Shown here: positions 1-64,000 of the stretch, piece by piece
How the letters are laid out: every line of letters starts with the position of its first letter
Numbering within the stretch: the first letter of the stretch is position 1
Origin: Escherichia phage HP3.2
Sequence record: OP978391.1
Strand: one strand, 5' to 3'
Length of the DNA stretch: 64,000 nucleotides
Program-made: the position numbers and the translations under genes
Notes under the pieces: model-generated
What the model saw: the letters and a program-made list of their open reading frames with translations, nothing else
Databases searched by the model: none
What the model was told of the DNA's origin: nothing

Positions 1-164
1 GCATTAATAGATGGAACGCTATGATACTCATTGACATGAGATTTAATTAATTTGAATGTATTTTTAGCTGGACCACTTTCAAAATATTCTGAATCCATAT
101 ATGGCCAAACTTTTGAAAAATAAGCTTGATCAAATATGAGATGAGAAAGAATAATTTCTACCAC
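1..164 (-). CDS. 41: DNA helicase gp41, N-terminal fragment (gene runs off the window start)
   Basis: Minus-strand ORF starting at GTG 162-164 with AGGAG Shine-Dalgarno; translation MVEIILSHLIFDQAYFSKVWPYMDSEYFESGPAKNTF...; sits upstream of 40/uvsX as in T4. Confidence 0.55.
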   Translation of the reverse strand, partial: MVEIILSHLIFDQAYFSKVWPYMDSEYFESGPAKNTFKLIKSHVNEYHSVPSIN

Positions 165-173
165 ACTTACTCC

Positions 174-536
174 TTAAAAGAATTTAAACTTTTTCTTTGA
201 CCTTTTATTAAATGCATCTTGTAGTTGCATTGTAATACATTTTTCTACATGAGGAGCTAACTCAGCTTTTCTTTCTTGGTCAAGAACAGCAAAGTCCATT
301 ACGACTTTTCCATCAACCCAATCTAATTTTGTCACATACACAATGTGTGTAGAACCATCTTCTAGTTTAATGACAATCTCCTGGATAACATTTTCCATAG
401 CGGATTTAATTATCTTAAGAGACTCATTAAAAAGACGTTCTTTTCTTTCTTCTTCCCCCTCCGAAGAGGGGGATTCATCGATAATTTCTAGATCTAAGTC
501 TAAATCATCTTTATTCATTAAATTCTTCCATATCAC
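174..536 (-). CDS. 40: gp40 head vertex assembly chaperone-like protein (120 aa)
   Basis: ORF between gene 41 start and uvsX, T4 order 41-40-uvsX; acidic N-terminus; called by position. Confidence 0.55.
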   Translation of the reverse strand: MIWKNLMNKDDLDLDLEIIDESPSSEGEEERKERLFNESLKIIKSAMENVIQEIVIKLEDGSTHIVYVTKLDWVDGKVVMDFAVLDQERKAELAPHVEKCITMQLQDAFNKRSKKKFKFF

Positions 537-1692
537 TTAACTGTTCGAGGTCAGTTTCTAAATCAGCAGCTGATTTACTTTTACTTTCTGGAGATTTAAA
601 TTTTTCAACCTTTGAGTTAATCAATTCATCAACTTCAGCTTCAACAATTTCATTACTATCAATAGCACCTAACTGATAAGCACGTTTAATAGCATCTCGG
701 AATGGTTGATGCTTAAATAAAGGACCCCAGAATGTAGTGCAGTTAGTATCTTTTGCACGCCAAGATTTTTCTTCGCGAATCATCTCGCCGGTTTCTTCGT
801 CAAGAAATTCACGAGCATACCAACCATTCTTAGGTTTTACTACAAATCCTAATTCTAGAGCCATATCTAACAATCCAGAATAAGGATCGATACCACCGTC
901 AAATTTAACATCAATAAAGAATTTACTTTTTTCTTTAACGGTACGAGATTTTTCTACATTTAGAACAAATTGATACCCCTGAAGATCAGAACCATCTTTA
1001 ATCTGACGCTTACCGATAATGAATACGGTATCAGCCGAATACATTACGCCTGTACCACCTGTCATCACGGTTTTACTAAACATTTCAATTGTTTCAATTG
1101 TATGGTTAACCGCAACGCATGGAATATTTTTAATGCTAAAATAAGGAGTAACGATACGGAATAATGACTTCAGTGATTTAGCACGAGTCATATCTGCCAC
1201 AGATTTTTCATTCAAGGCATCTTCAGTTTCTTTCTTAGAAGCCATATTACCAATTGAATCGATGAATACAATAACTTTTTCACCACGCTCAATAGCTTCA
1301 AGCTGATTCACCATATCAATTTTCAGCTGTTCAACTGATTGAATTGGCGTATGAATTACACGTTCCGGGTCAACTCCCATGGATCGCAAATAAGCTGGAG
1401 TAATACCAAATTCGCTATCATAGAATAGACAAACCGCGTCAGGATATTTGTTCAAATATGCCGCAACCATAGTCAAAGACATATTTGATTTAAAGTGTTT
1501 AGAAGGCCCTGCAAAAATAGTTAAACCAGACTGCATACCGCCATCAATCGCACCAGAAATAGCGATATTAAGCATTGGAATTTTTGTACGAATTACATCC
1601 TTTTCATTAAAGAATTTAGATGTAGTCAGTTCAGCAGTCATTTTAGAAGTGGAAGCTTTAATCAAACGGGATTTTAAATCTGCAATAGACAT
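511..1692 (-). CDS. uvsX: UvsX RecA-like recombinase (393 aa)
   Basis: Length and sequence agree with T4 UvsX (ca. 391 aa); RecA-type Walker A region GPSKHFKS; acidic C-terminal tail. Confidence 0.9.
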   Translation of the reverse strand: MSIADLKSRLIKASTSKMTAELTTSKFFNEKDVIRTKIPMLNIAISGAIDGGMQSGLTIFAGPSKHFKSNMSLTMVAAYLNKYPDAVCLFYDSEFGITPAYLRSMGVDPERVIHTPIQSVEQLKIDMVNQLEAIERGEKVIVFIDSIGNMASKKETEDALNEKSVADMTRAKSLKSLFRIVTPYFSIKNIPCVAVNHTIETIEMFSKTVMTGGTGVMYSADTVFIIGKRQIKDGSDLQGYQFVLNVEKSRTVKEKSKFFIDVKFDGGIDPYSGLLDMALELGFVVKPKNGWYAREFLDEETGEMIREEKSWRAKDTNCTTFWGPLFKHQPFRDAIKRAYQLGAIDSNEIVEAEVDELINSKVEKFKSPESKSKSAADLETDLEQLSDMEEFNE

Positions 1693-1769
1693 TCATTTTT
1701 TCCATAGGCATCATTATATTTTCCTCACTGGTTAAAGATATAGTAATTATAACACAATAAATTTAGGCA

Positions 1770-2615
1770 TTAATCAACTGCTATTGGATGAATAGCATTA
1801 AACTTATGAAATGCTTCTGATTTTTCTTTACGCGAAACACACATGCGAAGAACCTTTAATGGCTCGTCTTCTTCACCCAACGATTTTCGTTTTTCAATAT
1901 TCGATGTTTTCCAACGAGCTTGCTCTGGAAACTCTCTATTGATTTGCTCAAGCGCTCTATTATGTTTAGAATTACTACGAATTGAACTACACCCACCGGG
2001 AGCGTGTGATTTTCCAGATACAACTAGATATTTGAACAAGGCCAAATGCGGATAACCTTGATTAATTAAATTGAGAAATGCATACATATCTTCGCATAAA
2101 TCAATTTTTCCATACCCAATTTGTTCTGTCGTAAGTTTTCCGAGGTCATACCATGTATTCGTGAATCCATATGAGTTTTCACGATAATTGCCCCAAGATG
2201 AAGTAATTTTAAAAATTGGTAGACGAGCATGACCGTGATAATACCCGCAATCCATGGCATCTTCAACGTATTGAATTAATTCATAGAACTGTTCACGAGT
2301 TAATTGATTAATTTTATCTACACGCCGTTTATCGTCTCTCTTTCGTATTGAACTCATACGAATAGTAGTATCATCAATCATCCAGATTCGTTGACCTGCA
2401 TACATATCAGTAATTGCTTTACGAGTACCGGCAATTCCATTAACATCATCAGGAATAGTTACAATTTTAGCTCTAGACCCATAAGCATCATAATAAGCTT
2501 TTTCTTCGTGTTCACGCACCACAATATGGGGTTCATAATCAGTCGGAAACATATTAAGGGCAGAAACTGCCCCGACACGTTGATAACTTGGAATTACGAA
2601 TTGAATCATTTCCAC
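1770..2615 (-). CDS. Hypothetical 281-aa protein at the beta-glucosyltransferase locus; candidate hmC-DNA sugar transferase
   Basis: Fills the uvsX-42 gap where T4 has beta-gt (ca. 351 aa) but does not match beta-gt in length or N-terminus; has DxD-like motifs (MIDDTT, CEDMY); function by position only. Confidence 0.45.
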   Translation of the reverse strand: MEMIQFVIPSYQRVGAVSALNMFPTDYEPHIVVREHEEKAYYDAYGSRAKIVTIPDDVNGIAGTRKAITDMYAGQRIWMIDDTTIRMSSIRKRDDKRRVDKINQLTREQFYELIQYVEDAMDCGYYHGHARLPIFKITSSWGNYRENSYGFTNTWYDLGKLTTEQIGYGKIDLCEDMYAFLNLINQGYPHLALFKYLVVSGKSHAPGGCSSIRSNSKHNRALEQINREFPEQARWKTSNIEKRKSLGEEDEPLKVLRMCVSRKEKSEAFHKFNAIHPIAVD

Positions 2616-3346
2616 TCACCTTTATAGTCTTTTTTCACAATATGAGTTTCGCCAGTATTCCACCAATGATCAACCAAATAAAAATGACGAGAATATACAT
2701 GAAGACTTCCAACATTCCATATAATAGAACCTGCTTTATACTGACGAGTTGAATCGCCTGCATTCAAATCAGATACTAATTTATCTAATACGTATTTTTG
2801 CCATGCATAATCATTACGGAATCCGAAGACCACGTCATTTGAGCGCATGCTTACTACCGCATTGACTTTCTTATCACGAATCAAGTACTGTACTGTATTA
2901 GTACACATGAAATCTGACATACCATCTTTATTGTAGTCAAACTGCATAGATGGACGAGTATAAATCATGATACCACGTCGAGAATCAGGATTTTGACCAA
3001 GTTCAGCTAAACACATATCATACTGGGCATAGTTATCTTCTGACCAAATAGCCCAACCATAATTCGAGTTAATTTCGCCTTTAGAAGATGCTACCTGCTG
3101 CCAAATCTTTGGTGTTTCACCTGGAATATCTTTAACAAACAAACTCTTAGATTTATACCATTCAAGTTCACGCTGAATGTATTCATCATTAAGAGCGCCA
3201 AAAATAAACGGTTCATCTGCTACAAATGATGCGCCAATAATTTCAATAGTTTTAACACCAGTTTTATCAACTACGAAATCTTTTTCTTTTAATGCAAGCC
3301 CCAAATGAAGACGGATTTCTTCAACTGTCATAGAGTCACTAATCAT
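2606..3346 (-). CDS. 42: dCMP hydroxymethylase gp42 (246 aa)
   Basis: 246 aa as in T4 gp42; thymidylate-synthase-like fold region; position between beta-gt locus and imm. Confidence 0.9.
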   Translation of the reverse strand: MISDSMTVEEIRLHLGLALKEKDFVVDKTGVKTIEIIGASFVADEPFIFGALNDEYIQRELEWYKSKSLFVKDIPGETPKIWQQVASSKGEINSNYGWAIWSEDNYAQYDMCLAELGQNPDSRRGIMIYTRPSMQFDYNKDGMSDFMCTNTVQYLIRDKKVNAVVSMRSNDVVFGFRNDYAWQKYVLDKLVSDLNAGDSTRQYKAGSIIWNVGSLHVYSRHFYLVDHWWNTGETHIVKKDYKGEWK

Positions 3347-3499
3347 TTAAACCTCAATTGATACATTCATATTTAACTTGTAACAGTAATAAACTCCAAC
3401 CTAAAATAATAGTTGGAATCATAAGAGGAACCGTTACACTATAGTATATACTTATTATAATCATCAAGATTAAAAGCAACACTGCTATAATTTTGCTTT

Positions 3500-3751
3500 T
3501 CATTCCTTCTCTCTGATGATAATTACTTGATTTGGCTGTGCAGACTTTTTAGTTTCACCCGCAATTGACCAAATAAATGTAATAAACCAACCAATAATTG
3601 ACCAGTTAAACAGTAAAGATGTGAAAAAGATTCCTACTGTCGATTTTGACCCACGCATCAAGGCGATAAACCATGGAAGCATGTATATAATAATAGCCAA
3701 CACACCTGAAACTAAAACCATAAAAATTGAACCTGTTACTAAAGTTTCCAT
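3500..3751 (-). CDS. imm: Imm superinfection immunity membrane protein (83 aa)
   Basis: 83 aa with two hydrophobic helices (LVSGVLAIIIYMLPWFIALM; IIGWFITFIWSIAG), matching T4 Imm. Confidence 0.8.
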   Translation of the reverse strand: METLVTGSIFMVLVSGVLAIIIYMLPWFIALMRGSKSTVGIFFTSLLFNWSIIGWFITFIWSIAGETKKSAQPNQVIIIREKE

Positions 3752-3758
3752 ATTTTCC

Positions 3759-4139
3759 TCACTTAGTCAAATTTTTTACACATGAATTATAAGAATTCAC
3801 TACATACTCCATCGGAGCATTTTTACCAGTACGCCATTGGTAATTATTGGCCCAATTAGCCCAAAGCTCGGCGCAGTAGTTTTCAATTTTTTCTTCGCGT
3901 GTAATTACATCCGAATTACGATATGCTTGAGCAGATTCATCTGGACGAATAGCCTCGTCAAAATTCGCCTGCATTTGTTCTACTGTCTGTTTTGGAGCTT
4001 CTTTATAACACTTGACATTAGGATTATAAAATTTGCTTGAACAGTTTACAATTTTTCCTACATCAGACTGATTTACTACCGGTCCTTGAGCTACACAACC
4101 AGTAAGACCTAATGCAATAACCAAAATAGCGATTTTCAT
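3759..4139 (-). CDS. Predicted lipoprotein (126 aa), imm-adjacent
   Basis: N-terminal signal peptide with lipobox MKIAILVIALGLTGC; several Cys in mature part. Confidence 0.6.
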   Translation of the reverse strand: MKIAILVIALGLTGCVAQGPVVNQSDVGKIVNCSSKFYNPNVKCYKEAPKQTVEQMQANFDEAIRPDESAQAYRNSDVITREEKIENYCAELWANWANNYQWRTGKNAPMEYVVNSYNSCVKNLTK

Positions 4140-4149
4140 AATAATTTCC

Positions 4150-4398
4150 TCAAATACAAGTAGTAATTACTCCAGTAGTGCTTATGCAGGTATTACCCAT
4201 TTGCACACCTAAAGATCCATTTGTATTCACATGAAGATTATCATCAATTTTAACTGATATTTTACCATTAGTGTGAATAACAGTGCTAGATTCAATCACA
4301 GGTTGAGTATCATTTTCAACACTAACAAATGGAACTGCTGCTAATGCAACTAAACAAACTGCTAAGCAACCCATAACAATTTTCATTTTATTCTCCAA
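4150..4398 (-). CDS. Small secreted/membrane-anchored protein (82 aa)
   Basis: N-terminal signal-like hydrophobic segment MKIVMGCLAVCLVALAAVPFVS; first gene after an early promoter. Confidence 0.5.
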   Translation of the reverse strand: MENKMKIVMGCLAVCLVALAAVPFVSVENDTQPVIESSTVIHTNGKISVKIDDNLHVNTNGSLGVQMGNTCISTTGVITTCI

Positions 4399-4414
4399 AT
4401 CCGTATCAGTAGTT

Positions 4415-4480
4415 GATAGTTGTATAGTACCATGGAAGAACAGAGATGTAAACAGTTTTGTGAAAATTTTTTAGGGAATT
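4415..4480 (-). promoter_or_regulatory. T4-type early promoter
   Basis: Minus strand reads GTTTAC-17 nt-gTACTAT with AT-rich upstream region; nearly identical to the cassette at 45300-45385. Confidence 0.6.
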
Positions 4481-4540
4481 CTAAATGTCCAGAATCATCT
4501 GTTTTTCATAAGTATAGATTTATATTACTTGTATGAAAAA

Positions 4541-4556
4541 GGGACCCGGAGGTCCC
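4541..4556 (-). terminator. Intrinsic terminator downstream of gene 43
   Basis: Minus-strand RNA GGGACC-UCCG-GGUCCC hairpin followed by UUUUU. Confidence 0.65.
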
Positions 4557-4569
4557 TAGATTTATTCTA

Positions 4570-7266
4570 TCAGCCAAACAGGAAGTCTAACGAAGCTTTT
4601 TCTTCATAGTCCATACCAGCCGATTCACACATGCCCGCAAGCGGTTTAACAAACGATTTTTGGAACAAAGTTGAGTAGTCAATCCAAGACAGTACGTCAG
4701 AACGAATTTCTTTTGGAAGTTCTGTACCCGACGGCCAAGCAATGCATTTGTCACCAAATGGATTTCCTTCACGCAATGGAAGAACCATTACTTTATTTCC
4801 ATCCAAAATTGGAGCTACACCTAAACCGCTAACAGCTCGACGATAAGTTAGCACACCACGAATATGGAACGGACATTTAAATCCTGGCCAACCTTTATCA
4901 TCATATTTCGCTATATCGTTCGCAGTTTTTACTTCAGCAATAACTTTATAGTCGAGTTGACGATATTCTTTCTCGAAGTTCTTGTAATATTCTTGGACAG
5001 ACTCTTCACCTTCCTGAAGAATACGACGAATACTTTCTTCGAGAGCTTCTTGTACTGCTTTTGGTGTTGAACTCTGCTGAGTTTCCATACCCATGATTTT
5101 TAGATGCGGTTCAGCAAATCGTTTATCTTCCATATCATAAACGTTCAGAGCATAACGCTTTTTCGCTTTCCAAAATCCACCAATACCCTTTGAACCAAGT
5201 GGAGGGCAAGAAATAGCTTCACGGTCCATATGCATCAGATGCTCGCGGTTATTCATATAATCACATAACTCACGATATGCAACATCAATCATAGGTTCCA
5301 TCTTTTTCTTACCGAACTGATTCATAAATTCAACCAAATCGTTCTGCTCTTTGAATCGGTCAAGACCAACTTTTTCAATAACTTTATCTACACAAACATA
5401 TACCGAATCAGTATCACCTGCTGCAATGAAATCTTCGCCATTAGTTCCGCATACTTTATTCAGATATTCATTAATTTTACGAGCAATCCACTGAATACCA
5501 ACTTGGCCAAAAATTGTGATAGCAGTAGCATTTCGCAAATCATAGTAACGGAAATGAATATTACCAAGAGCACCATAAAGACTGTTAATGAGAATTTTAC
5601 GGTTCAGCTGATTTGTGTTAGCAAGTGTAGCAGCTTTTTCACATTCTTCAATCAAACTATTGAGAACAGATTCAGTATAATTCGACAGTTCATTTAAGAA
5701 ATCATCACTGAACTTAACATATCGTTCAACTTCTGGTTTAGTTGAACAAGACCCTGCGCCTTTCATAATAATCTTTTTAATAGCTTCGGCATTCATTTCT
5801 TCAGCGAACATTTTCTTTTTCCAGTCTTTACGCTGGAAAAATACTTTAGCGATTTCCTTTGGAATGATACCTTCTTGATGCTTATCATACATCCATCCAT
5901 TCGGAGAACAAGAATATTCTTCACTTGGCTTAGGAGCTGTTCCTGCGATATATTCATGAATTGGATGAACTTTAAATTGTCCACGAATAGTCTCAGGACT
6001 AATGTTAACCTGACGAATAATGCTCGGATACAGAGACGTCAAGTCAAAACTCATAATATATCGACGAGCAATTGGTTTAGGTTCAAACACAAATGCACCC
6101 GGAAAACTCTGTTTAACATGCGAACCTTGTTGAGGAATAACCTTATGTTCACCTTTCAATGAGTTAAAAATAATAGCATCCCAAGTTTTAATAGGACTCA
6201 TTACACCAGAAAAAGGCATTTTAGCATAATAAGACATACTTAAAACTAGATCGATAAACCCGCGAATTTTATCAATTGCTTGAACTGATTCTACGTCAAT
6301 GATGTTATAACTAATGTATCGTTGATGATTAGTCTCACGAAGTTTATTAATAGGACCATCATACGGTAATTTACCTTTTTTGGTTTCATGTTGAGCAACT
6401 GATTCCAAAGAGAATGACGGCAAATTAGTAAAAGCGAATTTCTTGTACAAATCTAAATAATCAAGAATAGATACGCCATCAATAGAATAAATTTCTTTGC
6501 TACCGTACATATTTTGAATTAGTTTAGATTTTACTCGACCGATTGGAGAGAAGCGTTTCATACTACGTTCACCGAGAACCATTTTAACACGATTCATGAT
6601 ATACGGAACGTCAAATCCCTCAATATTCCAACCAGTAAAAATAGCAGGTCGTTTCTGTTCCCAGAGATTGATATATTCCATGAGCATATCACGCTCATTA
6701 TCGAATGGCATATAAATTACTCGGTCAAGAATTTCTTGAGGAACTTCATCACCACCTTCACAGTCAAGCTTAGCAGCTAACTTTGCATCCCATTTTGATA
6801 CTGAACCGTACATTGAATTCAAAAGGTCGAAAACATAAAAACGATCATCAATTGAATCATAATGAGTAATAGCATCAATTTCATATTCTGCTTTCATTGG
6901 GTCAGGAAATTTATCACCAGTAACCTCAATGTCACAGTTAGCTACACGAACAAATTTTCGGTCATAAACAATTTCTGAACCATATGTATCACTGATATAA
7001 GCGAGTTTAAAATCGTTCATACCGAGAGCTTCGAGACCGATGTCTTCCATTCGTTTCATCCAATCTCGAGCATCTTTCATTGATGGAAATTTTTGAGGAG
7101 CGCAGTTTTTACCATAGATGTCTTTGTATTTTGACTCTTCCTTACAATGCCTAAACATAGTCGGAAGATATTCTACTTCACGAGTACGTTCCTTTCCGTT
7201 TTCATCAATATAACGTTCAACAATGTTATTTCCGACTGTTTCAATAGAGATATAAAATTCTTTCAT
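4570..7266 (-). CDS. 43: DNA polymerase gp43 (898 aa)
   Basis: 898 aa as in T4 gp43; family-B polymerase motifs (FDIE exo, YGDTDS). Confidence 0.95.
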   Translation of the reverse strand: MKEFYISIETVGNNIVERYIDENGKERTREVEYLPTMFRHCKEESKYKDIYGKNCAPQKFPSMKDARDWMKRMEDIGLEALGMNDFKLAYISDTYGSEIVYDRKFVRVANCDIEVTGDKFPDPMKAEYEIDAITHYDSIDDRFYVFDLLNSMYGSVSKWDAKLAAKLDCEGGDEVPQEILDRVIYMPFDNERDMLMEYINLWEQKRPAIFTGWNIEGFDVPYIMNRVKMVLGERSMKRFSPIGRVKSKLIQNMYGSKEIYSIDGVSILDYLDLYKKFAFTNLPSFSLESVAQHETKKGKLPYDGPINKLRETNHQRYISYNIIDVESVQAIDKIRGFIDLVLSMSYYAKMPFSGVMSPIKTWDAIIFNSLKGEHKVIPQQGSHVKQSFPGAFVFEPKPIARRYIMSFDLTSLYPSIIRQVNISPETIRGQFKVHPIHEYIAGTAPKPSEEYSCSPNGWMYDKHQEGIIPKEIAKVFFQRKDWKKKMFAEEMNAEAIKKIIMKGAGSCSTKPEVERYVKFSDDFLNELSNYTESVLNSLIEECEKAATLANTNQLNRKILINSLYGALGNIHFRYYDLRNATAITIFGQVGIQWIARKINEYLNKVCGTNGEDFIAAGDTDSVYVCVDKVIEKVGLDRFKEQNDLVEFMNQFGKKKMEPMIDVAYRELCDYMNNREHLMHMDREAISCPPLGSKGIGGFWKAKKRYALNVYDMEDKRFAEPHLKIMGMETQQSSTPKAVQEALEESIRRILQEGEESVQEYYKNFEKEYRQLDYKVIAEVKTANDIAKYDDKGWPGFKCPFHIRGVLTYRRAVSGLGVAPILDGNKVMVLPLREGNPFGDKCIAWPSGTELPKEIRSDVLSWIDYSTLFQKSFVKPLAGMCESAGMDYEEKASLDFLFG

Positions 7267-7303
7267 AGATATTCCTTAGTTTATAGCCCGAGTTATTAGG
7301 CTC
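7267..7303 (-). promoter_or_regulatory. gp43 translational operator hairpin
   Basis: Minus-strand leader GAGCCUAAUAACUCGGGCUAUAAACUAAGGAAUAUCUAUG: stem AGCC/GGCU just 5' of the SD, matching the T4 gene 43 autoregulatory operator. Confidence 0.7.
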
Positions 7304-7324
7304 TTGATATATTATACTCCAAAT

Positions 7325-7343
7325 AAGGGGCCGAAGCCCCTTG
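7325..7343 (-). terminator. Hairpin terminator/attenuator upstream of gene 43
   Basis: AAGGGGC-UUCG-GCCCCUU on minus-strand RNA; weak U tract. Confidence 0.5.
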
Positions 7344-7344
7344 C

Positions 7345-7566
7345 TTAAATTAGTACTATTTGTCGGTGAAAAATTGTCATTCCATCTGCATTAATTGACT
7401 TAACGACTGCAGTAAAGTGTTTTTGTTCTGGGTGAATTAATTTTTGAAATTCTACCTGAAATTTTAGTTGAAGGTTTTCTGGTAAATCGAAAAGTGTTTC
7501 TGTTGCAGAAAGATTATATTTTTCTTTAAGAGACGCCATGTATTCTTGCGGAGTTATAGCAGTCAT
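7345..7566 (-). CDS. Hypothetical small protein, translationally coupled to regA
   Basis: ATG at 7564-7566 lies 1 nt after the regA stop (TAAtATG); ends at the terminator hairpin; uncertain. Confidence 0.35.
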   Translation of the reverse strand: MTAITPQEYMASLKEKYNLSATETLFDLPENLQLKFQVEFQKLIHPEQKHFTAVVKSINADGMTIFHRQIVLI

Positions 7567-7567
7567 A

Positions 7568-7936
7568 TTAATTACCAATCGTATATTTAGGAACGAGTTT
7601 CCATTCATGTTTTTGTTTAAAAGAAATAACTCGGAAATTATTAGTTAAATCTTTCATAAAAGTTCTTTGACCAGGAACGATTTCAATCAGTCCCCAATCT
7701 TCTAACAGCCATGCAATCGAATCACGACGAACTTCATCTTCTTCTGTCATTTCAACTTGGCGACCATCCATACGAAGCATTTCTTTAAAATGAACGATAT
7801 AGTATAGTCCTTTTTTCTGAAGAATATGACAGGACTGATACAGAACTTTATCTTTATTATTAGCAATTCCCATACGAGTCAAAGTTTCTTTTACTTTCAG
7901 AAAATCTTCAGGTTTTTTAAGAGTAATTTCAATCAT
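7568..7936 (-). CDS. regA: RegA translational repressor (122 aa)
   Basis: 122 aa; sequence MIEITLKKPEDFLKVKETLTRMGIANNKDKVLYQSCHILQKKGLYYIVHFKEM... agrees with T4 RegA. Confidence 0.9.
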   Translation of the reverse strand: MIEITLKKPEDFLKVKETLTRMGIANNKDKVLYQSCHILQKKGLYYIVHFKEMLRMDGRQVEMTEEDEVRRDSIAWLLEDWGLIEIVPGQRTFMKDLTNNFRVISFKQKHEWKLVPKYTIGN

Positions 7937-7937
7937 T

Positions 7938-8501
7938 TTACCATTCCAATGCTAGTTTTTTGAGTTGTTTCTGTTCTTTTACGTTCTTAGTCACTTCTTT
8001 CAAAAAATCATCCGTGACTAAACCTTTTAGTTCTTTTAATACTAAAGATAGTTTTCCATTTTTAGTAAGAATTGATTTATAGTTAATTGCATCATTTGTA
8101 TTAACTTGATACCGCTTAGCAAGTAACTTAATAATCAATACTTCGGTGGAATCTTCAACCAGTTTTGCCCATTTACCATATCTTTTACCCCGAGGAACAG
8201 CAGCCATCAGATAATTAAAATGAGCTTCATCACTTAATCCAGAACCGATTAAATTCATAGCATATACAGCTGGCATGCACTCTGGAAATTGTGATAATGC
8301 ATTCTCAACCATGTATTTTGAATAATCTTTTTGAGCAATAGAGCATTTAGTTTTATTATTAATAGCTCCAATTATTTCAAAAAACTCATTTTCAGCTTTT
8401 TCTTTAAAAGAATCAGCAGCGGATTGGACAGCTGTCCAATCTTTTGAATACCAAGCAACTTGATGCTCGTTTAATTGAATATCATCTTCAAATAAGCTCA
8501 T
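7938..8501 (-). CDS. 62: Clamp-loader small subunit gp62
   Basis: Start placed at [14 protein letters not shown] (187 aa) to match T4 gp62; overlaps the gene 44 stop. Confidence 0.85.
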
Positions 8502-8502
8502 A

Positions 8503-9462
8503 TCACTTCCACTGCATTTCACATGCTAACTGAATGAAAAGATAAGCTAAATGCAATTCAGTATTAGCTGCAATACCATGATACTGATTATTTTCGCCGA
8601 CAATTTCGTACATACGAATAATACTCTGCGGAGTTACACGTGAATAGATTTCTTCGGCAAGTTTACCTACGAACCACGAATAATCAGCTGCATATTTTGG
8701 TGCTAAAGCTCTGAGTTGTTTAACATCTTTATTTTTGAGAGACTCAAGAACATCATCAATAGCACCACGATCGTTAGTAACCAGTGATAAAATACCAGCA
8801 TCCAAAACACCTTTAGATGAATAACTATCGAGCTCGCCAATAGTTTTACGAAAATCAGGAAAATTCTTTTTAACCAAAGCTGCTACAACTTTCATATCAG
8901 CTATAGCAATTCCTTCATGCTTACAGATTTCAGTCAATCGACGAATCATCTGCTTCATCATTTCAATTTTATCTTCATCGGTCGGTTGACCGAACGTAAT
9001 AACTCGGCAGCGTGACTGAAGTGGTTTAATAATACCATCAATATTGTTAGCAGTAATAATAATACTACAGTTTGAACTATAAGCTTCCATAAAGGAACGA
9101 AGATGTCGCTGAGACTCTGCTAATCCTGAGCGGTCAAATTCATCAATAACGATTACTTTTTGACGACCATCAAATGAAGCGGCGCTGGCAAAATTAGTCA
9201 AAGGACCGCGAACGAAATCAATTTTACAATCTGATCCATTCACAAACATCATATCAGCATTTACATCATGACACAATGCTTTTGCTACAGTTGTTTTACC
9301 TGTTCCTGGAGAAGGAGAATGAAGAATAATATGTGGAATCTTACCTTTACTTGTAATAGATTTAAAGGTTTCTTTATCAAAGGCGGGAAGAATACATTCA
9401 TCGATAGTAGATGGACGATATTTCTGTTCAAGAATGTGTTCTTTTTCATTTACGGTAATCAT
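8503..9462 (-). CDS. 44: Clamp-loader ATPase gp44
   Basis: Start placed at [17 protein letters not shown] (319 aa); AAA+ Walker A GTGKTT and Walker B VIVIDEFD. Confidence 0.9.
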
Positions 9463-9494
9463 AATTTCCTCATTCAAGTTTTAGTGTAAATTAT

Positions 9495-9513
9495 AAAGGG
9501 CCGAAGCCCTTTA
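9495..9513 (-). terminator. Hairpin between genes 45 and 44 (attenuator/terminator)
   Basis: AAAGGGC-UUCG-GCCCUUU on minus-strand RNA. Confidence 0.5.
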
Positions 9514-10200
9514 TTAAAAATCGTGGGTAGAATCAGCTTCAAGAGCTACCACATAATTCGCGTGTTCACCTTCAAATTTAGCAGCACCTTGTTTACCTTT
9601 TGCCCAGAGCAGAAGTTTATAATTTCCTGGTTGCATTTTCATATTTGCCATATTGATAATGAAATTAAATGTATTTTCACCATCATAATCACCAAGAGTC
9701 AAAGAATATTTAACACGGGTCAGAGCAGAATCTTCTACTTTATTAAAACCGTTAATTACGATTTTACCTTCTTTTACCGTGATAGCAATTGTATCAATTT
9801 GCAGACCACGAGATACACGCAACAGTTGTTGAAGGTCTTCAGCTTTAATTTCAGTAACAACAGATGCTACCGGAAATGGAATTGGTTTATTAGGAGCAAC
9901 TACTGTACTCGGATCGGCTGCTGGCCAAAAAATTGTTGAACGAGCATCAGCAATTTTAATATTTCCATCTTCTGACTGGGAAATTTCTGCATCATCATTA
10001 ACTAGCGACAGAATACCGAGAAAACCGTTCAAATCGTAAATTGCTACATCAAAATCAATAACGTCAGAAATATTTGCTTCCGCGTAAGTTGTACCATTAA
10101 CTGCGCGAGTCATAATAAATTGACCGGATTTAAGCATAATGCCAGAGTTAATAGTAGCGAAATTTTTCAAAATATTCAGTGTATCTTTAGACAGTTTCAT
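9514..10200 (-). CDS. 45: Sliding clamp gp45 (228 aa)
   Basis: 228 aa as in T4 gp45; position after middle promoter. Confidence 0.9.
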   Translation of the reverse strand: MKLSKDTLNILKNFATINSGIMLKSGQFIMTRAVNGTTYAEANISDVIDFDVAIYDLNGFLGILSLVNDDAEISQSEDGNIKIADARSTIFWPAADPSTVVAPNKPIPFPVASVVTEIKAEDLQQLLRVSRGLQIDTIAITVKEGKIVINGFNKVEDSALTRVKYSLTLGDYDGENTFNFIINMANMKMQPGNYKLLLWAKGKQGAAKFEGEHANYVVALEADSTHDF

Positions 10201-10229
10201 GTAATTTCCTTCAATTCAAATGAGATTTA

Positions 10230-10255
10230 ATTTTATAACTAATTTAATAAAGCAA
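10230..10255 (-). promoter_or_regulatory. MotA-dependent middle promoter for gene 45
   Basis: Minus strand TTGCTTTA (MotA box) -12 nt- TAAAAT immediately upstream of the gene 45 start. Confidence 0.6.
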
Positions 10256-10645
10256 TTAACGATTAAAATCAGTTGCGATTGTTTCGGCAACAATTTGTGC
10301 AGCAACAATCAGACGTTCATCTGCATTACCACAATAATCATCTTCAAGGCGTTCACCACATGAAGTCATAATAAATTTAGCACCGGCGTTTAGGGATTCT
10401 GTAGTATGTTTGCGCATTAGTTCAATCCATTTATTACTTACTTCACGATCGATAGCTTCATAATACGCATGACGAGCAGGTGCAGATTTAATTTTGTTCT
10501 GAATAACTTCCATTGCGTTATCAGAAAGAGACAAAACCCATGCTCGACGAATTTTATTTTGGTTTTGTGGATTTGATTCAGAACGCACGTGTTTTGGCTG
10601 AATATCTTTTACATCAACAGTATAATTCACAGTAATTTTAGTCAT
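10256..10645 (-). CDS. rpbA: RpbA RNA polymerase-binding protein (129 aa)
   Basis: 129 aa; position between 45 and 46 as in T4. Confidence 0.7.
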
Positions 10646-10654
10646 AATACACCT

Positions 10655-10843
10655 TTAGTCATAATAATCAGTAACAGTCCAAGCTTCATTTCTATTGGAC
10701 ATTATTTTTGTATATTCTGCTTTAAATGCATTCCTAAGCATAGATTCAGTAACTATATGCTCTTCATTAGAAAAATTATTTCTCAGAATATATCGTTTTA
10801 TTTCAGGAAAAGTTAATAAATGCTGTCCAGTTGAATATTCCAT
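10655..10843 (-). CDS. Hypothetical protein (62 aa), 45.2-like by position
   Basis: Small ORF between rpbA and 46. Confidence 0.5.
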   Translation of the reverse strand: MEYSTGQHLLTFPEIKRYILRNNFSNEEHIVTESMLRNAFKAEYTKIMSNRNEAWTVTDYYD

Positions 10844-10898
10844 GTTTTTCCTCCATAGAGATTATACTCTAATAAATTAAAGCATAATCTCTTATAAA

Positions 10899-12608
10899 TT
10901 AAACCATTACAGTAAATCGACCAACTTTCTTCATTTGAAGATGCTGACCATATTCTTGCGGGTCATGGTCTTTATGCGAAATTATAAAAACATTAGTGTT
11001 TTTCATTGAATTTATAATATTAGCTACACCTTTAATACCTTCGGCATCAAATGACCCATCAAACACTTCATCAAGAATTAATGTACTAATACTAACACCA
11101 GATACGATAGAAGCAATATCACGCCAAGTAAATAAAAGAGCAATATCAATTCGTGCCTTTTCACCTTCACTAAATGAAGCATAACTAAAATCTTCACGAC
11201 CACGGGATTTAATTGTCTCATTAAATTCTTCATCTAATGTAAACACATAATCCGCTTCCATTATTTTAAGATAATGGTTAATCTGCTTATTAAATAATGG
11301 AATGTACTTTTTAATAATAGCACCTTTAATACCAGAATCTTTGAGCATATCAGTCAAAATTCCTCGGTGGTATTTTTCCATTACTAAATTAGTTTTTGTC
11401 TTAACAATTTTATCAAGTTCTTCTTGAAGCAGTGCTATTTCATCAGCATGGTCAATAAACTCGGATGATGCTTTTTCTATAGCTGCTTTAACTTTTTTAG
11501 CTTTATCTACTGTCGTGATTAGAGATTGCTTTTTATTGCGAATATCATTTGCCAACGACTGCTGGGTTTTAATATTATCTCGGTATTCATCAACAAGAAC
11601 TTTTAAATTATCACGGTGCGTTGAAAGCTGTTCAAACGAATGCGTACATTCAGAAACTTTATCTTTAATTTTAGAAACAACTTTATCACCGGAACTTAAT
11701 TGTGACAAACAGGTTGGACATAATCCACCTTCGTGATACATATTAATGACTTTATTATACGAGTCAATTTTTGATTTAATTAAAACTGCTTCTTGACCGA
11801 TTTTATTAAATGCATCAGTCGGGTCTTCATCTAAAACAATATTAACTAATCTTTCATTAGCTTCTTCTATTTCCGATTTTAGCGTTCTAGCTTCTTTTGC
11901 CAAATCATCATACATATTTTGTAGACGAGTAAGGTTGTCACCCGTTAATTTTTTCTGGCGTTCAACGTTATCATTATATATTTTAATTTGTTGGATAATA
12001 CTATCTTTTTTAACATCAAGCACTTGGTTTTGTGAATTTAATTCACGTATTAGTGCTTTATTAAGCTTATCCATTTCAGCTAATGTTCCTACCTCAAGCA
12101 GGTCTTCCACAAGCTTTCTTCGCGCAGGGGTCGACAAACCCATGAAAGGGGTATACCCTGCTGTACCAAGGACAACAATCTGCTTGAAACTGGCATATGA
12201 CATTCCGATAAGCTGTTCAAATTCTGCTTGGAAATCTTTACTGCTGGCAGATTCATTAAGACGTGTACCGTTAACGGTGATTTCGAAAACGTTTGGTTTT
12301 TGTCCTCTTTTGATATAGTACTTTTTCTCATCATATTCCATCCACAGTTCAACTAAAAGTTCTTTCTTATTTGTGCTGTTTATTAATTGACCTTTCTTAA
12401 CATCACGAAATGGTTTACCGAAAAGTCCGAAAGTAATGGCTTCTAACATCGTAGATTTACCACCGCCATTTTTACCTGTGATTAAGGTCTTTTGGACTTT
12501 ATCTAATTGGATATCGATAAAATTTTGCCCCTCGAATCCATCATCATCTTTAACGTCCATTTCGACTTCAAGCCTGAGTCCAGCATTGTTAAATTCATCT
12601 AAAGTCAT
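10899..12608 (-). CDS. 46: Recombination nuclease subunit gp46 (Rad50/SbcC-like ATPase)
   Basis: Walker A GKNGGGKST, central coiled coil with CPTC zinc hook, C-terminal ILDEVFDGSFD signature; start codon uncertain. Confidence 0.85.
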   Translation of the reverse strand: MTLDEFNNAGLRLEVEMDVKDDDGFEGQNFIDIQLDKVQKTLITGKNGGGKSTMLEAITFGLFGKPFRDVKKGQLINSTNKKELLVELWMEYDEKKYYIKRGQKPNVFEITVNGTRLNESASSKDFQAEFEQLIGMSYASFKQIVVLGTAGYTPFMGLSTPARRKLVEDLLEVGTLAEMDKLNKALIRELNSQNQVLDVKKDSIIQQIKIYNDNVERQKKLTGDNLTRLQNMYDDLAKEARTLKSEIEEANERLVNIVLDEDPTDAFNKIGQEAVLIKSKIDSYNKVINMYHEGGLCPTCLSQLSSGDKVVSKIKDKVSECTHSFEQLSTHRDNLKVLVDEYRDNIKTQQSLANDIRNKKQSLITTVDKAKKVKAAIEKASSEFIDHADEIALLQEELDKIVKTKTNLVMEKYHRGILTDMLKDSGIKGAIIKKYIPLFNKQINHYLKIMEADYVFTLDEEFNETIKSRGREDFSYASFSEGEKARIDIALLFTWRDIASIVSGVSISTLILDEVFDGSFDAEGIKGVANIINSMKNTNVFIISHKDHDPQEYGQHLQMKKVGRFTVMV

Positions 12609-13624
12609 TGTGTTGCCTCTACATATAGCTGATTTGCATATTGAATAAGTGCTTCACGGTCAGAATCAGTGATGTCTGGAATTGCATTAATATACTCTTC
12701 CATTAATGTCTGAAGCGATTGGACTTCAACTTCTTCACTGTCATCTGACTCGACAGAGTTATCAATCTTTGACACAACTCGTAATGAATGCACAACTTTT
12801 TCTAGTTCAGATTCGAACTTCGTTAGATTTTTGTCTACTTCAGTTACTATAACACGTACTGATAGATTTGTAAAATCTTTATAGTCAATTTTTCCTTTAA
12901 ATGGATAATGAATTCTACGATGCCAGGTAGTATTGTTTGGAATAAATTCCATTCGTTCTGTTTCTGTATCAAACATCCAGAACCCGCGAGGGTCATTCTC
13001 GTCACCTGCAGTTAGTGTCCATGGTGTCCCAATATATCTGACGTTAGCAGCCTCAGAGATAGTATGGAAGTGACCAGACCACACTTCTTTATAAGTCTTA
13101 AGGAAATCAGGTTCAAGACCATGAGATTTCATTCCTTTATAAAAATAAAATCCATTCAGTTCCCAGTGACCAACACAAAAAGAAGCAGATGAAGTTTTGA
13201 TGTGCTCAAGAATTTCACCAGTATTTTCTTCACACATCCAAGGAATTAAATCAATTAAACATCCGTCAAAATCTACTGTAGTAGGCTTATCATATACTTT
13301 AACATTAGGATATTTAGCCAAAAGCTCAGTAGAGGCATTTGGATGCATTACATTTTTGTAGTGGAGATCGTGATTTCCTACAATAGTATGTAATGTGATT
13401 CCAGCGTCATCAAGCATTTGAACTATTTCACGGGCAAACTCCATAGTTTTATGCGTGATCGCTTTTCGTACATCAAAAATATCACCGTATTGAATCCATA
13501 CAGTAATTCCATTTTTCTTAGAATATTCTATCGCTTGCTTAATTCCATCAATTTGAATACCGCGAATCCATTCATCATCAGCTTTAACACCTAAATGCCA
13601 ATCACCTAAATTTAAAATTTTCAT
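12605..13624 (-). CDS. 47: Recombination nuclease subunit gp47 (Mre11/SbcD-like)
   Basis: 339 aa; calcineurin-like phosphoesterase motifs GDWHLG, GDIFD, GNHD. Confidence 0.9.
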   Translation of the reverse strand: MKILNLGDWHLGVKADDEWIRGIQIDGIKQAIEYSKKNGITVWIQYGDIFDVRKAITHKTMEFAREIVQMLDDAGITLHTIVGNHDLHYKNVMHPNASTELLAKYPNVKVYDKPTTVDFDGCLIDLIPWMCEENTGEILEHIKTSSASFCVGHWELNGFYFYKGMKSHGLEPDFLKTYKEVWSGHFHTISEAANVRYIGTPWTLTAGDENDPRGFWMFDTETERMEFIPNNTTWHRRIHYPFKGKIDYKDFTNLSVRVIVTEVDKNLTKFESELEKVVHSLRVVSKIDNSVESDDSEEVEVQSLQTLMEEYINAIPDITDSDREALIQYANQLYVEATQ

Positions 13625-13785
13625 ATATCAAGAACCGTCATTGAAATGCAAAATAAAATTATTGAAATAAATCCATCTGGAGTGCTAAAGAACCCAATCC
13701 AACATGCTCTAGTGAATAGATAAAACGCGAGAAAAAGTATCACATATCCAAGAAATATCATTATATCAAACTCCGTATAAAGCTA

Positions 13786-13803
13786 AAGGGCCGAAGCCCT
13801 TTA
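13786..13803 (-). terminator. Intrinsic terminator after alpha-gt
   Basis: AAAGGGC-UUCG-GCCCUUU hairpin on minus-strand RNA. Confidence 0.55.
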
Positions 13804-15003
13804 TTTTGTAATAATGTCAAACTGTTCTTTAAAGCAGAAGCTTGAATCTTGATGCTGATACAAAAATTCATATGCTTTTTCTCGCTCACGGTCATAAAGA
13901 GCTCGGTCAGATGACAGTTCTTTAATACGCTCGAATGTTGATTCCATGCCATTTTCATCAAACCAAATGATACCGCTATCATGCGAGGTCAAAGGAGTAT
14001 TATCAACACGGAATTTTAAATTTTCGCCAGTAGATTTCCAGAAAACAGGAATTGTACCGCAAGCACCTAATTCAAGATGAGTATATTCTAGTGAGCGTTG
14101 TAAGTATTTCTGGTTAAGTTTACTCAACTGATATCCAAAGCCAGATTTACTCATTCGTTCAAGCATTTCACTATTAATATAACAATCTAGGATTTGTGCC
14201 GGTTGATTCGGCGTGAGATTCATTTTATCGATCTCACGATTACCGTAATATTCATACGGAATACCTTTTTCCTTAATTGCAATAAAAGCAGGGGAACGTT
14301 CAAGACCTTCCATTACAGTGGATTTACCAGCAGGTTTTAAGAATTTTTCGTGAAAATCAAACATCTGGTAAAAACCTTTCCATGTAGTCGTACGACCAAT
14401 CCAACGATTGATATTCATGTTAATTTCAGAAACATCTTTCCAGTAGGTTGATCGAACTTTCGCAATATCCATAGGAGGCTGAAAATTATATACTGTTGGT
14501 GCTTCTTCAATATCATCAAACAGAGAAACAGTTTCTGGATACCATTCTTTCATCAGAACTTTATTAAAATCGCCATTATCAGAATGACTAAAAATAACAT
14601 CAGCTCGACGAACAGTTTCTTCTAATCCCAAATTTCGACGCAAAGAAAGAACAGAATGATCATGCTGATAAACTACAACACGAATAGAAGGTTTAATATT
14701 ATCTAAAAGTTTTTTATAGTTATTAATCGTGGCTTCTTGAACGGAAGTAGCAGGAACAGAATTAATAATTAGAATATCACAATCATTTACCAGCTTAAGT
14801 GCTTTATCGTATTCTTTAGCTAAAATAACTGGAATTGAAAATGATTTGTGGTCATGAGAACTTGTACGAGTAAATGATTTATCTTTAGCATAAACCAAAG
14901 TTACTTCATGACCATTCTTAATAAACCAATCACGTTGCTCGAGTGAGAATTTTGTTACACCACAACCTTCAAGACCTCGAGCCATAAAAATACATACTTT
15001 CAT
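13801..15003 (-). CDS. a-gt: DNA alpha-glucosyltransferase (400 aa)
   Basis: 400 aa; N-terminus MKVCIFMARGLEGCGVTKFSLEQRDWFIKNGHEVTLVYAKD agrees with T4 alpha-gt. Confidence 0.85.
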   Translation of the reverse strand: MKVCIFMARGLEGCGVTKFSLEQRDWFIKNGHEVTLVYAKDKSFTRTSSHDHKSFSIPVILAKEYDKALKLVNDCDILIINSVPATSVQEATINNYKKLLDNIKPSIRVVVYQHDHSVLSLRRNLGLEETVRRADVIFSHSDNGDFNKVLMKEWYPETVSLFDDIEEAPTVYNFQPPMDIAKVRSTYWKDVSEINMNINRWIGRTTTWKGFYQMFDFHEKFLKPAGKSTVMEGLERSPAFIAIKEKGIPYEYYGNREIDKMNLTPNQPAQILDCYINSEMLERMSKSGFGYQLSKLNQKYLQRSLEYTHLELGACGTIPVFWKSTGENLKFRVDNTPLTSHDSGIIWFDENGMESTFERIKELSSDRALYDREREKAYEFLYQHQDSSFCFKEQFDIITK

Positions 15004-15053
15004 TTAATATCCTCTTTGTTTTGGTTTATTTTACCAAAAATTTATAAAGCAAT

Positions 15054-15071
15054 ATAGGAGCCGAAGCTCCT
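15054..15071 (-). terminator. Hairpin terminator upstream of alpha-gt
   Basis: UAGGAGC-UUCG-GCUCCUA on minus-strand RNA. Confidence 0.5.
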
Positions 15072-15418
15072 ATCCACATAATACGCCATACAAAGGCTCA
15101 TTAGAGCTTCTAAATTTTCTGCGCCTATATGTTATAGTTCCTTCTGCTTTAGCTTTATCGTAAGACTCTTTAAAGCGTCTCATCATTTCTACTTTAGAGG
15201 AACGAATTTTATTATAATCTATTTCAGAAGTCTGGGTGTTCATCTTTCATAACTGCCACCATTTTTTGACTTGATAAGAATCAACCCACACTTTCATATT
15301 AGGGTCTGCTCTTACAATAGGAGGATTAACTTCTTTAATTGAACTATCATGGTATTCTTTTTCAGAAATTTTCACACAAAGATGACCATTCAAAGATTCA
15401 GTAAATCCTGCATTAATT

Positions 15419-15736
15419 TTAAGACGCTTGAATTTTACGTGTGTAAGCATCAATCATATCCTCAATCTGCGATCTAGTAGTCTTCCAAAGAATACTGATG
15501 AGTTCATCGTTATATGGCTGTTTTAGAATATCCCGACTTTTCTTGATAGCATATTCGTATTGAGCAAAATTATTATTTTCAGCTGCGATCTGAGCGTGCT
15601 TATAAAGACGATTCAGTTCGCGTTTATTTTTAGACAATAACTTATTTGCTTTTCTTTCTGCTTCAAGACGGTTCTTTTCTTCAATAGAAGAAATAAGCTT
15701 TTTCACTTCATCATTAATTTCGGGTTTATCAGTCAT
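15419..15736 (-). CDS. Hypothetical protein (105 aa)
   Basis: ORF between alpha-gt and 55. Confidence 0.5.
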   Translation of the reverse strand: MTDKPEINDEVKKLISSIEEKNRLEAERKANKLLSKNKRELNRLYKHAQIAAENNNFAQYEYAIKKSRDILKQPYNDELISILWKTTRSQIEDMIDAYTRKIQAS

Positions 15737-15737
15737 A

Positions 15738-15956
15738 TTATTTCTCTAATATAAAATAAAAATCATCATCTGTTAAATGATACCGATAGTTTAATTCTAC
15801 ACCATTAGATTTAAAAGCGGTATCATACGGATTTTCTGGATCAATATCAATGTCAAGAGCTAAAACTTCCCTGAGATACATTTTAAGTAAATAGGGAATA
15901 GCTTCAACTTCAGGTATTTCTTCCAAGAATCCGGAGAGGTTAATCGTTAGCCTCAT
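15738..15956 (-). CDS. Hypothetical acidic protein (72 aa)
   Basis: ORF immediately downstream of gene 55. Confidence 0.5.
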
Positions 15957-16497
15957 ATAAAAAATCCAAACTAGGAGAATCGTCTACAACACTTTTCTTT
16001 TCAGCCCCCGGTGTTCTATAGGTTGATTCTTCGTAATGCGTCATTTTATCGTAGATGTCTTGAATAAAAGTTTCATCTACTAACGCAACCATATCGTCGT
16101 CACGACTGTCATAGACATTGTGAACGAAGTAACTGTATTTCTTTGCAACTTCCTTACGTTCTTTTTTAATACGTTGGACGAATGCATTAAAACAAGCTTG
16201 AGTTATATATGCATGCGGGTTTTTATATTTCGTTTCATCAAAATTGTGAAGCCCCTTAATAGAAGCTTCTATACCATCTGCAATCATTTCTTGTTTCCAA
16301 GACTGGGTGTATCCTGAAAAGTTGAAACGTTTAGATAAGCCTTCTGCAATAAGCATAATGGCTAATCCGATAGTATCATTCTGACGAACTACTTTATTTG
16401 GGTCTTTATTATTTGCTAATTCTGTTTTCCAATCAATAATAGCTTGTAAAAGCTCTTTATTGTTTACGTAATTATATTTAGGCTTAGTTTCTGACAT
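15940..16497 (-). CDS. 55: Late-transcription sigma factor gp55
   Basis: Start placed at [20 protein letters not shown] (185 aa) to match T4 gp55. Confidence 0.9.
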
Positions 16498-16575
16498 TTT
16501 CACCTCTTAGCTCAATTCATAGATCTATTATATCATAATATTTGAAGATCTATCTTAAAGCATAGAGGATATCAG

Positions 16576-16845
16576 TTATCTAAGTAAGCAGTATGCTTGG
16601 AATACTTTCTCCATCATCTTTTTAAATTCATGAATATCTATATAATGACTAGTTAGATCAGCATGATATAAAAAGTCTAAAAACTTTTCATGTGTACTAA
16701 CATATTCACTTTCATTTAATTCAGAAACATGGCTTTCCCAATATCCAACACCAGTCTTATTTGGGAAAAATGAAATTTTCATGTATTGGTCAACATAGAA
16801 AATGCCATAATTTTCAATAGTAATAGAAATATTAATAAATTTCAT
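16576..16845 (-). CDS. Hypothetical protein (89 aa)
   Basis: ORF in the 55-nrdH interval. Confidence 0.45.
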   Translation of the reverse strand: MKFINISITIENYGIFYVDQYMKISFFPNKTGVGYWESHVSELNESEYVSTHEKFLDFLYHADLTSHYIDIHEFKKMMEKVFQAYCLLR

Positions 16846-17057
16846 ACATTCATCAACTTAGCCGCTTCAAGAGCTGCATCTAGTGAATCAAATTGGTCAA
16901 CATATTCAATCAATTCGCCGTAATTGGCATATAACCACCATTGGCTAAATTCATACTCAAGAATGAATCCATTTCCTTCAATTTGAGTTAAACCACTGCC
17001 GTTTGTATTTACTTCATACCCAGCAAGACGTAAATCGTTAATAAGAGCTTCATTCAT
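16842..17057 (-). CDS. Hypothetical protein (71 aa)
   Basis: ORF with 4-nt overlap to the neighbouring gene. Confidence 0.45.
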   Translation of the reverse strand: MNEALINDLRLAGYEVNTNGSGLTQIEGNGFILEYEFSQWWLYANYGELIEYVDQFDSLDAALEAAKLMNV

Positions 17058-17059
17058 AA

Positions 17060-17386
17060 TTATGCCTTAGTAATTTTCAGGTCAGCAAATTTTTTCTTGC
17101 GTTGATTTTTCATGCGACGAATAGTTTTATCGGAAATTTCATGCTTTTGATAAGCTTTAGATTCTACACCAAAAGCTTTAACATCAAATTCTGACAAGAT
17201 ATATTGAACCAACAATTCACGGACAGTATTGCGTCCAATCTTCTGATCATTCTGTTTCATCGTCTGATGAAGCTCTTTTTCCCATTTATCCAAAATTTGA
17301 GGAGTTACAATATCGCCTTTTTCTAGCAAAGAAACTACTTTATCATATGCGTAAGAATTGATGGCGTTTTTAATTTGAATAGTCAT
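17060..17386 (-). CDS. Hypothetical protein (108 aa)
   Basis: ORF with basic C-terminus. Confidence 0.5.
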   Translation of the reverse strand: MTIQIKNAINSYAYDKVVSLLEKGDIVTPQILDKWEKELHQTMKQNDQKIGRNTVRELLVQYILSEFDVKAFGVESKAYQKHEISDKTIRRMKNQRKKKFADLKITKA

Positions 17387-17425
17387 ACATTATCCTCAAT
17401 TACGTTAAAATTTTATTATCCAAAA

Positions 17426-17441
17426 AAGGGCCGAAGCCCTT
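17426..17441 (-). terminator. Hairpin terminator
   Basis: AAGGGC-UUCG-GCCCUU on minus-strand RNA. Confidence 0.5.
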
Positions 17442-17640
17442 AGCTAAACTTTTTGGCACCCTTCCAGCCTTCGTACATCATTGCGACTGACAATGACAAA
17501 GCTCCTTCACATGCTGTGTACTTATTATTCCAGAACCAATTTAGAAAAACTTCATCCTCAATACCATTGTGTTTCATGTTCTGGAAAAATTTGGCGCGTT
17601 CTTCAGCAATTCGCTGCGATAATTTAGATTCAGGATTCAT
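17440..17640 (-). CDS. Hypothetical protein (66 aa)
   Basis: Small ORF. Confidence 0.4.
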   Translation of the reverse strand: MNPESKLSQRIAEERAKFFQNMKHNGIEDEVFLNWFWNNKYTACEGALSLSVAMMYEGWKGAKKFS

Positions 17641-17856
17641 TTAAATTTCCCAATTGCCATTTTCATCAATAAATTTAATCCAGTCATTTACTGACCACTT
17701 AGTTGTATCGCCTTTTGGAGTAACATTTAAAGTATATAACCCCTGCTTAAAAAGCATTCGTTTGATATTCATATTTTCCTCAGCTATAACGATAACACTC
17801 GTTTGATTTACGTTTAGCAACTCGTTGAGAAGTATTATAATCAAAATCATCGTCAA
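17641..17856 (-). CDS. Hypothetical small protein (start uncertain, possibly the internal Met near 17772)
   Basis: ORF abutting the previous gene; N-terminal part overlaps the next gene in another frame. Confidence 0.4.
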   Translation of the reverse strand: MTMILIIILLNELLNVNQTSVIVIAEENMNIKRMLFKQGLYTLNVTPKGDTTKWSVNDWIKFIDENGNWEI

Positions 17857-18073
17857 TGTAAACTGATTTTTTCAACTTTCTTACTTCACCGCGTAATTGA
17901 CGATTTAACTCATCTTTAACTTCTGAATCAATACCTTTCATTCTACGCCATTTATCTGAGCGAAAAATGTTTTCAACCATATCTTTATGACTTACACCAT
18001 CAGGAGCTTTACGCTTTCCGAAATAGTCATAATCACGAACTTTCAAGTCTTTACGACGATACGTTTTACCCAT
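17780..18073 (-). CDS. Hypothetical basic protein (ca. 98 aa)
   Basis: Start taken at MGKTYRRKDLK; K/R-rich. Confidence 0.45.
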   Translation of the reverse strand: MGKTYRRKDLKVRDYDYFGKRKAPDGVSHKDMVENIFRSDKWRRMKGIDSEVKDELNRQLRGEVRKLKKSVYIDDDFDYNTSQRVAKRKSNECYRYS

Positions 18074-18242
18074 GGAGTTTAATTTCCTTAGCAACTGAAC
18101 TAAATGCAGCACGATCGCAAATCAAGCGTTTATTCCATTTAAGTAAAGTATAGTGAACCTCAAAATCATCTACTGCTGTAACAATAACGATATGTCCATT
18201 AACACGATAATACTGATCTCTTTTAATCTCTTTATCAACCAT
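18066..18242 (-). CDS. Hypothetical small protein (58 aa)
   Basis: Hand-translated ORF MVDKEIKRDQYYRVNGHIVIV..., below the ORF-track cutoff; first gene after an early promoter. Confidence 0.35.
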   Translation of the reverse strand: MVDKEIKRDQYYRVNGHIVIVTAVDDFEVHYTLLKWNKRLICDRAAFSSVAKEIKLHG

Positions 18243-18261
18243 ATCAATTCCTCAAAGGCAA

Positions 18262-18330
18262 TTCATATGTTAATAATACCACGGTTTGAACTTGTTGTAA
18301 ACAACTTTGTGAAAAATATTTTAGGGAATG
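18262..18330 (-). promoter_or_regulatory. T4-type early promoter
   Basis: Minus strand GTTTAC (plus 18297-18302) with downstream -10-like GGTATTATTA. Confidence 0.5.
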
Positions 18331-18383
18331 ATAAGAAGGGAACGATAACTTAGAATGGTAATATACAGAATGTGAGAAAGAAA

Positions 18384-18398
18384 GGCCCAGAGGGCCCG
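18384..18398 (-). terminator. Hairpin terminator after nrdH
   Basis: GGGCCC-UCU-GGGCC stem followed by U-rich CUUUCUUUCU on minus-strand RNA. Confidence 0.5.
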
Positions 18399-18400
18399 TC

Positions 18401-18727
18401 TTAATCTTCTATGATATCTCTATCATATCCAAGTGAAATGAGAGTTTCTTTGAAGTGTTTAATGTTCTTTTGTCTAGAATCATTAATGAAAATGACTGGA
18501 TAACGAATGTTAAGAGATGTGAATCCAGCACGTTTAGCAAGAGATACAATCAGTGGACGATCATACTCAATCTTACCATTATTTGTAAGAACTTTATAGA
18601 AAGTAAAAGGAGCATTGAGCTCCTTTAGAAGTTTTGTAACTGATTGACATCCAGGACAACGACCTACTTCTTCGGGGATGCCATAGATTTCAATCTTATT
18701 CTTTAAGTTCGAGTTTTGTTCCACGAG
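18401..18727 (-). CDS. nrdH: NrdH-like glutaredoxin
   Basis: CPGC active-site motif in IYGIPEEVGRCPGCQSVTKLL; the listed 150-aa ORF is over-extended, likely GTG start near 18727 with AAGGA SD. Confidence 0.6.
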   Translation of the reverse strand, partial: LVEQNSNLKNKIEIYGIPEEVGRCPGCQSVTKLLKELNAPFTFYKVLTNNGKIEYDRPLIVSLAKRAGFTSLNIRYPVIFINDSRQKNIKHFKETLISLGYDRDIIED

Positions 18728-19007
18728 AAATAATTCCTTGATAAGCCCAGTATGGCGGGTTAACAGAATCCTCACCAGAGTTTTCTTCAGGAAAATAAAC
18801 CTGGATAACAAATCCAGATGCATCAAAGGTAAAATAAACCGTAGGCAGTTCACCTAACAATTCGGCACGAGCATTAATTTCTTCGAGATCTCGTTCACGT
18901 CCAGCCCAAAAACTAGGATTTAGACTACATTCGTAAAAATAATAGTCATTACCGAACATATCAAAACCCTTCCAACTCTCTACCACATACCGCTCAAAAC
19001 TAATCAT
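18696..19007 (-). CDS. Hypothetical protein (103 aa)
   Basis: ORF upstream of nrdH. Confidence 0.45.
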   Translation of the reverse strand: MISFERYVVESWKGFDMFGNDYYFYECSLNPSFWAGRERDLEEINARAELLGELPTVYFTFDASGFVIQVYFPEENSGEDSVNPPYWAYQGIISRGTKLELKE

Positions 19008-19009
19008 AA

Positions 19010-19225
19010 TTAAGCCTTTTTATCAAGAACAGAATTCAGCTTGTTAGTAATTTTATCCAGACGCTCATTGAACTCGCTAGAAGATAAACTCTTTTCTGGA
19101 GAAATCAAACTAATCACGAAAAATATAGCAATAAAAGGAATAAGGAAAATAGCTCCAACTGCCATAAACAGAAAGAACGTTACAGTTGTAAGAAAATCAG
19201 CTAAACCTTTACGAAATTTATACAT
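19010..19225 (-). CDS. Small membrane protein (71 aa)
   Basis: Long hydrophobic segment TVTFFLFMAVGAIFLIPFIAIFFVISLI. Confidence 0.5.
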   Translation of the reverse strand: MYKFRKGLADFLTTVTFFLFMAVGAIFLIPFIAIFFVISLISPEKSLSSSEFNERLDKITNKLNSVLDKKA

Positions 19226-19340
19226 ATTTTACCCTTAATTGATTAACCAAGCATTGATAAGCACTAAACTATACTGCGAATAAAATTCTGGACCAAAATG
19301 AAAAATCATATCATTTATAGTATCCATAATGTAATTCAAT

Positions 19341-19811
19341 TTAATCATGTGTCCACACCCCATCGGTATTTGACCAAAGTCGCTGATTATCTGATCCTCG
19401 CCACAGCTTTTTGGTCGGAAGATTTTTCTCATACTTCCCATCAATAATAACATCAACATATTTAAGCATTTCTAGTTGTTTAATATCTTCAAACTTATAT
19501 CCTGTCCACAACCAAATGTCTTTCTCAGGAAATCTTGCTTTAACCCAAGAAACTAAATTTGAAATCTCTTCTCGGTTCTGTGGATAAAGTGGGTCACCAC
19601 CGGTTAAGGTAAGGCCTTGGATATACGATTTGCTTAAATGGGACGCAAGTTCTTTAACGGTATTCATAGTGAATAACTGTCCGTTACGAGCATTCCAAGT
19701 ACTACGATTATAACAACCTTCGCATTTATGCAAACATCCAGTGACGAAGAGAACGACCCTACATCCAGGGCCGTTAACGAAATCGCATGGATAAATTCTA
19801 TCATAATTCAT
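19341..19811 (-). CDS. nrdG: Anaerobic ribonucleotide reductase activase NrdG (radical SAM)
   Basis: Start placed at MNYDRIYPCDF (156 aa); radical-SAM cysteine cluster CLHKCEGC. Confidence 0.85.
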   Translation of the reverse strand: MNYDRIYPCDFVNGPGCRVVLFVTGCLHKCEGCYNRSTWNARNGQLFTMNTVKELASHLSKSYIQGLTLTGGDPLYPQNREEISNLVSWVKARFPEKDIWLWTGYKFEDIKQLEMLKYVDVIIDGKYEKNLPTKKLWRGSDNQRLWSNTDGVWTHD

Positions 19812-20433
19812 CTTTATATTTCCAAGTATATCCCTTATGAATAGATTGAATTCCTTTGCAACATTTATAAACAGCAGAATGAAAAAATCCTGCATTTCTT
19901 ATTTCAGTTGCTCCAGTTAGTTCTATTGTATTTCCGTCTGGTGAATAGCCAATAACCGTTTTGGTGTTAAAGCGATTTCTAGAACTATTTTTGATATGCT
20001 CTTTATGACTAGTAGACAAAGTTCTTCCTGTTAGCCCATCAGATATCCTTTTTCCAAAATCATCAGGAAGAGTTACTTTAGACCTAGCTATGCTCATTAG
20101 CTTCTTAGTTTTATCGCTTCTTTTTGCGCCACGCTGATTTTCAAATTTCTTAGCTTTTGCATACGCGTATTGTGAAGAAGTAACTTTTCTATGCTTACTA
20201 TTACTCATTATCCAATATGCATCATACATCTTTCCACCATATATTTTAGCCAATAAATGGTGAGCAGTATAGTGGGCCTTATAAGTTAAAAATACTAAGT
20301 TGTCTAAATCATCTGAACCACCCATACTTCTTGGAATTATATGATGAAGTTCATACCCGGCTTTAGTTTGACGGGGCTTAGATGGGTGTTCAGCAGAATT
20401 AACTAGATTTGAATAGATTCTGTCATAATTCAT
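19801..20433 (-). CDS. HNH homing-endonuclease-like protein (Mob family)
   Basis: HNH motif HHIIPRSMGGSDDLDNLVFLTYKAHYTAHH; free-standing between nrdD and nrdG; first 7 codons duplicate those of nrdG. Confidence 0.75.
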   Translation of the reverse strand: MNYDRIYSNLVNSAEHPSKPRQTKAGYELHHIIPRSMGGSDDLDNLVFLTYKAHYTAHHLLAKIYGGKMYDAYWIMSNSKHRKVTSSQYAYAKAKKFENQRGAKRSDKTKKLMSIARSKVTLPDDFGKRISDGLTGRTLSTSHKEHIKNSSRNRFNTKTVIGYSPDGNTIELTGATEIRNAGFFHSAVYKCCKGIQSIHKGYTWKYKDEL

Positions 20434-22247
20434 TGGTGTTTAACCCTATGCATGATTTCTTTATTTTTACCGAGATTAAATCCGCGTTCGTTCGGGTTTC
20501 CCAAATAACCGCATGTTCTTCTTATTGTGTTCATCTTTTTAGGATCAGTTTCTCCACAAATAGAACAAACAAACCCGTTTTCAGTAGGAGTCATTTCATG
20601 GGTACTTCCACACGTAAAACATTTATCTACTGGCATATTAACACCAAAATAATCTAAATGTTGTGCAGCATAATCCCATACAGCCTCAAGACCTTTTAAG
20701 TTATTTTTCATATCAGGAAGTTCAACATAAGAAATGTGACCACCTGTTGCAATGAAATGATACGGGGCTTCGCGAGAAATCTTTTCAAACGGAGTAATAT
20801 TTTCTTCTACTGAAACATGGAAACTGTTAGTGTACCAGCCTTTATCAGTAACATCCTTTACACTTCCATATTTTTCTGTATCAAGTTTACAGAAGCGATA
20901 GCAAAGGTTTTCAGCAGGAGTAGAATACAAGCTAAAAGCAAACCCAGTTCTTTCAGTCCACTGTTTAAGACGAGCATTCATTTTAGTTAAAATTTCCTGT
21001 CCAATATCACGACCGACAAGAATATTCAATTCGTGAATACCAATGTATCCTAAAGACACTGAACTTCTACCATTTTTAAATAACTCAATTATATCGTCAT
21101 CAGGTTTAAGACGAACCCCGAATGCACCTTCTTGGTAAAGAATAGGAGCAACAGTCGCTTTAACTCCTTTTAAGGAACTAATTCTACACATCAAAGCTTC
21201 AAAACATAAATCCATTCGCTCATTGAATAATTTAACAAATTTCTGTTCATTGAACTGTGTTCCAATATAAGAATCCAACGCAATACGAGGAAGATTCAGT
21301 GTTACAACACCAAGATTATTACGTCCATCAAGAATTTCATTACCAGTCGAATCTTTCCATACGCTCAAGAAACTACGGCAACCCATTGGAGAAACAGGAA
21401 CAGATGAACCAGTGATAGCTTTATTGTTCTTAGCTGAAATAATATCAGGATACATCCTTTTGCTTGCACACTCTAGAGCAAGCTGCTTAATATCATAGTT
21501 CGGATCGTCTTTATAAAGATTAACACCTTCTTCAACAAACATAACAAGCTTAGGGAAAATAGGAGTTATCCCATCACGACCAAGACCTTTAATACGATTT
21601 TTCAGAATTGCTTTCTGAATCATTCGTTCAGTCCAGTCAGTTCCCGTACCAAATGTAATTGTTACAAAAGGTGTTTGTCCGTTTGAACTAAAGAGAGTAT
21701 TTACTTCATATTCATAAGCTTGGAATGCATCGTATACGTCTTTTTCTGTTTTAGATTGAGCATAATTCAACGCATCAGCGATTTGCCATTTTTCTGCATC
21801 CTCAATATGTTTTGCATATGTGCGTTTAACATAAGGAGAAAGTACTTTATCTACATTCGCAAAAGTCGTTCCGCCATATTGATGGGAAGCAACCTGTGCA
21901 GTAATTTGTGCCATAATTGCAGTAGCAACACCGATTGATTTAGGAGTTTCAATCTGCGCATTACCAAGCTTAAATCCGTTCTCAAGCATTCCTTTTAAAT
22001 CTACTAAACAACAATTAGTAAATGGAAGAGCAGGGGAATAATCAATATCATGGAAATGAATAATTCCGCTTTCATGCGCTTTCATAATAAAAGACGGGAC
22101 CATATTTTTGGCAATGTGTTTAGACACAATACCAGCCATAAGGTCCCGTTGAGTTGGAAAAACACGAGAATCTTTATTAGCATTCTCGTTCAAAAGGTCT
22201 TTATTAGTTTTATGAATCAATCCTTCAATTTCTTTTTCAATTGTCAT
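20430..22247 (-). CDS. nrdD: Anaerobic ribonucleoside-triphosphate reductase NrdD (605 aa, uninterrupted)
   Basis: 605 aa; C-terminal Cys cluster CFTCGS...CSICG and glycyl-radical region; single continuous ORF. Confidence 0.9.
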   Translation of the reverse strand: MTIEKEIEGLIHKTNKDLLNENANKDSRVFPTQRDLMAGIVSKHIAKNMVPSFIMKAHESGIIHFHDIDYSPALPFTNCCLVDLKGMLENGFKLGNAQIETPKSIGVATAIMAQITAQVASHQYGGTTFANVDKVLSPYVKRTYAKHIEDAEKWQIADALNYAQSKTEKDVYDAFQAYEYEVNTLFSSNGQTPFVTITFGTGTDWTERMIQKAILKNRIKGLGRDGITPIFPKLVMFVEEGVNLYKDDPNYDIKQLALECASKRMYPDIISAKNNKAITGSSVPVSPMGCRSFLSVWKDSTGNEILDGRNNLGVVTLNLPRIALDSYIGTQFNEQKFVKLFNERMDLCFEALMCRISSLKGVKATVAPILYQEGAFGVRLKPDDDIIELFKNGRSSVSLGYIGIHELNILVGRDIGQEILTKMNARLKQWTERTGFAFSLYSTPAENLCYRFCKLDTEKYGSVKDVTDKGWYTNSFHVSVEENITPFEKISREAPYHFIATGGHISYVELPDMKNNLKGLEAVWDYAAQHLDYFGVNMPVDKCFTCGSTHEMTPTENGFVCSICGETDPKKMNTIRRTCGYLGNPNERGFNLGKNKEIMHRVKHQ

Positions 22248-22717
22248 TTTAAACTCTTTCTAAGCTGCTTCTTAAATGAAGCTATTAACTGTGTTTTAGT
22301 GTCAGATTCATTATATTCAAATCCTCTTTGAAGCATCTCAGCCATCATTTCCTCTTTTCCTAAACGAGAAAATTCCTTTGATTTATCTCCAATAAAGTTA
22401 GGGTGAATATTATTTTGGGTGTAATCGGATTTTAAATAAGTAAGTAAATTTTCTAACCATTCAAGATAATCAACACCTTGTCCCTTTAAGCCAGAACGAT
22501 TAAATTTATGCTTCATTTGACCTTCTGCGGCATTGCAGAGATTACAAAGCAATCCACGTACCTTTCCTGCTTTTGGTCCATTTAATTCATGATCATGGTC
22601 AAGGTGATTAGCTTGAACATCAGGATTTAGTTCTCGTTGGCAAATTAAGCATTTACCGTTTTGTGCATTATAAAATTTCTGTTTTTCTTCTTTGTATAAT
22701 TTGCCAGTCAATAACAT
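22244..22717 (-). CDS. 49: Endonuclease VII gp49 (157 aa)
   Basis: 157 aa; zinc-binding cysteines and H-N-H-like core CQRELNPDVQANHLDHDHELNG. Confidence 0.9.
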   Translation of the reverse strand: MLLTGKLYKEEKQKFYNAQNGKCLICQRELNPDVQANHLDHDHELNGPKAGKVRGLLCNLCNAAEGQMKHKFNRSGLKGQGVDYLEWLENLLTYLKSDYTQNNIHPNFIGDKSKEFSRLGKEEMMAEMLQRGFEYNESDTKTQLIASFKKQLRKSLK

Positions 22718-22758
22718 AATAAACCCTTACCTTAAATAGATAAGGGTATTTATTATTT

Positions 22759-23244
22759 TCAAGTATTGTAAAACATTTGATTCAATCGCTTATATTGCCG
22801 AATCTTTTGGTCAGAAAAAGAAATTTGGGTTTCAAGCCATTCAATATATTCTGCCGCAGCTTGCATCAAATTTCCTTCATAGCCATCGTTATTTTCTTGT
22901 GCAGCTAATTTAGCTAATGCGTATGAAATACGTTCACCTTGAAAATCGGCTTTAGGCTTCTGAACAACTTGATTAGTTCGCTCTACAACTTCTTCAATTT
23001 CGCCATTTTCAATGGATTCAGTATTCCACAAGCACCAATACGTAATTGGCTTATCGTAGATGTTAATAATCTTTCCGTCGGAAAGTTCAATTTCAATAAT
23101 TCCAGTATCAGGCTCTATATCATCTTCACATTCTTTTGCAAGTTCACGAACTTTAAAGACAGTACCTGCACTAAGTTCCGGCCAGTAATTACACAGCCCT
23201 GTATCAGCACGATTAATTCTAAACCACTTATCTACTGTAATCAT
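22759..23244 (-). CDS. pin: Pin-like protein (protease inhibitor), ca. 161 aa
   Basis: Position between 49 and nrdC; length with start at MITVDKWF matches T4 Pin; called by position. Confidence 0.45.
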   Translation of the reverse strand: MITVDKWFRINRADTGLCNYWPELSAGTVFKVRELAKECEDDIEPDTGIIEIELSDGKIINIYDKPITYWCLWNTESIENGEIEEVVERTNQVVQKPKADFQGERISYALAKLAAQENNDGYEGNLMQAAAEYIEWLETQISFSDQKIRQYKRLNQMFYNT

Positions 23245-23366
23245 GTCCCATCTCCATATCAATTAAGTCATTTATCGTTGGTTCATTATATATTGTTTCT
23301 TCATCAGTGTAAACCGGTTCTTCCGGCTCTGGCTCTACAGTTTCCCATCTAGCCGCCCACCAAGGT

Positions 23367-23576
23367 TTAACCCCGAAGCTTATTAAGTTCTTCATAATCA
23401 ATCCAAGATTCTAGTCCTGATGGCAGGTCACATTCAATTTCCCAAAGAAGTTCTTCAATTTTCTGAAGACGATCTAGTTCTTCGGCTGGAATAGTAACCA
23501 TTGACGGAGCTCGTGATACATTAATATCGTAAATCATATTTACCCCAGTTTGACCATGCAATCGCCGTATTTCCAC
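23367..23576 (-). CDS. Hypothetical protein (69 aa)
   Basis: Small acidic ORF. Confidence 0.45.
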   Translation of the reverse strand: MEIRRLHGQTGVNMIYDINVSRAPSMVTIPAEELDRLQKIEELLWEIECDLPSGLESWIDYEELNKLRG

Positions 23577-23755
23577 TTAGAAATAGACTTTTCGCCATTA
23601 GAATAATAAACTTCGAGTTTAGCACGATTATTTTTAATTTGAATAACCTTGGCTGTCATCAAAGTTCCATACCCATAATAAACTGCAACTTCATCACCTA
23701 CATATACCGCGCTTCCGCGGTAATCATGAATATAGTCAGTTCCTTCGAGCATCAT
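23540..23755 (-). CDS. Hypothetical protein (71 aa)
   Basis: Small ORF abutting nrdC. Confidence 0.45.
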   Translation of the reverse strand: MMLEGTDYIHDYRGSAVYVGDEVAVYYGYGTLMTAKVIQIKNNRAKLEVYYSNGEKSISKWKYGDCMVKLG

Positions 23756-24015
23756 TTAAAATATTCTCGCAGTTGGTCAAATCCACCAATATGACTTCCA
23801 TCAGGAGCAAATACCTGAGGCATTGTCAAGCCGATTTGAGTATCACGACCTAGTTTAGTCAGAAGCTCAGCGATTTTCTCATCATCAAAAACACCTTTTT
23901 CCGGCATAATGTTGATAAATTCAAACGGCTGTTTCTTCACAGTCAAAAGACGTTTTGCATTATCGCAATACACGCATTTATGAATGTTGCTATCATAACC
24001 ATATACTTTAAACAT
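23752..24015 (-). CDS. nrdC: Thioredoxin/glutaredoxin NrdC (87 aa)
   Basis: 87 aa; CVYC redox motif; sequence MFKVYGYDSNIHKCVYCDNAKRLL... agrees with T4 NrdC. Confidence 0.85.
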   Translation of the reverse strand: MFKVYGYDSNIHKCVYCDNAKRLLTVKKQPFEFINIMPEKGVFDDEKIAELLTKLGRDTQIGLTMPQVFAPDGSHIGGFDQLREYFK

Positions 24016-24016
24016 A

Positions 24017-24259
24017 TTATTCCTTAATTCCTAGTACTTGTTTAAAAGTCTCGTCGTAATCAAGACTTTGGCCCGTTTGTTCTTTATGTTTGTATATAAT
24101 ATCACTTACTTCTGATAGCATATTTTTATATGAACGAGTTAAAGCAGATTTAAGCACGCTGTATCTATCAGGAAATTTACCGTGTTCATTATAATAAGCT
24201 ATTGCTAATTCACGGACTGCCTTTTCAGCAGCCTCCATATATTCTTTACGCTTGGTCAT
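24017..24259 (-). CDS. Hypothetical protein (80 aa)
   Basis: ORF directly upstream of nrdC. Confidence 0.5.
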
Positions 24260-24261
24260 TT

Positions 24262-24651
24262 TTAATCCAAAATATTATTAGGCATTGGTTGAACACTCAC
24301 AAGTTCTTTAAAGAACTCAGTAGAGTCAGGCAATTTAACCATTTCCGGAGCATGCTTACTGAATTTATGTTTACATTGACGGCATTTATATTCAAGCTCT
24401 GGTTTACGCCAGTTAATCAACTGAACTTGTTCAGTACCGCATTCAGGGCAATTAGGAACGTTTTTAGAAGCTCTTTCACGTCGTTCAACCATAGCCATAA
24501 TAGCATCCCATGCTGGAGGTTTAAAATCTAAATCGTCGCAGCCGTGAATCTTTCCACGCATTTCCATATCATCTTCCTCACCAGCCATAATAATTTTAAT
24601 TAAACTGGAATTACTTGAAGCTGCAATGTCTTCTAATAAACGCTTTTTCAT
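24262..24651 (-). CDS. Zinc-ribbon protein (129 aa)
   Basis: Paired Cys motifs CPECGT ... CRQCKH. Confidence 0.5.
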
Positions 24652-25577
24652 TTCAATACCTCAATAGCATTACGTAAACCATTTGCTTTTGCATTAAGAG
24701 CTTTTAACAATTTGGTGTGTTCTGCAATTTGGGCTTCAACTTCAATCAAACGGGCATTGAGATATTCACGTTCTTCACTCAGATTATCAACCTTTTCTAC
24801 TTTAGGCTCTTTTACAACTGTCTTATATGTATTAGGGTTCTTCAGTTTAATTAGAATGCGTGAACTGTATAACATTGAACCATTATCTTCGGTTTCGTCA
24901 TACATTTCCACTACGTCCATAATTTTTAACATCATGCGGAGTTTATAAGACAACGAACGAATAGTTTTGTTGTGCTTATTAATTTCTTTAGCTGTCATGG
25001 TGCCAAGATTACGTGAGTAATAATAAGGAACCTGGATATTAATTAATACTGATGAACCACCTGGCTTGTGTGTTACTTCATCAGCAATAACCCAGTCCTT
25101 AACATGAACTGTATTTGTACGGTCATCGCCCGCGGTAAATAGTTTGCGAGCATGCTTAAAAAGCATATTCACTTGGTCATTGAATTGACAAGCAAATTTA
25201 TCAGCAAATTTAGTTTCAGGAATGGTAGAAAACCAATCAGCCAAATGAGTCTTTTTAACATCATTAACAATAGTAAATTCAACCAAATCGGTTATAGATG
25301 TCTCAGATTTAATGAAGCTCGGCTTCATAAAGTTTTTAATGTTCTCATGAGCTACAGTAGAAGATAACATACGAGAACGTTTAAACCATTCAAGCAAATT
25401 GCCTAACGAATGAGAATAAGCGTTTTGAGTATCTTTACAGATATGATTTTCCTGACCAACATATTGAAGGAAATCACGAAGAATATTATTGATTACTGCT
25501 CTGTGCCCGATCTGATAATTACGGTGTTTAGTAATAAGACTGTCAAAATAATCAATATAATGTTTACGAGTTTTCAT
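24648..25577 (-). CDS. Hyperplastic-region paralog A (309 aa) with C-terminal coiled coil
   Basis: Shares core motifs (KIMDVV, F-K-x-A-R-K-L) and a C-terminal heptad-rich tail with the next three genes. Confidence 0.6.
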   Translation of the reverse strand: MKTRKHYIDYFDSLITKHRNYQIGHRAVINNILRDFLQYVGQENHICKDTQNAYSHSLGNLLEWFKRSRMLSSTVAHENIKNFMKPSFIKSETSITDLVEFTIVNDVKKTHLADWFSTIPETKFADKFACQFNDQVNMLFKHARKLFTAGDDRTNTVHVKDWVIADEVTHKPGGSSVLINIQVPYYYSRNLGTMTAKEINKHNKTIRSLSYKLRMMLKIMDVVEMYDETEDNGSMLYSSRILIKLKNPNTYKTVVKEPKVEKVDNLSEEREYLNARLIEVEAQIAEHTKLLKALNAKANGLRNAIEVLK

Positions 25578-25629
25578 ATTCTTCTCACTTGGTTAATGGT
25601 TTATACTCCGAGCCATCCTTGGCTTTAAA

Positions 25630-26631
25630 TTACTTAATTAACTGTAAAGCTTGTTCAAGACGATCAAGACGATTAACGGATTCTTCCCAAATCTTTTTAG
25701 CCTGCTCATATTCTTTCTGCGCTTTATTAGAAATTTCTAGAACTTCTTTATAAGCTTTTTCTAGTGCAATAACTTCTGGACGAATTTCTACTGGTTCAGG
25801 CGAATCGTCAAGACATTCCATTAGTTCCTCAAGGGTAGTTTCTTCTTTAGGAGTATTCACAATTTCATCACATTTTTGTTGGTAAATTTCTTTATCAGTC
25901 GGTGAGTACGCACACTTTACTTCACGGAGACTAACTACAATTTTATATCCTTCCCAACCGCATATATTCTTAAAAGGATAAGTATGAATATTTTCTACTG
26001 TTTCCATACAAAGTAATGCGGTCTCTAACTGACGAGTTATATCGCTAGCAATTGAGAAAAATTTATTAATGTTCTTTTGATTAGCTTCTGGTGTAAAAAA
26101 TTCATAATTCACAAAAATAGCTGCTTTATTTTTATCAAGCTCATATTCTTTTATGATAATCATATCAGAAGCCCAAGGATGGATTTGACGATAATCACCA
26201 TAGCATAATTTAGAAGCTGATTTTAGAATTTGCTTCTTGAAAAGTCTAAAATTACTAATCCAACGACGAGTAAAAATATTCTCAGGGTCTTCTTTATTAT
26301 TAAGATGATAAGAATTAACATCACCGAACCAACTGTATCCTACTACATCTTTAGTTCGTTTAATTTCTTTCCCAAATTTACCAAGAATATCTTGATTAAC
26401 TAAATATGAAAGAAGACGAGAACCTTTAAAAGTTTCCTTAATATCATCTTTATATTCGCGACTAGAAATTTTATGAACTTCATGAATAAATTTGCTTGAA
26501 GAAACAATACTTGCATCAATATTATTGAGCCATTGATTGATAATGGAAATAACACTATTCTGACTAAACACAGGTTTAACTTTATCATCAATAACGCTAT
26601 TGAATGATTTGATATATTCGTTACGAGTCAT
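25630..26631 (-). CDS. Hyperplastic-region paralog B (ca. 333 aa) with C-terminal coiled coil
   Basis: Motif WISNFRLFKKQILKSASKL aligns with paralog C WRFIALFRKQLKQILSTASRL; start taken at MTRNEYIKSF. Confidence 0.6.
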   Translation of the reverse strand: MTRNEYIKSFNSVIDDKVKPVFSQNSVISIINQWLNNIDASIVSSSKFIHEVHKISSREYKDDIKETFKGSRLLSYLVNQDILGKFGKEIKRTKDVVGYSWFGDVNSYHLNNKEDPENIFTRRWISNFRLFKKQILKSASKLCYGDYRQIHPWASDMIIIKEYELDKNKAAIFVNYEFFTPEANQKNINKFFSIASDITRQLETALLCMETVENIHTYPFKNICGWEGYKIVVSLREVKCAYSPTDKEIYQQKCDEIVNTPKEETTLEELMECLDDSPEPVEIRPEVIALEKAYKEVLEISNKAQKEYEQAKKIWEESVNRLDRLEQALQLIK

Positions 26632-26688
26632 ATTAATCTCCTCAGTAGAAAGTAAGAACATTATACCACATCCTTGTGGCAAAGTAAA

Positions 26689-27711
26689 CTAGTTTAGTGC
26701 ATTTAGTGCGTTGTTCAGTTTAGAACGTTGCTTCGTAAGATTTTTGACTTTTTCTTGAGCTTTTTCTAGCATCTTTTCAGCTTCTAACACTTCATTAGTT
26801 GCTTTAACGAGTTCATCATCTACTGCCTTGATAGACTTCTCAATCGCATCCGCGTGCCATTTTTCAACAGGTTTAAGACTCGGATTTTCAACAGGAAGAA
26901 AATTCACTTTATTGAATTTCCATGTATCTTTATTACCTGAACTATACATCCAAAATTTAGGATCGTTTGATGAGTAATTGGATAAATTTAAGATATCTTG
27001 CACTTCCTGCTTTTTCTCTTGCGGGACTTCGTCCTTTCTCAAAAAATCGTATTTAAATGAAACGATCATATCAAGTTCATACGTTGTTGTATGTTCCCAA
27101 TTTCGCTCAAAATGAGGTAAAATCTTAGACTGAACCGCGGCAACTACATCCATATACTTAAATGCTTCTGTCAACTGTGATTTAAGGCATTCACAAATTG
27201 AAAGAGAATTTTTTGTATTAGGTTTAAAGCTAATTCGTGCAGTTCTGTTATTTTCTTTTAATGGTCTTACTTCCATCTGAAGAGTATAACCATCAAATTT
27301 CAGATTCTTTAAGTTAATATCAGAACCTTTTAATCGACTAGCAGTAGACAAAATTTGCTTTAATTGTTTACGGAATAGAGCAATAAATCTCCATTCAATA
27401 CGATAATGATTTGGATTGAAAAATCCAGATGATAAATCGACCTTACTCTGACCAACACCTTGAACAAATAGAGGATTTTTATAATCAATAGTTTTACAGA
27501 AATCGGTGAGCTGTTCACGAGCAGTCATTTGAGTAATATACCCAGCTTCATTAAAATTACGCACCCATTCACTGCTGTTCAGATGTTTAAAGGCGTGAAT
27601 GGAACAATTAACTTTACCAAGGTCTAAATTATTTTCGCACAAAAATGTCATAGCATCACGAGTATAGCTGGCATTACGAACCATATCTTCAATTTGAGAA
27701 CGAGTTTTCAT
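26689..27711 (-). CDS. Hyperplastic-region paralog C (340 aa) with C-terminal coiled coil
   Basis: Motifs FRKQLKQILSTASRL and KYMDVVAAV shared with paralogs A and B. Confidence 0.6.
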   Translation of the reverse strand: MKTRSQIEDMVRNASYTRDAMTFLCENNLDLGKVNCSIHAFKHLNSSEWVRNFNEAGYITQMTAREQLTDFCKTIDYKNPLFVQGVGQSKVDLSSGFFNPNHYRIEWRFIALFRKQLKQILSTASRLKGSDINLKNLKFDGYTLQMEVRPLKENNRTARISFKPNTKNSLSICECLKSQLTEAFKYMDVVAAVQSKILPHFERNWEHTTTYELDMIVSFKYDFLRKDEVPQEKKQEVQDILNLSNYSSNDPKFWMYSSGNKDTWKFNKVNFLPVENPSLKPVEKWHADAIEKSIKAVDDELVKATNEVLEAEKMLEKAQEKVKNLTKQRSKLNNALNALN

Positions 27712-27719
27712 GGTGTTCC

Positions 27720-28628
27720 TTAAGATTTAAGTAAATCGATAATTTTAATTAACTTTTCACGCTCAGATTTAGCTTTACTACTCAGTCCAGATAGTCTGAA
27801 AATTTCATCATCATATTGTTGAATAGAAATATTCAGCTCTTCAATTTGCTTATTAAAATAATCAATTTGCTCAGAATGTTTTTCATTACTACGAACTGGT
27901 ACAGGTTTTGTAGGCAATTTAGTTGAACTGGATTCATCCGGGCGATAAATTAAAATACAACTTGAACCAATAGGGCATTTTGCACCAGATGAATATTCTA
28001 ATGTTCCGGCTTCTTTTAAAACTTCAAAAGCTAAACAGAGATGATGCCCCATATTAACATAATCTGTAGAGTGAGCTCTGATATAATAATCATCGCCACG
28101 AATACTAAATTTAAAGCATTTAAGGTCTTCTGTATTATTGGTCTTAAAAATCATTTGTTTATCTAGACCTTTAGCTAATCGAGCGCCTAATGCTAATAAT
28201 CGTCGTTGATTTTCCCACAAATCTGCGATCATTTGGTCAAATGATAATTTCGGCATTAATCGACCATAAAGGTCATATCCTTTATTATAATTGCGAAGGA
28301 TTTCACTCGCATTAATACGAGACAACGCTCCAATTTTATTAAGGGCTTTCATGATGCGATTAGATAAACCCATTCCAGACCCGTTTGTTCGTTGTAAATG
28401 TTTATCTAATCCAAACCCAATATCAACTTTAAATTTATCTAAAATTTCAGCATGAACATCTCTGTCAATAACATTCAAATCCAAAGTTGGGTTAAATCTA
28501 TGAAAAAATTTATCTGGCTCTCCACGACGAAGTACAGTCCATTCATTCAATTTTTTATTAACTAAAGATTTAATTACTGCATTGACATTATTAATTACTA
28601 CTGACATATTTTCCTCACTCAATTTCAA
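27720..28628 (-). CDS. Hyperplastic-region protein D (302 aa) with C-terminal coiled coil; probable diverged paralog
   Basis: Same size class and C-terminal coiled coil; weaker core similarity (RRLLALGARLAKGL). Confidence 0.55.
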   Translation of the reverse strand: MKLSEENMSVVINNVNAVIKSLVNKKLNEWTVLRRGEPDKFFHRFNPTLDLNVIDRDVHAEILDKFKVDIGFGLDKHLQRTNGSGMGLSNRIMKALNKIGALSRINASEILRNYNKGYDLYGRLMPKLSFDQMIADLWENQRRLLALGARLAKGLDKQMIFKTNNTEDLKCFKFSIRGDDYYIRAHSTDYVNMGHHLCLAFEVLKEAGTLEYSSGAKCPIGSSCILIYRPDESSSTKLPTKPVPVRSNEKHSEQIDYFNKQIEELNISIQQYDDEIFRLSGLSSKAKSEREKLIKIIDLLKS

Positions 28629-29022
28629 TTTTACTAAATATACAGAATAAGATGGAACAGACTATATAAGCACCACACACAGATTGAACTAATACCATTC
28701 CAAAGAACCAAACAATATTATCAAACAATGTCTGTTTTACGTCGAAAGGACGTAAACTTACAGTAATATTATCGCCTTTTTCTATTGATGAATACATCTC
28801 TGGTGAAATATATTCGCTAAATCTATAACCGTCTTTGAGTTCATATACAGCAATAAACGATAAACTAGACCCCTTTCCTTGAGTTCCTGTAAAGGTATTA
28901 ACTACAGTAACATCATAATCTTTATAATGCATATAATCATTAATTGCGTAATAACCATATGCAACTACTACACATAAACAACATATCAATAAATTCAATC
29001 TTTTAATTATCAACTGTTTCAT
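28615..29022 (-). CDS. Membrane protein (135 aa)
   Basis: N- and C-terminal hydrophobic helices (LLICCLCVVVAYGYYAI; VWFFGMVLVQSVCGAYIVCSILFCIF). Confidence 0.5.
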   Translation of the reverse strand: MKQLIIKRLNLLICCLCVVVAYGYYAINDYMHYKDYDVTVVNTFTGTQGKGSSLSFIAVYELKDGYRFSEYISPEMYSSIEKGDNITVSLRPFDVKQTLFDNIVWFFGMVLVQSVCGAYIVCSILFCIFSKIEIE

Positions 29023-29077
29023 AATAATCTCAATTAAAAGGGCTTAGAACCATTATACCATCCTTGGTATAAAGCGG

Positions 29078-29605
29078 TTATGCGAGTACCGTCTTTAACC
29101 GTTCTTCAAACTTCCGAAGAGTATTTTGGCGTTCAGCTCTTTGCTTTTTGTAAGTTTCAATACGCTCTGAAATGAGAGTGTATCGTTCATTTACTGATTC
29201 TTTCATAAAATCAGGAATTTCACGAGAAGCTTTAATCTCATCAAATTTATCAATAACAGCTTGCTCTTCAGCAATTAAGTTATCATACATCAAAATATCT
29301 TTCTTGATGAACTCAATATCTTCTTGAGTTACACGAGATAATTTAGATGCTTTATCCTTTTTGTACTGTTCGTTAGTATCACGAGACCAGTGTAATGTAC
29401 GATTTTTATTCGTATTCTTGTAAATTTCTACAATACCAATCTCATCGATAATAACGATCCAATTCCAACGAGATTTGTAAATTTGTCCTCCGTCAACCGT
29501 GATTTCACCTCCGATTGAGATGTCATTAAAGAACTTGCTTTGTGCTTCAGATTTAAATTTACCATCGTTGTAATTTACCAGGTTGAAAATATCTTTAGCG
29601 TTCAT
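29078..29605 (-). CDS. Hypothetical protein (175 aa)
   Basis: First ORF after the early promoter at 29620-29690; C-terminal charged helical region. Confidence 0.55.
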   Translation of the reverse strand: MNAKDIFNLVNYNDGKFKSEAQSKFFNDISIGGEITVDGGQIYKSRWNWIVIIDEIGIVEIYKNTNKNRTLHWSRDTNEQYKKDKASKLSRVTQEDIEFIKKDILMYDNLIAEEQAVIDKFDEIKASREIPDFMKESVNERYTLISERIETYKKQRAERQNTLRKFEERLKTVLA

Positions 29606-29619
29606 TTTGTGTTCCTCCG

Positions 29620-29690
29620 TAGTTGATAGTTGTATAGTACCACAGAGGAACAGTCTTGTAAACCACTAAAAGAAACTTCTTTCACAATTT
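29620..29690 (-). promoter_or_regulatory. T4-type early promoter cassette
   Basis: GTTTAC (plus 29658-29663) -N17- gTACTAT; shares the agttgatagttgtatagtacca core with other cassettes. Confidence 0.55.
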
Positions 29691-29980
29691 TTTCCACTGA
29701 ACCATGCGCTTACCGCTTTCTTAGTCTCAGGAGCAGTGTTATCCATAAACCATTCAAAGGCAGCCTTTTTATGATTCTGGAGGGCTTCTCGGGCTTTAAT
29801 CTGCTCACGGTCTATTAACACTAACATATGAGCCTTTCTTGTCACCAAGGGCTTCTTATGATTCTTGGAGTATTCCCAGTCATTTGTCCAACGCATTGTC
29901 GTTGCGAACTGATGAACCGCGTCTTTAATTTTAGTTTCGTAAATTTCACGAGCCTTTGAGTATAACATCACTACCTCCAT
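29666..29980 (-). CDS. Hypothetical protein (104 aa)
   Basis: ORF; start may be an internal Met. Confidence 0.45.
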   Translation of the reverse strand: MEVVMLYSKAREIYETKIKDAVHQFATTMRWTNDWEYSKNHKKPLVTRKAHMLVLIDREQIKAREALQNHKKAAFEWFMDNTAPETKKAVSAWFSGKNCERSFF

Positions 29981-30069
29981 TTACCAGTTTAATTCTAATC
30001 ATCTTTTTGATGGCAGTCCATATAATCTATTTCTGAACTGCCTTTTTGTCATAGAAGGCCTCTTATGAA

Positions 30070-31038
30070 TTATTTCAGAAGAGTAACCTCAGCGATTTCT
30101 TCCCAACCGTTTTTGTCGGTCATAATAAAGTCAGCAAGATAAAGTGCAGTACGCAGTGAAACATTGCGTAAACGATTAACATTGACTTTCATCCATGATA
30201 ATGCTTTATAAGTTTCTTCATCAGAAAGACCGCGTTTTTGCATCATGTCAGTTGAAAGAATAACATCTTCAACCCTGACCATAATTTCTTCATTAGTGTG
30301 AACACCCAAATCTAAATAAACCGAGCGGGAAACTAATGCTTGTAAATGTGGAGCAAGTTTAGTACCACGGTCTAATTCGCGGTCAATGTCAACGTTTGTG
30401 ATAAAAACAATCGTTCCTTTAAATTCAAACTCACGCTCAATGCCTTTTTCTTCTAAGTAAGAAGATGCAGTGCTCCAGCAGACTTTGCGGGTCTCTCCGG
30501 TGTCCAGAGCAGCTTTCAGAAGATTAAGAATGTCCATATCAGAGAAAACATCCACATCATCAATCAAAAGTACAGAATTCTCTTCACGATTATTCCAAAG
30601 CTGCTCATAAAGACCAATACCAGAGATTTTACCATTAATGCTTTTATATTCAATGTATCCAATATCATTTGCTTTATTTAAAGCTTTATCTAAAGAATAC
30701 GTTTTACCAATACCCGCCGCACCAGAGATAATTAATGAACGAATGTTTCCGTTAATAATACCATTCGTCATCATTCCCATAACATTAAATCTTTTATTAA
30801 TGCGGGTTTTCATATCTTCATACGATTCTTTAACTTCTTCAACTTTTACACCATCATATGAAATGTCTGATTTGTAAACCCAAACACCGCGACGCTTACC
30901 GTCAATTTCAACAAAAACTTTACCATCTCCTTGTGCATCTACCGGAGCATTATCTGGGAACCATTCACCTAAGAGCTCAAAAGTTCCAGAGATTTCTTTA
31001 CCGAAGTAGATACCCTTATTGATAGTTACAGTTTTCAT
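30070..31038 (-). CDS. P-loop NTPase (AAA-like) with unknown N-terminal domain (ca. 322 aa)
   Basis: Walker A GAAGIGKTYS and Walker B-like VLLIDDVD; start taken at MKTVTINKG just after the promoter (listed ORF extension is read-through). Confidence 0.65.
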   Translation of the reverse strand: MKTVTINKGIYFGKEISGTFELLGEWFPDNAPVDAQGDGKVFVEIDGKRRGVWVYKSDISYDGVKVEEVKESYEDMKTRINKRFNVMGMMTNGIINGNIRSLIISGAAGIGKTYSLDKALNKANDIGYIEYKSINGKISGIGLYEQLWNNREENSVLLIDDVDVFSDMDILNLLKAALDTGETRKVCWSTASSYLEEKGIEREFEFKGTIVFITNVDIDRELDRGTKLAPHLQALVSRSVYLDLGVHTNEEIMVRVEDVILSTDMMQKRGLSDEETYKALSWMKVNVNRLRNVSLRTALYLADFIMTDKNGWEEIAEVTLLK

Positions 31039-31059
31039 TTTATTCTCCAAATCCGTATC

Positions 31060-31125
31060 AGTTGATAGTTGTATAGTACCATAAAGCTTTATGCTTGTAA
31101 ACAATTTTGTGAAAAATTTTTGAAA
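31060..31125 (-). promoter_or_regulatory. T4-type early promoter cassette
   Basis: GTTTAC (plus 31097-31102) -N17- gTACTAT; same repeat family as 4415-4480 and 45300-45385. Confidence 0.55.
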
Positions 31126-31133
31126 TAAAAAAA

Positions 31134-31151
31134 GGGAGCCCGAAGGCTCCC
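31134..31151 (-). terminator. Intrinsic terminator after the NTase gene
   Basis: GGGAGCC-UUCG-GGCUCCC hairpin followed by UUUUU on minus-strand RNA. Confidence 0.65.
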
Positions 31152-31153
31152 TA

Positions 31154-32167
31154 TCATTTATAATAACTTCGGTGGTTTTCAAGATAAACCCTCTCAAGGA
31201 AGTCATCCCAAAAACCCATGTCTACTTTTTGCTGCATACCGTTCTTAGAAGCTTCAGTAGATGCTGCTTCTACTTGATCGACCACATCTTCCAAAAACTC
31301 TTGAACCGTTTTAAATGGATGTTTACCCAACTTCACGTCGAGAATAAATGGAGCATCTTGGAGTGGATAAACCAAGTCACCAGTTTTGTAAATTTCCAAT
31401 AGTTGGAGTCCACCACGGCAAGCATGACTCATAGCTTTCCAGTCAATACCTTCATTGGCTTCGGCCTTACGAGCACGTTCACCGTATTCAGCATCTAATT
31501 TGTTCAGTGACTGCTTAAGCTCAATAAGAGAAAGCGTTGTCTGATATTTACGACCCAACACTGTGTAGAACGTCTGTGGGCCTGTTTTCTCATGATTATG
31601 GAACACCCATTCACAGAATTCGTTTTCTGGAAGACGATGCTTAATATCTTCAACTTTAGTACGACGCTGCTTAATAGAACCATCTTCTTGGTAATCAACC
31701 CATTGCTCAGGGATTTGATTAACTACTTTCAATACATCACGTAATGCAGCCAAACGAGAACCCTTAACGCCGTATTTAGAAGCTTGCTTACGGACATATC
31801 CTAAATAGGATTTCATGTTAGTCGTATAAAAACGAGAACGGTTGTCTTGAATAAACTTCCACACATCAGGCAAATCAGATTTAACCACTAGTTCAGGTGG
31901 AGTGTGAAGCATATCTAACGCTACAGTTTCACCATCTGCTGCTAATTTAAAGAAATATTTAAGACTGTATAGTTCATGGTCAATATCATCTTTAGTGTTT
32001 TTAGATGATGTGTTGTTAGTGTTTTTACTCATGTGCTCTTTAACATTTCCGATAAGAATATCACGAGCAGGAGGAACAAAGATTTCTTTAAAATCTACAT
32101 CAGATTCTGGGGTAGAAGTTCCATAAAGATGACTACCAAAATAGCTTTTCATTACTGTTTTCATCAT
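31154..32167 (-). CDS. Predicted nucleotidyltransferase (minimal NTase / Pol-beta-like N-terminal domain), 337 aa
   Basis: N-terminal signature FGSHLYGTSTPESDVDF fits G[SG]x9-13[DE]h[DE]h; ca. 230-aa C-terminal region unassigned. Confidence 0.6.
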   Translation of the reverse strand: MMKTVMKSYFGSHLYGTSTPESDVDFKEIFVPPARDILIGNVKEHMSKNTNNTSSKNTKDDIDHELYSLKYFFKLAADGETVALDMLHTPPELVVKSDLPDVWKFIQDNRSRFYTTNMKSYLGYVRKQASKYGVKGSRLAALRDVLKVVNQIPEQWVDYQEDGSIKQRRTKVEDIKHRLPENEFCEWVFHNHEKTGPQTFYTVLGRKYQTTLSLIELKQSLNKLDAEYGERARKAEANEGIDWKAMSHACRGGLQLLEIYKTGDLVYPLQDAPFILDVKLGKHPFKTVQEFLEDVVDQVEAASTEASKNGMQQKVDMGFWDDFLERVYLENHRSYYK

Positions 32168-32625
32168 TCAGCCTTATATTCAATAACAGGACATACTTTA
32201 GCTTTACGAGCTTTTAAAAATTCAACGATAATCGATTTCTTGGGTTGAATAGGAGGTAAACCTTTATACGCCCTATCAATATTTTCTACGTGTAAAGCAT
32301 AATCCTTTTTCCATTTATAATCTTTATATTTTTCACGCAGTTGTGCAGGAATAACAAATGAACCGACAATAAGTAAAACAAGCAAAATGGCAAGTATAAA
32401 TGCTGATGGAATAAGAGTCCATAAACTACCAAAAATAAGCCATTTCTGTATGATTTCTGCGCAGATGATAGTTAGACCTACGAGTATAGTACATCCGAAA
32501 AAAGAAACGAAAAATGTAGGGATAACAATAGACCAAAAGTATGCGCACAGCGTCTTAGGTCGTTGCCATTCATCGTTAAACAATTTGAATAATTTATAGT
32601 GCCAAGAGTTTTCATTAATAATCAT
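32164..32625 (-). CDS. Membrane protein (153 aa, 2-3 TM helices)
   Basis: Hydrophobic helices IVIPTFFVSFFGCTILVGLTIICA and LIPSAFILAILLVLLIVGSFVI; 4-nt overlap with the NTase gene start. Confidence 0.55.
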   Translation of the reverse strand: MIINENSWHYKLFKLFNDEWQRPKTLCAYFWSIVIPTFFVSFFGCTILVGLTIICAEIIQKWLIFGSLWTLIPSAFILAILLVLLIVGSFVIPAQLREKYKDYKWKKDYALHVENIDRAYKGLPPIQPKKSIIVEFLKARKAKVCPVIEYKAE

Positions 32626-32627
32626 AA

Positions 32628-33149
32628 TTATCCTTTCATTGAAGGTGTAACAGTTGTTAAATACTTAATCATAGCTTCAGCTTCTGATTTTGATAATGAA
32701 ATTTCTTCATTGTTTTGACGAATAGAAATAAAATCCGGATGACGGTCACCACCAGCTTTTAAAACACACATATAAGTATCAGTTTCATCTTCAATATCTG
32801 AAATGATTGAAGCAGTTCCACATGAATGTGGTTTTTGATAAATCAATACAGCTTTTCTTCCACCGTTTGACTGTTCATAAACTTTTAACACATCAAACAA
32901 ATCGCTTCTTTTATCAATAGCTAAGATGTTGTTTTCATCTTCAATATTAAATCCTTCGGATACTTCATAAAGTGTCACCCATAAATCACCAATATCAATA
33001 ACAGCGTTCACTTTTCCATGACTTTCAAGAGCATTACAAATTTTCTTAATTTCATCATAACTCATTTTAATAATATCATCTCCTTGAATAAGGAAGATGT
33101 CATTTTTAAATTCAACACGAATTAAACCACTTCCACTTGAAATAAACAT
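32628..33149 (-). CDS. Hypothetical protein (173 aa), member of a tandem paralog pair
   Basis: C-terminus EAEAMIKYLTTVTPSMKG aligns with DEAIALKTYLDSVIPTMISK of the adjacent gene. Confidence 0.55.
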   Translation of the reverse strand: MFISSGSGLIRVEFKNDIFLIQGDDIIKMSYDEIKKICNALESHGKVNAVIDIGDLWVTLYEVSEGFNIEDENNILAIDKRSDLFDVLKVYEQSNGGRKAVLIYQKPHSCGTASIISDIEDETDTYMCVLKAGGDRHPDFISIRQNNEEISLSKSEAEAMIKYLTTVTPSMKG

Positions 33150-33155
33150 ATTTCC

Positions 33156-33713
33156 TCACTTTGAAATCATAGTTGGAATGACAGAATCGAGATAAGTCTT
33201 TAGCGCAATAGCTTCGTCTTTGGTAAATGTGACAATATACGATCGAAAATCATCAATTTGACGAATAGTTAAGACATCACCATCTTCATAGCATTTTGAT
33301 ACGTTTAAAACAGTTTCATCATTCTGATTGCAAGCGTTAGTAATAATAGCATTGCAATTTTTGAGCCATTTTAAACTATGTTTTCTTTCATTAGAATAAT
33401 AAAAATATTTAATCTTAGCTATAAAGCTATCCCAATGGATAACTGATAAACACATTGACTCACTTTTAATATTAAATCCTGGGCATGAAGAATAAAAATG
33501 AATTTTGTGCTCATCATTGATGCTTACTATTTTATCAGTATAAGGATATTCAATTTGGGTTAAATGAATGATTTCACTAGGCGTAAAATATAGCATATCG
33601 TCTTCTTGTGTCAAACGATACATATTATTTACTTTTTCTATAGCTAATTCACCAAAAAGCGGACTAACTTCTAATACTAATCGTTTCATATTGATTCTCT
33701 TCGACTCACCCAC
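33156..33713 (-). CDS. Hypothetical protein (185 aa), member of a tandem paralog pair
   Basis: Shared C-terminal motif with 32628-33149; GTG start at 33713 with AAGGAG SD (alternative ATG at 33689). Confidence 0.55.
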   Translation of the reverse strand: MGESKRINMKRLVLEVSPLFGELAIEKVNNMYRLTQEDDMLYFTPSEIIHLTQIEYPYTDKIVSINDEHKIHFYSSCPGFNIKSESMCLSVIHWDSFIAKIKYFYYSNERKHSLKWLKNCNAIITNACNQNDETVLNVSKCYEDGDVLTIRQIDDFRSYIVTFTKDEAIALKTYLDSVIPTMISK

Positions 33714-33715
33714 AA

Positions 33716-33820
33716 TTACATACTCCTTTGAATAATATCAATAATGTTGTTCACCAGATTATAAGTAAACATTGGATAATTATATTGAATCATCACATAC
33801 ACAACAAACAAAACTTTCAT
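33716..33820 (-). CDS. Candidate hydrophobic micro-peptide (34 aa)
   Basis: Hand-translated MKVLFVVYVMIQYNYPMFTYNLVNNIIDIIQRSM; strong SD AAGGAG 6 nt upstream; directly downstream of the palindrome. Confidence 0.3.
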   Translation of the reverse strand: MKVLFVVYVMIQYNYPMFTYNLVNNIIDIIQRSM

Positions 33821-33836
33821 TCTCTTCTCCTTGGCA

Positions 33837-33870
33837 GTTGACAAGATTACTATATCATAATCTTGTCAAC
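33837..33870. repeat. Perfect 13-bp inverted repeat with 8-bp spacer
   Basis: GTTGACAAGATTA-ctatatca-TAATCTTGTCAAC; on the minus strand it sits just 3' of a GTTTAC -35 box (33873-33878) and overlaps a TGaTATAGT extended -10. Confidence 0.7.
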
Positions 33871-33880
33871 TTGTAAACCA

Positions 33881-34054
33881 TTAAATGACGTTTTCAATAA
33901 AATTCTGAAGCTTTGTGTGAGCATCAACCATGATTTTCATTTCTTCCTTTGCGAAAGCTGTACCTCTTTCCCGAGCAGAATACTCATAGTCAGAAACTGC
34001 ATTAGCATATTCTTCAATTAGCTTCATTAAAAACATCTGCTTTTCAGTTTTCAT
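33881..34054 (-). CDS. Hypothetical small protein (57 aa)
   Basis: Hand-translated MKTEKQMFLMKLIEEYANAVSDYEYSAREGTAFAKEEMKIMVDAHTKLQNFIENVI; AGGTGG SD; below the ORF-track cutoff. Confidence 0.35.
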   Translation of the reverse strand: MKTEKQMFLMKLIEEYANAVSDYEYSARERGTAFAKEEMKIMVDAHTKLQNFIENVI

Positions 34055-34238
34055 TATTCCACCTAATCATTTCAAGATATTGAACTAACTTAGCTTTGGA
34101 TTTATCCAAATCCTTTTTAGCTGCTTCTATACCGTCGTATGAATATCCTTCACAATGCTCAACTGCTAATTGGTATGAATCTATTTCAATATCACGTGCT
34201 AATTTAATGATTTTTTCAAACTGTTCACGTGTTAGCAT
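34044..34238 (-). CDS. Hypothetical protein (64 aa)
   Basis: Small ORF. Confidence 0.45.
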   Translation of the reverse strand: MLTREQFEKIIKLARDIEIDSYQLAVEHCEGYSYDGIEAAKKDLDKSKAKLVQYLEMIRWNNEN

Positions 34239-34240
34239 AA

Positions 34241-34480
34241 TTAAACTCTCGTATTATGATCGATAATTTCATCAAGAAACATATCTAACGCTTCTAAAGC
34301 ATTATCAACTTTAGCTTCAAATTTTTCAATACCTTTATTTGCAATGCCTGCCGAAAACCAAGCAAAGTCACTAAGTTCCTCATCTGCTTTGCGAATTAAA
34401 GCTACCAATTCTTTAATTTTATCTGCTTGTTCAATTCTAGTCATTATTCCACCACATATGAAAGAGAGAATATTGCACAC
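34241..34480 (-). CDS. Hypothetical protein (79 aa; start possibly internal Met at 34444)
   Basis: Small acidic ORF. Confidence 0.45.
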
Positions 34481-34632
34481 GCCATATGAGTTGCAGCTTC
34501 ATCACACATATCATAACGTTTCTTAAGAAGTTCTACAAGTTCTTCACTAGTAACTTCATCCATGTCGACGAAAAAATCACCATTAATGATGACGTAGATA
34601 TTTCCTTCTTGATTAAGTGCTTCAATTTTCAT
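34444..34632 (-). CDS. Hypothetical acidic protein (ca. 62 aa)
   Basis: Start taken at [10 protein letters not shown] immediately after the early promoter. Confidence 0.45.
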
Positions 34633-34644
34633 GATGTTCTCCTC

Positions 34645-34700
34645 TTTATCCGATAGTTGTATAGTATCACAGCTCAAATGGAAAGTAAACCGGTAAAATG
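34645..34700 (-). promoter_or_regulatory. T4-type early promoter cassette
   Basis: GTTTAC (plus 34685-34690) with downstream GATACTATAC -10 region. Confidence 0.55.
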
Positions 34701-34705
34701 AAAAA

Positions 34706-34724
34706 AGTCTCCCGAAGGAGACTA
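34706..34724 (-). terminator. Intrinsic terminator
   Basis: AGUCUCC-UUCG-GGAGACU hairpin followed by UUUUUU on minus-strand RNA. Confidence 0.65.
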
Positions 34725-34727
34725 ATG

Positions 34728-35114
34728 TTATTCGAGGGAAAGAAGATATTTACTCTGGTAAAACATCCCAGTAATATCATCTATCGTGCTTTGAATGGCT
34801 GGAGGCATTTCTTTATAAATGCTGTTAGATTGGTCTAGTATGCGATCAATCATTTTAATTGTGTCGGTAGGAAGTTTACTGGCATCTGGAATAGAAGGCG
34901 TGTATTTTCTACCAGAATACCCCAAATATTGCTCACCAAATTTATCAATCAAATCTGGCAACTCAGAGAAAATAAAATCGTATGCTTTGTGTCTAGCATA
35001 ACTTTTAGTTTCAAAATGCGCAGAATGAAAATAAGCTTGTGCAGCCATTAATAAACCTAAGTATTCATCTGCCTTTGAAGGTTTTCCACTTTGTGAAAAG
35101 TCGCTGAATTTCAT
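34728..35114 (-). CDS. Hypothetical protein (128 aa), rI.-1-like by position
   Basis: ORF immediately downstream of rI. Confidence 0.5.
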
Positions 35115-35404
35115 TCAGTCTCCAATTTAATGTTCATAATTCTAGCGTATGATTGTGCCATCTCCGCGCCTCGCTCTATACATTCAAAATCAGAAGAGCA
35201 CGGGTCATTTTTATAGGTCGTTCTCATAAAACTATAGAATTGTTCAGACGATTCTACGCTTTTATTTTCAAAAAGCATATAAACGTGCCTAATACCAGAT
35301 TCCATAAATTTATCAAAATGAGGATCGACATTCGCTTCAATTGGTGGAGATAAAGCAAACGCTAATCCTAGCATGGCAAATAGTGCCGTTGCTTTTAAGG
35401 CCAT
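35111..35404 (-). CDS. rI: RI lysis-inhibition antiholin (97 aa)
   Basis: 97 aa; N-terminal signal-anchor MALKATALFAMLGLAFALSPPIEA; agrees with T4 RI in length and sequence. Confidence 0.8.
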   Translation of the reverse strand: MALKATALFAMLGLAFALSPPIEANVDPHFDKFMESGIRHVYMLFENKSVESSEQFYSFMRTTYKNDPCSSDFECIERGAEMAQSYARIMNIKLETE

Positions 35405-35416
35405 AAAGGCCTCCTA

Positions 35417-35629
35417 TCATTTTTGTCCTGCATTTACTTTATGCCGATGCACGGCCTTAACTTTATCAAGGTATTTTTCAAAATTTCGCAATCTAGTATA
35501 GTCTGCCGGAGATTGGTTGAGTGATACTTCTCGACGCAAAGCTGAAATGATATTTCCAACTTCCCTACGAATTTCATCTAATTGAAGAACAGTAAGATTG
35601 CGAAGTTGCTTTTCAGTTAATTGTAGCAT
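35417..35629 (-). CDS. Hypothetical protein (70 aa), rI.1-like by position
   Basis: ORF between tk and rI. Confidence 0.5.
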
Positions 35630-35671
35630 ATATACCCCTTTAGTTAGATAAACCTATTTATAACTTTTGCA

Positions 35672-36253
35672 CTAACCGAGCTTTTTAGTTAATTCATTCC
35701 AATGTTTTCTACACAAAGAAACATAAATTTCATCACCAATACAGATTTGATTACCTTCTTTAACTGGTGTTCCATCTTCCATTAATCGAGCTGTCATAAT
35801 AGCTTTTTTACCACAATGACAAACTGCCTTTAGTTCAATAAGTTTATCTGCAATCGCCAAAAGTTCTTTAGAACCTTCAAATAATTTTCCAGCGAAATCA
35901 GTCCTTAGCCCATAAGCCATAACAGGAACATTATATGTATCAACAATTCGACTTAATTGATGCACCTGTTCAGTTTTTAAAAACTGAGCTTCATCTACAA
36001 ATACACAATGAATATCTTTTTGTGCTTCAGCCCATTTATAGAACTCAAAAATATCCATATCATCCGTAATAATATTCGCTTCCTGCTTAATTCCAATGCG
36101 AGAAACGACTTCACAGACAGAATCGCGAGTATCAATAGCAGGCTTAAGAACTAATACACCCATTCCGCGTTCTTTATAATTATGTGCAGCAGTCAAAAGA
36201 GAAGCAGATTTTCCAGCATTCATTGCTGCGTAAGTAAAAATTAAACTCGCCAT
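35672..36253 (-). CDS. tk: Thymidine kinase (193 aa)
   Basis: 193 aa; P-loop AAMNAGKS; C-terminal zinc cysteines CHCGKKA...C. Confidence 0.9.
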   Translation of the reverse strand: MASLIFTYAAMNAGKSASLLTAAHNYKERGMGVLVLKPAIDTRDSVCEVVSRIGIKQEANIITDDMDIFEFYKWAEAQKDIHCVFVDEAQFLKTEQVHQLSRIVDTYNVPVMAYGLRTDFAGKLFEGSKELLAIADKLIELKAVCHCGKKAIMTARLMEDGTPVKEGNQICIGDEIYVSLCRKHWNELTKKLG

Positions 36254-36262
36254 ATCACCTTC

Positions 36263-36448
36263 TTAAAGCATATTCACATAAGCTATTAATTCGTTTTCTT
36301 TCTTATCAAACCGATCAGCAAATTCTTCTTGCTGTTCGGGAGATAGCGGGCCGTATTCATCATAAAAGGTGTTTGCTTCTGTATGCTCATCTAGAAGTTC
36401 ATGGATAAGCTCAAACAATTTATCTTTTTGTTCTTTACTCAGACTCAT
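36263..36448 (-). CDS. Hypothetical acidic protein (61 aa)
   Basis: Small ORF upstream of tk. Confidence 0.45.
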   Translation of the reverse strand: MSLSKEQKDKLFELIHELLDEHTEANTFYDEYGPLSPEQQEEFADRFDKKENELIAYVNML

Positions 36449-36614
36449 ATATTAATTTCCAGGAGTTTTAAAATAATTCGCTTTTGCTTAAATATTTCCA
36501 TAGTTAAATGACCAGTATCTTTTTGACCGATTCCAATGGCAAAACCTTTATTGACAGCGAGTTCAATTAAATTATCAAGCTCACGTAACACTTCATACTG
36601 TAACTCAAAACTAT

Positions 36615-36827
36615 TCATTTCGGTTTACCTTCTTTAACGAAATCTGGATAAGGATAAAATCCCGAATAAAATCCTTCACCTTTATGATTGATGCATCCTT
36701 TATTAGAACAATAGCACCAATAATCGAAATCACAAGCCATTTCATCGTTGCATAAAGCAAAAACAACTGGCCATTTACACTTTTCACAATGGGCATTTTT
36801 AAGAATACTAGTTTGGCTCATAACCAT
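36615..36827 (-). CDS. Cys-rich small protein (70 aa), possible zinc-binding
   Basis: CEKCKW...CNDEMACDFDYWCYCSNKGCINH; overlaps an alternative-frame ORF 36611-36796. Confidence 0.4.
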   Translation of the reverse strand: MVMSQTSILKNAHCEKCKWPVVFALCNDEMACDFDYWCYCSNKGCINHKGEGFYSGFYPYPDFVKEGKPK

Positions 36828-37045
36828 GTAACCTTTAAGCAGTATTCTTCTACATGCTGTTTACGACCTTTCTTATCAATAAAGGTATATTCAACGAATG
36901 TTCCAATGTAGTCTTTATCTACATCATGCGGACTATTAATTGGACATTTAGTACGGCAAATGCGTTCCCATTGACGAATAATTACTGCCTTATTCTTTGG
37001 GTCATATGGATGTGGATAATGTATATTCATAATAACGGTTCCCAA
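36818..37045 (-). CDS. Hypothetical protein (75 aa)
   Basis: Small ORF. Confidence 0.45.
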   Translation of the reverse strand: MGTVIMNIHYPHPYDPKNKAVIIRQWERICRTKCPINSPHDVDKDYIGTFVEYTFIDKKGRKQHVEEYCLKVTWL

Positions 37046-37494
37046 TCAACAATCACAATTTCTAATTTAGAGGAATATGTATCTAAAATCCCCTCAATAA
37101 TATCCCAGTTCCCTTTACCTATGCCTGCACCAATCCTAGGCATATAGATTGTAGGTTTAATCAGTTTATTTTCACCAAACTCATTTAATTCTAACATACA
37201 ATTCATTAAAGCGGAATACTCAAAATTTGGCCCTGGTTGAAATTGAGTATAAAGGTTGAAGCAATACGCTTTATGAGTCCTAAAGTATTTTTCATAGACT
37301 GAGTAAGAACCGAGTTTAGTTACATCACCCCATTCAGTCTGTAATTTATCAGCTTCCAAAATTTTAGGGAAAGCTTTGGTTAATTGACCCGCTACGCCTG
37401 AACCCATAGTATGAAAACAATTGCATCCATGCGCAATATTTTTACCTTCAGCGAAAAGGGCGACAATATCGCCCTTGATATATTTTACAATCAT
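37027..37494 (-). CDS. Macro-domain-like protein (155 aa), candidate ADP-ribose binding/processing
   Basis: KGDIVALFAEGKNIAHGCNCFHTMGSGVAGQL and PRIGAGIGKGNW resemble macro-domain motifs (GDIT...VNAAN...GGGGV...; P-x-I-x-x-G); by-eye only. Confidence 0.45.
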   Translation of the reverse strand: MIVKYIKGDIVALFAEGKNIAHGCNCFHTMGSGVAGQLTKAFPKILEADKLQTEWGDVTKLGSYSVYEKYFRTHKAYCFNLYTQFQPGPNFEYSALMNCMLELNEFGENKLIKPTIYMPRIGAGIGKGNWDIIEGILDTYSSKLEIVIVDWEPLL

Positions 37495-37832
37495 CTAGTA
37501 CTCAATCCTCGATTATAAGAATCTACCAAACGGTCAACCATTGAATGACAAGCGGCTTTATCTTTCTCCTCCGCAACTGAACATTCTAAGGTATTCCACT
37601 TTTTAGCATATCGTTTTAATAATGTATCGTTTTTGTATCTGCTTGATTTATCTCTTTCTCCGTCTTTATATGCATATATTAATTTCTGCGCAAATTCAGC
37701 TTGGCATGCTTTATTTTTCCCACAATAATCCGCGGCAGTACGGTTTACATACTCTCTAATTTCAGTATATGATGTATCTGCTAACGCAGAAAATGAAATT
37801 AATCCTATACATAAAACCAAAATTTTAGTCAT
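37491..37832 (-). CDS. Secreted protein (113 aa), vs-like by position
   Basis: N-terminal signal peptide MTKILVLCIGLISFSALA; paired cysteines; weak positional call. Confidence 0.4.
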   Translation of the reverse strand: MTKILVLCIGLISFSALADTSYTEIREYVNRTAADYCGKNKACQAEFAQKLIYAYKDGERDKSSRYKNDTLLKRYAKKWNTLECSVAEEKDKAACHSMVDRLVDSYNRGLSTR

Positions 37833-38370
37833 TTACTATTTCCAAAAGTTTATTATTTTTAAGGTAATTAGCCTTTTCTAGGACTTCAGAAGCATATTTA
37901 GAACCAGCTTTAACATTCCATCCCGAATTATAAGAGGATATTGCTTTTCTTATATCGCCCTTATGTATATTTAACCAATAAGAAAGTTCAATGTACGCCC
38001 AGGAAGCTGAATTGGACCGTTTATTCAACATTCTTTTTATTTCAGCATCGGTCATATTATAACCAAGTTCCTTGACTCTCGCTCGCATAGTAGGCAAATA
38101 ATTTTGGAACATTCCATAGGCATGATGCTTTGGTTTAGATTTTAAATTAACTCCGCCAGAGCTTTCTTGCCATAAAATAGCAGCCATTATATGACCTAAT
38201 CCGCTCTTGTGGATATTTTTGTGTGTTTTATATTTTCCATCCTTAGAAAATTGTTCCCCGAATTGATACGCGTAACGCATGTTATCGAGTTGGACATTAC
38301 TGAAAGTATGCTCGGAGCTATGTGCCATCATTGAAATGGCCAATAGACCAGCGAGTAGTGCTTTTCTCAT
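37825..38370 (-). CDS. Secreted lytic-transglycosylase-like protein (181 aa)
   Basis: Signal peptide MRKALLAGLLAISMMAHS; WQESSGG resembles the catalytic E-S motif of Slt-type transglycosylases. Confidence 0.55.
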   Translation of the reverse strand: MRKALLAGLLAISMMAHSSEHTFSNVQLDNMRYAYQFGEQFSKDGKYKTHKNIHKSGLGHIMAAILWQESSGGVNLKSKPKHHAYGMFQNYLPTMRARVKELGYNMTDAEIKRMLNKRSNSASWAYIELSYWLNIHKGDIRKAISSYNSGWNVKAGSKYASEVLEKANYLKNNKLLEIVND

Positions 38371-38377
38371 GCTTACC

Positions 38378-38839
38378 TCATTGAGTTTTAATTACTGCTT
38401 TAGAAGCCTTTCCTGGTAAACGACGACTATTGATAATTGCCATCCTGCATTGAAGCGACGGGTCTTTGAACTTCGCATTAGGTTTACAAACTGTAAATCC
38501 AAGCCAAAGATTTCCATCTGTGATTTCTAAACGTCCAGGACGGTATTCAACCCCATCAATAAAATCCTCATCAATGTCAGGACGCGGAGGCATACTCAGG
38601 AATTCATTAACTTCTAAAACATGGTCTTTTATTTTGTGGAATAATTCAAAAACATATGTCTCATCAATCTCCCGTTGAATTGCACGATCAAGAAGATGCT
38701 GAGAATATTTTAGATGAAACGATGAGACCCCTGCTGCTTTTGATGCCTCACGAATCTCATTGTTAATTTGACGAAACTCCGACTCAAAGTGACGACGAAG
38801 CTTATTTCGACGGATAAAAACTTCTGTGTTGATAGTCAT
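38378..38839 (-). CDS. regB: RegB endoribonuclease (153 aa)
   Basis: 153 aa; sequence MTINTEVFIRRNKLRRHFESEFRQINNEIREASKAAGV... agrees with T4 RegB. Confidence 0.85.
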   Translation of the reverse strand: MTINTEVFIRRNKLRRHFESEFRQINNEIREASKAAGVSSFHLKYSQHLLDRAIQREIDETYVFELFHKIKDHVLEVNEFLSMPPRPDIDEDFIDGVEYRPGRLEITDGNLWLGFTVCKPNAKFKDPSLQCRMAIINSRRLPGKASKAVIKTQ

Positions 38840-38844
38840 GTTAT

Positions 38845-38898
38845 TCTCCTCTTAACTGATAGAAAAATTATACCACAGTCAAGAGGAAAAGTAAACAG
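38845..38898 (-). promoter_or_regulatory. T4-type early promoter for regB
   Basis: Minus strand GTTTAC-17 nt-GTATAAT, canonical spacing, upstream of regB ATG. Confidence 0.7.
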
Positions 38899-39177
38899 TT
38901 ATTCTTTAAATCTAATCAATTTATTCATAGACTTTGAAACTTCGGCACGAACCTCATGTAGATTTTTGAGCTGTTCAAGACGCTGCGTATAGTAAGCAAT
39001 TTCATCTTCTTCGAGACAGTCCTGTGAATCTTCTTTAAGATACCGTGCATAGTCCTGGAAAGCGTTACGGACTACTTCCTGGAAGTCATCAAGACTTTGA
39101 ATTTTCTTAGGAGCAGCAGACACACGACGAGGGGCAGTATAATACTCATAACCAAACCCTGCGCTTAATTGAGCCAT
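38899..39177 (-). CDS. Hypothetical protein (ca. 92 aa)
   Basis: Start taken at [13 protein letters not shown]. Confidence 0.5.
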
Positions 39178-39443
39178 TAGTATTTTTCCTCTGGTTGGAA
39201 CACAGCACGACAAGCCCACATACTGGCTTCTTTGAGTTTCGTTTTAGCAATAGCTAACTGATCGAGGCTTTCAGCATAATTCTTCGCGAGTTCAAAGTCT
39301 TCGCAATTATCTAGTGCTTCCCAGAATTCATCATATAAAGCATCAAAGATAAGTCCTAAACGAACTTCAGCGTCTTTAATAGCATTTACTTTACCGATTT
39401 TTTCGTCGGTATGTGGCTTATAACCTTTAATATCTTCAATCAT
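39177..39443 (-). CDS. Hypothetical protein (ca. 88 aa), at the vs.4 position
   Basis: Start taken at [11 protein letters not shown]; helical, acidic; positional only. Confidence 0.45.
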
Positions 39444-39657
39444 ATTTGACTTCCTCACCAGTACATAAATCGTATTCAACTAAACGAATAGGTTCATGAA
39501 TGCCATATCCCTGAACAGAAATTTCTGTCGTAGGATAAATTCCACTAATATCACCCATATTCCACGCTTCATTAAATTGCTGTTCGCCTGAATTACTAAA
39601 CCATTCTGCGAAAGCATTTAACACATCTTTAGAACCTTCAATAATTATCTTTGCCAT
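39436..39657 (-). CDS. Hypothetical protein (73 aa)
   Basis: Small ORF. Confidence 0.45.
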   Translation of the reverse strand: MAKIIIEGSKDVLNAFAEWFSNSGEQQFNEAWNMGDISGIYPTTEISVQGYGIHEPIRLVEYDLCTGEEVKYD

Positions 39658-40019
39658 TACAAGCTCTCAGTAAAGGTACGAGCGATAACGTCGCGCTGCT
39701 GTTCCGGAGTCAGAGAGTTAAAGCGAACTGCATAACCGGATACACGGATGGTCAGCTGCGGATATTTTTCCGGATGCTTAACTGCATCTTCCAGAGTTTC
39801 ACGACGCAGAACGTTAACGTTCAGGTGTTGACCACCTTCAATTTTAACTGTAGGCTGTGGCTCAATTTCAATTTCACGGGCATGCAAACCGTAGAAAATT
39901 TCTGGGTCTACAAAAGAGTCCTCTTTAAAGGTTTTAGAAACAATAATTCGTGCTTGAATACCATCTTCAAAATAAATAGTACCTTTATGCGTGCCTTCAA
40001 GAATTTGATATGCTTTCAT
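39657..40019 (-). CDS. GrcA/YfiD-like autonomous glycyl-radical cofactor protein (120 aa)
   Basis: C-terminus ...[33 protein letters not shown] carries the glycyl-radical motif RVSGY; 3' half visibly GC-richer than flanking phage DNA. Confidence 0.75.
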
Positions 40020-40025
40020 ATAACC

Positions 40026-40406
40026 TCAATTAGAAAATAAATTTATCCAAGACTGTTCTTTAATTAAAAATGGCTCAGAATCATATGCCATTAAACTTTG
40101 GGTGATTAGTCCTTTAAAAGGTCCATCAATAAATTCCATGGTAAAATATGGAATTTTATTCATTAATCTTGCATTAGGAGCAGTACACAAAACTCTGCAT
40201 CCTTTGAATACACCTTTTTGTAATTTGTATTGCTTAGGATAAAATTCGCTCAAGACGTTGTTATTTGCCAAAATTTCAAAATGATTCACCAATTTATTTT
40301 TAATAGTTTTTGGCGAAAAATAAAGATATTCGAAAAGCTGAGTGTCTGTCATCATTGCATTCCGATTACGAAAAACTGTGGACGAGTAATACCACCAATG
40401 CAACAT
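40026..40406 (-). CDS. Hypothetical protein (start uncertain, likely internal Met near 40355)
   Basis: ORF overlapping the 3' end of the upstream P-loop gene in another frame. Confidence 0.4.
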   Translation of the reverse strand: MLHWWYYSSTVFRNRNAMMTDTQLFEYLYFSPKTIKNKLVNHFEILANNNVLSEFYPKQYKLQKGVFKGCRVLCTAPNARLMNKIPYFTMEFIDGPFKGLITQSLMAYDSEPFLIKEQSWINLFSN

Positions 40407-40939
40407 TTAATATTACAGCAGCAGTGTACAGTGTCAATATGGACACTATAAATCTTATCCATATCAGGAGATTTGACAGGCTCATCAATTATATACAAAA
40501 TTCGCGAAAGCGATAAACCTCTGAACTTGCTTCCTTTATTACCAATAAAACTGCGCACAGAATCAGTAAATAAACGAAAACGTATATCATCATTAGAATA
40601 ACGCGAAAATTCCTTTTTAATATTATCTGCGGAAATTTTAGCGTAAGCTGAAGTATTAGAAAGAACAATAACTGTTCCACCGTCATACAACCAATTAGCG
40701 GCAAAATTAGTTACTGCAGTTGATTTACCAGATTGACGCCCACCATCTAGTCGAAGTGTACAATACTGTTTAAGTAAGTCTTCAAATGGCGGGATATATT
40801 CGTTTTTACAAATTTCTTCTACTCTAGCATCAGAATGGTGTGTAAAAGCATTCATCAGGGATAGATAAGGACCAGTTAAAAATGTTCTCATTTTGTTCTC
40901 TCTAGGTTTGGGCCATTCCATGGCGCATGAATTGTCCAT
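40352..40939 (-). CDS. P-loop NTPase-like protein (start uncertain, possibly MRTFLTG near 40891)
   Basis: Walker A DGGRQSGKST, Walker B-like RILYIIDEP; odd Cys-rich C-terminal tail HCCCNIKCC. Confidence 0.45.
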   Translation of the reverse strand: MDNSCAMEWPKPRENKMRTFLTGPYLSLMNAFTHHSDARVEEICKNEYIPPFEDLLKQYCTLRLDGGRQSGKSTAVTNFAANWLYDGGTVIVLSNTSAYAKISADNIKKEFSRYSNDDIRFRLFTDSVRSFIGNKGSKFRGLSLSRILYIIDEPVKSPDMDKIYSVHIDTVHCCCNIKCCIGGITRPQFFVIGMQ

Positions 40940-41036
40940 TTCTGTATTTACCCATTACCGCACTTGGGCTCGACCTTATTACAGGTTGGCGGGAATCCCT
41001 CACAGAATCATGAGGTCCAGGTTATTCCCATGTTAT

Positions 41037-41453
41037 TTAAATGTAAATATTTTTGCCGTAATACTTATACCAGTGTGGCTTCATTAAAATTTTTTCATCG
41101 AGTCGTTGTTGACTCAACTTAATAGCTGATTTGCATGGATTATAATCATTTTTCCATTCTACTGGAATATCGCTGATGTCAGGAACTTCAGTATCTTTTA
41201 TACTGAACCCGCGTTTTAAGCATTCCGTTATAATGTCCGATTGACGCTTTCGCAAAAATTCTAACTTATCGTAAAAGAAAGTAACATGACCAGAACCTAA
41301 AATAAATTTAGAAGATATTTTAAAATCTTTAACGCGCTTACCGTTTGCCACATGCTTACGAACTATACCAAAAACACGCGGCAATTCACGGTATTCTGCG
41401 ATTAAATGTTGATCAGCAAGTTCAGATACTAAAGTCAAATTAATACGAGTCAT
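41037..41453 (-). CDS. denV: Endonuclease V (pyrimidine-dimer DNA glycosylase), 138 aa
   Basis: 138 aa; N-terminus [29 protein letters not shown] agrees with T4 DenV. Confidence 0.85.
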
Positions 41454-41455
41454 TT

Positions 41456-41512
41456 TATCCCTCCAAGTAACTGTGAATATACTATCACAATTCTAGGAGA
41501 AAGTAAACAACT
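41456..41512 (-). promoter_or_regulatory. T4-type early promoter for denV
   Basis: GTTTAC (plus 41503-41508) -17 nt- aTAGTAT in the 59-bp e-denV gap. Confidence 0.55.
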
Positions 41513-42043
<531 letters not shown>

Positions 42044-42499
42044 TTAAAAGAGGCTGTTCATTATTCGGTAAAGTGAAGGACCCATCACATATTGCCACTG
42101 AGTACGAGGAATAAGAGCAAAAGCATCCATCTCTGGAATCATAACGCCATCTTTATTTTCAAAATAAGACTCGCAATGGCAATTTCTAAACATCTCATGC
42201 TCTACTGGAATCGTATAATAAAATAACTGTAAGTCTTTATTACTAGAATATTTAAATACACCTAGGTCTTCTAGAAGGTCTGGATTATAATTGCTAAAAC
42301 CGGTCTCTTCTAAGCATTCTCTTTTTGCAGCTTCCAGTGCATTCAAATCAGAACTTTCTACACGTCCCTTTGGAATATCCCAGCGATGTGCCATCATTCC
42401 AGGCTTACGAGAACCAGTAACCCGACCCATAAATAAATCTTTATCTTCTGTCATGAAGATAATACCAGCTGATAATGTTTTCATTTTAATTTCCTGCAT
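42044..42499 (-). CDS. nudE: Nudix hydrolase NudE (151 aa)
   Basis: Nudix box GRVESSDLNALEAAKRECLEETGF; 151 aa. Confidence 0.8.
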   Translation of the reverse strand: MQEIKMKTLSAGIIFMTEDKDLFMGRVTGSRKPGMMAHRWDIPKGRVESSDLNALEAAKRECLEETGFSNYNPDLLEDLGVFKYSSNKDLQLFYYTIPVEHEMFRNCHCESYFENKDGVMIPEMDAFALIPRTQWQYVMGPSLYRIMNSLF

Positions 42500-42969
42500 T
42501 CAGTGATAAAGTTATTTAAATTTTGAGCATATTTCTTTTCATCAAAAATCTTTTGTTGTCTGCGTAAACGCCATGGCATTTCAATGAACATACGCCATAT
42601 TCCTGATAATACTGCTGCTGTAAAAATATTAACAAGTATAGTTAAAAGAACCCAATCTCCTATTCTGTCCATTGGATTTTTTATAAAAAAGTAAAATACG
42701 AACGATGATATAGGAAGACTAATGATATACCACAGAAGAACCTTCTTATCTGTGAACCAATCAGCATTCGTTAACTTAGCGCGACCGTTTTGAATACATA
42801 CGAACTTATCATCTGTTACAGTAAATGGCTTAGCTGCTTGATATCCCATTCTAAACTCCCTAATCAACAAATTTTTCATATCTTCGGAACAACCATTCCA
42901 GTCAACTCTATCAACTGAAATGCCATCATCCCCATCATCTAAATCATACCAGCGAGTTTTTAAAATCAT
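42481..42969 (-). CDS. Membrane protein (162 aa)
   Basis: Central hydrophobic helices LLWYIISLPISSFVFYFFI and VLLTILVNIFTAAVLSGIW. Confidence 0.5.
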   Translation of the reverse strand: MILKTRWYDLDDGDDGISVDRVDWNGCSEDMKNLLIREFRMGYQAAKPFTVTDDKFVCIQNGRAKLTNADWFTDKKVLLWYIISLPISSFVFYFFIKNPMDRIGDWVLLTILVNIFTAAVLSGIWRMFIEMPWRLRRQQKIFDEKKYAQNLNNFITECRKLK

Positions 42970-43328
42970 TTAATTTTCCTACAATCACTCACAAACTCTT
43001 TCATTGACTCATTTTCAATATAAGACATGTAGCTATTATATTCTTTTAATTGTATTTTGTAATCTTTTTTTCTTTGCCAATTTATTTTAAAATTATCATA
43101 ATGAAAATATAAAATGATACCAAAGAATGAAAACAATGAAATAATTTTAGTATAACAAAGCTCACTCCAAACTTCTGTTATATTTACTGTGCCGTCGATG
43201 TTTAAAATAAGACAGTCAATTAACAATCCAAAAAGACTACCTGCAAGAGCTGCAGCCAACGCCACAGCAAAAATTAAAAATGACTCAGAAAACGAATATT
43301 TGACTTTATTTAGTTTTGGCTTTTGCAT
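42966..43328 (-). CDS. Membrane protein (120 aa)
   Basis: Two hydrophobic helices (FLIFAVALAAALAGSLFGLLIDCLIL; IISLFSFFGIILYF). Confidence 0.5.
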   Translation of the reverse strand: MQKPKLNKVKYSFSESFLIFAVALAAALAGSLFGLLIDCLILNIDGTVNITEVWSELCYTKIISLFSFFGIILYFHYDNFKINWQRKKDYKIQLKEYNSYMSYIENESMKEFVSDCRKIK

Positions 43329-43723
43329 CGTGATTCCTTAACAAATTTCATAATTTCATCAAATTCATACGCAGCAAGTTTAAGCTGATGTTCCTTTTTA
43401 ATCTTTTTACACTGTGCTTTCCAATCACGTACGCGTTTACGATAATGCCTTCCTTGATACCAGTATCCTACCCAATTTACGGGTACTAATAAAAGTGGAA
43501 CTATTAATGGAAGAATTAGCATTAACACAAGTATTTCGCCAGAATCAATATCAGTCATAACATCTAAAACACCTCCAATAATCAATAGAATTACAAATGA
43601 TATGAGTATAACAGGACCTATTAACACATCAGTAGAAATTATCTGACGCTTTAATTCATACTTCAACGGTTTACTTGGAAGGTATAGTGATGGCTTTGAC
43701 ATATTCTCTACATTCCTTAACAA
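43310..43723 (-). CDS. Membrane protein (137 aa)
   Basis: Two hydrophobic helices (VLIGPVILISFVILLIIGGVL; ILVLMLILPLIVPLLLVPV), basic C-terminus. Confidence 0.5.
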   Translation of the reverse strand: MLRNVENMSKPSLYLPSKPLKYELKRQIISTDVLIGPVILISFVILLIIGGVLDVMTDIDSGEILVLMLILPLIVPLLLVPVNWVGYWYQGRHYRKRVRDWKAQCKKIKKEHQLKLAAYEFDEIMKFVKESRCKSQN

Positions 43724-44279
43724 ATTTTTCTAGTAATAAATCACTTTCAAAATTGGGATTTTCTACAAATTTATCAAAAAGATCATCAACAATAGTTAAG
43801 ATATTCTTTTTACTAAGAATACGTTTATTTTCATGCTTCGTTTCAGAATCAACTATAAGAGTAAAGAAATATTTCTTGCCCTGAAATTTTACAGTAGTAT
43901 CAATATAAAATAAATTTGACTTTTGTAAATTACGTTTAAACCATGCGTCACTTAAACTATAAACACCGAGATAATCAAAATCGTCGTTTAAATAACAAAC
44001 CGTCCATTCAGGAGAAATGAAATCAGTAAATTCAACATCAAAATCACACGTCAATGAATGAATTGATTCAATACTGTTAATGAGTATTCCAGGACGTATT
44101 AAAGACTTTTTACCTCTAGAAAATCTTCCGGAAAGGCTTTCATCAGTTTCATATGAAGACCCCCAATAGTAATTACGTCCTTCTGCCATGCGTTTAAGAG
44201 CATTTAGTAATTGGTCTGGAACATCAACCTGTCTTTGAAACTCTTCAAACATTGAATTGAAATCACTTTGCATTTTCAT
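43671..44279 (-). CDS. Hypothetical protein (202 aa)
   Basis: ORF following the terminator at 44300-44317. Confidence 0.5.
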   Translation of the reverse strand: MKMQSDFNSMFEEFQRQVDVPDQLLNALKRMAEGRNYYWGSSYETDESLSGRFSRGKKSLIRPGILINSIESIHSLTCDFDVEFTDFISPEWTVCYLNDDFDYLGVYSLSDAWFKRNLQKSNLFYIDTTVKFQGKKYFFTLIVDSETKHENKRILSKKNILTIVDDLFDKFVENPNFESDLLLEKFVKECREYVKAITIPSK

Positions 44280-44299
44280 TCCTATTTACTCCAAGTAAT

Positions 44300-44317
44300 A
44301 GGGGCCCGAAGCCCCTT
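44300..44317 (-). terminator. Intrinsic terminator
   Basis: AAGGGGC-UUCG-GGCCCCU hairpin on minus-strand RNA. Confidence 0.55.
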
Positions 44318-44321
44318 ATCA

Positions 44322-44915
44322 TTATTTCAGAGAATTAATATATTCCTGAACATCGGCAGAGGTAGTTTCAACCCCAGAAATATTACCATTAAAGGTTTCA
44401 ACTCGAGCAAGAGTATCTTCAATATCAACCTTAGTCAGTGCTGCAATTTCAACTACATCATCAGCAGTACTAATTCCAAGGGCATTCGCTGCACGAGTTT
44501 CACGGATATATTCCAATTTAACCGCAAGTTCTTGACGAGCATCATCTAACTCAACTACTTTCTTGGCGATTTCAATTCGCATTTCAGCATAACCGTCAGC
44601 CTTAGTAGTCAACTGCTCAGCTGTTCGACGATATAGTAAACCGAGTTTAGCATGCATTGTTACATCTTGGCCTTCGGAAAGAAGTTTACGAATTTCACGC
44701 TCTTTTGATTCGGCCTGTCGATTCTTTTCGATAACAAGTTCACGAATACGTTTTTCTTCGTTAATAGATTTAACAGAAGCAGTTTTTAGATCTTTAATTT
44801 TATCAAGTAGTTTTGCTGCTGCAGCAGTATACTGTTCTTCGACAGATAGATTTTTAGCCATAGCAGAACCAAGTTTAGTGCGAATAAACTCAACAATTTT
44901 CTTCAGTGTGTTCAT
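44322..44915 (-). CDS. Coiled-coil protein (197 aa)
   Basis: Extended heptad-rich helical sequence. Confidence 0.5.
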
Positions 44916-45016
44916 AGTATTTCCTTAGGTTAATTGAGATTTAAAATCCGTAGGAGTATAATACTCTATCGTCAAATTATAGGCTCATAATATCTCAATC
45001 ATGAGCCTGCGTAAAC

Positions 45017-45280
45017 TTATTTCATATTATTGAAATATTCTTCTGCGATTTCGTCGTTATCATGGTAAACTTTAGAAGACAGTTTAACATAACCTTCTGC
45101 TGTGAACATATTAATCACAACTTTTACAGTATACCACTGACCGTCTTCATTACCCATTACTGCGTAAGTTTCAAACATCGGATGATCAGGACCGATAACT
45201 TTAATATCATTCACTGTACGACCGAAATCTTCTGAAACGCATTTCATAAAGAAGTTGAACAGTTCGCCGTAATTATCCAT
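45017..45280 (-). CDS. Hypothetical protein (ca. 88 aa)
   Basis: Start taken at MDNYGELFNFF just after the early promoter; listed ORF extension is promoter read-through. Confidence 0.5.
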   Translation of the reverse strand: MDNYGELFNFFMKCVSEDFGRTVNDIKVIGPDHPMFETYAVMGNEDGQWYTVKVVINMFTAEGYVKLSSKVYHDNDEIAEEYFNNMK

Positions 45281-45299
45281 TTCATTCTCCAAGTTGTTT

Positions 45300-45385
45300 T
45301 CTGTATCAGTAGTTGATAGTTGTATAGTACCATGGAAGAACAGAGATGTAAACAGTTTTGTGAAAAAATTTTTAGGGAATTCTAG
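45300..45385 (-). promoter_or_regulatory. T4-type early promoter cassette
   Basis: About 75 bp nearly identical to 4401-4480, including GTTTAC (plus 45348-45353) and gTACTAT. Confidence 0.6.
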
Positions 45386-45509
45386 GGCAGGGATGGGCAA
45401 TTAAAGGATAGGATAATATATTATAAAGGGTATAAACTAAATGATGCCTAGAGAGGTCCAGAAAGGCCTAGATACCAAAAAGCCCTATCATTTAGATAGG
45501 GATTTAAAA

Positions 45510-46073
45510 TTATTTACCTAGTTTACTTATTATAGCTTCTGCAGCAGCTTTTAGCTTAGATGCAGTGTTAATACGATTTTTAATTTCAGTATACGCATCG
45601 CCAAGAACATCAAGGCTATCAGAATAAACACTTACACTATTGCGTTCGCTATTTGAAATAGAACCTTTAGTTTTGCGGTCAAAATCGGTGTACACGTCTT
45701 GAAGATCGCGGGCTGCCTTCTTTGCATCATCCAATGCATCAAGAGCTTTATTCAAAGCATTAACGTATTTTTTAGTGTCGAACATATTCTTAGAAATTTT
45801 AACAGGTGCGCGTTCAGGAGTAGCTAACACAGATTTAGGAACCTGAGCGCCAGATGCCAATTTCTTAGAAATTTTGAAAAATGCTTTATTGAATTTATTT
45901 TCTTGACTCATTGTAAAAGAACTATTATCGATGTTGTACATTTCAATAGCTTTAGCTTTCCACTTAAGAAAATCGCCGCGGTCTTTTGGGTCCAATTGGA
46001 AGAATACTTTAGTAAGATCTGCTTCAGATGGTAATTTTGCTGCTTCGGTTAAAAATTCGGCATAGGTTTTCAT
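45510..46073 (-). CDS. Internal-protein-like capsid-targeted protein (187 aa)
   Basis: N-terminus MKTYAEFLTE matches the T4 internal-protein capsid-targeting sequence (MKTYQEFIAE) with an LxE protease site. Confidence 0.6.
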   Translation of the reverse strand: MKTYAEFLTEAAKLPSEADLTKVFFQLDPKDRGDFLKWKAKAIEMYNIDNSSFTMSQENKFNKAFFKISKKLASGAQVPKSVLATPERAPVKISKNMFDTKKYVNALNKALDALDDAKKAARDLQDVYTDFDRKTKGSISNSERNSVSVYSDSLDVLGDAYTEIKNRINTASKLKAAAEAIISKLGK

Positions 46074-46168
46074 TTAAAATCCTTGAAATAATTTATCGGT
46101 TGGTTATTAATTATTTATTACTTTGTTACTATCCGTAACAGCGTTATCCGAGTGATTCAAACTAAAAA

Positions 46169-46192
46169 GCCCCAACCTTTCGGTCGGGGCTA
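46169..46192 (-). terminator. Intrinsic terminator
   Basis: GCCCCGACC-GAAA-GGUUGGGGC hairpin followed by UUUUU on minus-strand RNA; same element repeated at 46725-46748. Confidence 0.65.
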
Positions 46193-46198
46193 AGAATG

Positions 46199-46672
46199 TC
46201 ATTTGATTTGTTTAGCAGACCAAATGCGGTCTTTAATAATTTTTTGGATGTCTTCAACATACTCAAGAGAGTGAACATGTGGATTATCTTTGAAACTATA
46301 AGCACGGGCTAACTTTTGGCCTTCGGTTTTGATTACTAAAAGCTCTTTAAGGATAGCTTCATATTTAGCGATAATTCCTTTAACGATATTTTTTTCTTGT
46401 GCCGCTTTAGGATCTGCTTTAGGAGCAGGTTTACCCGAAGCCTTTGCAAAAGCAGCGCCAGTAGCAACTAAACTTTTCCAGGCCATACTAACTGCATTTC
46501 CCGTAAATCCTTCCGCTTTCATGTCGCGTGCAAACTGGAATCGCGATTCATCAGAAGCATCTTTATAGGAATATTTACCCGCGGCAATGGCAGCTTTTGC
46601 AACAGCTTGAATTTCGGTGCTAGATGCTTCATTTAACACCGCTTCATTTAAAAATTGAGTATATGATTTCAT
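46199..46672 (-). CDS. Internal-protein-like capsid-targeted protein (157 aa)
   Basis: Start at ATG 46672 gives MKSYTQFLNEAVLNE (CTS-like); paralogous N-terminus to 45510-46073; listed ORF extension is read-through. Confidence 0.6.
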   Translation of the reverse strand: MKSYTQFLNEAVLNEASSTEIQAVAKAAIAAGKYSYKDASDESRFQFARDMKAEGFTGNAVSMAWKSLVATGAAFAKASGKPAPKADPKAAQEKNIVKGIIAKYEAILKELLVIKTEGQKLARAYSFKDNPHVHSLEYVEDIQKIIKDRIWSAKQIK

Positions 46673-46724
46673 CTTATTTCCTATTTTAATTTGTAGATTT
46701 AATATACTAATATTTATACCAAAA

Positions 46725-46748
46725 AGCCCCAACCTTTCGGTCGGGGCT
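46725..46748 (-). terminator. Intrinsic terminator after the stable-RNA region
   Basis: GCCCCGACC-GAAA-GGUUGGGGC + UUUUU on minus-strand RNA. Confidence 0.65.
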
Positions 46749-46749
46749 A

Positions 46750-47055
46750 AGCCTTGCGGCAACCTTGTCGGGGTTCCACCTGCTAAGGCAAGTGTTTGTA
46801 CGAAACGCCGGGATTCGAACCCGGTTATTAAGTAGTTGACGCTACTCAATATTTTTAAAAGGCCATATCTCGACCATATCCGAACGTTCCGTCAAAAACG
46901 CTACTCGGCTTACGGCAAAGATATTTCCTCGAATCGATAATTCGGTGCGCCGTTTCTGCTGTGATAGTAAAGAGCCAGAACACAGTAAAACTGTGGGAGG
47001 AAACTATACTCCAGGGAACATCAGTCCGACGACTTACCGGTAGCGACCCGGTTTC
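46750..47055 (-). ncRNA. Small stable RNA region with tRNA-like 3' domain (resembles T4 tRNA-cluster-associated species RNAs)
   Basis: No ORF over ca. 300 nt; minus strand has acceptor CGGAACG/CGUUUCG plus canonical T-arm CCGGG-UUCGAAU-CCCGG (46800-46891) and local hairpins CACAG-UUUUA-CUGUG, CGAAU-UAUCG-AUUCG. Confidence 0.45.
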
Positions 47056-47406
47056 TTAATATTCTTTTAAAGAATCAATATATTCACGGCGTTTACGCCA
47101 CAAATCAATTGCTTCATACGCGGATTCAGCATTTCGAATTAGCCGGCATTTATGTAAAGACTTATGATTTTGATATTGTGTAGATAACGGAATTGTATCT
47201 AAAAGGTCTTTACGATCAAAATATTTGTAACCATCTAAACCAAATGAACGATTTTTGAGAAATTGCCAATGACCATATTCGTTTTCGACATAAACATAAT
47301 CTGCATGCTGATAAAGCAAATTAATTACACGTTCAGAAATAACAGTATCATTATGATTAAAATAGAATGTTAAATCATGAACTACTAAATAAACATTACC
47401 TTTCAT
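47056..47406 (-). CDS. Hypothetical protein (116 aa) within the tRNA region
   Basis: ORF between tRNA-Arg and the stable-RNA region. Confidence 0.5.
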   Translation of the reverse strand: MKGNVYLVVHDLTFYFNHNDTVISERVINLLYQHADYVYVENEYGHWQFLKNRSFGLDGYKYFDRKDLLDTIPLSTQYQNHKSLHKCRLIRNAESAYEAIDLWRKRREYIDSLKEY

Positions 47407-47424
47407 ATTTTCCTCACTTATAAT

Positions 47425-47500
47425 TGGTCGAGGCAGTAGGGATCGAACCTACGACCTAGGACTTAGAAGGTCCTTGCTCTTCCTTCTGAGCTATGCCCCG
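47425..47500 (-). tRNA. tRNA-Arg (anticodon UCU)
   Basis: Hand-folded cloverleaf: acceptor CGGGGCA/UGCCUCG, anticodon loop CUUCUAA, T-loop UUCGAUC, encoded CCA. Confidence 0.8.
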
Positions 47501-47504
47501 TAAT

Positions 47505-47580
47505 TGGGGTGACCGATGGGAGTCGAACCCATGACTACGAGAATCACAATCTCGAGTTCTACCAACTGAACTACGGCCAC
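47505..47580 (-). tRNA. tRNA-His (anticodon GUG)
   Basis: Acceptor GUGGCCG/CGGUCAC, anticodon loop UUGUGAU, T-loop UUCGACU, CCA. Confidence 0.75.
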
Positions 47581-47694
47581 ATTAATACCTACTCCAACAA
47601 TCAAGATGTCTTCACACGAAATTAAGAGAAGAGTGATCAGTTCAACCCCTATAATCGCGTCAAGTAGATATTAATGTGACAGTTGTCACAAATT

Positions 47695-47769
47695 TGGCGG
47701 ACGTGATAGGATTCGAACCTATAACCAATCGCTTAACAGGCGATCGCTCTGCCATTGAGCTACACATCC
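47695..47769 (-). tRNA. tRNA-Asn (anticodon GUU)
   Basis: Acceptor GGAUGUG/CACGUCC, anticodon loop CUGUUAA, T-loop UUCGAAU, CCA. Confidence 0.75.
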
Positions 47770-47773
47770 AAAT

Positions 47774-47860
47774 TGGTGGGGAGTGGTGGAGTCGAACCAC
47801 CCGAGTCGCAATGACAATGAATTTACAGTCCACACCGCTACCTCTACGGGATAACTCCCC
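47774..47860 (-). tRNA. tRNA-Tyr (anticodon GUA), long variable arm
   Basis: Acceptor GGGGAGU/ACUCCCC, anticodon loop CUGUAAA, variable arm GUC-AUUGC-GAC, T-loop UUCGACU, CCA. Confidence 0.75.
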
Positions 47861-47869
47861 AAATTAATT

Positions 47870-47944
47870 TGGTGGCCCTGGGTGGAATTGAACCACCATC
47901 TGGCGATTATGAGTCGCTTGCTTGAACCTTCCAGCTACAGGGCC
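47870..47944 (-). tRNA. tRNA with CAU anticodon (Ile2-type by T4 analogy, or elongator Met)
   Basis: Acceptor GGCCCUG/CAGGGCC, anticodon loop CUCAUAA, CCA; identity (Ile-lysidine vs Met) not resolvable from sequence. Confidence 0.7.
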
Positions 47945-47945
47945 T

Positions 47946-48021
47946 TGGTGCTGATTGACGGAATCGAACCGCCGACCTTCTCATTACAAGTGAGTTGCTC
48001 TACCTACTGAGCTAAATCAGC
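47946..48021 (-). tRNA. tRNA-Thr (anticodon UGU)
   Basis: Acceptor GCUGAUU/AAUCAGC, anticodon loop CUUGUAA, T-loop UUCGAUU, CCA. Confidence 0.8.
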
Positions 48022-48026
48022 AAAAC

Positions 48027-48116
48027 TGGCGGAGGCGATAGGATTTGAACCTATGAGTCGCCGGAGCGACTGCCGGTTTTCAAGACCGGTGCATTAAACC
48101 ACTCTGCCACGCCTCC
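48027..48116 (-). tRNA. tRNA-Ser (anticodon UGA), long variable arm
   Basis: Acceptor GGAGGCG/CGCCUCC, anticodon loop CUUGAAA, long variable arm, T-loop UUCAAAU, CCA. Confidence 0.8.
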
Positions 48117-48119
48117 AGT

Positions 48120-48192
48120 CTCCGTGGCAGGATTTGAACCTACGACATTCTGCTCCCAAAGCAGACGCTCTACCAAACTGAGCTACACGGAG
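48120..48192 (-). tRNA. tRNA-Pro (anticodon UGG), CCA not encoded
   Basis: Acceptor CUCCGUG/CACGGAG, anticodon loop UUUGGGA; 3-nt spacer to tRNA-Ser suggests a dimeric Pro-Ser precursor. Confidence 0.8.
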
Positions 48193-48202
48193 TAAATTAA
48201 AT

Positions 48203-48276
<74 letters not shown>

Positions 48277-48281
48277 AAATT

Positions 48282-48368
48282 TGGTGCGAGAAGTGGGACT
48301 CGAACCCACAAGGAAATCATTCCGCAGCATTTTAAGTGCTGTGCCTTTACCAATTTGGCCATTCTCGC
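48282..48368 (-). tRNA. tRNA-Leu (anticodon UAA), long variable arm
   Basis: Acceptor GCGAGAA/UUCUCGC, anticodon loop CUUAAAA, long variable arm, T-loop UUCGAGU, CCA. Confidence 0.8.
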
Positions 48369-48369
48369 G

Positions 48370-48442
48370 CTGGGAATAAAGGACTCGAACCTTTGCATCC
48401 TGGAATCAAAATCCAGTGCCTTACCAACTTGGCTAATTCCCA
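48370..48442 (-). tRNA. tRNA-Gln (anticodon UUG), CCA not encoded
   Basis: Acceptor UGGGAAU/AUUCCCA, anticodon loop UUUUGAU, T-loop UUCGAGU; abuts tRNA-Leu. Confidence 0.75.
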
Positions 48443-48539
48443 ATTATTAACAAAGGCTCTTAAGCAAGAACCCTTGATGATAGAGGGTATTAATCAGTGC
48501 GATATGAGTTAATAATAACAAATAATTCTTAAAGCATAT

Positions 48540-48827
48540 TTACCATTTATAATAATACATATTTACGATGCATTCAAGACCCAAAGGATTCTTGAAAATA
48601 TCATATTCAAGAGGACCTTTTTCTGTTTCAATAAAGAAATCAAAATTTACTGTATTAAATTTACGTTCTTCCTTCACTAATTTAACTTGAGAAGATGAAC
48701 GGTCAATGTAAACCTTTTCAACTTCAAAACATGTTAAAATGCCATAATCATCAATCAAAGCTTTAGCCGCGTCTTGATCATATTTATATCCATTTTCAAT
48801 GGATGATACTTTCGCATAAAGAATCAT
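48540..48827 (-). CDS. Hypothetical protein (95 aa)
   Basis: ORF upstream of the tRNA cluster. Confidence 0.5.
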   Translation of the reverse strand: MILYAKVSSIENGYKYDQDAAKALIDDYGILTCFEVEKVYIDRSSSQVKLVKEERKFNTVNFDFFIETEKGPLEYDIFKNPLGLECIVNMYYYKW

Positions 48828-48829
48828 TA

Positions 48830-49228
48830 TCAGCCTTCATCAACAATAGTGTGAGTATTAGCATTTACGATTTGCCACCAATCAAAGCGATTAGAATCCA
48901 TCGGTTTGTTTTCATTTTCTTTGATAATGTCACGGAGTTCATCTTCAGAGAATGCTTTAGCAATTAAATCGGTATACCCACCACGGGGATAATAATTATC
49001 ACCTGCAAACAAAAGGAAATTTACCTTCCCGGAAGCAACATATGCTTCCTTAGGATACTTGTTTCCTGCGTGGTCAACCACTTCAATATAACGGTAAGGA
49101 ATATCGGTTCTTTCAACCCATTGCCATGCCGCCGCAGGGGAATCGAAAGCATCTACACCTAAACGATTATCTTCATCTTTAGACGGATTATTTTCGTAAT
49201 CCGCATATACATAATATTCAACGTTCAT
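48830..49228 (-). CDS. Hypothetical protein (132 aa)
   Basis: ORF. Confidence 0.5.
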   Translation of the reverse strand: MNVEYYVYADYENNPSKDEDNRLGVDAFDSPAAAWQWVERTDIPYRYIEVVDHAGNKYPKEAYVASGKVNFLLFAGDNYYPRGGYTDLIAKAFSEDELRDIIKENENKPMDSNRFDWWQIVNANTHTIVDEG

Positions 49229-49413
49229 TATTCACCTTTAGAAATTTTATCCATAACAATAGCAATTAAACCAATTAAAAATGCTACTACAAGTGAAAAC
49301 ACATTTTCTGCTGTAGTCAATAATCCACATATAAATCCAACAAACATTGAAAAACTAAAAGCGGAAGCAGAAATTGCAATAGCAACATTTCGAATTAATT
49401 CACAACGTTTCAT
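49228..49413 (-). CDS. Small membrane protein (61 aa)
   Basis: Hydrophobic: AIAISASAFSFSMFVGFICGLL and VVAFLIGLIAIVM. Confidence 0.45.
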   Translation of the reverse strand: MKRCELIRNVAIAISASAFSFSMFVGFICGLLTTAENVFSLVVAFLIGLIAIVMDKISKGE

Positions 49414-49424
49414 TTTATTCTCCT

Positions 49425-49471
49425 CAGTAGTAGATAGGGTAATAGTATCACTACCCTATCTAAAAGTAAAC
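49425..49471 (-). promoter_or_regulatory. T4-type early promoter with hairpin-embedded -10
   Basis: GTTTAC (plus 49466-49471) -17 nt- ATACTAT; -10 flanked by inverted repeat GGGTA...TACCC. Confidence 0.5.
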
Positions 49472-49705
49472 TTATTTTTTACGAAAAATTGATTTATTTT
49501 CTGCTGCCCATTTTTCAATAACTGCAGCAGGACCAGTAACAACAATTTTATCACCGTAATCTTCTGCGGCGAGTTGACCGAAATTATCTAATGCATCACG
49601 AAGAACTCCATGAGGCATTTCACCCATTTTATCTTTCTTGCCAATGTAAATAAACTCAACTTTTACATCAGCAGTTTCAGCAATAAATTCTTGGTAAGTT
49701 TTCAT
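49472..49705 (-). CDS. Internal protein (IPI-position), capsid-targeted, 78 aa
   Basis: Start at MKTYQEFIAE, identical to the T4 internal-protein capsid-targeting sequence; sits between tRNA region and 57B as ipI does in T4. Confidence 0.6.
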   Translation of the reverse strand: MKTYQEFIAETADVKVEFIYIGKKDKMGEMPHGVLRDALDNFGQLAAEDYGDKIVVTGPAAVIEKWAAENKSIFRKK

Positions 49706-49734
49706 TTTGATTTCCATTTGGTTTTGTTTTGATA

Positions 49735-49795
49735 AGGTAATAGTATCACAACTAAAACCCTATGTAAACAACTTTGTGAAATTATTTTAAATCTT
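49735..49795 (-). promoter_or_regulatory. T4-type early promoter
   Basis: GTTTAC (plus 49765-49770) with downstream GGTAATAGTATCAC -10 region. Confidence 0.5.
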
Positions 49796-50039
49796 CTAAT
49801 CGTTTCTTCATCTTAGAACCATTTTTAGCAATTTCTCCTGCATCGGAGCATAATGCTAAAAGTGCTTTAACTTTAGTTTGGTCTCCTTTAAAAGATGAAG
49901 GATCGACCGCAGCAGCAAGTTCTTTAATACGAGAGAAAAGACGCTCAGCTTCAGCTAAAGCCATTCCAAGCTTTACTTCCATACCGTGGGAAGATTCAGT
50001 GATAGTAGTTTTTGTAGCAAACTCTTTGAAAGTTTTCAT
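49782..50039 (-). CDS. Internal-protein-like small protein (85 aa)
   Basis: N-terminus MKTFKEFATKTTITE is CTS-like with an ITE site; own early promoter. Confidence 0.5.
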   Translation of the reverse strand: MKTFKEFATKTTITESSHGMEVKLGMALAEAERLFSRIKELAAAVDPSSFKGDQTKVKALLALCSDAGEIAKNGSKMKKRLEDLK

Positions 50040-50059
50040 TTTTATTTTCCTAATTAATT

Positions 50060-50112
50060 TTGATGAGGTAATAGTATCACTACCTCATCAGTATGTAAAC
50101 AACTTTGTGAAA
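50060..50112 (-). promoter_or_regulatory. T4-type early promoter with hairpin-embedded -10
   Basis: GTTTAC (plus 50095-50100); -10 flanked by inverted repeat GAGGTA...TACCTC. Confidence 0.5.
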
Positions 50113-50797
<685 letters not shown>

Positions 50798-50798
<1 letters not shown>

Positions 50799-51523
50799 TA
50801 TAGTACCTTTAGTGTATTTTTAATTTTAGAAAAAAGTTCTTCAAGAGAACCATCGTTTGTAATTACTAAATCGCCATCACGAATTGGCAATCCAGCTTCT
50901 GTAATATGTGTATCATTGGATTTTTGGCCAGGACGAACTACATGAATTACTGTAGCACCCATCGCCCTAGCCGCATCCATTTCATGATCTTGACGGGTAT
51001 CAGGAACGATATAATAATCATAACCTGAGTTAAATTTATCAAGATAATCTAAAGAAAATAATTTTACCCAGTACATGCGGTCGAAGTTATTAACAATCAA
51101 ATCCGTACCTAGGGCTTGCATCAGACGACGGACTGACCATTGATCTTCAATATTATTTATAACGTCAGTAATTTTGTTAAATGCTACGAAATTAACTGAT
51201 TCTTTTCCTTCGTCATCAAAAACAAACACACCTTTAATTGGGCTTTTACCATTAAGATAGCAAAATGCTTGTTCCATAATCATAATTACTTCTAATTTAG
51301 TCAAATTCAAATTAGTCTCACGATCATAGTCAATTCCTTCAAACTCTCTACGAGTTAAGCAAGGATAGTCAGTGTTTGCTGCAAATACACCCCATGCATA
51401 AGCCAATGCATCTTTAATAGGACCAGCAAGTTGATATTTAACTGCAGAATAATTATTCATGATAAAATCTGCAGTAGTATCTTTTCCACTACGCTTTACA
51501 CCACTTAAAAAGATTAGTTTCAT
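50798..51523 (-). CDS. 1: dNMP kinase gp1 (241 aa)
   Basis: 241 aa; P-loop GVKRSGKDT; sequence agrees with T4 gp1. Confidence 0.9.
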
Positions 51524-51572
51524 GTGTTTCTCCTCAAATTTAGTTAAGATTATAACACATGAAACTGAAGCA

Positions 51573-52103
51573 TTAAACTTCTGCTATAATTTTGCCATCT
51601 TTTTCTACTTGAAAATACGTATAAGGAATCGTTGCTGTGCATACTAAAGCTGGGTCTGAATCTTCCGTGTAGCTAAATTCTACTTCAGACAGGTCAGAAA
51701 CCCAAGGCTTATAAAAATTTATTGACATCACGATTTCAGTTTTACTATTATCTAAAATGTAAAGCGTAATGTATTCAGGACCTGTTTTTTGGGCAGTATT
51801 TTCGCCTGTAAGATAGTTACTAGTTCCTAGCATCCATTCATACATTCCTATCCACGACTTAAGCTCTTCGTCAACTATAAATCTCACGATGAGTGGATCG
51901 TATTCAAATGTAACTCCTGGACGTTGTGCTCTGCCTAGTCCAAACGGCCCAGTCACGGTATCAGTAACAGGTATCCTAATTCCTGGAATAGGAACTGACT
52001 GAGCATTTAAAGTAAAAGCAGATGTAGTATTACTATGTGGTATTGATACTACAAAGTTAGTTGTATTTGCTTGGTTAAAAATTTGTTGCAGTGCTTGCGA
52101 CAT
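51573..52103 (-). CDS. 3: Tail sheath stabiliser/completion protein gp3 (ca. 176 aa)
   Basis: Start taken at MSQALQQIFNQANTT to match T4 gp3 length. Confidence 0.8.
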   Translation of the reverse strand: MSQALQQIFNQANTTNFVVSIPHSNTTSAFTLNAQSVPIPGIRIPVTDTVTGPFGLGRAQRPGVTFEYDPLIVRFIVDEELKSWIGMYEWMLGTSNYLTGENTAQKTGPEYITLYILDNSKTEIVMSINFYKPWVSDLSEVEFSYTEDSDPALVCTATIPYTYFQVEKDGKIIAEV

Positions 52104-52209
52104 ATATTCCTCATAATGCTTTATAAATGTTGGTGGTATAATGGGTCTAAGTCCCTTCCATTCAATTCCAATTAGAACAAACAATAGAAAAGAATGGAAG
52201 ATAATAGAA

Positions 52210-53034
52210 TTAGATATTTGACCAGACTTTGTTTGCAGAGAAACGTTTTCCTTTTGAAACGAACTGCTGAAGTGGCATTAACACAACGTTCGCCCAGTCT
52301 TTCGGGGCGATTTCAACAAGGCTACCCATAATATTACCAGGTATATATGCCTTAATCATTTGGTCTGCACCCCTAAATCCTTTCACTTGACTCCAATCAA
52401 TTTTTAATTTCGTTTTATTAGTAATAGTAGGTGTATTTGCATATTGCTTTAAAAGCTCTTCTAGAAATTGCTGACGAGCTTTAGGTGGAATATAGTGCAA
52501 GTTTAATCCGTACATTAAATTATGTTTACCTAAACCAAGGTAAATTATTAAAGGAAATTTATCCCAGTAAGGAAGAGTTTCCTTGTGTTTAGCATCATAA
52601 GCAAAAGCATATATTCGTCCCGGCTGCGGGCGAACAACTTTATGTCCTTTTACTTGCTTAATAGTTTCAGCAAACCACTTTCTGGTTTTATTATTAATTG
52701 CTGCACCTTCATTACGAATTTTATCACGCAATGTTTGTCTGAATGAATTTATCATAAGCAGTTGTCTTTCTTGCTTATTGAGTTTATTCATTGGTTTTGA
52801 TTCAAGCTTTTGAATCTTTTCAGCCGTTTTAATTCCTGAAGCATATTTTGACATTGCTGAAGTAAACGTAGAGTATTTGATTCCTCTTTCTTCAGCAAAT
52901 TGCTTTCCTGTCATTCCTTTTGCTTTGGCCTTTTTATATTCAAGACCTATCTGAATCCATTTCTTTTCGTTTAATGATTGCTTAACCTTTGGAACTTGGG
53001 GAGTGCTTTCATTAATTATTTGAAAAATAGCCAT
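52210..53034 (-). CDS. 2: DNA end-protector protein gp2 (274 aa)
   Basis: 274 aa, basic; position between 3 and 4 as in T4. Confidence 0.85.
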
Positions 53035-53486
53035 TATGCCCCCTTAAAGCCAAGAGCTCGTAATCCATCTTCTGTCAGAATTCTAAATTTTATTCCACGC
53101 TTTTCAGCTAAAGATTGCGCTGCTTTCCATTTGTCAGTATTAACGGAATATGTATAAATTTCATTCATAAATCTTTTCTTCGCTGCAGTTGTTAGATGTG
53201 CCGGTTTAACTGGTGGTTGTGTTTCTTTTTTAGGTTTTATTTCAATAAAAAATTCTTGTCCAGAAGAATCTTTCATCCAAATATCCATGAAGTATCTACG
53301 TTTTTTCCCTTCTGCATTACAAAAATAAGGAATTACTGCTGTTTCACTACCCCATGCAATAATTTCTGGATTTTTATCTAACCATTCAAAAAAGAATTTT
53401 TCCCAATTTGATCTATACGTAATTTTTTTAGGGTCACCTCTATACTTTGATATATTTTTAGGAACCCATTTTCCAGAATATGCCAT
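53034..53486 (-). CDS. 4: Head completion protein gp4 (150 aa)
   Basis: 150 aa; stop overlaps gene 2 start. Confidence 0.85.
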
Positions 53487-53497
53487 TGGATTCTCCT

Positions 53498-53505
53498 TAT
53501 AAATA
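53498..53505 (+). promoter_or_regulatory. Late promoter for gene 53
   Basis: TATAAATA about 29 nt upstream of the gene 53 ATG. Confidence 0.6.
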
Positions 53506-53513
53506 GATAATAT

Positions 53514-53521
53514 ATTTATAA
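53514..53521 (-). promoter_or_regulatory. Late promoter for gene 4 (divergent from the gene 53 promoter)
   Basis: Reverse complement of tatttata is TATAAATA, about 28 nt upstream of the gene 4 start. Confidence 0.5.
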
Positions 53522-53533
53522 ACAGGAGGGCCC

Positions 53534-54124
53534 ATGCTCTTTACATTTTTTGATCCGATTGAATATGCGGCCAAAACGGTGAATAAAAACGCGCCGACTA
53601 TTCCTATGACAGATATTTTTAGAAACTATAAAGACTATTTTAAACGCGCTCTTGCGGGATACCGCTTACGTACTTATTATATCAAAGGTTCACCACGCCC
53701 GGAAGAATTAGCAAATACTATATATGGAAATCCACAGTTGTATTGGGTTTTATTGATGTGTAATGATAATTATGACCCGTATTATGGATGGATTACTTCA
53801 CAAGAAGCAGCTTATCAAGCATCTATACAAAAATACAAAAATGTAGGTGGAGACCAAATAGTATATCATGTGAATGAGAACGGTGAAAAATTTTATAATT
53901 TAATATCATACGATGATAATCCATATGTTTGGTATGATAAAGGTGATAAAGCTAGAAAATATCCTCAATATGAAGGAGCACTTGCTGCTGTTAATACGTA
54001 TGAAGATGCTGTTCTTGAAAATGAAAAACTTCGTCAAATAAAAATAATAGCAAAATCAGACATTAATTCATTTATGAACGACCTTATACGTATAATGGAG
54101 AAATCTTATGGAAATGATAAGTAA
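53534..54124 (+). CDS. 53: Baseplate wedge protein gp53 (196 aa)
   Basis: 196 aa as in T4 gp53; first plus-strand late gene. Confidence 0.9.
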   Translation: MLFTFFDPIEYAAKTVNKNAPTIPMTDIFRNYKDYFKRALAGYRLRTYYIKGSPRPEELANTIYGNPQLYWVLLMCNDNYDPYYGWITSQEAAYQASIQKYKNVGGDQIVYHVNENGEKFYNLISYDDNPYVWYDKGDKARKYPQYEGALAAVNTYEDAVLENEKLRQIKIIAKSDINSFMNDLIRIMEKSYGNDK

Positions 54125-55835
54125 TAACCTTAATTGGTTTGTTGGTGTTGTTGAAGATAGAATGGACCCATTAAAATTAGGTCGTGTTCGTGTTCGTGTG
54201 GTTGGTCTGCATCCACCTCAAAGAGCACAAGGCGATGTAATGGGTATTCCAACTGAAAAATTACCATGGATGTCAGTTATTCAACCTATAACTTCTGCAG
54301 CAATGTCTGGAATTGGAGGTTCTGTTACTGGACCGGTAGAAGGAACTAGAGTTTATGGTCATTTTTTAGACAAATGGAAAACTAACGGAATTGTCCTTGG
54401 CACGTATGGTGGAATAGTTCGCGAAAAACCGAATAGACTTGAAGGATTTTCTGACCCAACTGGGCAATATCCTAGACGTTTAGGAAATGATACTAATGTA
54501 TTAAACCAAGGCGGAGAAGTAGGATATGATTCGTCTTCTAACATTATCCAAGATAGTAACTTAGACACTGCAATAAATCCCGATGATAGACCACTATCAG
54601 AGATTCCAACCGATGATAATCCAAATATGTCAATGGCTGAAATGCTTCGCCGTGATGAAGGATTAAGATTAAAAGTTTATTGGGATACCGAAGGATATCC
54701 GACAATTGGTATTGGTCATCTTATCATGAAGCAGCCAGTTCGTGATATGGCTCAAATTAATAAAGTTTTATCAAAACAAGTTGGTCGTGAAATTACTGGA
54801 AACCCAGGTTCTATTACGATGGAAGAGGCGACGACTTTATTTGAACGTGATTTGGCTGATATGCAACGGGACATTAAATCACATTCTAAAGTAGGACCAG
54901 TCTGGCAAGCTGTCAACCGTTCTCGTCAAATGGCGTTAGAAAATATGGCATTTCAGATGGGTGTTGGTGGTGTAGCTAAATTTAACACAATGTTAACTGC
55001 TATGTTAGCAGGAGATTGGGAAAAAGCGTATAAAGCCGGTCGTGATTCATTATGGTATCAACAAACAAAAGGCCGTGCATCCCGTGTTACCATGATTATT
55101 CTTACGGGAAATTTAGAATCATATGGCGTTGAAGTGAAAACCCCAGCTAGGTCTCTATCAGCAATGGCTGCTACTGTAGCTAAATCTTCTGACCCTGCTG
55201 ACCCTCCTATTCCAAATGACTCGAGAATTTTATTCAAAGAACCAGTTTCTTCATATAAAGGTGAATATCCTTATGTGCATACAATGGAAACTGAAAGTGG
55301 ACATATTCAGGAATTTGATGATACCCCTGGGCAAGAACGATACAGATTAGTTCATCCAACTGGAACTTATGAAGAAGTATCACCGTCAGGAAGAAGAACA
55401 AGAAAAACTGTTGATAATTTGTATGATATAACCAACGCTGATGGTAATTTTTTGGTAGCCGGTGATAAAAAGACTAACGTCGGTGGATCAGAAATTTATT
55501 ACAACATGGATAATCGTCTTCACCAGATAGATGGAAGCAATACAATATTTGTACGTGGCGACGAAACGAAAACTGTTGAAGGCAATGGAACTATCCTAGT
55601 TAAAGGTAATGTTACTATTGTAGTTGAAGGTAATGCTGACATTACAGTTAAAGGAGATGCTACCACTTTAGTTGAAGGAAATCAAACTAACACAGTAAAT
55701 GGAAATCTTTCTTGGAAAGTTGCTGGGACAGTTGATTGGGACGTTGGTGGTGATTGGACAGAAAAAATGGCATCTATGAGTTCTATTTCATCTGGTCAAT
55801 ACACAATTGATGGATCGAGGATTGACATTGGCTAA
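54108..55835 (+). CDS. 5: Baseplate hub/tail lysozyme gp5 (575 aa)
   Basis: 575 aa; internal lysozyme domain MLRRDEGLRLKVYWDTEGYPTIGIGHLI paralogous to gene e; C-terminal beta-helix VxGxxxx repeats. Confidence 0.9.
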   Translation: MEMISNNLNWFVGVVEDRMDPLKLGRVRVRVVGLHPPQRAQGDVMGIPTEKLPWMSVIQPITSAAMSGIGGSVTGPVEGTRVYGHFLDKWKTNGIVLGTYGGIVREKPNRLEGFSDPTGQYPRRLGNDTNVLNQGGEVGYDSSSNIIQDSNLDTAINPDDRPLSEIPTDDNPNMSMAEMLRRDEGLRLKVYWDTEGYPTIGIGHLIMKQPVRDMAQINKVLSKQVGREITGNPGSITMEEATTLFERDLADMQRDIKSHSKVGPVWQAVNRSRQMALENMAFQMGVGGVAKFNTMLTAMLAGDWEKAYKAGRDSLWYQQTKGRASRVTMIILTGNLESYGVEVKTPARSLSAMAATVAKSSDPADPPIPNDSRILFKEPVSSYKGEYPYVHTMETESGHIQEFDDTPGQERYRLVHPTGTYEEVSPSGRRTRKTVDNLYDITNADGNFLVAGDKKTNVGGSEIYYNMDNRLHQIDGSNTIFVRGDETKTVEGNGTILVKGNVTIVVEGNADITVKGDATTLVEGNQTNTVNGNLSWKVAGTVDWDVGGDWTEKMASMSSISSGQYTIDGSRIDIG

Positions 55836-56364
55836 TATACTTCCAATGAGCGCTGATTTAGGAGAATCCATGGAAGGTTCTTCTATCGACGTCACCTTTA
55901 CCGCTCAATTAGAAACAGGTGAAACGTTAGTATCTATAAATATAACTAGTTACGAAGAAACTCCTGGGGTTTTAGTAGAAGAAAATCGCTTATACGGAAC
56001 ATATGAATCTGTGTTTGGATTTGGAAATGACGCGTTGAAATATCGTTTAGGCGATGAATTTAAAACTGCTGCTTCATGGGAAGAACTTCCTACTGATTCT
56101 GATACTCAGTTGTATTTATGGAAAGCTCCTCAAAACCTCCAGAAGACATTCACTTACGAAGTAACATTAATATATGACTACCAAGAACAAAGTGAATCTG
56201 GAGGTTCTGGCAGTAATTCTAGGTCATCTTCTGATACTACTGAACCGACAGATCCTCCTGCTCCAGTAAGAAAAACTCTCGTTAAAAATTATACTAAAAC
56301 TATAGTTGGAAATTGGAGTCGTTGGGCTAATAAATTAAGAAGCTATGTGTATGAGAGGTCATAG
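55807..56364 (+). CDS. 5.1: gp5.1-like protein (185 aa)
   Basis: ORF between 5 and 5.4; Ser-rich segment. Confidence 0.65.
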
Positions 56365-56658
56365 ATGTCAGGATTAAGTTATGATAAGTGTGTTACTGCC
56401 GGCCATGAAGCATGGCCTCCAACAGTTGTGAATGCTACACAAAGTAAAGTATTCACTGGAGGAATTGCTGTTCTCGTAGCAGGTGATCCAATTACAGAAC
56501 ATACAGAAATTAAAAAGCCATATGAAACACATGGCGGAGTGACACAACCTAGAACTTCTAAGGTATATGTCACTGGAAAGAAAGCGGTTCAAATGGCTGA
56601 TCCAATATCATGCGGTGATACTGTGGCTCAGGCATCATCTAAAGTATTCATTAAATAG
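56365..56658 (+). CDS. 5.4: PAAR-repeat spike-tip protein gp5.4 (97 aa)
   Basis: 97 aa; PAAR-like core with conserved His/Cys ([18 protein letters not shown]). Confidence 0.75.
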
Positions 56659-56666
56659 GATTTAAA

Positions 56667-58649
56667 ATGGCAAATACCCCTGTAAATTATCAATTAACAA
56701 GAACAGCAAATGCTATTCCCGAGATATTCGTCGGGGGTACGTTTGCTGAAATAAAACAAAACCTCATTGAATGGCTTAATGGCCAAAATGAATTTTTGGA
56801 TTATGATTTTGAAGGCTCAAGATTAAACGTTCTGTGTGACCTTTTGGCTTATAATACATTGTACATTCAGCAGTTTGGTAATGCTGCTGTGTATGAAAGC
56901 TTTATGCGTACTGCTAACTTACGAAGTTCAGTTGTTCAAGCTGCACAAGATAACGGATATTTACCTACTTCAAAATCCGCTGCGCAGACCGAAATTATGT
57001 TAACATGCACCGACGCATTGAATAGGAATTACATTACTATTCCTCGCGGAACTCGCTTTTTAGCATATGCAAAAGATACTTCTGTTAATCCATATAACTT
57101 CGTTTCTACCGAAGACGTTATTGCTATTCGTGATAAAAATAACCAATATTTTCCGCGTTTAAAATTGGCCCAGGGACGTATAGTAAGAACTGAAATCATT
57201 TATGATAAATTAACACCTATTATCATTTATGATAAAAATATTGATAGAAACCAGGTTAAATTATATGTTGATGGAGCGGAATGGATTAACTGGACGAGAA
57301 AGTCAATGGTTCATGCTGGTTCAACATCAACGATTTACTATATGCGTGAAACTATTGATGGAAACACTGAATTCTATTTTGGTGAAGGTGAAATTTCTGT
57401 TAATGCTTCTGAAGGAGCTTTAACTGCCAATTATATCGGAGGTCTTAAACCTACTCAGAACTCTACGATTGTTATTGAGTACATCAGTACTAATGGTGCT
57501 GACGCGAACGGAGCAGTCGGATTTTCATACGCAGATACATTAACAAATATAACTGTCATCAATATTAATGAAAATCCAAACGATGACCCAGATTTTGTTG
57601 GGGCAGATGGCGGCGGTGATCCAGAAGATATTGAGCGTATCCGCGAATTGGGTACTATTAAACGCGAAACCCAGCAACGCTGCGTAACTGCGACTGACTA
57701 TGATACATTCGTTTCAGAGAGATTTGGTTCTATTATTCAAGCAGTTCAGACTTTCACTGATTCTACTAAACCTGGTTATGCATTTATTGCTGCTAAACCT
57801 AAATCAGGTCTGTATTTAACTACTGTACAGCGCGAAGATATTAAAAATTATCTCAAAGACTATAATTTAGCTCCTATTACGCCATCAATTATTTCTCCTA
57901 ATTATCTTTTTATTAAGACTAATTTAAAAGTCACATATGCTTTAAATAAGCTGCAAGAATCCGAACAGTGGCTCGAAGGTCAAATAATTGATAAAATTGA
58001 TCGTTATTATACCGAAGATGTAGAAATTTTTAACTCGTCTTTCGCTAAATCTAAGATGTTAACTTATGTAGATGATGCAGATCATTCTGTCATTGGTTCA
58101 TCAGCGACTATTCAAATGGTTCGTGAAGTACAAAACTTCTATAAAACACCTGAAGCAGGTATTAAATACAATAATCAAATAAAAGATCGTTCTATGGAAT
58201 CTAATACGTTTTCATTTAATTCTGGACGAAAGGTTGTAAATCCTGATACTGGTTTAGAAGAAGATGTATTATATGATGTTCGTATAGTATCAACAGACCG
58301 AGATTCTAAAGGAATTGGTAAAGTTATTATTGGTCCATTTGCTTCTGGCGATGTTACAGAAAATGAAAACATTCAGCCATATACAGGCAATGATTTTAAT
58401 AAATTAGCAAATTCTGATGGACGCGACAAATACTATGTTATCGGTGAAATAAATTATCCGGCTGACATGATTTATTGGAATATCGCTAAAATTAATTTAA
58501 CATCTGAAAAATTTGAGGTTCAGACTATTGAATTATATTCTGACCCAACCGATGATGTTATCTTTACCCGTGATGGTTCACTGATTGTATTTGAAAATGA
58601 TTTACGTCCGCAATACTTAACTATCGATTTGGAGCCTATATCACAATGA
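56667..58649 (+). CDS. 6: Baseplate wedge protein gp6 (660 aa)
   Basis: 660 aa as in T4 gp6. Confidence 0.9.
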   Translation: MANTPVNYQLTRTANAIPEIFVGGTFAEIKQNLIEWLNGQNEFLDYDFEGSRLNVLCDLLAYNTLYIQQFGNAAVYESFMRTANLRSSVVQAAQDNGYLPTSKSAAQTEIMLTCTDALNRNYITIPRGTRFLAYAKDTSVNPYNFVSTEDVIAIRDKNNQYFPRLKLAQGRIVRTEIIYDKLTPIIIYDKNIDRNQVKLYVDGAEWINWTRKSMVHAGSTSTIYYMRETIDGNTEFYFGEGEISVNASEGALTANYIGGLKPTQNSTIVIEYISTNGADANGAVGFSYADTLTNITVININENPNDDPDFVGADGGGDPEDIERIRELGTIKRETQQRCVTATDYDTFVSERFGSIIQAVQTFTDSTKPGYAFIAAKPKSGLYLTTVQREDIKNYLKDYNLAPITPSIISPNYLFIKTNLKVTYALNKLQESEQWLEGQIIDKIDRYYTEDVEIFNSSFAKSKMLTYVDDADHSVIGSSATIQMVREVQNFYKTPEAGIKYNNQIKDRSMESNTFSFNSGRKVVNPDTGLEEDVLYDVRIVSTDRDSKGIGKVIIGPFASGDVTENENIQPYTGNDFNKLANSDGRDKYYVIGEINYPADMIYWNIAKINLTSEKFEVQTIELYSDPTDDVIFTRDGSLIVFENDLRPQYLTIDLEPISQ

Positions 58650-61600
58650 CAGTAAAAGCACCTTCAGTCACTAGTCTCAGAATTTCCAAGTTATCCGCAA
58701 ATCAGATGCAAGTACGCTGGGATGACGTTGGTGCTAATTTCTACTATTTTGTAGAAATCGCTGAGACAAAAACAGACTCGGGGGAAAATCTCCCGAGTGA
58801 TCAATATCGTTGGATTAATTTAGGATATACAGCAAACAATAGTTTCTTTTTTGATGATGCTGATCCACTAACATCATACATCATTAGAGTAGCTACAGCT
58901 GCACAAGATTTTGAGCAATCTGATTGGGTTTATACGGAAGAGTTTGAAACTTTTGCTACGAATGCTTACACATTTCAAAACATGATTGAAATGCAATTAG
59001 CCAATAAATTCATTCAGGAAAAGTTTACTCTTAACAATTCTAATTATGTCAATTTTAATAATGACACTATAATGGCTGCATTGATGAATGAATCATTTCA
59101 ATTCAGCCCATCGTATGTTGATGTTTCATCAATAAGTAATTTTATTATTGGTGAAAATGAGTATCATGAAATACAAGGTTCTATTCAGCAAGTATGTAAG
59201 GATATTAACCGAGTTTATTTGATGGAATCAGAAGGAATTCTATATCTTTTTGAGCGCTATCAACCTGTAGTTAAAGTATCCAATGATAAAGGACAAACCT
59301 GGAAAGCCGTAAAGCTCTTCAATGACCGTGTAGGATATCCTTTATCTAAGACAGTATATTACCAATCTGCGAACACAACATACGTTCTAGGATACGACAA
59401 GATTTTCTATGGCCGTAAATCGACTGACGTTAGATGGTCAGCAGATGATGTCAGATTCAGTTCGCAGGATATAACATTTGCTAAACTTGGCGACCAGTTA
59501 CATTTAGGATTTGATGTAGAAATCTTTGGTACTTATGCGACTTTACCAGCGAATGTATATCGTATAGCTGAAGCCATTACTTGTACGGATGATTATATCT
59601 ATGTTGTTGCCAGAGATAAAGTTAGATATATAAAAACGAGCAATGCACCTATAGATTCTGATCCATTATCTCCAACATATTCAGAAAGGCTATTTGAACC
59701 TGATACAATGACTATAACTGGAAATCCTAAAGCAGTATGCTATAAAATGGATTCTATTGGTGATAAAGTTTTTGCTCTTATTATCGGTGAAGTTGAAACA
59801 TTAAATGCTAATCCTAGAACGTCAAAAATAATTGATTCTGCTGATAAAGGAATATATGTTTTAAATCATGACACAAAAACGTGGAAAAGAGTTTTTGGCA
59901 ACACTGAAGAAGAAAGAAGACGTATTCAACCTGGGTATGCGAATATGTCAACTGATGGTAAATTAGTTTCTCTATCTTCGAGTAATTTTAAATTTTTAAA
60001 TGATAACGTTGTTAATGACCCTGAAACTGTAGCAAAATATCAGTTAATCGGTGCCGTTAAATATGAATTTCCTCGTGAATGGTTAGCTGATAAGCATTAT
60101 CATATGATGGCATTTATAGCAGATGAAAAGTCTGATTGGGAAACTTTTACGCCTCAGCCAATGAAATACTATGCAGAACCATTCTTTAACTGGTCTAAAA
60201 AGTCTAATACACGGTGCTGGATAAACAACTCTAATAGAGCTGTAGTAGTTTATGCTGATTTAAAATACACTAAAGTTATAGAAAATATTCCGGAAACATC
60301 ACCAGATAGATTAGTTCATGAATACTGGGATGATGGTGATTGTACGATAGTAATGCCAAATGTTAAATTCACGGGATTTAAAAAATATGCGTCTGGGATG
60401 CTTTTTTATAAATCTTCTGGTGAAATAATTTCTTATTATGATTTTAACTATCGTGTGAGAGATACAGTAGAAATTATTTGGAAGCCGACTGGAGTATTTT
60501 TAAAAGCATTTTTACAAAACCAAGAGCATGAGACTCCTTGGTCGCCAGAAGAAGAGCATGGATTAGCTGACCCTGATTTAAGACCATTAATTGGCACAAT
60601 GATGCCTGATTCTTATTTGTTGCAGGATTCGAATTTTGAGGCATTTTGTGAAGCATATATTCAATATCTTTCTGACGGATACGGAACTCAGTATAATAAT
60701 TTACGAAATTTAATTCGTAATCAGTATCCACGAGAAGAGCATGCGTGGGAATATTTGTGGTCAGAGATATATAAAAGAAACATTTATTTAAATGCTGACA
60801 AACGTGATGCTGTTGCAAGATTTTTTGAATCACGTAGTTATGATTTTTATTCTACTAAAGGAATTGAAGCATCATACAAATTTCTTTTTAAAGTTCTTTA
60901 TAATGAAGAAGTTGAAATTGAAATTGAATCTGGGGCTGGTACTGAATATGACATAATCGTTCAATCTGATTCTTTGACTGAAGATTTAGTAGGACAAACG
61001 ATTTATACAGCCACAGGAAGATGTAATGTTACTTATATAGAAAGAAGTTATTCTAATGGTAAATTGCAATGGACCGTAACTATTCATAATCTTTTGGGAA
61101 GATTAATTGCTGGTCAAGAAGTTAAAGCAGAAAGACTCCCTAGTTTTGAAGGCGAAATTATTCGTGGAGTTAAAGGAAAGGATTTGCTTCAAAACAATAT
61201 AGACTATATTAATAGAAGTAGATCATACTATGTAATGAAAATTAAATCCAATTTACCTTCTTCCCGCTGGAAATCTGACGTTATTCGTTTTGTTCATCCA
61301 GTAGGATTTGGATTTATAGCAATTACCCTTTTAACGATGTTTATTAATGTTGGTTTAACTCTTAAACATACAGAGACTATAATTAATAAATACAAAAACT
61401 ATAAATGGGATTCTGGATTGCCTACTGAATATGCTGATAGAGTAGCTAAATTAACTCCAACCGGTGAAATTGAGTATGATTCAGTAACAGGCGAAGCAAT
61501 TTATGAGCCTGGCCCAATGGCTGGTGTAGAATATCCTCTTCCTGATGACTATAATGCTGAAAATAATAATTCAATATTTCAAGGTCAATTGCCGTCTGAA

Positions 61601-61744
61601 CGACGTAAATTAATGAGTCCCCTATTTGATGCTTCTGGAACAACATTTGCGCAATTTAGGGATTTAGTTAATAAACGTCTAAAAGATAATATAGGAAATC
61701 CAAGAGACCCTGAAAATCCAACACAGGTTAAAATAGATGAATGA
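58646..61744 (+). CDS. 7: Baseplate wedge protein gp7 (1032 aa)
   Basis: 1032 aa as in T4 gp7; overlaps gene 6 stop. Confidence 0.9.
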   Translation: MTVKAPSVTSLRISKLSANQMQVRWDDVGANFYYFVEIAETKTDSGENLPSDQYRWINLGYTANNSFFFDDADPLTSYIIRVATAAQDFEQSDWVYTEEFETFATNAYTFQNMIEMQLANKFIQEKFTLNNSNYVNFNNDTIMAALMNESFQFSPSYVDVSSISNFIIGENEYHEIQGSIQQVCKDINRVYLMESEGILYLFERYQPVVKVSNDKGQTWKAVKLFNDRVGYPLSKTVYYQSANTTYVLGYDKIFYGRKSTDVRWSADDVRFSSQDITFAKLGDQLHLGFDVEIFGTYATLPANVYRIAEAITCTDDYIYVVARDKVRYIKTSNAPIDSDPLSPTYSERLFEPDTMTITGNPKAVCYKMDSIGDKVFALIIGEVETLNANPRTSKIIDSADKGIYVLNHDTKTWKRVFGNTEEERRRIQPGYANMSTDGKLVSLSSSNFKFLNDNVVNDPETVAKYQLIGAVKYEFPREWLADKHYHMMAFIADEKSDWETFTPQPMKYYAEPFFNWSKKSNTRCWINNSNRAVVVYADLKYTKVIENIPETSPDRLVHEYWDDGDCTIVMPNVKFTGFKKYASGMLFYKSSGEIISYYDFNYRVRDTVEIIWKPTGVFLKAFLQNQEHETPWSPEEEHGLADPDLRPLIGTMMPDSYLLQDSNFEAFCEAYIQYLSDGYGTQYNNLRNLIRNQYPREEHAWEYLWSEIYKRNIYLNADKRDAVARFFESRSYDFYSTKGIEASYKFLFKVLYNEEVEIEIESGAGTEYDIIVQSDSLTEDLVGQTIYTATGRCNVTYIERSYSNGKLQWTVTIHNLLGRLIAGQEVKAERLPSFEGEIIRGVKGKDLLQNNIDYINRSRSYYVMKIKSNLPSSRWKSDVIRFVHPVGFGFIAITLLTMFINVGLTLKHTETIINKYKNYKWDSGLPTEYADRVAKLTPTGEIEYDSVTGEAIYEPGPMAGVEYPLPDDYNAENNNSIFQGQLPSERRKLMSPLFDASGTTFAQFRDLVNKRLKDNIGNPRDPENPTQVKIDE

Positions 61745-62741
61745 TTCAAGTGTTATCTATCGTGCGATAGTTACTTCAAAATTTAGAACAGAAAAAATGC
61801 TGAATTTTTATAATTCAATTGGAAGTGGTCCGGATAAAAACACTATCTTTATCACATTTGGAAGATCAGAACCGTGGTCATCAAATGAAAATGAGGTGGG
61901 CTTTGCCCCACCTTATCCAACCGATTCTGTATTAGGCGTAACTGACATGTGGACGCATATGATGGGAACAGTAAAAGTTCTTCCATCAATGCTTGATGCT
62001 GTTATTCCTCGCAGAGATTGGGGAGATACTAGATATCCGGATCCATACACATTTAGAATTAACGATATTGTAGTGTGTAACTCAGCTCCTTACAACGCTA
62101 CTGAATCAGGCGCAGGCTGGTTAGTATATCGTTGTTTAGATGTTCCTGATACCGGAATGTGTTCAATAGCATCTTTAACTAATAAGGATGAATGCCTCAA
62201 ATTAGGCGGAAAATGGACTCCTTCTGTTAGGTCAATGACTCCTCCTGAAGGTCGAGGAGATGCGGAAGGAACAATCGAACCTGGAGACGGATATGTTTGG
62301 GAATATCTTTTTGAGATTCCGCCCGATGTATCTATAAATAGATGCACAAATGAATATATCGTAGTTCCTTGGCCTGAGGAATTAAAAGAAGACCCAACTA
62401 GATGGGGGTATGAAGATAATCTCACTTGGCAACAAGATGATTTTGGATTAATTTACCGGGTTAAGGCAAATACTATCCGTTTTAAAGCATATTTAGATTC
62501 AGTTTACTTTCCTGATGCTGCATTGCCAGGAAATAAAGGATTTAGACAAATATCAATAATCACAAATCCTCTTGAAGCTAAAGCTCATCCAAATGACCCA
62601 AATGTTAAAGCTGAAAAGGATTATTATGATCCAGAAGATTTAATGAGGCATTCGGGCGAAATGATTTATATGGAAAATAGGCCACCTATTATCATGGCAA
62701 TGGATCAGACAGAAGAAATCAATATTCTGTTTACATTTTAA
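61737..62741 (+). CDS. 8: Baseplate wedge protein gp8 (334 aa)
   Basis: 334 aa as in T4 gp8. Confidence 0.9.
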   Translation: MNDSSVIYRAIVTSKFRTEKMLNFYNSIGSGPDKNTIFITFGRSEPWSSNENEVGFAPPYPTDSVLGVTDMWTHMMGTVKVLPSMLDAVIPRRDWGDTRYPDPYTFRINDIVVCNSAPYNATESGAGWLVYRCLDVPDTGMCSIASLTNKDECLKLGGKWTPSVRSMTPPEGRGDAEGTIEPGDGYVWEYLFEIPPDVSINRCTNEYIVVPWPEELKEDPTRWGYEDNLTWQQDDFGLIYRVKANTIRFKAYLDSVYFPDAALPGNKGFRQISIITNPLEAKAHPNDPNVKAEKDYYDPEDLMRHSGEMIYMENRPPIIMAMDQTEEINILFTF

Positions 62742-62746
62742 ATTAA

Positions 62747-62765
62747 GGGAGCCCATGGGCTCCCT
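62747..62765 (+). terminator. Intrinsic terminator after gene 8
   Basis: GGGAGCCC-AUG-GGCUCCC hairpin followed by UUUUUC. Confidence 0.6.
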
Positions 62766-62772
62766 TTTTCTT

Positions 62773-62780
62773 TATAAATA
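62773..62780 (+). promoter_or_regulatory. Late promoter for gene 9
   Basis: TATAAATA about 25 nt upstream of the gene 9 ATG. Confidence 0.6.
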
Positions 62781-62804
62781 CTATAAACTCATAAGGAAAC
62801 CGCT

Positions 62805-63671
62805 ATGTTCATTCAAGAACCAAAGAAATTGATTGATACCGGCGAAATTGGTAACGCTTCTACTGGTGATATCTTATTCGACGGTGGTAATAAAATTAAT
62901 AGTGATTTTAACGCAATTTATAATGCGTTTGGCGATCAGCGTAAAATGGCAGTAGCAAATGGCACTGGAGCAGATGGTCAAATTATCCATGCTACTGGAT
63001 ATTATCAAAAGCACTCTATCGCGGAGTACGCAACTCCAGTGAAAGTTGGCACTAGACATGATATTGATACCTCTACTGTAGGTGTTAAAGTTATTATTGA
63101 AAGAGGAGAACTTGGCGATTGTGTTGAATTCATTAACTCTAATGGATCAATATCAGTTACTAATCCTTTAACGATTCAGGCTATTGATTCAATTAAAGGC
63201 GTTTCAGGTAATTTAGTAGTAACTAGTCCATATAGTAAAGTTACTTTACGTTGTATTTCATCTGATAATTCTACGTCGGTTTGGAATTATTCTATTGAAA
63301 GTATGTTTGGTCAAAAGGAATCACCGGCCGAAGGTACATGGAATATTTCTACATCTGGGTCAGTTGACATTCCATTGTTTCATCGTACTGAATATAACAT
63401 GGCTAAATTGTTAGTTACATGCCAATCAGTAGATGGAAGAAAAATTAAAACGGCAGAAATAAATATTCTTGTAGATACTGTTAATTCAGCGGTCATTTCT
63501 TCTGAATATGCTGTCATGCGGGTTGGAAATGAAACAGAAGAAGACGAAATCGCTAATATTGCATTTAGTATTAAAGAAAATTATGTAACGGCAACTATAA
63601 GTTCTTCAACTGTCGGTATGAGAGCAGCAGTTAAAGTTATCGCTACGCAGAAAATCGGGGTGGCTCAATAA
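62805..63671 (+). CDS. 9: Baseplate wedge / tail-fibre socket protein gp9 (288 aa)
   Basis: 288 aa as in T4 gp9. Confidence 0.9.
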   Translation: MFIQEPKKLIDTGEIGNASTGDILFDGGNKINSDFNAIYNAFGDQRKMAVANGTGADGQIIHATGYYQKHSIAEYATPVKVGTRHDIDTSTVGVKVIIERGELGDCVEFINSNGSISVTNPLTIQAIDSIKGVSGNLVVTSPYSKVTLRCISSDNSTSVWNYSIESMFGQKESPAEGTWNISTSGSVDIPLFHRTEYNMAKLLVTCQSVDGRKIKTAEINILVDTVNSAVISSEYAVMRVGNETEEDEIANIAFSIKENYVTATISSSTVGMRAAVKVIATQKIGVAQ

Positions 63672-64000
63672 TGAAACAAAATATTAATATCGGTAATGTT
63701 GTTGATGATGGTACCGGTGACTACCTGCGTAAAGGTGGTATAAAAATAAATGAAAACTTTGATGAACTTTATTATGAACTTGGCGATGGAGATGTTCCAT
63801 ATTCAGCCGGTGCCTGGAAAACTTATAATGCTTCATCCGGTCAAACATTAAAAGCTAAGTGGGGAAAATCATACGCTATTAATACCTCTTCTGGAAGAGT
63901 AACTTTACAACTTCCTAAAGGAACTGTTAATGATTATAATAAAGTAATTAGAGCTAGGGATGTATTTGCAACATGGAACATTAATCCAGTTACTTTAGTA
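63671..64000 (+). CDS. 10: Baseplate protein gp10, N-terminal fragment (continues beyond window end)
   Basis: ATG overlaps the gene 9 stop (TAATG); translation MKQNINIGNVVDDGTGDYLRKGGIKINENFDELYYELGDG... Confidence 0.8.
   Translation, partial: MKQNINIGNVVDDGTGDYLRKGGIKINENFDELYYELGDGDVPYSAGAWKTYNASSGQTLKAKWGKSYAINTSSGRVTLQLPKGTVNDYNKVIRARDVFATWNINPVTLV

Follow-up and report, generated by a model that had tools for sequence, protein, structure and literature searches.

An early promoter within a conserved stem-loop: a PeSL-type cassette upstream of mobD.2 in Escherichia phage HP3

The short intergenic region preceding mobD.2 in Escherichia phage HP3 carries an ordinary T4-type early promoter whose -10 region lies in the loop of a conserved stem-loop, that is, a PeSL-type cassette. 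PeSLs consist of an AT-rich region, an early promoter, a stem-loop and the Shine-Dalgarno (SD) sequence and ATG of a small gene, and are found in hyperplastic regions (Arbiol et al. 2010, PMC2839356; Comeau et al. 2014, PMC4122927). As an overall explanation of the element, a composite cassette of this type, joining an early promoter to a transcript-boundary hairpin, is given a probability of roughly two in three. The window referred to throughout is the whole 64-kb stretch of DNA that was analysed, which is a 100% match to phage HP3, a T4 relative.

The promoter, the inverted repeat and mobD.2

In T4 terms, the minus strand of the locus reads mobD.2a, mobD.2 and mobD.1. The gap between mobD.2a and mobD.2 measures 60 nt and contains both the promoter and a perfect inverted repeat, the arms of which (33836-33849 and 33858-33871) are 14 nt each, 100% complementary and separated by 8 nt. 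The palindrome described in the sequence-only reading is therefore real as a perfect inverted repeat, with arms of 14 bp that are one base longer than reported. It is the longest perfect short-loop inverted repeat of the 64-kb window. By an arithmetic estimate, about 0.01 repeats with 14-bp arms are expected, and first-order shuffles gave such a repeat in 0/40 cases and one of 13 bp in 1/40. The sense RNA folds at -22.8 kcal/mol (z = -5.9), a stability reached by none of 200 shuffles, with G-C pairs at only 4/14 positions of the HP3 stem. T4 has an identical palindrome except for one loop base (TGgTATAGT). A further 4-bp extension of the stem, UGGU/GCCA, is present in HP3 and T4 and was left out of the stem because it is not conserved in Mosigvirus. 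An Rfam scan of positions 33000-35000 at E up to 1 gave no match, and copies of the arm motif with up to two mismatches are no more numerous in the window than in shuffled sequence.

The promoter and the hairpin are interleaved on the minus strand. An AT-rich, UP-element-like stretch (33879..33903; 80% A+T over 25 nt vs 65% in the whole window) overlaps the 3' end of mobD.2a; such an upstream region belongs to the published descriptions of both PeSLs (PMC2839356) and T4 early promoters (PMC2988021). Next comes the -35 element GTTTAC (33878-33873), with the sigma-70 hexamer TTTACA at 33877-33872. GTTTAC is unchanged in every orthologue aligned and fits the TTTACW consensus of T4/PST PeSLs (PMC4122927). 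The 5' arm of the hairpin, AGTTGACAAGATTA (33871-33858), fills the promoter spacer and covaries with the 3' arm. The extended -10, TGaTATAGT (TGATATAGT, 33857-33849), ends on the T with which the 3' arm begins, and the 8-nt loop (TGATATAG, 33857-33850) plus this T spells TGaTATAGT. Finally, the 3' arm, TAATCTTGTCAACT (33849-33836), covers the predicted transcription start (33841..33843), located 6-8 nt past the -10 as expected from sigma-70 geometry. Initiation would accordingly fall near 33842, inside the 3' arm. A search of the literature found no paper mapping T4 start sites or 3' ends.

Several observations agree with this assignment. A consensus scan returned TTTACA-17-TATAGT with TG, matching at 10/12 positions, and the record of phage Lutter annotates the element as 'promoter'. 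The GenBank records of PST and T4 hold no promoter or PeSL features at the locus. The earlier proposal of a promoter made of a GTTTAC -35 and a TGaTATAGT extended -10, with the palindrome around it, is thus supported, the promoter being of the T4 early type.

Beyond the 3' arm lies GCCAAGGAGAAGAGA, followed by the ATG at 33820. This part of the leader reads GCC-AAGGAG-AAGAGA-ATG, with a spacer of 6 nt from AGGAG to ATG, and the SD sequence GGAG together with its A-rich tail (GGAGAAGAGAA, 33820..33830, minus strand) resembles a RegB site. The gene that it precedes, mobD.2 (33820-33716, minus strand; 34 codons, MKVLFVVYVMIQYNYPMFTYNLVNNIIDIIQRSM), belongs to phrog_3515 (E = 6.5e-22) and is annotated in T4 and HP3. 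Matches to it were obtained by tblastn in 843 phage records. Homologues from six genera are 32-36 aa long and share invariant Y8, Q12, Y13, P16, F18, T19, Y20, N21 and V23, while dN/dS across the six genera is mostly 0.1-0.4, at saturated dS. Judged by this conservation, mobD.2 is a real small gene, and the micro-ORF pointed out from the letters is confirmed as an SD-preceded gene under purifying selection, the mobD.2 of T4. The T4 protein was undetected by proteomics (PMC9697503 Table S2), as would be expected for a 34-aa peptide. Its description as very hydrophobic was somewhat overstated: the peptide is moderately hydrophobic (GRAVY 0.68), with a continuous hydrophobic run of only ~10 N-terminal residues.

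The neighbouring genes are also on the minus strand. mobD.2a (33881..34054; 57 aa, phrog_2758) has its stop codon 9 nt before the 5' arm of the hairpin. On the other side, a MobD.1 paralogue (33156..33713; a 185-aa ORF, 177 aa in RefSeq) starts just past the mobD.2 stop, and a second one (32628..33149; 173 aa) follows; PST names the pair MobD.1-1 and MobD.1-2. The two are the tandem paralogue pair noticed earlier, and the relationship holds: the 185-aa and 173-aa products are 27% identical (E = 2e-8) and both fall in phrog_1502. An AGGAG for the next gene lies within the last codons of mobD.2, which suggests translational coupling from mobD.2 to mobD.1.

Selection for complementary arms

A related-locus search with MobD.1 found only 4 close loci; more diverse homologues were gathered by tblastn with the peptide and by a degenerate DNA pattern. 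In the resulting alignment of 10 sequences (A3), 96.4% of cells are paired and 6/14 pairs are altered on both sides. The covariation observed was reached in 0/500 shuffles, and registers slid along the alignment pair 24-64% of cells. The loop is invariant but for the 'n' of TGn, as seen in Tequatrovirus, in Mosigvirus and in a paralogous element at the dmd promoter.

Within Tequatrovirus, one or two A-to-G substitutions, confined to the 5' arm, occur in phages PST, Lutter and ZN18 and in three IMG/VR contigs. With changes of the PST type, A-U pairs become G.U on the sense strand, while the other strand would have C.A mismatches; in general, one-sided arm changes yield G.U pairs on the gene strand only. 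The arms of Mosigvirus (AV111, F2, JM10 and phiE142), CTTGGTAGGACTA and TAGTCCTA(C/T)CAA, show three to four differences, all fully compensated. Further away, arms were found upstream of mobD.2 in Serratia phage CHI14 (Winklervirus; GAGAGGGCAT and ATGCCCTCTC) and in Salmonella phage CGG4-1 (Gelderlandvirus, S16-like; ATGATGAGATA and TATCTCATCAT), and in both the -10 region likewise lies within the loop. Four genera therefore have four unrelated arms before the same gene (Tequatrovirus AGTTGACAAGATTA, Mosigvirus CTTGGTAGGACTA, Winklervirus GAGAGGGCAT and Gelderlandvirus ATGATGAGATA), and the four stems fold at -18 to about -22 kcal/mol (z -3.9 to -5.9). The CHI14 copy combines an intact stem with a degenerate -10 (TAAAAG). 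Karamvirus and Jiaodavirus have mobD.2 without promoter or hairpin, the gene overlapping or being coupled to the one upstream, indicating that the element is dispensable for mobD.2 expression and that the cassette is modular.

Together, these comparisons show selection for complementarity between the arms, with a bias towards the sense strand. Conserved complementarity without conserved sequence is the signature of a folded single strand rather than of a protein-binding dyad.

The same arrangement recurs at other early promoters. Strict matches to GTTTAC-N15/16-TGnTAnnnT number 13 in the window, all on the gene strand and all sharing the geometry of the mobD.2 promoter, and three of them have a stem scoring >=10 around the -10 (three also at >=12), against a background of 0.1-0.3% for TAnnnT sites (p ~1e-5 or lower). 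In the complete T4 genome, a stem of >=8 bp brackets the -10 at 7/30 consensus early promoters, namely those of motB.2, dmd, mobD.2, ipIII, ipI, cd.2 and frd.1, compared with 1.6% of background TAnnnT sites (p = 5e-7). The sense fold was more stable than the antisense fold in 9/9 T4 elements examined. The only other perfect repeats of >=10 bp in the window, at 49431-49462 and 50061-50090, map to the internal-protein locus, between 57B, the IP genes and trna.4. On the minus strand, both have GTTTAC ahead of the 5' arm, a loop with gTGaTACTAT, and then the 3' arm followed by SD and ATG; their arms are unlike those of mobD.2 and carry mirrored changes between the two copies.

The mobD.2 element has a paralogue, GTTTACAAGCTGACAAGACTATGGTATAGTAGTCTTGTCGGTT, at the T4 dmd promoter, with 37/43 nt identical, and the differences between them are either mirrored in both arms or give G.U pairs. 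This paralogue is outside the window and was located in T4. A 39-nt match in phage ERS-1 was considered as a cassette in a foreign context and rejected, as it is ERS-1's own promoter in the 41/dmd intergenic region.

These patterns bear on the suggestion, made when the repeat was first noticed, that the palindrome is a dimeric-repressor operator, at which a protein of the phage or its host would bind the duplex and occlude the -10. Such an operator would account for the 14-bp dyad, which in both HP3 and T4 is perfect and has the -10 at its centre, and the similar dyad at the T4 dmd promoter might in principle be recognised by the same regulator. However, an operator should conserve a symmetric half-site, whereas here the arms covary or are replaced altogether, with four unrelated sequences at the orthologous position. 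The common one-arm A-to-G changes, as in PST, Lutter and ZN18, break the symmetry of the duplex while keeping pairing on the sense strand, and the mirrored changes between the two T4 copies are predicted by a hairpin and not by a shared repressor. In addition, six other T4 early promoters have the same geometry with unrelated arms, and the two internal-protein repeats of the window, laid out alike with different arms, point the same way. The shut-off of T4 early promoters is generally ascribed to AsiA/MotA and to changes made to RNA polymerase by modification rather than to repressors at operators, which also counts against an operator. The claim is not supported, and an operator is considered very improbable.

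Another possibility is that the repeat acts as DNA, for instance as a cruciform or non-template hairpin that helps promoter melting, or as a recombination hot spot, and has no function in RNA. Supporting this, PeSL crossovers have been mapped within or adjoining the stem-loop and PeSL mini-circles have been detected (PMC2839356), and T4 has two copies of the cassette, one at dmd and one at mobD.2. When Tequatrovirus and Mosigvirus DNA are compared, similarity begins precisely at the G of GTTTAC and ends with the last codon of mobD.2 (query 83-242, 72-75% identity), so that its edges coincide with the cassette; the flanking proteins are only 36-47% identical, and an unrelated 69-aa ORF is inserted upstream in this comparison. 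G.T wobble is tolerated in single-stranded DNA, and a hairpin of the non-template strand fits the variants as well as RNA does. A cruciform, however, needs pairing on both strands, and PST-type variants would place two C.A mismatches on the other one. Homologous recombination needs no self-complementarity, yet complementarity is conserved across unrelated arms, and the intact stem of CHI14 beside a degenerate -10 argues against a purely promoter-melting role. A function confined to DNA is consequently judged unlikely.

Chance would be the simplest account of all, given an AT-rich genome in which one of 40 shuffles yields a 13-bp perfect repeat. It is hardly credible in view of the covariation, the four independent arm sequences and the enrichment of such stems at early promoters.

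A possible transcript-boundary role

The preferred reading, a composite of early promoter and boundary hairpin, assigns different structures to two kinds of RNA. Host sigma-70 RNA polymerase would use the AT-rich region, GTTTAC and TGaTATAGT and start at about 33842. With the start placed within the 3' arm, RNAs made from this promoter would lack the 5' arm and be unable to form the hairpin; they would have a roughly 22-nt unstructured leader, from which mobD.2 and the downstream mobD.1 genes would be translated. T4 mobD.2 RNA is classed as early (PMC9697503 Table S2). Transcripts initiated upstream, at the mobD.5 promoter near 34690, would carry both arms. In this read-through RNA, a hairpin of 14-15 bp (predicted at -20 to -23 kcal/mol) would start 9 nt past the mobD.2a stop and mark the 3' boundary of the upstream transcription unit.

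The likely source of read-through RNA containing the hairpin is the mobD.5 promoter itself, part of an upstream cassette (34661..34723, minus strand) that comprises a terminator and the mobD.5 early promoter with its GTTTAC at 34690. The terminator is canonical, AGTCTCC-UUCG-GGAGACT with a U-run at 34723-34706, and the promoter follows directly. For the mobD.2 hairpin, a role as a transcript-boundary element may be exerted by attenuation or by protection of 3' ends. More specifically, the boundary could arise through polymerase pausing or attenuation, through a block to 3'-to-5' exonucleases after a cut at the adjacent GGAG by a RegB-like activity, or through both. The strong RegB consensus is GGAGRAYARAA (PMC3014915). 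As a match of letters only, GGAGAAGAGAA agrees with it at 10/11 positions in HP3 and T4, and the Mosigvirus orthologue GGAGAACAAAA at 11/11.

Because promoter and hairpin share a very short spacer, the arms would have been placed where the promoter leaves freedom, in the spacer and from +1 to +13, while the constrained -10 became the loop. The conserved cassette of ~45 nt may also double as a short homology for the shuffling of modules.

An efficient intrinsic (Rho-independent) terminator of the mobD.5-mobD.2a transcript would be a related but distinct explanation. A stable stem does stand directly after the mobD.2a stop codon, and the authors of the PeSL work call their stem-loops effective terminators, from one lacZ assay (PMC2839356). 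The HP3 stem, however, is followed by GCCAAGGAG, with no U-run on either strand, and its orthologues and paralogues all lack a U-run too. A terminator scan of both strands does not call the stem, yet calls the canonical terminator 850 nt upstream (34723-34706). Without a U-tract the stem is not a canonical intrinsic terminator, and efficient intrinsic termination is doubtful. The terminator hairpin that the sequence-only reading held in reserve was in this sense closer to the published view of PeSLs than its operator, though not in the canonical form.

The hairpin might instead act on translation. In an insulator of the type known from T4 e, soc, 49 and I-TevI, the read-through hairpin would hide the mobD.2 ribosome-binding site, leaving translation to RNAs that start at the embedded promoter. 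mobD.2 shares the layout of those T4 cases, in which the 5' part of the structure contains the promoter (PMC3014915). In addition, T4 early-promoter TIRs as a class have a computed SD accessibility of 0.32 in long vs 0.59 in short RNAs, and the drop is larger than for control TIRs (0.29 vs 0.07, p = 2e-6). At mobD.2, however, 4 nt separate the end of the stem from the AGGAG of the SD sequence, and the accessibility of SD and AUG from the partition function is not consistently lower in the long form: the long/short values are 0.41/0.32 in HP3, 0.48/0.66 in T4, 0.39/0.32 in PST, 0.62/0.40 in AV111 and 0.66/0.61 in CHI14. By contrast, the hairpin at the HP3 denV promoter masks the SD, with 0.14 in the long and 0.51 in the short form. 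Masking of the SD or AUG by the mobD.2 hairpin was rejected for want of a consistent difference between the long and short forms, and insulation of this kind is thought improbable at mobD.2.

More tentatively, the hairpins of the mobD.2, dmd and ipI type could be part of a wider design in which the DNA of T4 early promoters also encodes RNA able to pair with the leader that follows it. Read-through RNA would be either capped by a hairpin (mobD.2, dmd, ipI) or masked at the SD (denV in HP3; motB.2, regB and 30.9 in T4), and small early genes would each be expressed mostly from their own promoter. Two observations support such a design: stems that bracket the -10 occur at roughly one in four T4 consensus early promoters, and in long RNAs SD accessibility falls more across the class than it does in control TIRs. 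Alternatively, the complementarity may simply result from a pyrimidine-rich promoter spacer standing opposite a purine-rich SD. The SD-masking signal of the early-promoter class is a small testable lead on insulation among T4's many tiny early genes.

Place among PeSLs and related elements

The element is of a kind already described, and it is assigned to that kind by sequence-level features, all of which are present. For the T4/PST pair, the PeSL promoter consensus is TTTACW-N17-TAYWAT (PMC4122927); the mobD.2 promoter reads TTTACA-N17-TATAGT with TG at -15/-14, its -10 departing from TAYWAT by one base (G for A). The stem-loop is a perfect 14-bp stem around the -10 supported by covariation, the upstream region has 80% A+T in 25 nt vs 65% for the window, and AGGAG with a 6-nt spacer leads into the mobD.2 ATG. 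The location is hyperplastic, as gene content near the cassette varies among T4, HP3, PST and Mosigvirus, with the mobD endonuclease, ORF098/099, an extra MobD.1 paralogue and the inserted 69-aa ORF as variable neighbours.

To the known class, the present analysis adds covariation across genera, the sense-strand bias, the dmd paralogue and genome-wide enrichment, none of which changes the classification. For annotation, the appropriate label for the dyad is an early promoter overlapped by a stem-loop (PeSL type), not an operator or an intrinsic terminator, and mobD.2 should be retained as a real micro-gene. As their arms occupy otherwise unconstrained promoter positions, the mobD.2 and dmd elements are also clean substrates for mutations that disrupt and restore pairing.

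Compared with published PeSLs, the mobD.2 element is alike in the order of the cassette, the intergenic site in a hyperplastic region, the overlap with the -10, the TTTACW and N17 features, and its conservation and duplication as a cassette. PeSL stem-loops lie mostly between the -35 and -10 or overlap the -10, and their proposed roles are as a terminator or attenuator of upstream transcription and as a recombination linker (PMC2839356). One difference is that the mobD.2 stem brackets the -10, whereas the legend for PST puts the stem-loops just upstream of the promoter (PMC4122927). Another concerns the mobD.2 stem itself, which is AT-rich and lacks a U-tract. For such stems, terminator activity is putative: the sole PeSL terminator assay, with lacZ, used a different stem-loop, from phage phi1, and phi1 stem-loops often contain polyG/polyC tracts (PMC2839356). 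In the T-even versions, T4 early promoters are combined with stems that are weaker, rich in A+T and variable in size (PMC2839356). The elements of the T-even IP locus (Repoila et al. 1994, via PMC2839356) likewise join T4 early promoters to weak, AT-rich and variable stems. The IP-locus elements in the window have a geometry identical to that of mobD.2, while their locus and arms differ and their perfect stems measure 10-11 bp vs 14.

Other systems share single features with the element. The leaders of T4 e, soc, 49 and I-TevI (PMC3014915) likewise hold a promoter in their 5' half, such that folding is limited to long RNAs and does not occur in RNAs started at the embedded promoter. Their embedded promoters are late ones (TATAAATA), and their SD or AUG is sequestered, whereas mobD.2 has an early sigma-70 promoter and a free SD. 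Canonical intrinsic terminators have in common with it a stable stem-loop after a stop codon, and differ from it in that the mobD.2 stem has no U-tract and few G-C pairs (4/14). Lambda-type repressor operators over promoters resemble it in the dyad symmetry centred on the -10; here, however, it is complementarity and not sequence that is conserved, and the half-sites are asymmetric in natural variants.

Possible translational masking at early promoters

The early-promoter hairpin upstream of denV (window about 41440-41508, minus strand) has a stem that extends into the Shine-Dalgarno (SD) sequence, where the GGAGG of denV is paired with CUCC of the promoter spacer. This SD has a computed accessibility of 0.14 in the read-through RNA, compared with 0.51 in RNA initiated at the promoter itself; for the AUG the two values are 0.01 and 0.54. 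As modelled, the hairpin would be a translational mask on an early promoter, similar to those of T4 e and soc.

For T4, SD accessibility was compared between 27 early-promoter translation initiation regions (TIRs) and 89 control TIRs (T4 genome; L034, L001 and L035-L037). As a class, early-promoter TIRs have an SD accessibility of 0.32 in long, read-through RNAs and 0.59 in short RNAs that start at the embedded promoter. The gap between long and short RNAs is larger for early-promoter TIRs than for controls (0.29 versus 0.07; Mann-Whitney p = 2e-6). Several T4 spacers also contain anti-SD strings, such as TCCTCTT opposite AAGAGGA upstream of regB. Both the masking signal and these strings may simply reflect base composition.

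Small genes around mobD

Gene content at this locus differs between T4 and HP3. The HNH homing endonuclease mobD of T4 is absent from HP3 (window 32164-33149 versus T4 56429-57208), its place being taken by two other genes, one for a second MobD.1 paralogue of 173 aa and one for a membrane protein of 153 aa (phrog_944). PST carries the same two genes, plus two more small ORFs. The annotated length of mobD.2a also differs, at 38 aa in T4 (L001 10050-10166, equal to T4 58049-58165) and 57 aa in HP3 (window 33881-34054). The 116 nt past the T4 stop codon align closely with HP3 coding sequence, and on this alignment the T4 reference gene appears to be a frameshifted copy.

Judged by sequence similarity, mobD.2a, mobD.3, mobD.4, PST ORF099 and two 59-aa ORFs of Mosigvirus look like one small paralogous family, with members of 57-64 aa and blastp E values from 1e-12 to 3e-3 (window 33881-34677; sequences L008 and L012). 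In some records one of these proteins is labelled 'helicase loader', solely on the basis of a weak PHROG match (E = 0.0014). In RefSeq (NC_041919.1, NC_000866.4 and others), several of these small ORFs bear the name 'molybdopterin-guanine dinucleotide biosynthesis protein MobD'. The name is apparently an artefact arising from mobD as a T4 gene symbol, where it denotes a mobile endonuclease. The taxonomy line of the HP3 RefSeq record reads 'Rosemountvirus', while the sequence itself is that of a Tequatrovirus.

Other signals and copies of the promoter/hairpin cassette

Directly after rI.-1 lies a canonical terminator, AGTCTCC-UUCG-GGAGACT with a U-run (window 34706-34723, minus strand), and immediately 3' of it is the mobD.5 early promoter (34661-34690, minus strand). 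This terminator-then-promoter order is the layout drawn for PST. On the plus strand, a consensus scan called an antisense promoter-like site, TTGGCA-16-TATCAT, at 33831-33858 (10/12 matches). The call arises because the loop of the mobD.2 hairpin is nearly self-complementary, and the site is probably incidental.

The dmd early promoter, in the 41/dmd intergenic region (T4 20570-20612, L034; also L010 601-645), carries a paralogous mobD.2 promoter/hairpin. The two copies are identical at 37 of 43 nt, and their differences are either mirrored across both arms or yield G.U pairs, so the cassette was duplicated in this genome. The internal-protein locus (57B, IP genes and trna.4) has a pair of perfect minus-strand hairpins, with 11-bp and 10-bp arms, around the -10 of early promoters (window 49431-49462 and 50061-50090). 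Their loop, gtgatactat, is identical, and their arms show mirrored changes between copies.

In an orthologous cassette of Serratia phage CHI14 (L014, about 347-395), GTTTAC is retained and the G+C-rich stem is perfectly paired over 10 bp, but the -10 is TAAAAG, without the final T. This hints that the stem can persist where the promoter is poor. The CHI14 cassette resembles the 'degraded' promoter-early stem-loops (PeSLs) of Comeau et al., which have a -35 and a stem-loop without a -10.

What the first reader, a model, noticed from the sequence alone, without database searches (positions are those of the whole stretch)
37027..37494. Macro-domain-like protein in the tk-vs interval
The 155-aa product has KGDIVALFAEGKNIAHGCNCFHTMGSGVAGQL near the N-terminus and PRIGAGIGKGNW near the C-terminus, resembling the two signature regions of macro domains (ADP-ribose or O-acetyl-ADP-ribose binding/hydrolysis). 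T-even phages encode ADP-ribosyltransferases (Alt, ModA, ModB), and several host defences use ADP-ribose-derived signals or ADP-ribosylation (Thoeris, DarTG). A phage macro domain could reverse or consume such marks. The call is by eye and needs confirmation.
Basis: inference. Interest (0 to 1): 0.5.

Follow-up and report, generated by a model that had tools for sequence, protein, structure and literature searches.

The report
Phage T4 Tk.4 (AdfM) macrodomain gene
The ORF is a real macrodomain gene, identical in protein sequence to phage T4 Tk.4, which has long been annotated as such and was recently shown genetically to protect T4 from the DarTG2 DNA-ADP-ribosylating defence, so the call is correct but already known.

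Summary
The 155-aa ORF exists at 37027..37494, on the minus strand, and contains both quoted motifs. The window is Escherichia phage HP3, a T4-like phage. The protein is 155/155 identical to T4 Tk.4, whose RefSeq note already reads "contains A1pp phosphatase motif".

The macrodomain call holds:
- Pfam Macro scores 27.7 bits, above the gathering cut-off of 22.
- The AlphaFold2 model has pLDDT 96.1.

Function is also known. A 2025 preprint (HIDEN-SEQ) found tk.4 as the only T4 gene needed against DarTG2. A clean knockout sensitised T4, and the gene was renamed adfM.

What I add is that Tk.4 is not a DarG-type macrodomain. It has an invariant Gln84 where DarG has Lys80 and TARG1 has Lys84. It shares this Gln, plus His22 and Asn25, with Streptomyces SCO6735, a stand-alone macrodomain shown to remove ADP-ribose from thymidine in DNA through an essential Gln85. 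Bacterial relatives are stand-alone genes in housekeeping neighbourhoods, with no DarT nearby.

The most likely mechanism is lysine-independent removal of DarT2's thymidine-ADP-ribose marks from phage DNA. That step is inferred, not shown.

Verdict: already known, low interest.

The parts
37027..37494 (-). tk.4 / adfM coding sequence: a 155-aa single-domain macrodomain protein
37387..37437 (-). Residues 20-36, IAHGCNCFHTMGSGVAG: the first pocket loop. It carries His22, invariant Asn25 and the Gly31-x-Gly33 turn.
   Evidence: Conservation in alignment A1. Asn25 aligns with DarG N22, PhiKZ gp104 N23 and SCO6735 N27; His22 aligns with SCO6735 H24. The N23A mutation reduces PhiKZ gp104 activity. 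H24 and N27 were among the residues mutated in SCO6735.
37243..37257 (-). Residues 80-84, NLYTQ: an invariant motif. Gln84 occupies the position of the catalytic Lys of TARG1 (K84) and DarG (K80), and of the essential Gln85 of SCO6735.
   Evidence: N80, Y82, T83 and Q84 are invariant in 53 homologues. The HMM alignment to TARG1 pairs NlYTQ with YLITK. MAFFT alignments A2 and A3 place Q84 in one column with SCO6735/BT1257 Q, TARG1 K, DarG K and PhiKZ K78. SCO6735 Q85A and Q85E are inactive.
37105..37140 (-). Residues 119-130, PRIGAGIGKGNW: the second, diphosphate-binding pocket loop
   Evidence: P119, I121, G122 and G124 are invariant; G128 and W130 are at least 90% conserved. The loop aligns with MPRIGCGL of TARG1, BT1257 and SCO6735 and with PPLGxGNGG of DarG. 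The position of TARG1 D125 is Gly126 here.
37491..37494 (-). ATGA overlap: the stop codon of vs (TGA, 37493-37491) overlaps the start codon of tk.4 (ATG, 37494-37492), which suggests translational coupling
   Evidence: Read directly from the sequence.
37027..37030 (-). ATGA overlap: the stop codon of tk.4 (TGA, 37029-37027) overlaps the start codon of tk.3 (ATG, 37030-37028)
   Evidence: Read directly from the sequence. The annotated tk.3 start is in NC_041919.
38867..38895 (-). Sigma-70-like promoter match (TTTACT-17-TATAAT, with TG) upstream of regB. It is a candidate start of the regB-vs.1-vs-tk.4 transcript. Tentative.
   Evidence: Consensus scan. The number of promoter-like sites in the region is not above the shuffled expectation, so this is only a candidate. 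No minus-strand terminator-like site was found anywhere in the scanned 35500-39500 region, which includes the stretch from regB to tk.4.

Best explanation
The gene is the HP3 copy of T4 tk.4 (adfM), an early-region gene that encodes a 155-aa stand-alone macrodomain of the ALC1-like (TARG1/DarG/Poa1p/SCO6735) class. It acts as a counter-defence against the host DarTG2 toxin-antitoxin system.

During infection DarT2 uses NAD+ to ADP-ribosylate thymidines in single-stranded phage DNA, which blocks replication. Tk.4 most likely binds the ADP-ribose moiety in its conserved pocket (the Asn25 / Gly31-x-Gly33 loop and the Pro119-Gly124 loop) and hydrolyses the thymine-ribose bond, restoring normal DNA.

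The chemistry is probably not DarG-like. The catalytic Lys of DarG and TARG1 is replaced by an invariant Gln84, as in SCO6735. There, Gln85 is essential and is proposed to position the substrate for a water-initiated, lysine-independent cleavage.

Shown: the macro fold, the class, identity to T4 Tk.4, and the genetic requirement of T4 tk.4 against DarTG2. Inferred: hydrolase activity on thymidine-ADP-ribose DNA, the role of Gln84, and transfer of the T4 phenotype to HP3.
For: Identity and family:
- 155/155 identity to T4 Tk.4, in the same position between vs and tk.3.
- Pfam Macro above the gathering score.
- High-confidence AF2 model.
- NCBIfam's only hit is the DarG antitoxin model, E 2.5e-7, over the macro part.

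Genetics (preprint 10.1101/2025.11.20.689424):
- tk.4 was the single significant T4 transposon hit on a DarTG2 host.
- A clean deletion sensitised T4.

Mechanistic precedent:
- SCO6735 has Gln at the Lys position. It removes DarT-made thymidine-ADPr from DNA faster than DarG or TARG1, rescues E. coli from DarT, and is inactivated by Q85A or Q85E.
- Tk.4 shares His22, Asn25 and Gln84 with SCO6735 H24, N27 and Q85. Asn25 and Gln84 are invariant and His22 is at least 90% conserved in 53 homologues.
- A different phage macrodomain, PhiKZ gp104, was shown in vitro to remove ADPr from a DarT2-modified oligonucleotide.

Consistency check:
- T5, which is DarTG2-sensitive, encodes no Tk.4-like protein. 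tblastn found nothing, and the best profile hit was 9.2 bits.
Against: - No biochemical assay of Tk.4 itself was found in the searchable literature. The T4 evidence is a preprint, and it is genetic only.
- Tk.4 lacks the DarG/TARG1 catalytic Lys.
- Tk.4 also lacks two SCO6735 features linked to high DNA activity: the five-residue-longer 'mobile loop', and Lys34 and Lys89.
- It scores far below the DarG family cut-off (30.3 against 250 bits).
- Bacterial relatives are not linked to DarT, so this family's ancestral substrate may be something else.
- HP3 itself has not been tested.
Confidence: 0.75

Rival explanations
1. Tk.4 neutralises DarT2 mainly by binding and inhibiting the toxin (interaction-inhibition), not by erasing the DNA mark.
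For: Catalytically dead SCO6735 (Q85A), DarG (K80A) and TARG1 (K84A) all inhibit DarT in vitro, and SCO6735 does so most strongly. The T4 genetics do not distinguish this mode from hydrolysis.
Against: The pocket and putative catalytic residues (N25, Q84 and the Gly loops invariant; H22 at least 90% conserved) are conserved across very distant phage and bacterial homologues that cannot all face the same DarT. This pattern fits an enzyme rather than a toxin-specific binder. Tk.4 also lacks DarG's C-terminal DarT-binding domain, being 155 aa in total.
Confidence: 0.1
2. Tk.4 is an ADP-ribose-1''-phosphate phosphatase (Poa1p-like, as in the 'phosphatase' / 'A1pp' annotation) or an O-acetyl-ADP-ribose deacetylase that processes small-molecule NAD metabolites. 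On this view the DarTG2 phenotype is secondary.
Against: These labels are transferred by homology and were not tested. Poa1p has Ser, not Gln, at position 84. The only phenotype known for tk.4 is specific to DarTG2. The nearest characterised Gln-type enzyme acts on thymidine-ADPr DNA.
Confidence: 0.07
3. Tk.4 tunes the phage's own ADP-ribosylation (Alt, ModA, ModB; protein or RNA-linked marks) or removes marks made by other host ADP-ribosyltransferases or Thoeris-type signals, as the first reader also suggested.
For: SCO6735 and TARG1 also hydrolyse Glu/Asp-linked protein ADPr and uracil-ADPr on RNA, so a broader substrate range is plausible for this class.
Against: This rests partly on my own knowledge: Alt, ModA and ModB are arginine-specific, and ALC1-like macrodomains are not known to cleave Arg-ADPr. 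No screen or paper I found links tk.4 to these systems. tk.4 is dispensable on plain E. coli K-12 and was a hit only with DarTG2 among the systems tested.
Confidence: 0.08

Closest known systems
Phage T4 Tk.4 = AdfM (anti-DarT factor Macrodomain; HIDEN-SEQ preprint 10.1101/2025.11.20.689424)
   Same: Identical protein (155/155) in the same position between vs and tk.3, with the same ATGA-coupled arrangement.
   Different: Nothing at the protein level. There are six synonymous DNA differences. The small ORFs further downstream (the T4 tk.1/tk.2 region) differ in HP3.
Streptomyces coelicolor SCO6735 (PDB 5E3B) and Bacteroides BT1257 (PDB 2FG1/2AFC): Gln-type stand-alone ALC1-like macrodomains
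   Different: Only 22-28% identity. Tk.4 lacks the longer 'mobile loop' that defines the SCO6735/BT1257 subclass, and lacks Lys34 and Lys89. It has H-G-C-N-C rather than H-V/I-C-N-D.
DarG antitoxin macrodomain (T. aquaticus 5M31/5M3E, M. tuberculosis 5M3I, T. africanus 7OMU)
   Different: DarG has FPTK(K/R)HW with catalytic Lys80, where Tk.4 has NLYTQ. Tk.4 has no C-terminal DarT-binding domain and no adjacent darT. It scores 30.3 bits against a 250-bit family cut-off.
PhiKZ gp104, also named AdfM (Cell Rep 2026, PMC13309987)
   Same: A phage-encoded single macrodomain that counters DarTG2. Removal of ADPr from a TNTC oligonucleotide was shown in vitro.
   Different: It is a true DarG2-like protein: E 9.4e-25 to Mtb DarG, with an FPTK motif and K78. 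It is about 17% identical to Tk.4 (hhalign probability 96.5%). It is imported into the phage nucleus. The two 'AdfM' proteins belong to different subfamilies, so the shared name is a collision.
Human TARG1/OARD1 (4J5R) and yeast Poa1p (6LFQ)
   Different: TARG1 uses a Lys84/Asp125 dyad, which corresponds to Gln84 and Gly126 in Tk.4. Poa1p has Ser at the Gln position and a large insertion, and its assigned activity is Appr-1''-p phosphatase.

Membership tests
Macro domain (Pfam PF01661) | Profile score above Pfam's gathering threshold | tested here: met
   27.7 bits against a cut-off of 22, E 2.9e-6, covering residues 22-132 and profile positions 2-113 of 118.
Macro domain (Pfam PF01661) | Three-layer alpha/beta/alpha macro fold | tested here: met
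Macro domain (Pfam PF01661) | Conserved ADP-ribose pocket loops, and ADP-ribose binding | tested here: inconclusive
   The loop residues are conserved: N25, G33, P119, I121, G122 and G124 are invariant, and G31 is at least 90% conserved. They align with the pocket loops of ligand-bound relatives. Binding itself cannot be tested with these tools.
ALC1-like (TARG1/DarG/Poa1p/SCO6735) macrodomain class | Closer in structure and sequence to class members than to MacroD, viral, PARG or macroH2A types | tested here: met
DarG antitoxin (NCBIfam NF048014) | Whole-protein score above the family cut-off, with two-domain architecture including the DarT-binding C-terminal domain | tested here: not met
   30.3 bits against a cut-off of 250. 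Only profile positions 2-146 of 338 are matched, and the protein is 155 aa.
DarG antitoxin (NCBIfam NF048014) | Catalytic lysine (Taq DarG K80) in the FPTK motif | tested here: not met
   Gln84 occupies that column and is invariant in 53 homologues.
DarG antitoxin (NCBIfam NF048014) | Encoded next to a darT toxin gene | tested here: not met
   The neighbours in the phage are vs and tk.3. None of the 80 bacterial loci holding a Tk.4-like gene gave a DarT2 match by tblastn, and no recurrent neighbour family was found. The search used a single DarT2 query, so its sensitivity is limited.
SCO6735/BT1257 subclass (Gln-type thymidine-ADPr hydrolases) | Gln at the position of the TARG1/DarG catalytic Lys, plus the His and Asn of the first loop | tested here: met
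   Q84, H22 and N25 align with SCO6735 Q85, H24 and N27. The mutational data are in PMC9411070.
SCO6735/BT1257 subclass (Gln-type thymidine-ADPr hydrolases) | 'Mobile loop' five residues longer than in DarG/TARG1, described as characteristic of the subclass | tested here: not met
   SCO6735 and BT1257 carry an insertion after the Gln (HGMKTGSKG / HGIYKDSKGLP) that Tk.4 and its homologues lack.
SCO6735/BT1257 subclass (Gln-type thymidine-ADPr hydrolases) | Hydrolysis of thymidine-linked ADP-ribose on ssDNA | not testable with these tools
   An enzyme assay is needed. Only genetic evidence exists, from T4.
T4 Tk.4 / AdfM orthologue group | High identity to T4 Tk.4 and a conserved position between vs and tk.3 | tested here: met
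   100% protein identity and the same gene order.
T4 Tk.4 / AdfM orthologue group | Required for plating on a DarTG2-expressing host | not testable with these tools
   Shown for T4 in a preprint. Not tested for HP3.

The most novel reading that the evidence does not exclude
Tk.4/AdfM is not an 'orphan DarG' captured from a DarTG operon. It is a separate, lysine-less (Gln84) branch of the ALC1-like macrodomains, recruited from widespread stand-alone bacterial housekeeping macrodomains. On this reading it removes thymidine-ADP-ribose by the SCO6735-type, water-initiated mechanism without that enzyme's long mobile loop. It may then have the wider substrate range of SCO6735 and TARG1 (uracil-ADPr on RNA, Glu/Asp-ADPr on protein) and protect the phage against more than DarT2.
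Probability: 0.45. Interest if true: 0.3.

Novelty: already known. Interest (0 to 1): 0.12.

Why it matters
The finding itself adds nothing new. The gene is T4 tk.4, annotated with an A1pp/macro motif in the reference genome, and assigned in 2025 as the anti-DarTG2 factor AdfM.

The second look adds three modest points:
- Two unrelated-subfamily phage proteins now share the name AdfM.
- The T4-type protein lacks the DarG/TARG1 catalytic lysine and instead resembles the Gln-type enzyme SCO6735. The published inference 'works like DarG' therefore needs a specific biochemical test, with Q84 and N25 mutants.
- About 5% of sequenced phage genomes (2750 of 50,697 records) carry a homologue. These include Tevenvirinae, KVP40, FelixO1-like and PAK_P1-like phages. 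Thymidine-ADP-ribosylation may therefore be a common pressure on large lytic phages.

Tried and rejected
1. DarG membership: rejected. The score is below cut-off, the Lys80 equivalent is absent, there is no C-terminal domain, and there is no darT neighbour.

2. 'Missing catalytic lysine means an inactive or binding-only macrodomain': considered after and dropped. SCO6735 has the same Gln and is a very active thymidine-ADPr hydrolase.

3. hhalign of the family profile against PhiKZ gp104 placed the motif one residue out of register, at low confidence. I did not rely on it. Two MAFFT alignments and the HMM alignment to TARG1 agree that Q84 matches the Lys.

4. Measuring active-site geometry in the AF2 model was not possible, because model coordinates are not exposed to the script environment.

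5. I looked for a conserved functional partner next to bacterial homologues in 80 loci. Neighbours differ by lineage and are housekeeping genes: semialdehyde dehydrogenase (ArgC-like), SecA, class I tRNA synthetase, signal peptidase II, a PLP enzyme, an ABC ATPase, an M23 peptidase and an EEP nuclease. Context therefore gives no clue to function.

6. The plus-strand terminator-like hairpin at 37456-37476, antisense inside the gene, is not above chance: 3 found against 2.4 expected.

7. T5 as a negative control: the DarTG2-sensitive phage lacks a homologue. This is consistent with the model but is a single case.

8. Literature searches for a biochemical study of Tk.4 found none.

Full report
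**Observation.** The ORF listing gives an ATG-started ORF of 155 aa at 37027..37494 on the minus strand. I checked the codons for NLYTQ (37243-37257) and PRIGAGIGKGNW (37105-37140) by hand against the raw sequence. The ORF sits in a tightly packed minus-strand gene run: regB 38378-38839, vs.1 37825-38370, vs 37491-37832, this ORF, tk.3 36818-37030, three small ORFs, then tk 35672-36253. The vs stop codon overlaps its start codon, and its stop codon overlaps the tk.3 start codon, both as ATGA. The strand, which the finding did not state, is minus.

**Source.** A 3-kb stretch around the gene is 100% identical to Escherichia phage HP3 (NC_041919) and 95-99% identical to hundreds of T4-like phages. 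In HP3 the gene is annotated 'phosphatase'. In other records it appears as 'macro domain protein', 'Poa1p-like family protein' or 'hypothetical protein'. The protein is 155/155 identical to T4 Tk.4 (NP_049723). The T4 RefSeq entry reads 'phosphatase; Tk.4; contains A1pp phosphatase motif'. The DNA differs from T4 at 6 of 468 positions, all synonymous.

**Is it a macrodomain?** Yes.
- Pfam Macro (PF01661) scores 27.7 bits against a gathering cut-off of 22.
- PHROG 335 matches at E 1.3e-65.
- NCBIfam's only hit is the DarG antitoxin model, matched over its macro part and far below cut-off.
- phmmer against PDB sequences finds BT1257, Poa1p, SCO6735, DarG and TARG1.
- A 53-sequence family profile raises these matches to E 1.8e-17 to 1e-10.
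- AlphaFold2 on that alignment gives pLDDT 96.1.

**What is already known about function.** A bioRxiv preprint of November 2025 (HIDEN-SEQ, 10.1101/2025.11.20.689424) screened a T4 transposon library on E. coli expressing DarTG2. tk.4 was the single significant hit. A clean deletion sensitised T4 to DarTG2, and the authors renamed the gene adfM (anti-DarT factor Macrodomain). They inferred, without assaying, that it removes ADP-ribose from DNA. Earlier work had noted that T4 lacking adfA and adfN (gene 30.3) stays resistant to DarTG2, which predicted a further factor. A 2026 Cell Reports paper gives the same name, AdfM, to PhiKZ gp104. That protein removes ADP-ribose from a DarT2-modified TNTC oligonucleotide in vitro. 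I found no biochemical study of Tk.4 itself.

**What the second look adds: the active site.**
- In the family alignment, G23, N25, C26, G33, A35, D49, N80, Y82, T83, Q84, P119, I121, G122 and G124 are invariant.
- The HMM alignment to TARG1 pairs NlYTQ with YLITK.
- Two MAFFT alignments that include TARG1, Taq and Mtb DarG, PhiKZ gp104, BT1257, SCO6735 and Poa1p put Tk.4 Q84 in one column with TARG1 K84, DarG K80, PhiKZ K78 and the Gln of BT1257 and SCO6735. The DarG and SCO6735 sequences were taken from the PDB alignments.
- Tk.4 thus lacks the catalytic lysine of DarG and TARG1. TARG1 D125 corresponds to Gly126 in Tk.4.
- This is not evidence of inactivity. SCO6735 has Gln85 at this site and removes thymidine-ADPr from DarT-modified DNA faster than DarG or TARG1. 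It rescues E. coli from DarT and is inactivated by Q85A or Q85E. A water-initiated, lysine-independent mechanism has been proposed for it (PMC9411070).
- Tk.4 also shares SCO6735 H24 and N27, as H22 and N25. N25 corresponds to PhiKZ N23, whose mutation lowers activity.
- Tk.4 differs from SCO6735 and BT1257 in lacking their longer 'mobile loop' and Lys34 and Lys89. Its H-G-C-N-C motif is closer to that of Poa1p.
- It is best described as its own branch of the class, with a SCO6735-type catalytic centre.
- PhiKZ gp104 is a genuine DarG2-like protein: E 9.4e-25 to Mtb DarG, with an FPTK motif, and only about 17% identical to Tk.4. The two 'AdfM' proteins therefore belong to different subfamilies.

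**Distribution and context.**
- tblastn finds a homologue in 2750 of 50,697 phage records. These include Tevenvirinae, KVP40, FelixO1-like and PAK_P1-like Pseudomonas phages, and Acinetobacter, Aeromonas and Vibrio phages.
- A scan of one genome per bacterial species found at least 520 chromosomal relatives.
- In the 80 loci fetched, 61 of 74 recovered ORFs carry N-x-Y-[T/S]-Q, and most are 140-160 aa stand-alone proteins.
- tblastn with a P. aeruginosa DarT2 query found no DarT in any of these loci.
- Neighbours differ by lineage and are housekeeping genes: ArgC-like dehydrogenase, SecA, class I tRNA synthetase, signal peptidase II and others.
- The family is therefore not a DarT-linked antitoxin in bacteria. 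This argues that the phage gene was recruited from stand-alone macrodomains rather than from a DarTG operon. That is an inference.
- As a small consistency check, phage T5, which is DarTG2-sensitive, encodes no Tk.4-like protein.

**Expression.** A sigma-70-like match (TTTACT-17-TATAAT, with TG) lies upstream of regB at 38895-38867 on the minus strand. No minus-strand terminator-like site was found anywhere in the scanned 35500-39500 region, so none lies between that promoter and tk.4. The counts of such sites are not above chance, so this is only a candidate. The ATGA overlaps suggest translational coupling within a regB-vs.1-vs-tk.4-tk.3 unit.

**Mechanism, with confidence.** The best explanation (0.75) is that the protein is a counter-defence enzyme that erases DarT2-made thymidine-ADP-ribose from replicating phage DNA by a Gln84-dependent, lysine-independent hydrolysis. 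Fold, class, identity to T4 Tk.4 and the T4 genetics are shown. The enzymatic step and its transfer to HP3 are inferred. There are three rivals:
- Toxin inhibition by binding (0.10). There is precedent in the interaction-inhibition seen with dead SCO6735, DarG and TARG1.
- Small-molecule Appr-1''-p phosphatase or OAADPr deacetylase activity, as the old annotation implies (0.07).
- Action on other ADP-ribosyl marks, including the phage's own (0.08). Class members also act on Glu/Asp-ADPr and uracil-ADPr RNA.

**Verdict.** However, the gene is a long-annotated T4 gene with a recently assigned function. Novelty: already known. Interest: low (0.12). The only new angles are mechanistic (Gln-type rather than DarG-type) and the collision over the name AdfM.

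Noticed in passing
window 36263-36827 (minus strand): Between tk and tk.3, HP3 carries three small ORFs (61, 57 and 70 aa) where T4 has tk.1 and tk.2. Only the first resembles a T4 gene (54% to Tk.2). The third (36615-36827) is Cys-rich. All three match PHROGs of unknown function (653, 3452, 2306). This is a mosaic patch directly downstream of the conserved tk.4-tk.3 pair.
   Followed up: partly
window 37491-37832 (minus strand), gene vs: The upstream neighbour vs ('valyl-tRNA synthetase modifier') is translationally coupled to tk.4. It was the most strongly depleted T4 gene in minimal M9-glucose medium compared with LB in the same HIDEN-SEQ preprint. The HP3 copy is 97% identical to T4 Vs and two residues shorter.
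   Followed up: no
literature: The name AdfM is used for two different phage macrodomains: T4 Tk.4 (Gln-type, Poa1p/SCO6735-like) and PhiKZ gp104 (Lys-type, true DarG2-like). They are about 17% identical.
   Followed up: yes
L001 (NC_041919 record header): The HP3 RefSeq taxonomy line reads 'Caudoviricetes; Rosemountvirus'. The sequence, however, is a T4-like Tequatrovirus: 98-100% protein identity to T4 for six of the seven T4 orthologues between rI.1 and regB, and 97% for Vs. The line looks like a taxonomy error in the held record.
   Followed up: no
L001 45-633 and L002 1353-1535 (mobD.x genes upstream of rI in HP3 and T4): Small mobD.3-mobD.5 ORFs are annotated 'molybdopterin-guanine dinucleotide biosynthesis protein MobD'. 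This is almost certainly a gene-name confusion, since T4 mobD is a homing endonuclease locus, and not a real function.
   Followed up: no
window 37456-37476 (plus strand): A terminator-like hairpin (AAGGGCGACAATATCGCCCTT followed by a T-rich tail) lies antisense inside the 5' end of tk.4. The number of such sites in the region is not above the shuffled expectation.
   Followed up: partly
L084 6447-8094 (phage T5 genes T5.102 and T5.105): T5 carries a Sir2-family gene, plus a nearby 168-aa ORF (T5.105) that is also labelled Sir2. The T5.105 sequence does not match the Tk.4 macro profile. This NAD-related pair in a DarTG2-sensitive phage was not examined further.
   Followed up: no

Follow-up and report, generated by a model that had tools for sequence, protein, structure and literature searches.

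Host grcA DNA over the glycyl-radical domain of the T4-like phage gene vs.6: probable repeated replacement within a known spare-part gene

The gene described here lies in a 64-kb stretch of Escherichia phage HP3.2 (OP978391.1; this whole stretch is referred to as the window). On the sequence comparisons below it is very probably an ortholog of T4 vs.6 (Y06I), a spare part for pyruvate formate-lyase (PFL), whose C-domain DNA has been repeatedly replaced from the host gene grcA. The gene and its function are already known as T4 vs.6/Y06I and are not new as a system. What the analysis adds is the evolutionary anatomy of a known gene, in which 175 bp of perfect host DNA lie exactly over the radical domain of a virulent phage.

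Between positions 39000 and 41000 the window is 100% identical to NC_041919, the genome of Escherichia phage HP3 (a T4-like Tequatrovirus), and the 120-aa product is 100% identical to HP3 gp129, which GenBank names 'autonomous glycyl radical cofactor GrcA'. We refer to the gene as HP3 vs.6 (Table 1). The gene order around it is nudE, e, denV, vs.8, vs.7, vs.6, vs.5, vs.4 (Acb2), vs.3, regB. Its stop codon shares bases with the start codon of the gene that follows (TAATG), and the product is a small stand-alone protein with its own Shine-Dalgarno sequence, start and stop, as befits an autonomous cofactor. T4 vs.6 (NC_000866 63557-63919) is orthologous to the HP3 gene: 119 of the 120 residues are identical and the flanking order from denV to regB is shared. 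This is the YfiD-like gene that a first-pass annotation of the window had supposed might already be annotated in T4, and its product has been characterised as Y06I.

The first-pass annotation had also taken the end of the product to be nearly identical to the glycyl-radical domain of E. coli GrcA (YfiD), which was confirmed by the sequence and by Pfam, where Gly_radical matches residues 61-101 of HP3 Vs.6 (E 2.8e-18; 66.8 bits, cut-off 22.2). The RVSGY motif that holds the radical glycine is intact at residues 92-96. Among solved structures, the best matches are E. coli YfiD/GrcA, solved by NMR (6OWR, E 8.6e-42), and PFL (E 5e-26), of which residues 697-759, with the G734 motif RVSGY, pair with residues 58-120 of HP3 Vs.6. 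The score on the NCBIfam equivalog TIGR04365 (spare_glycyl) is 153.3 bits, below the cut-off of 170, with a match to profile positions 25-126 only; this is because the N-half is diverged. E. coli GrcA reaches 233.9 bits on the same profile. HP3 Vs.6 falls in the phage vs.6 branch, PHROG 1209, where it is listed as 'unknown function'.

An Rfam scan of 39000-41600 gave no match, and a promoter and terminator scan around vs.6 returned nothing better than shuffled sequences. One 'terminator-like' match (39823-39837) lies on the plus strand, opposite vs.6.

Table 1. Positions in the window of HP3 vs.6 and its parts
Feature	Position	Strand	Basis or remark
vs.6 (phage grcA) CDS, 120 aa	39657..40019	-	ORF list, ATG start
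Shine-Dalgarno sequence of vs.6, GAGG	40024..40027	-	Read from the sequence; overlaps the stop of upstream vs.7
5' half, of phage lineage; AT-rich, diverged homolog of the disordered GrcA N-half	39842..40019	-	Profile alignment
Putative conversion tract of host origin, 175 nt; codes for the structured glycyl-radical domain with RVSGY	39667..39841	-	100% identical to E. coli grcA codons ~67-124
3' end: third base of a Glu codon, last two sense codons, stop	39657..39666	-	Two synonymous differences from E. coli

To delimit the host-like part, E. coli grcA was aligned pairwise with the window, flanks included. The two are identical over 175 consecutive bases (175/175), followed by two synonymous differences, and their similarity ends sharply upstream of TTGAAGGTGG and past the stop codon. 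By blastn, the 3' end of grcA matched nt 179-363 of the phage gene (39841..39657) in all of 5,426 complete E. coli genomes, at 95-99% identity (98.9% in the best genome). Over the 44 synonymous sites of the tract, pS between HP3 and E. coli is 0. The tract covers GrcA residues ~67-124, that is, the structured domain: residues 1-60 of YfiD are disordered, and residues 61-127 fold like PFL 693-759 (PMC8683613). We take the donor to be grcA and not a PFL-family gene because tdcE is only ~76% identical at the nucleotide level, versus 100% for grcA.

Composition and codon usage, which the first-pass annotation had proposed to compare together with the nucleotide alignment, single out the same segment. 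The GC-rich 3' part that it had placed at about 39657-39860 was delimited as 39657-39841, with a GC content of 0.49 and a GC3 of 0.41 in the tract, versus 0.35 and 0.22 in the 5' half and a GC content of 0.35 in the whole window. Only 0.05% (GC) and 0.8% (GC3) of equal-sized windows in phage ORFs reach the tract values. The codons of the tract are host-like: all five Leu codons are CTG (7% in phage ORFs), all three Pro codons are CCG and all three Asn codons are AAC. Elsewhere in the 64-kb window, megablast against the E. coli genomes found no further chromosomal match. The sole other matches were those of phage tRNAs to tRNAs on E. coli phage-plasmids, at 82-88%.

The junctions of the tract are defined to within a few nucleotides. 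At the 3' end of the gene, HP3 reads GAG AGC TTG TAA and E. coli GAA AGC CTG TAA; T4 has GAA AGT TTG, and Mosigvirus has GAG AGT CTA, as does Slopekvirus. Because these codon states are patchy among phages, the right junction can be placed no more closely than at the very 3' end of vs.6, in or beside 39657..39666.

The first-pass annotation had read the gene as a recent capture of the 3' end of host grcA, joined to a phage-like N-terminal half. Host origin, near-identity and recent acquisition stand for the 3' part, as do AT-richness and phage lineage for the 5' half. Capture followed by fusion and an unrelated phage N-terminus do not, since the N-half proved to be homologous to that of GrcA. 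We compared hhalign profiles of ten phage N-halves and 66 bacterial GrcA N-halves, which aligned over 58 columns with a probability of 96.4%, an E-value of 1e-9 and 28% identity; a column-reversed control gave E 0.17. One could still suppose that illegitimate recombination brought a 3' fragment of host grcA into the phage and joined it in frame to an unrelated ORF there, giving a new chimeric protein, in view of the sharp break in composition and identity at 39841/39842 and a 5' half in which pairwise alignment finds no nucleotide similarity to grcA. We consider this very improbable. The phage N-half is homologous to the GrcA N-half along its whole length, identity to E. coli breaks in the last three codons, ahead of the stop, and the same architecture occurs with a Klebsiella donor (see below). 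Moreover, colinear 120-aa orthologs with C-halves that are not host-like occupy the same position in other T4-like genera.

These orthologs are informative about the state before replacement. In all, roughly 1,500 phage records contain vs.6. Colinear vs.6 genes are present in Karam-, Slopek-, Krisch- and Jiaodavirus, and homologs occur in T5-like, jumbo and Aeromonas phages. In most other phage vs.6 genes the C-domain protein is conserved (pN 0-0.05) and synonymous sites are saturated relative to E. coli (pS ~0.6). Judged by this saturation, such genes in other genera represent the 'old' state. The N-half homology, the 'old' C-halves elsewhere and the codon differences at the 3' end together argue for conversion of a resident phage grcA, not fusion, and on the sequences conversion of a resident homolog fits better than capture plus fusion. 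Both junctions flank the block that is conserved between phage and host, as homology-dependent replacement predicts. We propose that the C-domain DNA of an old, AT-rich, full-length phage grcA would have been replaced by host chromosomal grcA through homologous (homeologous) recombination or gene conversion. Its left limit would fall at the boundary between N-half and domain and its right limit at the 3' end of vs.6, the two points where phage-host similarity stops.

The function of the protein can be approached through its T4 ortholog. Both T4 Y06I, in vitro, and YfiD are given a glycyl radical by PFL activase and make PFL active again after its cleavage by oxygen (PMID 11444864, as summarized in PMC8683613). 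The C-domain of YfiD replaces the lost PFL segment, while the disordered N-half aids binding and activation of the cleaved enzyme (PMC8683613). For the HP3 protein, which differs from the T4 ortholog by one residue, we infer the same function. Going by the T4 and YfiD data, host PflA would put a glycyl radical on the RVSGY glycine of HP3 Vs.6, and the C-domain would dock into PFL whose radical domain has been cut off by oxygen, bringing back the conversion of pyruvate to acetyl-CoA and formate. From residue 61 onward HP3 Vs.6 matches host GrcA at every residue and thus should suit host PflA and PFL just as GrcA does, with binding perhaps modulated by the phage-specific N-half. The phage would supply its own spare part once T4-type infection shuts off host transcription, and this copy could sustain PFL through oxygen fluctuation, and with it acetyl-CoA, fermentative ATP and formate in the microaerobic gut.

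Another possibility is that Vs.6, activated by NrdG, serves to repair the phage NrdD after its cleavage by oxygen, and not host PFL. The first-pass annotation had suggested rescue of oxygen-damaged NrdD or of host PFL on the grounds that the same phage encodes NrdD and NrdG. Both are indeed in the window (NrdD at 20430-22247 and an NrdG-like radical-SAM activase at 19341-19895). In Aeromonas phage PX29, vs.6 overlaps nrdG, followed by nrdC and nrdH, and an early comparative paper, which noted the conservation of vs.6 and its Gly_radical domain, guessed at a role in nucleotide metabolism (PMC1524935). Rescue of NrdD nevertheless found no support in the sequences. The best BLASTP match to phage NrdD has an E-value of 2.6 and aligns away from the radical site, whereas PFL 697-759 matches at 5e-26. 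Identity of the C-domain to host GrcA fits PFL, and T4 Y06I complements cleaved PFL with PFL activase, as related in PMC8683613. We therefore hold direct repair of NrdD to be decidedly improbable. Class III ribonucleotide reductase uses formate as its reductant. Formate made by PFL would reduce an NrdD-type enzyme, which explains the association of vs.6 with nrdD and nrdG equally well, with no need for direct NrdD repair, and the link of vs.6 to phage NrdD/NrdG is probably indirect. The selective benefit and this formate link to NrdD are both what we infer.

We aligned 7 Tequatrovirus and 4 Mosigvirus sequences with MAFFT; these phage samples are small, as is that of Jiaodavirus (n = 4). Between Tequatrovirus and Mosigvirus there are no fixed differences in the tract (0/173), versus 11/177 in the 5' half, 79/289 in the 290 nt upstream and 60/286 in the 290 nt downstream (139/575 for both flanks). 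Fisher's exact test gives p 8e-4 for tract versus 5' half and p 2e-18 for tract versus flanks. Within each genus, the diversity of the tract is similar to that of the flanks (1.3% vs 3.2-4.7% in Tequatrovirus; 2.2% vs 1.9-2.5% in Mosigvirus), so the tract is not simply slow-evolving. Where it departs from E. coli, the changes are for the most part single substitutions private to individual phages. That no difference is fixed despite the diversity within genera argues that the tract entered, or was reset, after the split of Tequatrovirus and Mosigvirus. One Tequatrovirus phage of the alignment has a 6-nt indel.

The same data bear on the idea of a single ancient acquisition of the whole gene, in which the 3' half was held identical to the host by purifying or codon-usage selection with no later recombination. 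Strong conservation of the C-domain protein everywhere (pN 0-0.05) would agree with it. However, the C-domain protein of other genera is nearly identical even though their synonymous sites are saturated (pS ~0.6), the absence of fixed differences between genera goes together with tract diversity within genera that matches the flanks, and in Jiaodavirus divergence is higher in the tract than in the 5' half. We regard a single ancient acquisition as very unlikely. For the repeated replacement that we prefer, E. coli grcA would have been transferred to Tequatrovirus and Mosigvirus after the genus split, and grcA of the K. pneumoniae complex to Jiaodavirus. The tracts of Tequatrovirus and Mosigvirus may stem either from independent events or from spread from phage to phage. 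The left junction is common to every lineage (grcA nt about 200), and it could be that of a single event spread by phage-phage recombination.

The Klebsiella phages of the genus Jiaodavirus are, judging from their sequences, clearly a second, independent event with a different donor. Their segment GAAGGCGGTC...GCTCGTACC is nearly identical to K. pneumoniae-complex grcA, and their last ~20 nt and 5' half remain phage-like. For instance, the core tract of JD18 differs from a Klebsiella grcA (locus L179) at 4/156 positions and from E. coli at 19/156. Klebsiella-complex grcA alleles differ among themselves at 2-5 positions. Donor species names came from cluster annotations, and the alleles P0003 and P0002 carry K. 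variicola names or derive from ENA metagenomes; because of this naming we call the donor 'K. pneumoniae complex' and name no single species. Between JD18 and PKO111, the tract differs at 16/156 positions and the 5' half at 5/177 (p 0.006). The greater divergence of the tract suggests more than one donor allele in Jiaodavirus, and there were probably several donors within this genus. PKO111 was isolated on K. oxytoca and matched none of the donors in our panel closely (13-16/156 differences), a panel without K. oxytoca grcA.

With both E. coli and the K. pneumoniae complex as apparent donors, recurrence of the tract conversion is well supported and, we believe, likely. The protein signature follows the host: LEDAVKH in E. 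coli and its phages, LLDAVEH in Klebsiella, Jiaodavirus and Slopekvirus. The E. coli tract persists in Tequatroviruses whose isolation host was Yersinia or Proteus. We found no host-like tract in Krischvirus on E. coli, in an Enterobacter phage or in T5-like phages, among them HildyBeyeler on E. coli. The replacement thus appears to be recurrent and largely, but not universally, host-matched, and the pattern suggests a few rare, separate conversions and no continuous homogenisation. A locus in IMG/VR (L126) that looked like a phage with a full-length Yersinia-like grcA was excluded from the comparison: its GrcA is of the bacterial type, and the sequence probably comes from a host or from the flank of a prophage.

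In order to determine the direction of transfer, we compared the two halves of E. coli grcA with those of its relatives. Synonymous divergence (pS, tract/5' half) is 0.045/0.044 from Escherichia sp., 0.32/0.41 from Citrobacter, 0.57/0.51 from Salmonella and 0.49/0.50 from Klebsiella. The halves of the E. coli gene are thus equally diverged from other enterobacteria, and discordance between halves is confined to the phage gene. A neighbour-joining tree of the tract (drawn without bootstrap) places Tequatrovirus and Mosigvirus inside Escherichia; their tracts differ from E. coli at 0-4/171 positions, versus 13-17 from the next genus. The equal divergence of the E. coli halves, the discordance in the phage gene and the nesting in Escherichia together indicate that the direction of transfer is from host to phage. 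Identity alone gives no direction, and E. coli and Klebsiella might have received the 3' half of grcA from phages; we judge this extremely unlikely, as the equal divergence of the E. coli halves fits vertical descent, the codon usage of the tract is that of the host and not of the phage, and the phage tracts nest in host clades. An assembly or contamination artefact, with host reads merged into the phage assembly, has nothing more than the identity itself in its favor and a probability of practically nil, given that more than 600 independent phage records hold the tract at at least 95% identity with a common left junction (including the 1980s T4 Sanger entry X04567), that the reading frame is intact and that different phages carry private substitutions in the tract.

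The gene can be set beside four known systems. T4 shares the E. coli-identical tract except for one non-synonymous difference (R73H): residue 73 is Arg in HP3, as in E. coli, and His in T4. The two phage genes also show four synonymous differences in the 5' half, and HP3, unlike T4, lacks ipII/ipIII between e and denV. E. coli GrcA (YfiD, 6OWR) resembles HP3 Vs.6 in that the C-terminal 60 residues are identical, the protein is a stand-alone one of ~14 kDa and the N-halves are homologous by profile. It differs in that the N-half of HP3 is only ~28% identical and 7 residues shorter, and in that HP3 vs.6 sits in a phage early-gene cluster whereas E. coli grcA is under host regulation. The C-terminal domain of PflB (and TdcE) aligns with HP3 Vs.6 but did not supply the tract.

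The closest documented parallel is the recombination of cyanophage psbA and psbD, for which intragenic host-phage recombination and GC patchiness have been described (Sullivan et al. 2006, PMC1484495); exchange in these genes was also reported by Zeidner et al. 2005, as cited in PMC1484495. Like psbA, vs.6 is an auxiliary metabolic gene of T4-like phages with GC patches inside the gene and exchange of segments between host and phage, and a discrete number of events appears to have been followed by spread among phages. The hallmarks of the psbA case recur in vs.6: its segments are discordant, the tract nests in a host clade (in the same neighbour-joining tree without bootstrap) and has host composition, and there is more than one apparent donor. 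The differences are that the host is enteric, the phage virulent and the gene another one, that the donor is known to species level at 100% identity, that the tract coincides with one structural domain and that only the host-to-phage direction is seen. The searchable literature yielded no account of a host-identical tract in this gene or of its repeated occurrence; an earlier mention elsewhere is possible.

The conversions may be either adaptive or a neutral by-product of high sequence conservation. An adaptive 'host tracking', in which virulent T4-like phages would keep their spare part matched to the PFL and activase of the host (LEDAVKH vs LLDAVEH), is a tentative reading that we think somewhat doubtful. 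If it holds, vs.6 would be a natural and quantifiable case of gene conversion from a host to a virulent phage, including hmC-containing T4.

Our results correct two tempting readings of this gene, namely fusion to an unrelated phage N-terminus and direct repair of NrdD. If the repeated replacement of the C-domain is true, vs.6 would be a clean parallel, among enteric phages, to the psbA mosaics of cyanophages and a marker of recent host history in T4-like phages. T4 on E. coli would then be a tractable system for the rate at which phage genes are converted by degraded host DNA, and the same pair could show whether matching to PFL and its activase matters in low-oxygen infection.

We scanned the ORFs of the window for GC3. 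Besides the grcA tract (the part of vs.6 identical to E. coli grcA), three ORF windows reach the same GC3 level (table). Megablast against the 5,426 complete E. coli genomes returned 0 matches for any of the three, and they were therefore ruled out as additional host-identical patches.

Features of the window outside vs.6
Feature	Position	Strand	Detail
ORF window, GC3 reaching grcA tract level	29711-29980	-	GC3 scan of ORFs
ORF window, GC3 reaching grcA tract level	31436-31630	-	GC3 scan of ORFs
ORF window, GC3 reaching grcA tract level	59294-59470	+	GC3 scan of ORFs
NrdG-like radical-SAM activase	19341-19895		
HNH endonuclease ORF	19801-20433	-	between nrdD and NrdG-like activase gene
nrdD	20430-22247		contiguous 605-aa ORF
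vs.4 homolog	39177-39479	-	Acb2/Tad1 hairpin domain, Pfam E 2.1e-20
Intergenic GC-rich stretch	40940-41036		between denV and vs.8; core about 40950-40989; GC about 0.50
e (lysozyme), then denV directly	41037-42007		ORF calls, compared with T4

The intergenic stretch between denV and vs.8 is GC-rich. Its 40-nt core, which contains TTCCCGCCAACCTGTAATAAGGTCGAGCCCAAGTGCGG, has 92-97% identical copies in Mosigvirus and in T4-like phages of Klebsiella, as well as in one Escherichia phage of 137 kb and one Pseudomonas phage, and an Rfam scan of window 39000-41600 gave no match in this stretch. In T4 the internal-protein genes ipIII and ipII lie between e and denV, whereas both are absent in HP3. The vs.4 homolog, two genes downstream of vs.6, carries the hairpin domain of the Acb2/Tad1 sponges (anti-CBASS/Thoeris). 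Within the tRNA cluster of the phage, a segment at about 47709-47865 (Tyr/Thr/Asn) is 82-88% identical to tRNA genes borne on E. coli plasmids of about 100 kb, found in 212 genomes; these are probably phage-plasmids.

Two vs.6 copies look damaged. The E. coli tract match in phage RB55 (KM607002.1, 63523-63694) spans 172 nt instead of 185 nt, and in an IMG/VR Jiaodavirus (L123, 601-959) a 1-nt gap causes a frameshift in the 5' half of the gene. Both could be sequencing errors or pseudogenes. An IMG/VR contig labelled viral (IMGVR_UViG_2706794630_000006, 445-897) encodes a full-length GrcA of bacterial type, with 89% DNA identity to Yersinia grcA along the full 384 nt. This sequence is probably of host or prophage-flank origin and not a phage vs.6.

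In Aeromonas phage PX29 (L095, 1-960), the genes run in the order nrdG, vs.6, nrdC, nrdH, with an overlap between the end of nrdG and vs.6. This gene order directly ties the spare-part gene to anaerobic nucleotide reduction by neighbourhood.

Follow-up and report, generated by a model that had tools for sequence, protein, structure and literature searches.

For the internal proteins IPI-III of phage T4, targeting, cleavage, ejection and inhibition of GmrSD have all been shown; their role in T4 is to counter type IV restriction, with Ip1, Ip2 and Ip3 each inhibiting one distinct GmrSD subtype. Mutagenesis of IPIII assigned residues 4 and 7 of the capsid-targeting sequence (CTS) to targeting, and residues 8 and 10 to processing. 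Two further members, Ip5 and Ip6, were reportedly described in RB15, T2, PST and other T-evens by Repoila et al. in the EMBO J of 1994. DarA, DarB and Hdf of P1 and the propeptide-bearing ejection proteins of phiKZ and SPN3US are also packaged in the capsid and delivered with the DNA, and serve against restriction or in host takeover; their sequences, targeting signals and lineages are unrelated to those of the proteins considered here, and the likeness implies no homology.

The window (the whole 64-kb stretch of HP3 DNA analysed here, from a phage of the genus Tequatrovirus) contains four ORFs that begin with a T4-type CTS followed by an (L/I)xE protease site. They are genes A (45510..46073), B (46199..46672), C (49472..49705) and D (49782..50039); like all features given below they are on the minus strand, and they occupy two loci flanking a cluster of 11 tRNAs. 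A preliminary description of the window had given these coordinates, N-termini and flanking positions, all of which hold. The leaders are MKTYAEFLTE in A, MKSYTQFLNE in B, MKTYQEFIAE in C and MKTFKEFATKTTITE in D. That of C is the same as the leader of T4 IPII and IPIII, that of D resembles the leader of T4 IPI, and those of A and B are conservative variants. The targeting determinants (position 4 aromatic, position 7 Phe) are present as Y4/F7 in A, B and C and as F4/F7 in D, and the determinants at residues 4, 7, 8 and 10 are all found in A, B and C. Cleavage sites for gp21 are predicted at LTE10 in A, at LNE10 and LNE15 in B, at IAE10 in C and at ITE15 in D, where ITE at residues 13-15 follows the IPI pattern. 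The HP3 set shares with T4 IPI-III small basic mature proteins and variable loci adjoining 57B; it differs in that its mature sequences have no detectable similarity to those of T4, and in that A and B occupy a site that is empty in T4. A Pfam search with all four proteins gave no match above threshold.

Our preferred reading, to which we give a probability of about 0.78, is that all four are T4-type internal proteins, targeted by the CTS, cut by gp21, ejected with the DNA and most likely blockers of type IV restriction. The kind of protein would then be a known one, with A and B as two new members and C and D already known. Each protein would first be synthesised as a precursor with the CTS as its initial 10-15 residues; this CTS would dock the precursor on the gp22 scaffolding core during prohead assembly through the aromatic residue 4 and Phe 7. 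The gp21 prohead protease would cut after the Glu of (L/I)xE, and the basic mature protein would remain among the packaged DNA, to be ejected with it into the next host. There it would act ahead of any phage gene expression, and would most likely bind restriction enzymes of the modification-dependent type (type IV) and block them. That A, C and D are packaged and cleaved in HP3 is our inference, as are the cellular targets proposed for A, B and Ip5.

Judged by sequence identity, C and D are already known, named genes of the classical ipI locus, and nothing material separates them from Ip6 and Ip5 of RB15, T2, PST and other T-evens. Gene C (77 aa, leader MKTYQEFIAE/T, where a slash marks the predicted cut) is Ip6 (ipVI): it is annotated as ip6 or ipVI in VR7, PST and GiZh, belongs to phrog_8111 ("internal virion protein"), and is 93.5% identical to the ipVI-annotated genes of PST and GiZh, which have the same locus and the same order. 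It matches Bas37_0260 at 76 of 77 residues, the one substitution being I21T. Knockout of Bas37_0260 renders Bas37 specifically McrBC-sensitive, and Bas37_0260 inhibits the type IV enzyme McrBC (2025 preprint, bioRxiv 10.1101/2025.11.20.689424). By analogy, C is a probable McrBC inhibitor. The glucosyltransferase of HP3 is of the T2/T6 beta-alpha type. A beta-alpha-glucosyltransferase of this T2/T6 type leaves part of the hydroxymethylcytosine unglucosylated, and this is the substrate of McrBC.

Gene D (85 aa, leader MKTFKEFATKTTITE/S, of the IPI type) is Ip5 (ipV), being 100% identical to RB15 ip5 (Z35082), 98.8% identical to its T2 counterpart, and a member of phrog_3499 ("internal head protein"). 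It is also identical to bas37_0261, in which insertions gave a log2FC of -2.09 (a 4-fold fitness cost) in UPEC CFT073 only; Ip5, Ip6 and B are all non-essential in Bas37 on a K-12 strain without restriction systems (bioRxiv 10.1101/2025.11.20.689424). T2, which has Ip5 and Ip4, is still restricted by the GmrSD of ECOR17 and ECOR21. Bas37 (BASEL phage KarlGJung) carries the same four proteins as HP3, with A, B and D identical, C one residue off, and C at the same locus. The HIDEN-SEQ preprint on Bas37 does not call Bas37_0260 Ip6, and leaves A, B and Ip5 without comment (bioRxiv 10.1101/2025.11.20.689424).

Genes A and B form a 1.2-kb cassette relative to T4 (45472..46729), inserted between e.8 and rnaC and bounded by direct repeats GGGCTTTTTGGTAT at 46716-46729 and 45472-45485. 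The site is empty in T4 and PST, and T2 also has neither gene, while RB51, fD1, PYPS2T and Bas43 have B without A. CTS genes are present at e.8/rnaC in 10 of 14 IMG/VR loci. The e.8/rnaC site is a third variable ip locus; most of the T4-like phages sampled have CTS genes there. The idea that B is toxic without A was rejected, since B occurs alone in many phages. Rfam gave no family covering the rnaC/rnaD-like region.

Gene B encodes 157 aa with a double LNE site (leader MKSYTQFLNE/AVLNE/ASS) and a mature protein of about 15.5 kDa and pI 9.6. It matches 511 phage records, and homologues from Yersinia and Klebsiella phages still have its leader at identities as low as 38%; it is frameshifted in fPS-65. 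A 98%-identical homologue, fD1 g140, is particle-associated in purified virions by LC-MS/MS, on a permissive list of 113 proteins that names Ip4 and IpI as well as rIIA, 57A and a homing endonuclease. No virion proteins are identified in the papers on fPS-65 and Isf-Pm2. B is identical in Bas37 and non-essential in the Bas37 screen (bioRxiv 10.1101/2025.11.20.689424), where insertions in it produced no phenotype, whether in K-12 or in the data for three uropathogenic strains. The AF2 model of B is all-helical (pLDDT 75), and a Foldseek search with it against the PDB and BFVD returned B itself as the sole match; the model of A (pLDDT 59) was too poor for a fold search, and the leader is disordered in both models. 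No fold or family match giving a mechanism was found for A or B.

The mature sequences had been described as unrelated to one another. This stands for C against D and for C and D against A and B; it fails for A against B, which fall in one PHROG (2280). A direct comparison of A with B by hhalign and BLASTP gave nothing significant, but the PHROG co-membership, weak links via a 205-aa variant and a common predicted architecture suggest that A and B are very distantly related.

Gene A (187 aa, leader MKTYAEFLTE/AAKL) matches 164 phage records. Its homologues are all at least 88% identical, apart from one 29%-identical relative with a CTS-like leader, and an exhaustive HMMER search with mature A as query found no relatives beyond T4-like phages. 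The predicted mature protein (177 aa, 19.6 kDa, pI 9.5, 32 K+R) is similar in size and charge to T4 IPIII* (20.4 kDa, pI 9.65, 33 K+R). This resemblance is consistent with A, and perhaps B, being mainly a head-core or DNA-condensing component rather than an anti-defence effector, one which aids scaffold assembly or neutralises DNA, as T4 IPIII partly does. In ipIII mutants of T4, heads are put together half as fast, the burst is 40% and polyheads form; IPII, IPIII and Ip4 are all missing from HP3 and Bas37. The late-type promoters of A and B (see below), unlike those of C and D, also fit such a role, as does the lack of a host-specific phenotype for B. Moreover A, which is identical to bas37_0243, was rated "Essential" in the HIDEN-SEQ transposon screen of Bas37 (bioRxiv 10.1101/2025.11.20.689424), with one of its 48 TA sites hit and 300-600 reads in its neighbours. 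However, the same screen wrongly rates hoc, inh, wac and others essential, and rates T4 ipIII itself non-essential. PYPS2T, of the same species as Bas37, is viable without A, IPII, IPIII and Ip4; neither A nor B occurs in T4, T2 or PST; and elsewhere A occurs alongside IPIII or Ip4 (loci L017 and L020). On balance we consider a mainly structural role unlikely.

The "Essential" rating contrasts with the viability of PYPS2T without A. The screen data point to a behaviour that differs from that of all known internal proteins, and the label of dispensable accessory gene may not cover A. A tentative proposal, which we think is probably wrong, is that A is a capsid-targeted protein indispensable on E. 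coli K-12, either as an injected factor against an unrecognised K-12 barrier that T4 avoids otherwise, or as a required part of the head core. If it were true, A would be the first internal protein that is essential, whether outright or host-conditionally, and the alleles at e.8/rnaC as the third ip locus (A, B and the variants of 205 aa and 127 aa) would make up a single superfamily that evolves fast and has an FL(N/T)E leader type of its own. The unexplained essentiality call is in any case a cheap, testable lead. As a separate matter, the idea that every phage needs one large basic internal protein was rejected, since there is none in PYPS2T or in loci L021 and L029.

All four genes had been described as driven by early promoters. 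This is correct for C and D only, B having a late promoter and A a one-mismatch late motif. Genes C and D sit at the classical ipI locus between early promoters in stem-loops (PeSL, a concept from the literature), both of the form GTTTAC-N17-GATACTAT: the one upstream of Ip5 (50071..50100) has the same sequence as that upstream of T4 ipI, and the second, upstream of Ip6 (49740..49769), belongs to repeat families D6-D8. Upstream of B there is by sequence match a perfect T4 late promoter, TATAAATA, 38 nt from the start codon (46711..46718). In RB51, fD1, Bas43, PYPS2T and IMG/VR loci it is kept upstream of the first e.8/rnaC gene, at a distance of 34-48 nt, and the fPS-65 annotation has a "predicted late promoter" at this site. 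Upstream of A we found no sigma-70-type promoter, only the putative late-promoter-like motif AATAAATA (46112..46119), which takes the place of TATAAATA ahead of the B homologue of locus L024 and also lies upstream of that of L020. An intrinsic terminator lies downstream of rnaC and upstream of B (46725..46748), with the same hairpin in T4; a second copy lies between B and A (46168..46191; repeat family D4, copies 93% identical), and a different terminator is predicted after A (45483..45501). Early-type promoters alone, as at C and D, are odd for head proteins, though ipI of T4 shares this promoter.

The early-type promoters of C and D could suggest that some of the proteins, these two in particular, act unpackaged in the producing or infected cell, or that the leaders are mere recombination handles. 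The gene 5' ends are indeed DNA-level repeats (families D3 and D5), and IPIII expressed in the host without its CTS still rescues infection. However, T4 ipI has the same promoter as D, yet about 360 copies of IPI are packaged; the residues for targeting and for processing have been kept at the protein level while the bodies diverged beyond recognition; and B, as its fD1 homologue, was found in particles. We regard this explanation as improbable. Chance resemblance of the N-termini, which the shortness of the motif might suggest, is already refuted, because MK[ST][YF]x[EQ]F has exactly four matches in a six-frame translation of the 64-kb window (shuffled-sequence mean 0.02), all at ORF starts and on the same strand, and because our locus census found, at these loci in other phages, the same leaders joined to dozens of unrelated bodies.

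In our preferred reading of the four genes as internal proteins, they would be self-contained cassettes, each with a promoter, a conserved leader, a variable body and a terminator. Such cassettes would be swapped at four sites (vs.8/denV, denV/e, e.8/rnaC and 57B/trna.4) via their common leaders, stem-loop promoters and terminator tails.

HP3 and phages closely related to it are candidates for therapy against extraintestinal pathogenic E. coli. Internal proteins act as first-response determinants of host range. HP3 has Ip6 (probably anti-McrBC), Ip5 (with a CFT073-specific fitness effect in the Bas37 data) and the previously unrecognised candidate packaged proteins A and B, so that its four genes form a short, concrete list for tests with the varied type IV restriction enzymes that clinical strains carry. 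A and B are "hypothetical" in every record inspected, and re-labelling them would therefore improve many annotations.

The preliminary description overlooked that two of the four genes were already named and published, that the promoter types at the two loci are unlike, and the "essential" call on A. Its suggestion that the four are candidate injected anti-defence effectors is supported by the identities of Ip5 and Ip6, the McrBC phenotype of the Bas37_0260 knockout, the B homologue in fD1 particles and the action of T4 Ip1-3 on GmrSD. It was also right that the arrangement is unlike that of T4, with a denV-e gap of 59 bp. HP3 lacks ipI, ipII and ipIII, and the empty ipII/ipIII site in this gap (41454..41512) keeps the PeSL that precedes ipIII in T4.

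The core observation is confirmed: the four minus-strand open reading frames have the coordinates and N-termini given in the preliminary description, namely two unnamed genes, here called A (45510–46073, 187 residues) and B (46199–46672, 157 residues), and two genes of the classical ipI locus, C (Ip6; 49472–49705, 77 residues) and D (Ip5; 49782–50039, 85 residues). Leaders of the form MK[ST][YF]x[EQ]F, as in the T4-type capsid-targeting sequence (CTS), occur beyond chance: there are four in the six frames of the window, all at the start of an open reading frame, against a mean of 0.02 in shuffled sequence. C carries the exact ten-residue leader of IPII and IPIII, D a copy of the longer IPI leader, ending in ITE, and A and B conservative variants. 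Mutagenesis of the IPIII leader showed that capsid targeting depends on residues 4 and 7, and processing on residues 8 and 10 (reviewed in PMC9026906), and these positions are all satisfied in the leaders. An open reading frame of 128 residues at 34728–35114 (minus strand) bears a loose likeness to the leader pattern; it is probably not a CTS, because a proper (L/I)xE prohead-protease site is missing.

The interpretation of the four genes as internal-protein-type candidate effectors is sound. The internal-protein class has been known since the 1970s–1990s, and names already exist for two of the genes. The new points are that A and B are recognised as CTS proteins and e.8/rnaC as a third site for such cassettes, marked by a leader type and a late promoter of its own; that HP3 gene C is linked to an McrBC inhibitor; and that A has been called essential, which is odd.

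Around the four genes, a stretch of 5.6 kb matches Escherichia phages HP3 and HP3.1 at 100% identity, and some 30 further Tequatrovirus genomes at 99.5% or more. The gene order is T4-like: denV, e, nudE, e.2–e.8, rnaC/rnaD, tRNAs, trna.2–4, the ipI locus, 57B, 57A and gene 1. The gap of 59 bp noted between denV and e is real, and it still contains the stem-loop promoter found ahead of ipIII in T4. Homologues of the T4 stable RNAs lie at 46799–46937 (rnaC, 99% identical) and 46944–47056 (rnaD, 79% identical); neither is covered by an Rfam family. Between rnaD and tRNA-Arg, where nothing is present in T4, lies an open reading frame of 116 residues (47056–47406), for which the RB51 annotation notes similarity to RB69ORF150c. 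The tRNA cluster comprises 11 genes, the T4 set plus His, Asn and Tyr, and segB is absent. Relative to NC_041919 the window shows a 423-nt coordinate offset around 1770–2609, so the records are not identical throughout. The taxonomy line of the RefSeq HP3 record reads Rosemountvirus, whereas the phage is a Tequatrovirus.

All four genes had been described as driven by early promoters, which holds for C and D. These two and the next gene each lie behind a GTTTAC-N17-GATACTAT promoter inside a hairpin, the PeSL cassette (an early promoter in a stem-loop) described by Arbiol, Comeau and Krisch, and the region upstream of D has the same sequence as that upstream of T4 ipI. Upstream of B lie the rnaC terminator and a perfect late promoter, TATAAATA (46711); this promoter is conserved at the locus even where the coding body differs, and A has only AATAAATA (46112) upstream. 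In another T4-like phage (locus L024) the B homologue has the latter motif in front of it in place of TATAAATA, and the motif is also found upstream of the homologue at locus L020. With late-type motifs before both B and A, the early-promoter claim is wrong for half of the four genes.

Compared with T4, the A and B genes together make up a clean insertion of 1.2 kb that separates e.8 from rnaC, with GGGCTTTTTGGTAT repeats at both ends, which are the T-tails of intrinsic terminators. The site is empty in T4, PST and T2, contains B only in RB51, fD1, PYPS2T and Bas43, and contains B and A in HP3, Bas35–37, DalCa and fPS-65. A is inserted exactly 3′ of the T-run of the B terminator, and brought its own terminator along. 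In a census anchored on the conserved e.6 gene, 10 of 14 IMG/VR T4-like contigs had a CTS gene at e.8/rnaC; the leaders had a characteristic FL(N/T)E form, often with the (L/I)NE site doubled. Every genome sampled had several CTS genes, at up to four sites and including many unnamed types. Among the e.8/rnaC variants are proteins of 205 residues (MKTYNEFLNESVLNEAG...) and 127 residues (MLTYAEFLNRNTITESVLTEAG...), found at L026 (8464–9081), L027 (6593–6976) and L028 (8465–9082), both downstream of the same conserved late promoter. In Yersinia phage fPS-65 a frameshift cuts the B homologue to 112 residues (L005, 1836–2174), a naturally occurring sign that this phage can do without B.

Both A and B are called "hypothetical protein" in all records inspected (164 and 511 matched, respectively), including the expert annotation of RB51, where the only remark on the B gene is that it is "flanked by a 34 bp imperfect direct repeat". 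The mature proteins are both basic, and the mass, pI and numbers of charged residues of mature A are nearly those of T4 IPIII* (mature IPIII). In the AlphaFold2 model of B (pLDDT 75), a linker rich in Lys, Pro and Ala joins a small helical N-domain to a long helical hairpin, and the leader is disordered; the model of A (pLDDT 59) has the same layout. Neither has fold or family relatives beyond T4-like phages. The B N-domain is kept in Yersinia and Klebsiella phage proteins whose C-domain differs, and A has one relative at 29% identity, with the leader MITFNEFLNE-SEMINE. A and B are weakly linked through the 205-residue variant, and PHROG 2280 includes both; a direct profile comparison of the two was not significant. 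We regard them, with moderate confidence, as highly diverged alleles of a single superfamily specific to this locus.

The proteome of phage fD1 lists as particle-associated g140, a protein of 157 residues about 98% identical to B, along with Ip4 (g129) and IpI (g146); the neighbouring e.8 is not listed (PMC8309999, Table S3). The list has 113 entries, clearly non-structural proteins among them (PMC8309999), so it is supportive rather than decisive for the presence of the B homologue in particles.

Among the proteins of BASEL phage Bas37 (KarlGJung, MZ501089) are exact counterparts of A, B and D, as well as bas37_0260, which matches C at 76 of 77 residues. In the HIDEN-SEQ transposon screen of Bas37, bas37_0243 (identical to A) was hit at 1 of 48 TA sites, with a mean of 0.2 reads against 300–600 for its neighbours, and was classed as "Essential", a call that the authors do not discuss; HIDEN-SEQ scored T4 ipI, ipII and ipIII as non-essential. 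Three points speak against accepting the call as it stands: HIDEN-SEQ also puts hoc, inh, segE, uvsW, segC and wac in the essential class, against the literature; PYPS2T, of the same species as Bas37, is without A and has no compensating IPII, IPIII or Ip4; and A occurs in 164 records only. It may reflect an IPIII-like morphogenetic role, in keeping with the 40% burst and polyheads of ipIII mutants (PMC9026906), a requirement conditional on K-12, or a locus-specific artefact.

PHROGs labels D "internal head protein" and C "internal virion protein", and counterparts of C are annotated ip6 or ipVI in VR7, fHoEco02, GiZh and PST. The RefSeq start of Ip6 (HP3 gp110), four codons upstream (MEIK-MKTYQ, 49706–49717), is probably wrong, because the downstream ATG has a GGAA Shine–Dalgarno-like sequence and agrees with all the other leaders. 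According to the HIDEN-SEQ preprint, bas37_0260 lies in the ipI locus of Bas37, with a packaging signal; it is needed on K-12 BW25113 and dispensable without McrA, McrBC and Mrr, and its knockout confers sensitivity specific to McrBC (bioRxiv 10.1101/2025.11.20.689424). At 1770–2609 the window encodes a T2/T6-type beta-glucosyl-HMC-alpha-glucosyltransferase, which replaces T4 beta-gt and has a one-codon deletion relative to the RefSeq HP3 copy. Glucosylation of the T2/T6 type leaves some hydroxymethylcytosine bare, and McrBC cuts bare hydroxymethylcytosine. For HP3, and not for the fully glucosylated T4, it would therefore make sense to inject an inhibitor of McrBC.

D is 100% identical to RB15 ip5 (GenBank Z35082, from a 1994 survey by the Krisch laboratory) and 98.8% identical to the T2 gene. 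Since the GmrSD enzymes of ECOR17 and ECOR21 restrict T2, which has both Ip5 and Ip4, these enzymes are unlikely to be Ip5 targets. In the HIDEN-SEQ dataset, insertions in bas37_0261 (identical to D) were neutral on K-12 and on two uropathogenic-strain sheets, CFE299 and CFE331 (the latter assigned by position), and carried an approximately 4-fold cost in CFT073 (log2FC −2.09, adjusted p about 0). The Bas37 homologues of e.5 (43671–44279) and e.6 (44322–44915), bas37_0239 and bas37_0240, were strongly depleted on uropathogenic CFT073 (log2FC −3.62 and −6.49, respectively) and not on two other isolates. The two genes are candidate host-specific factors; the text of the preprint does not comment on their depletion.
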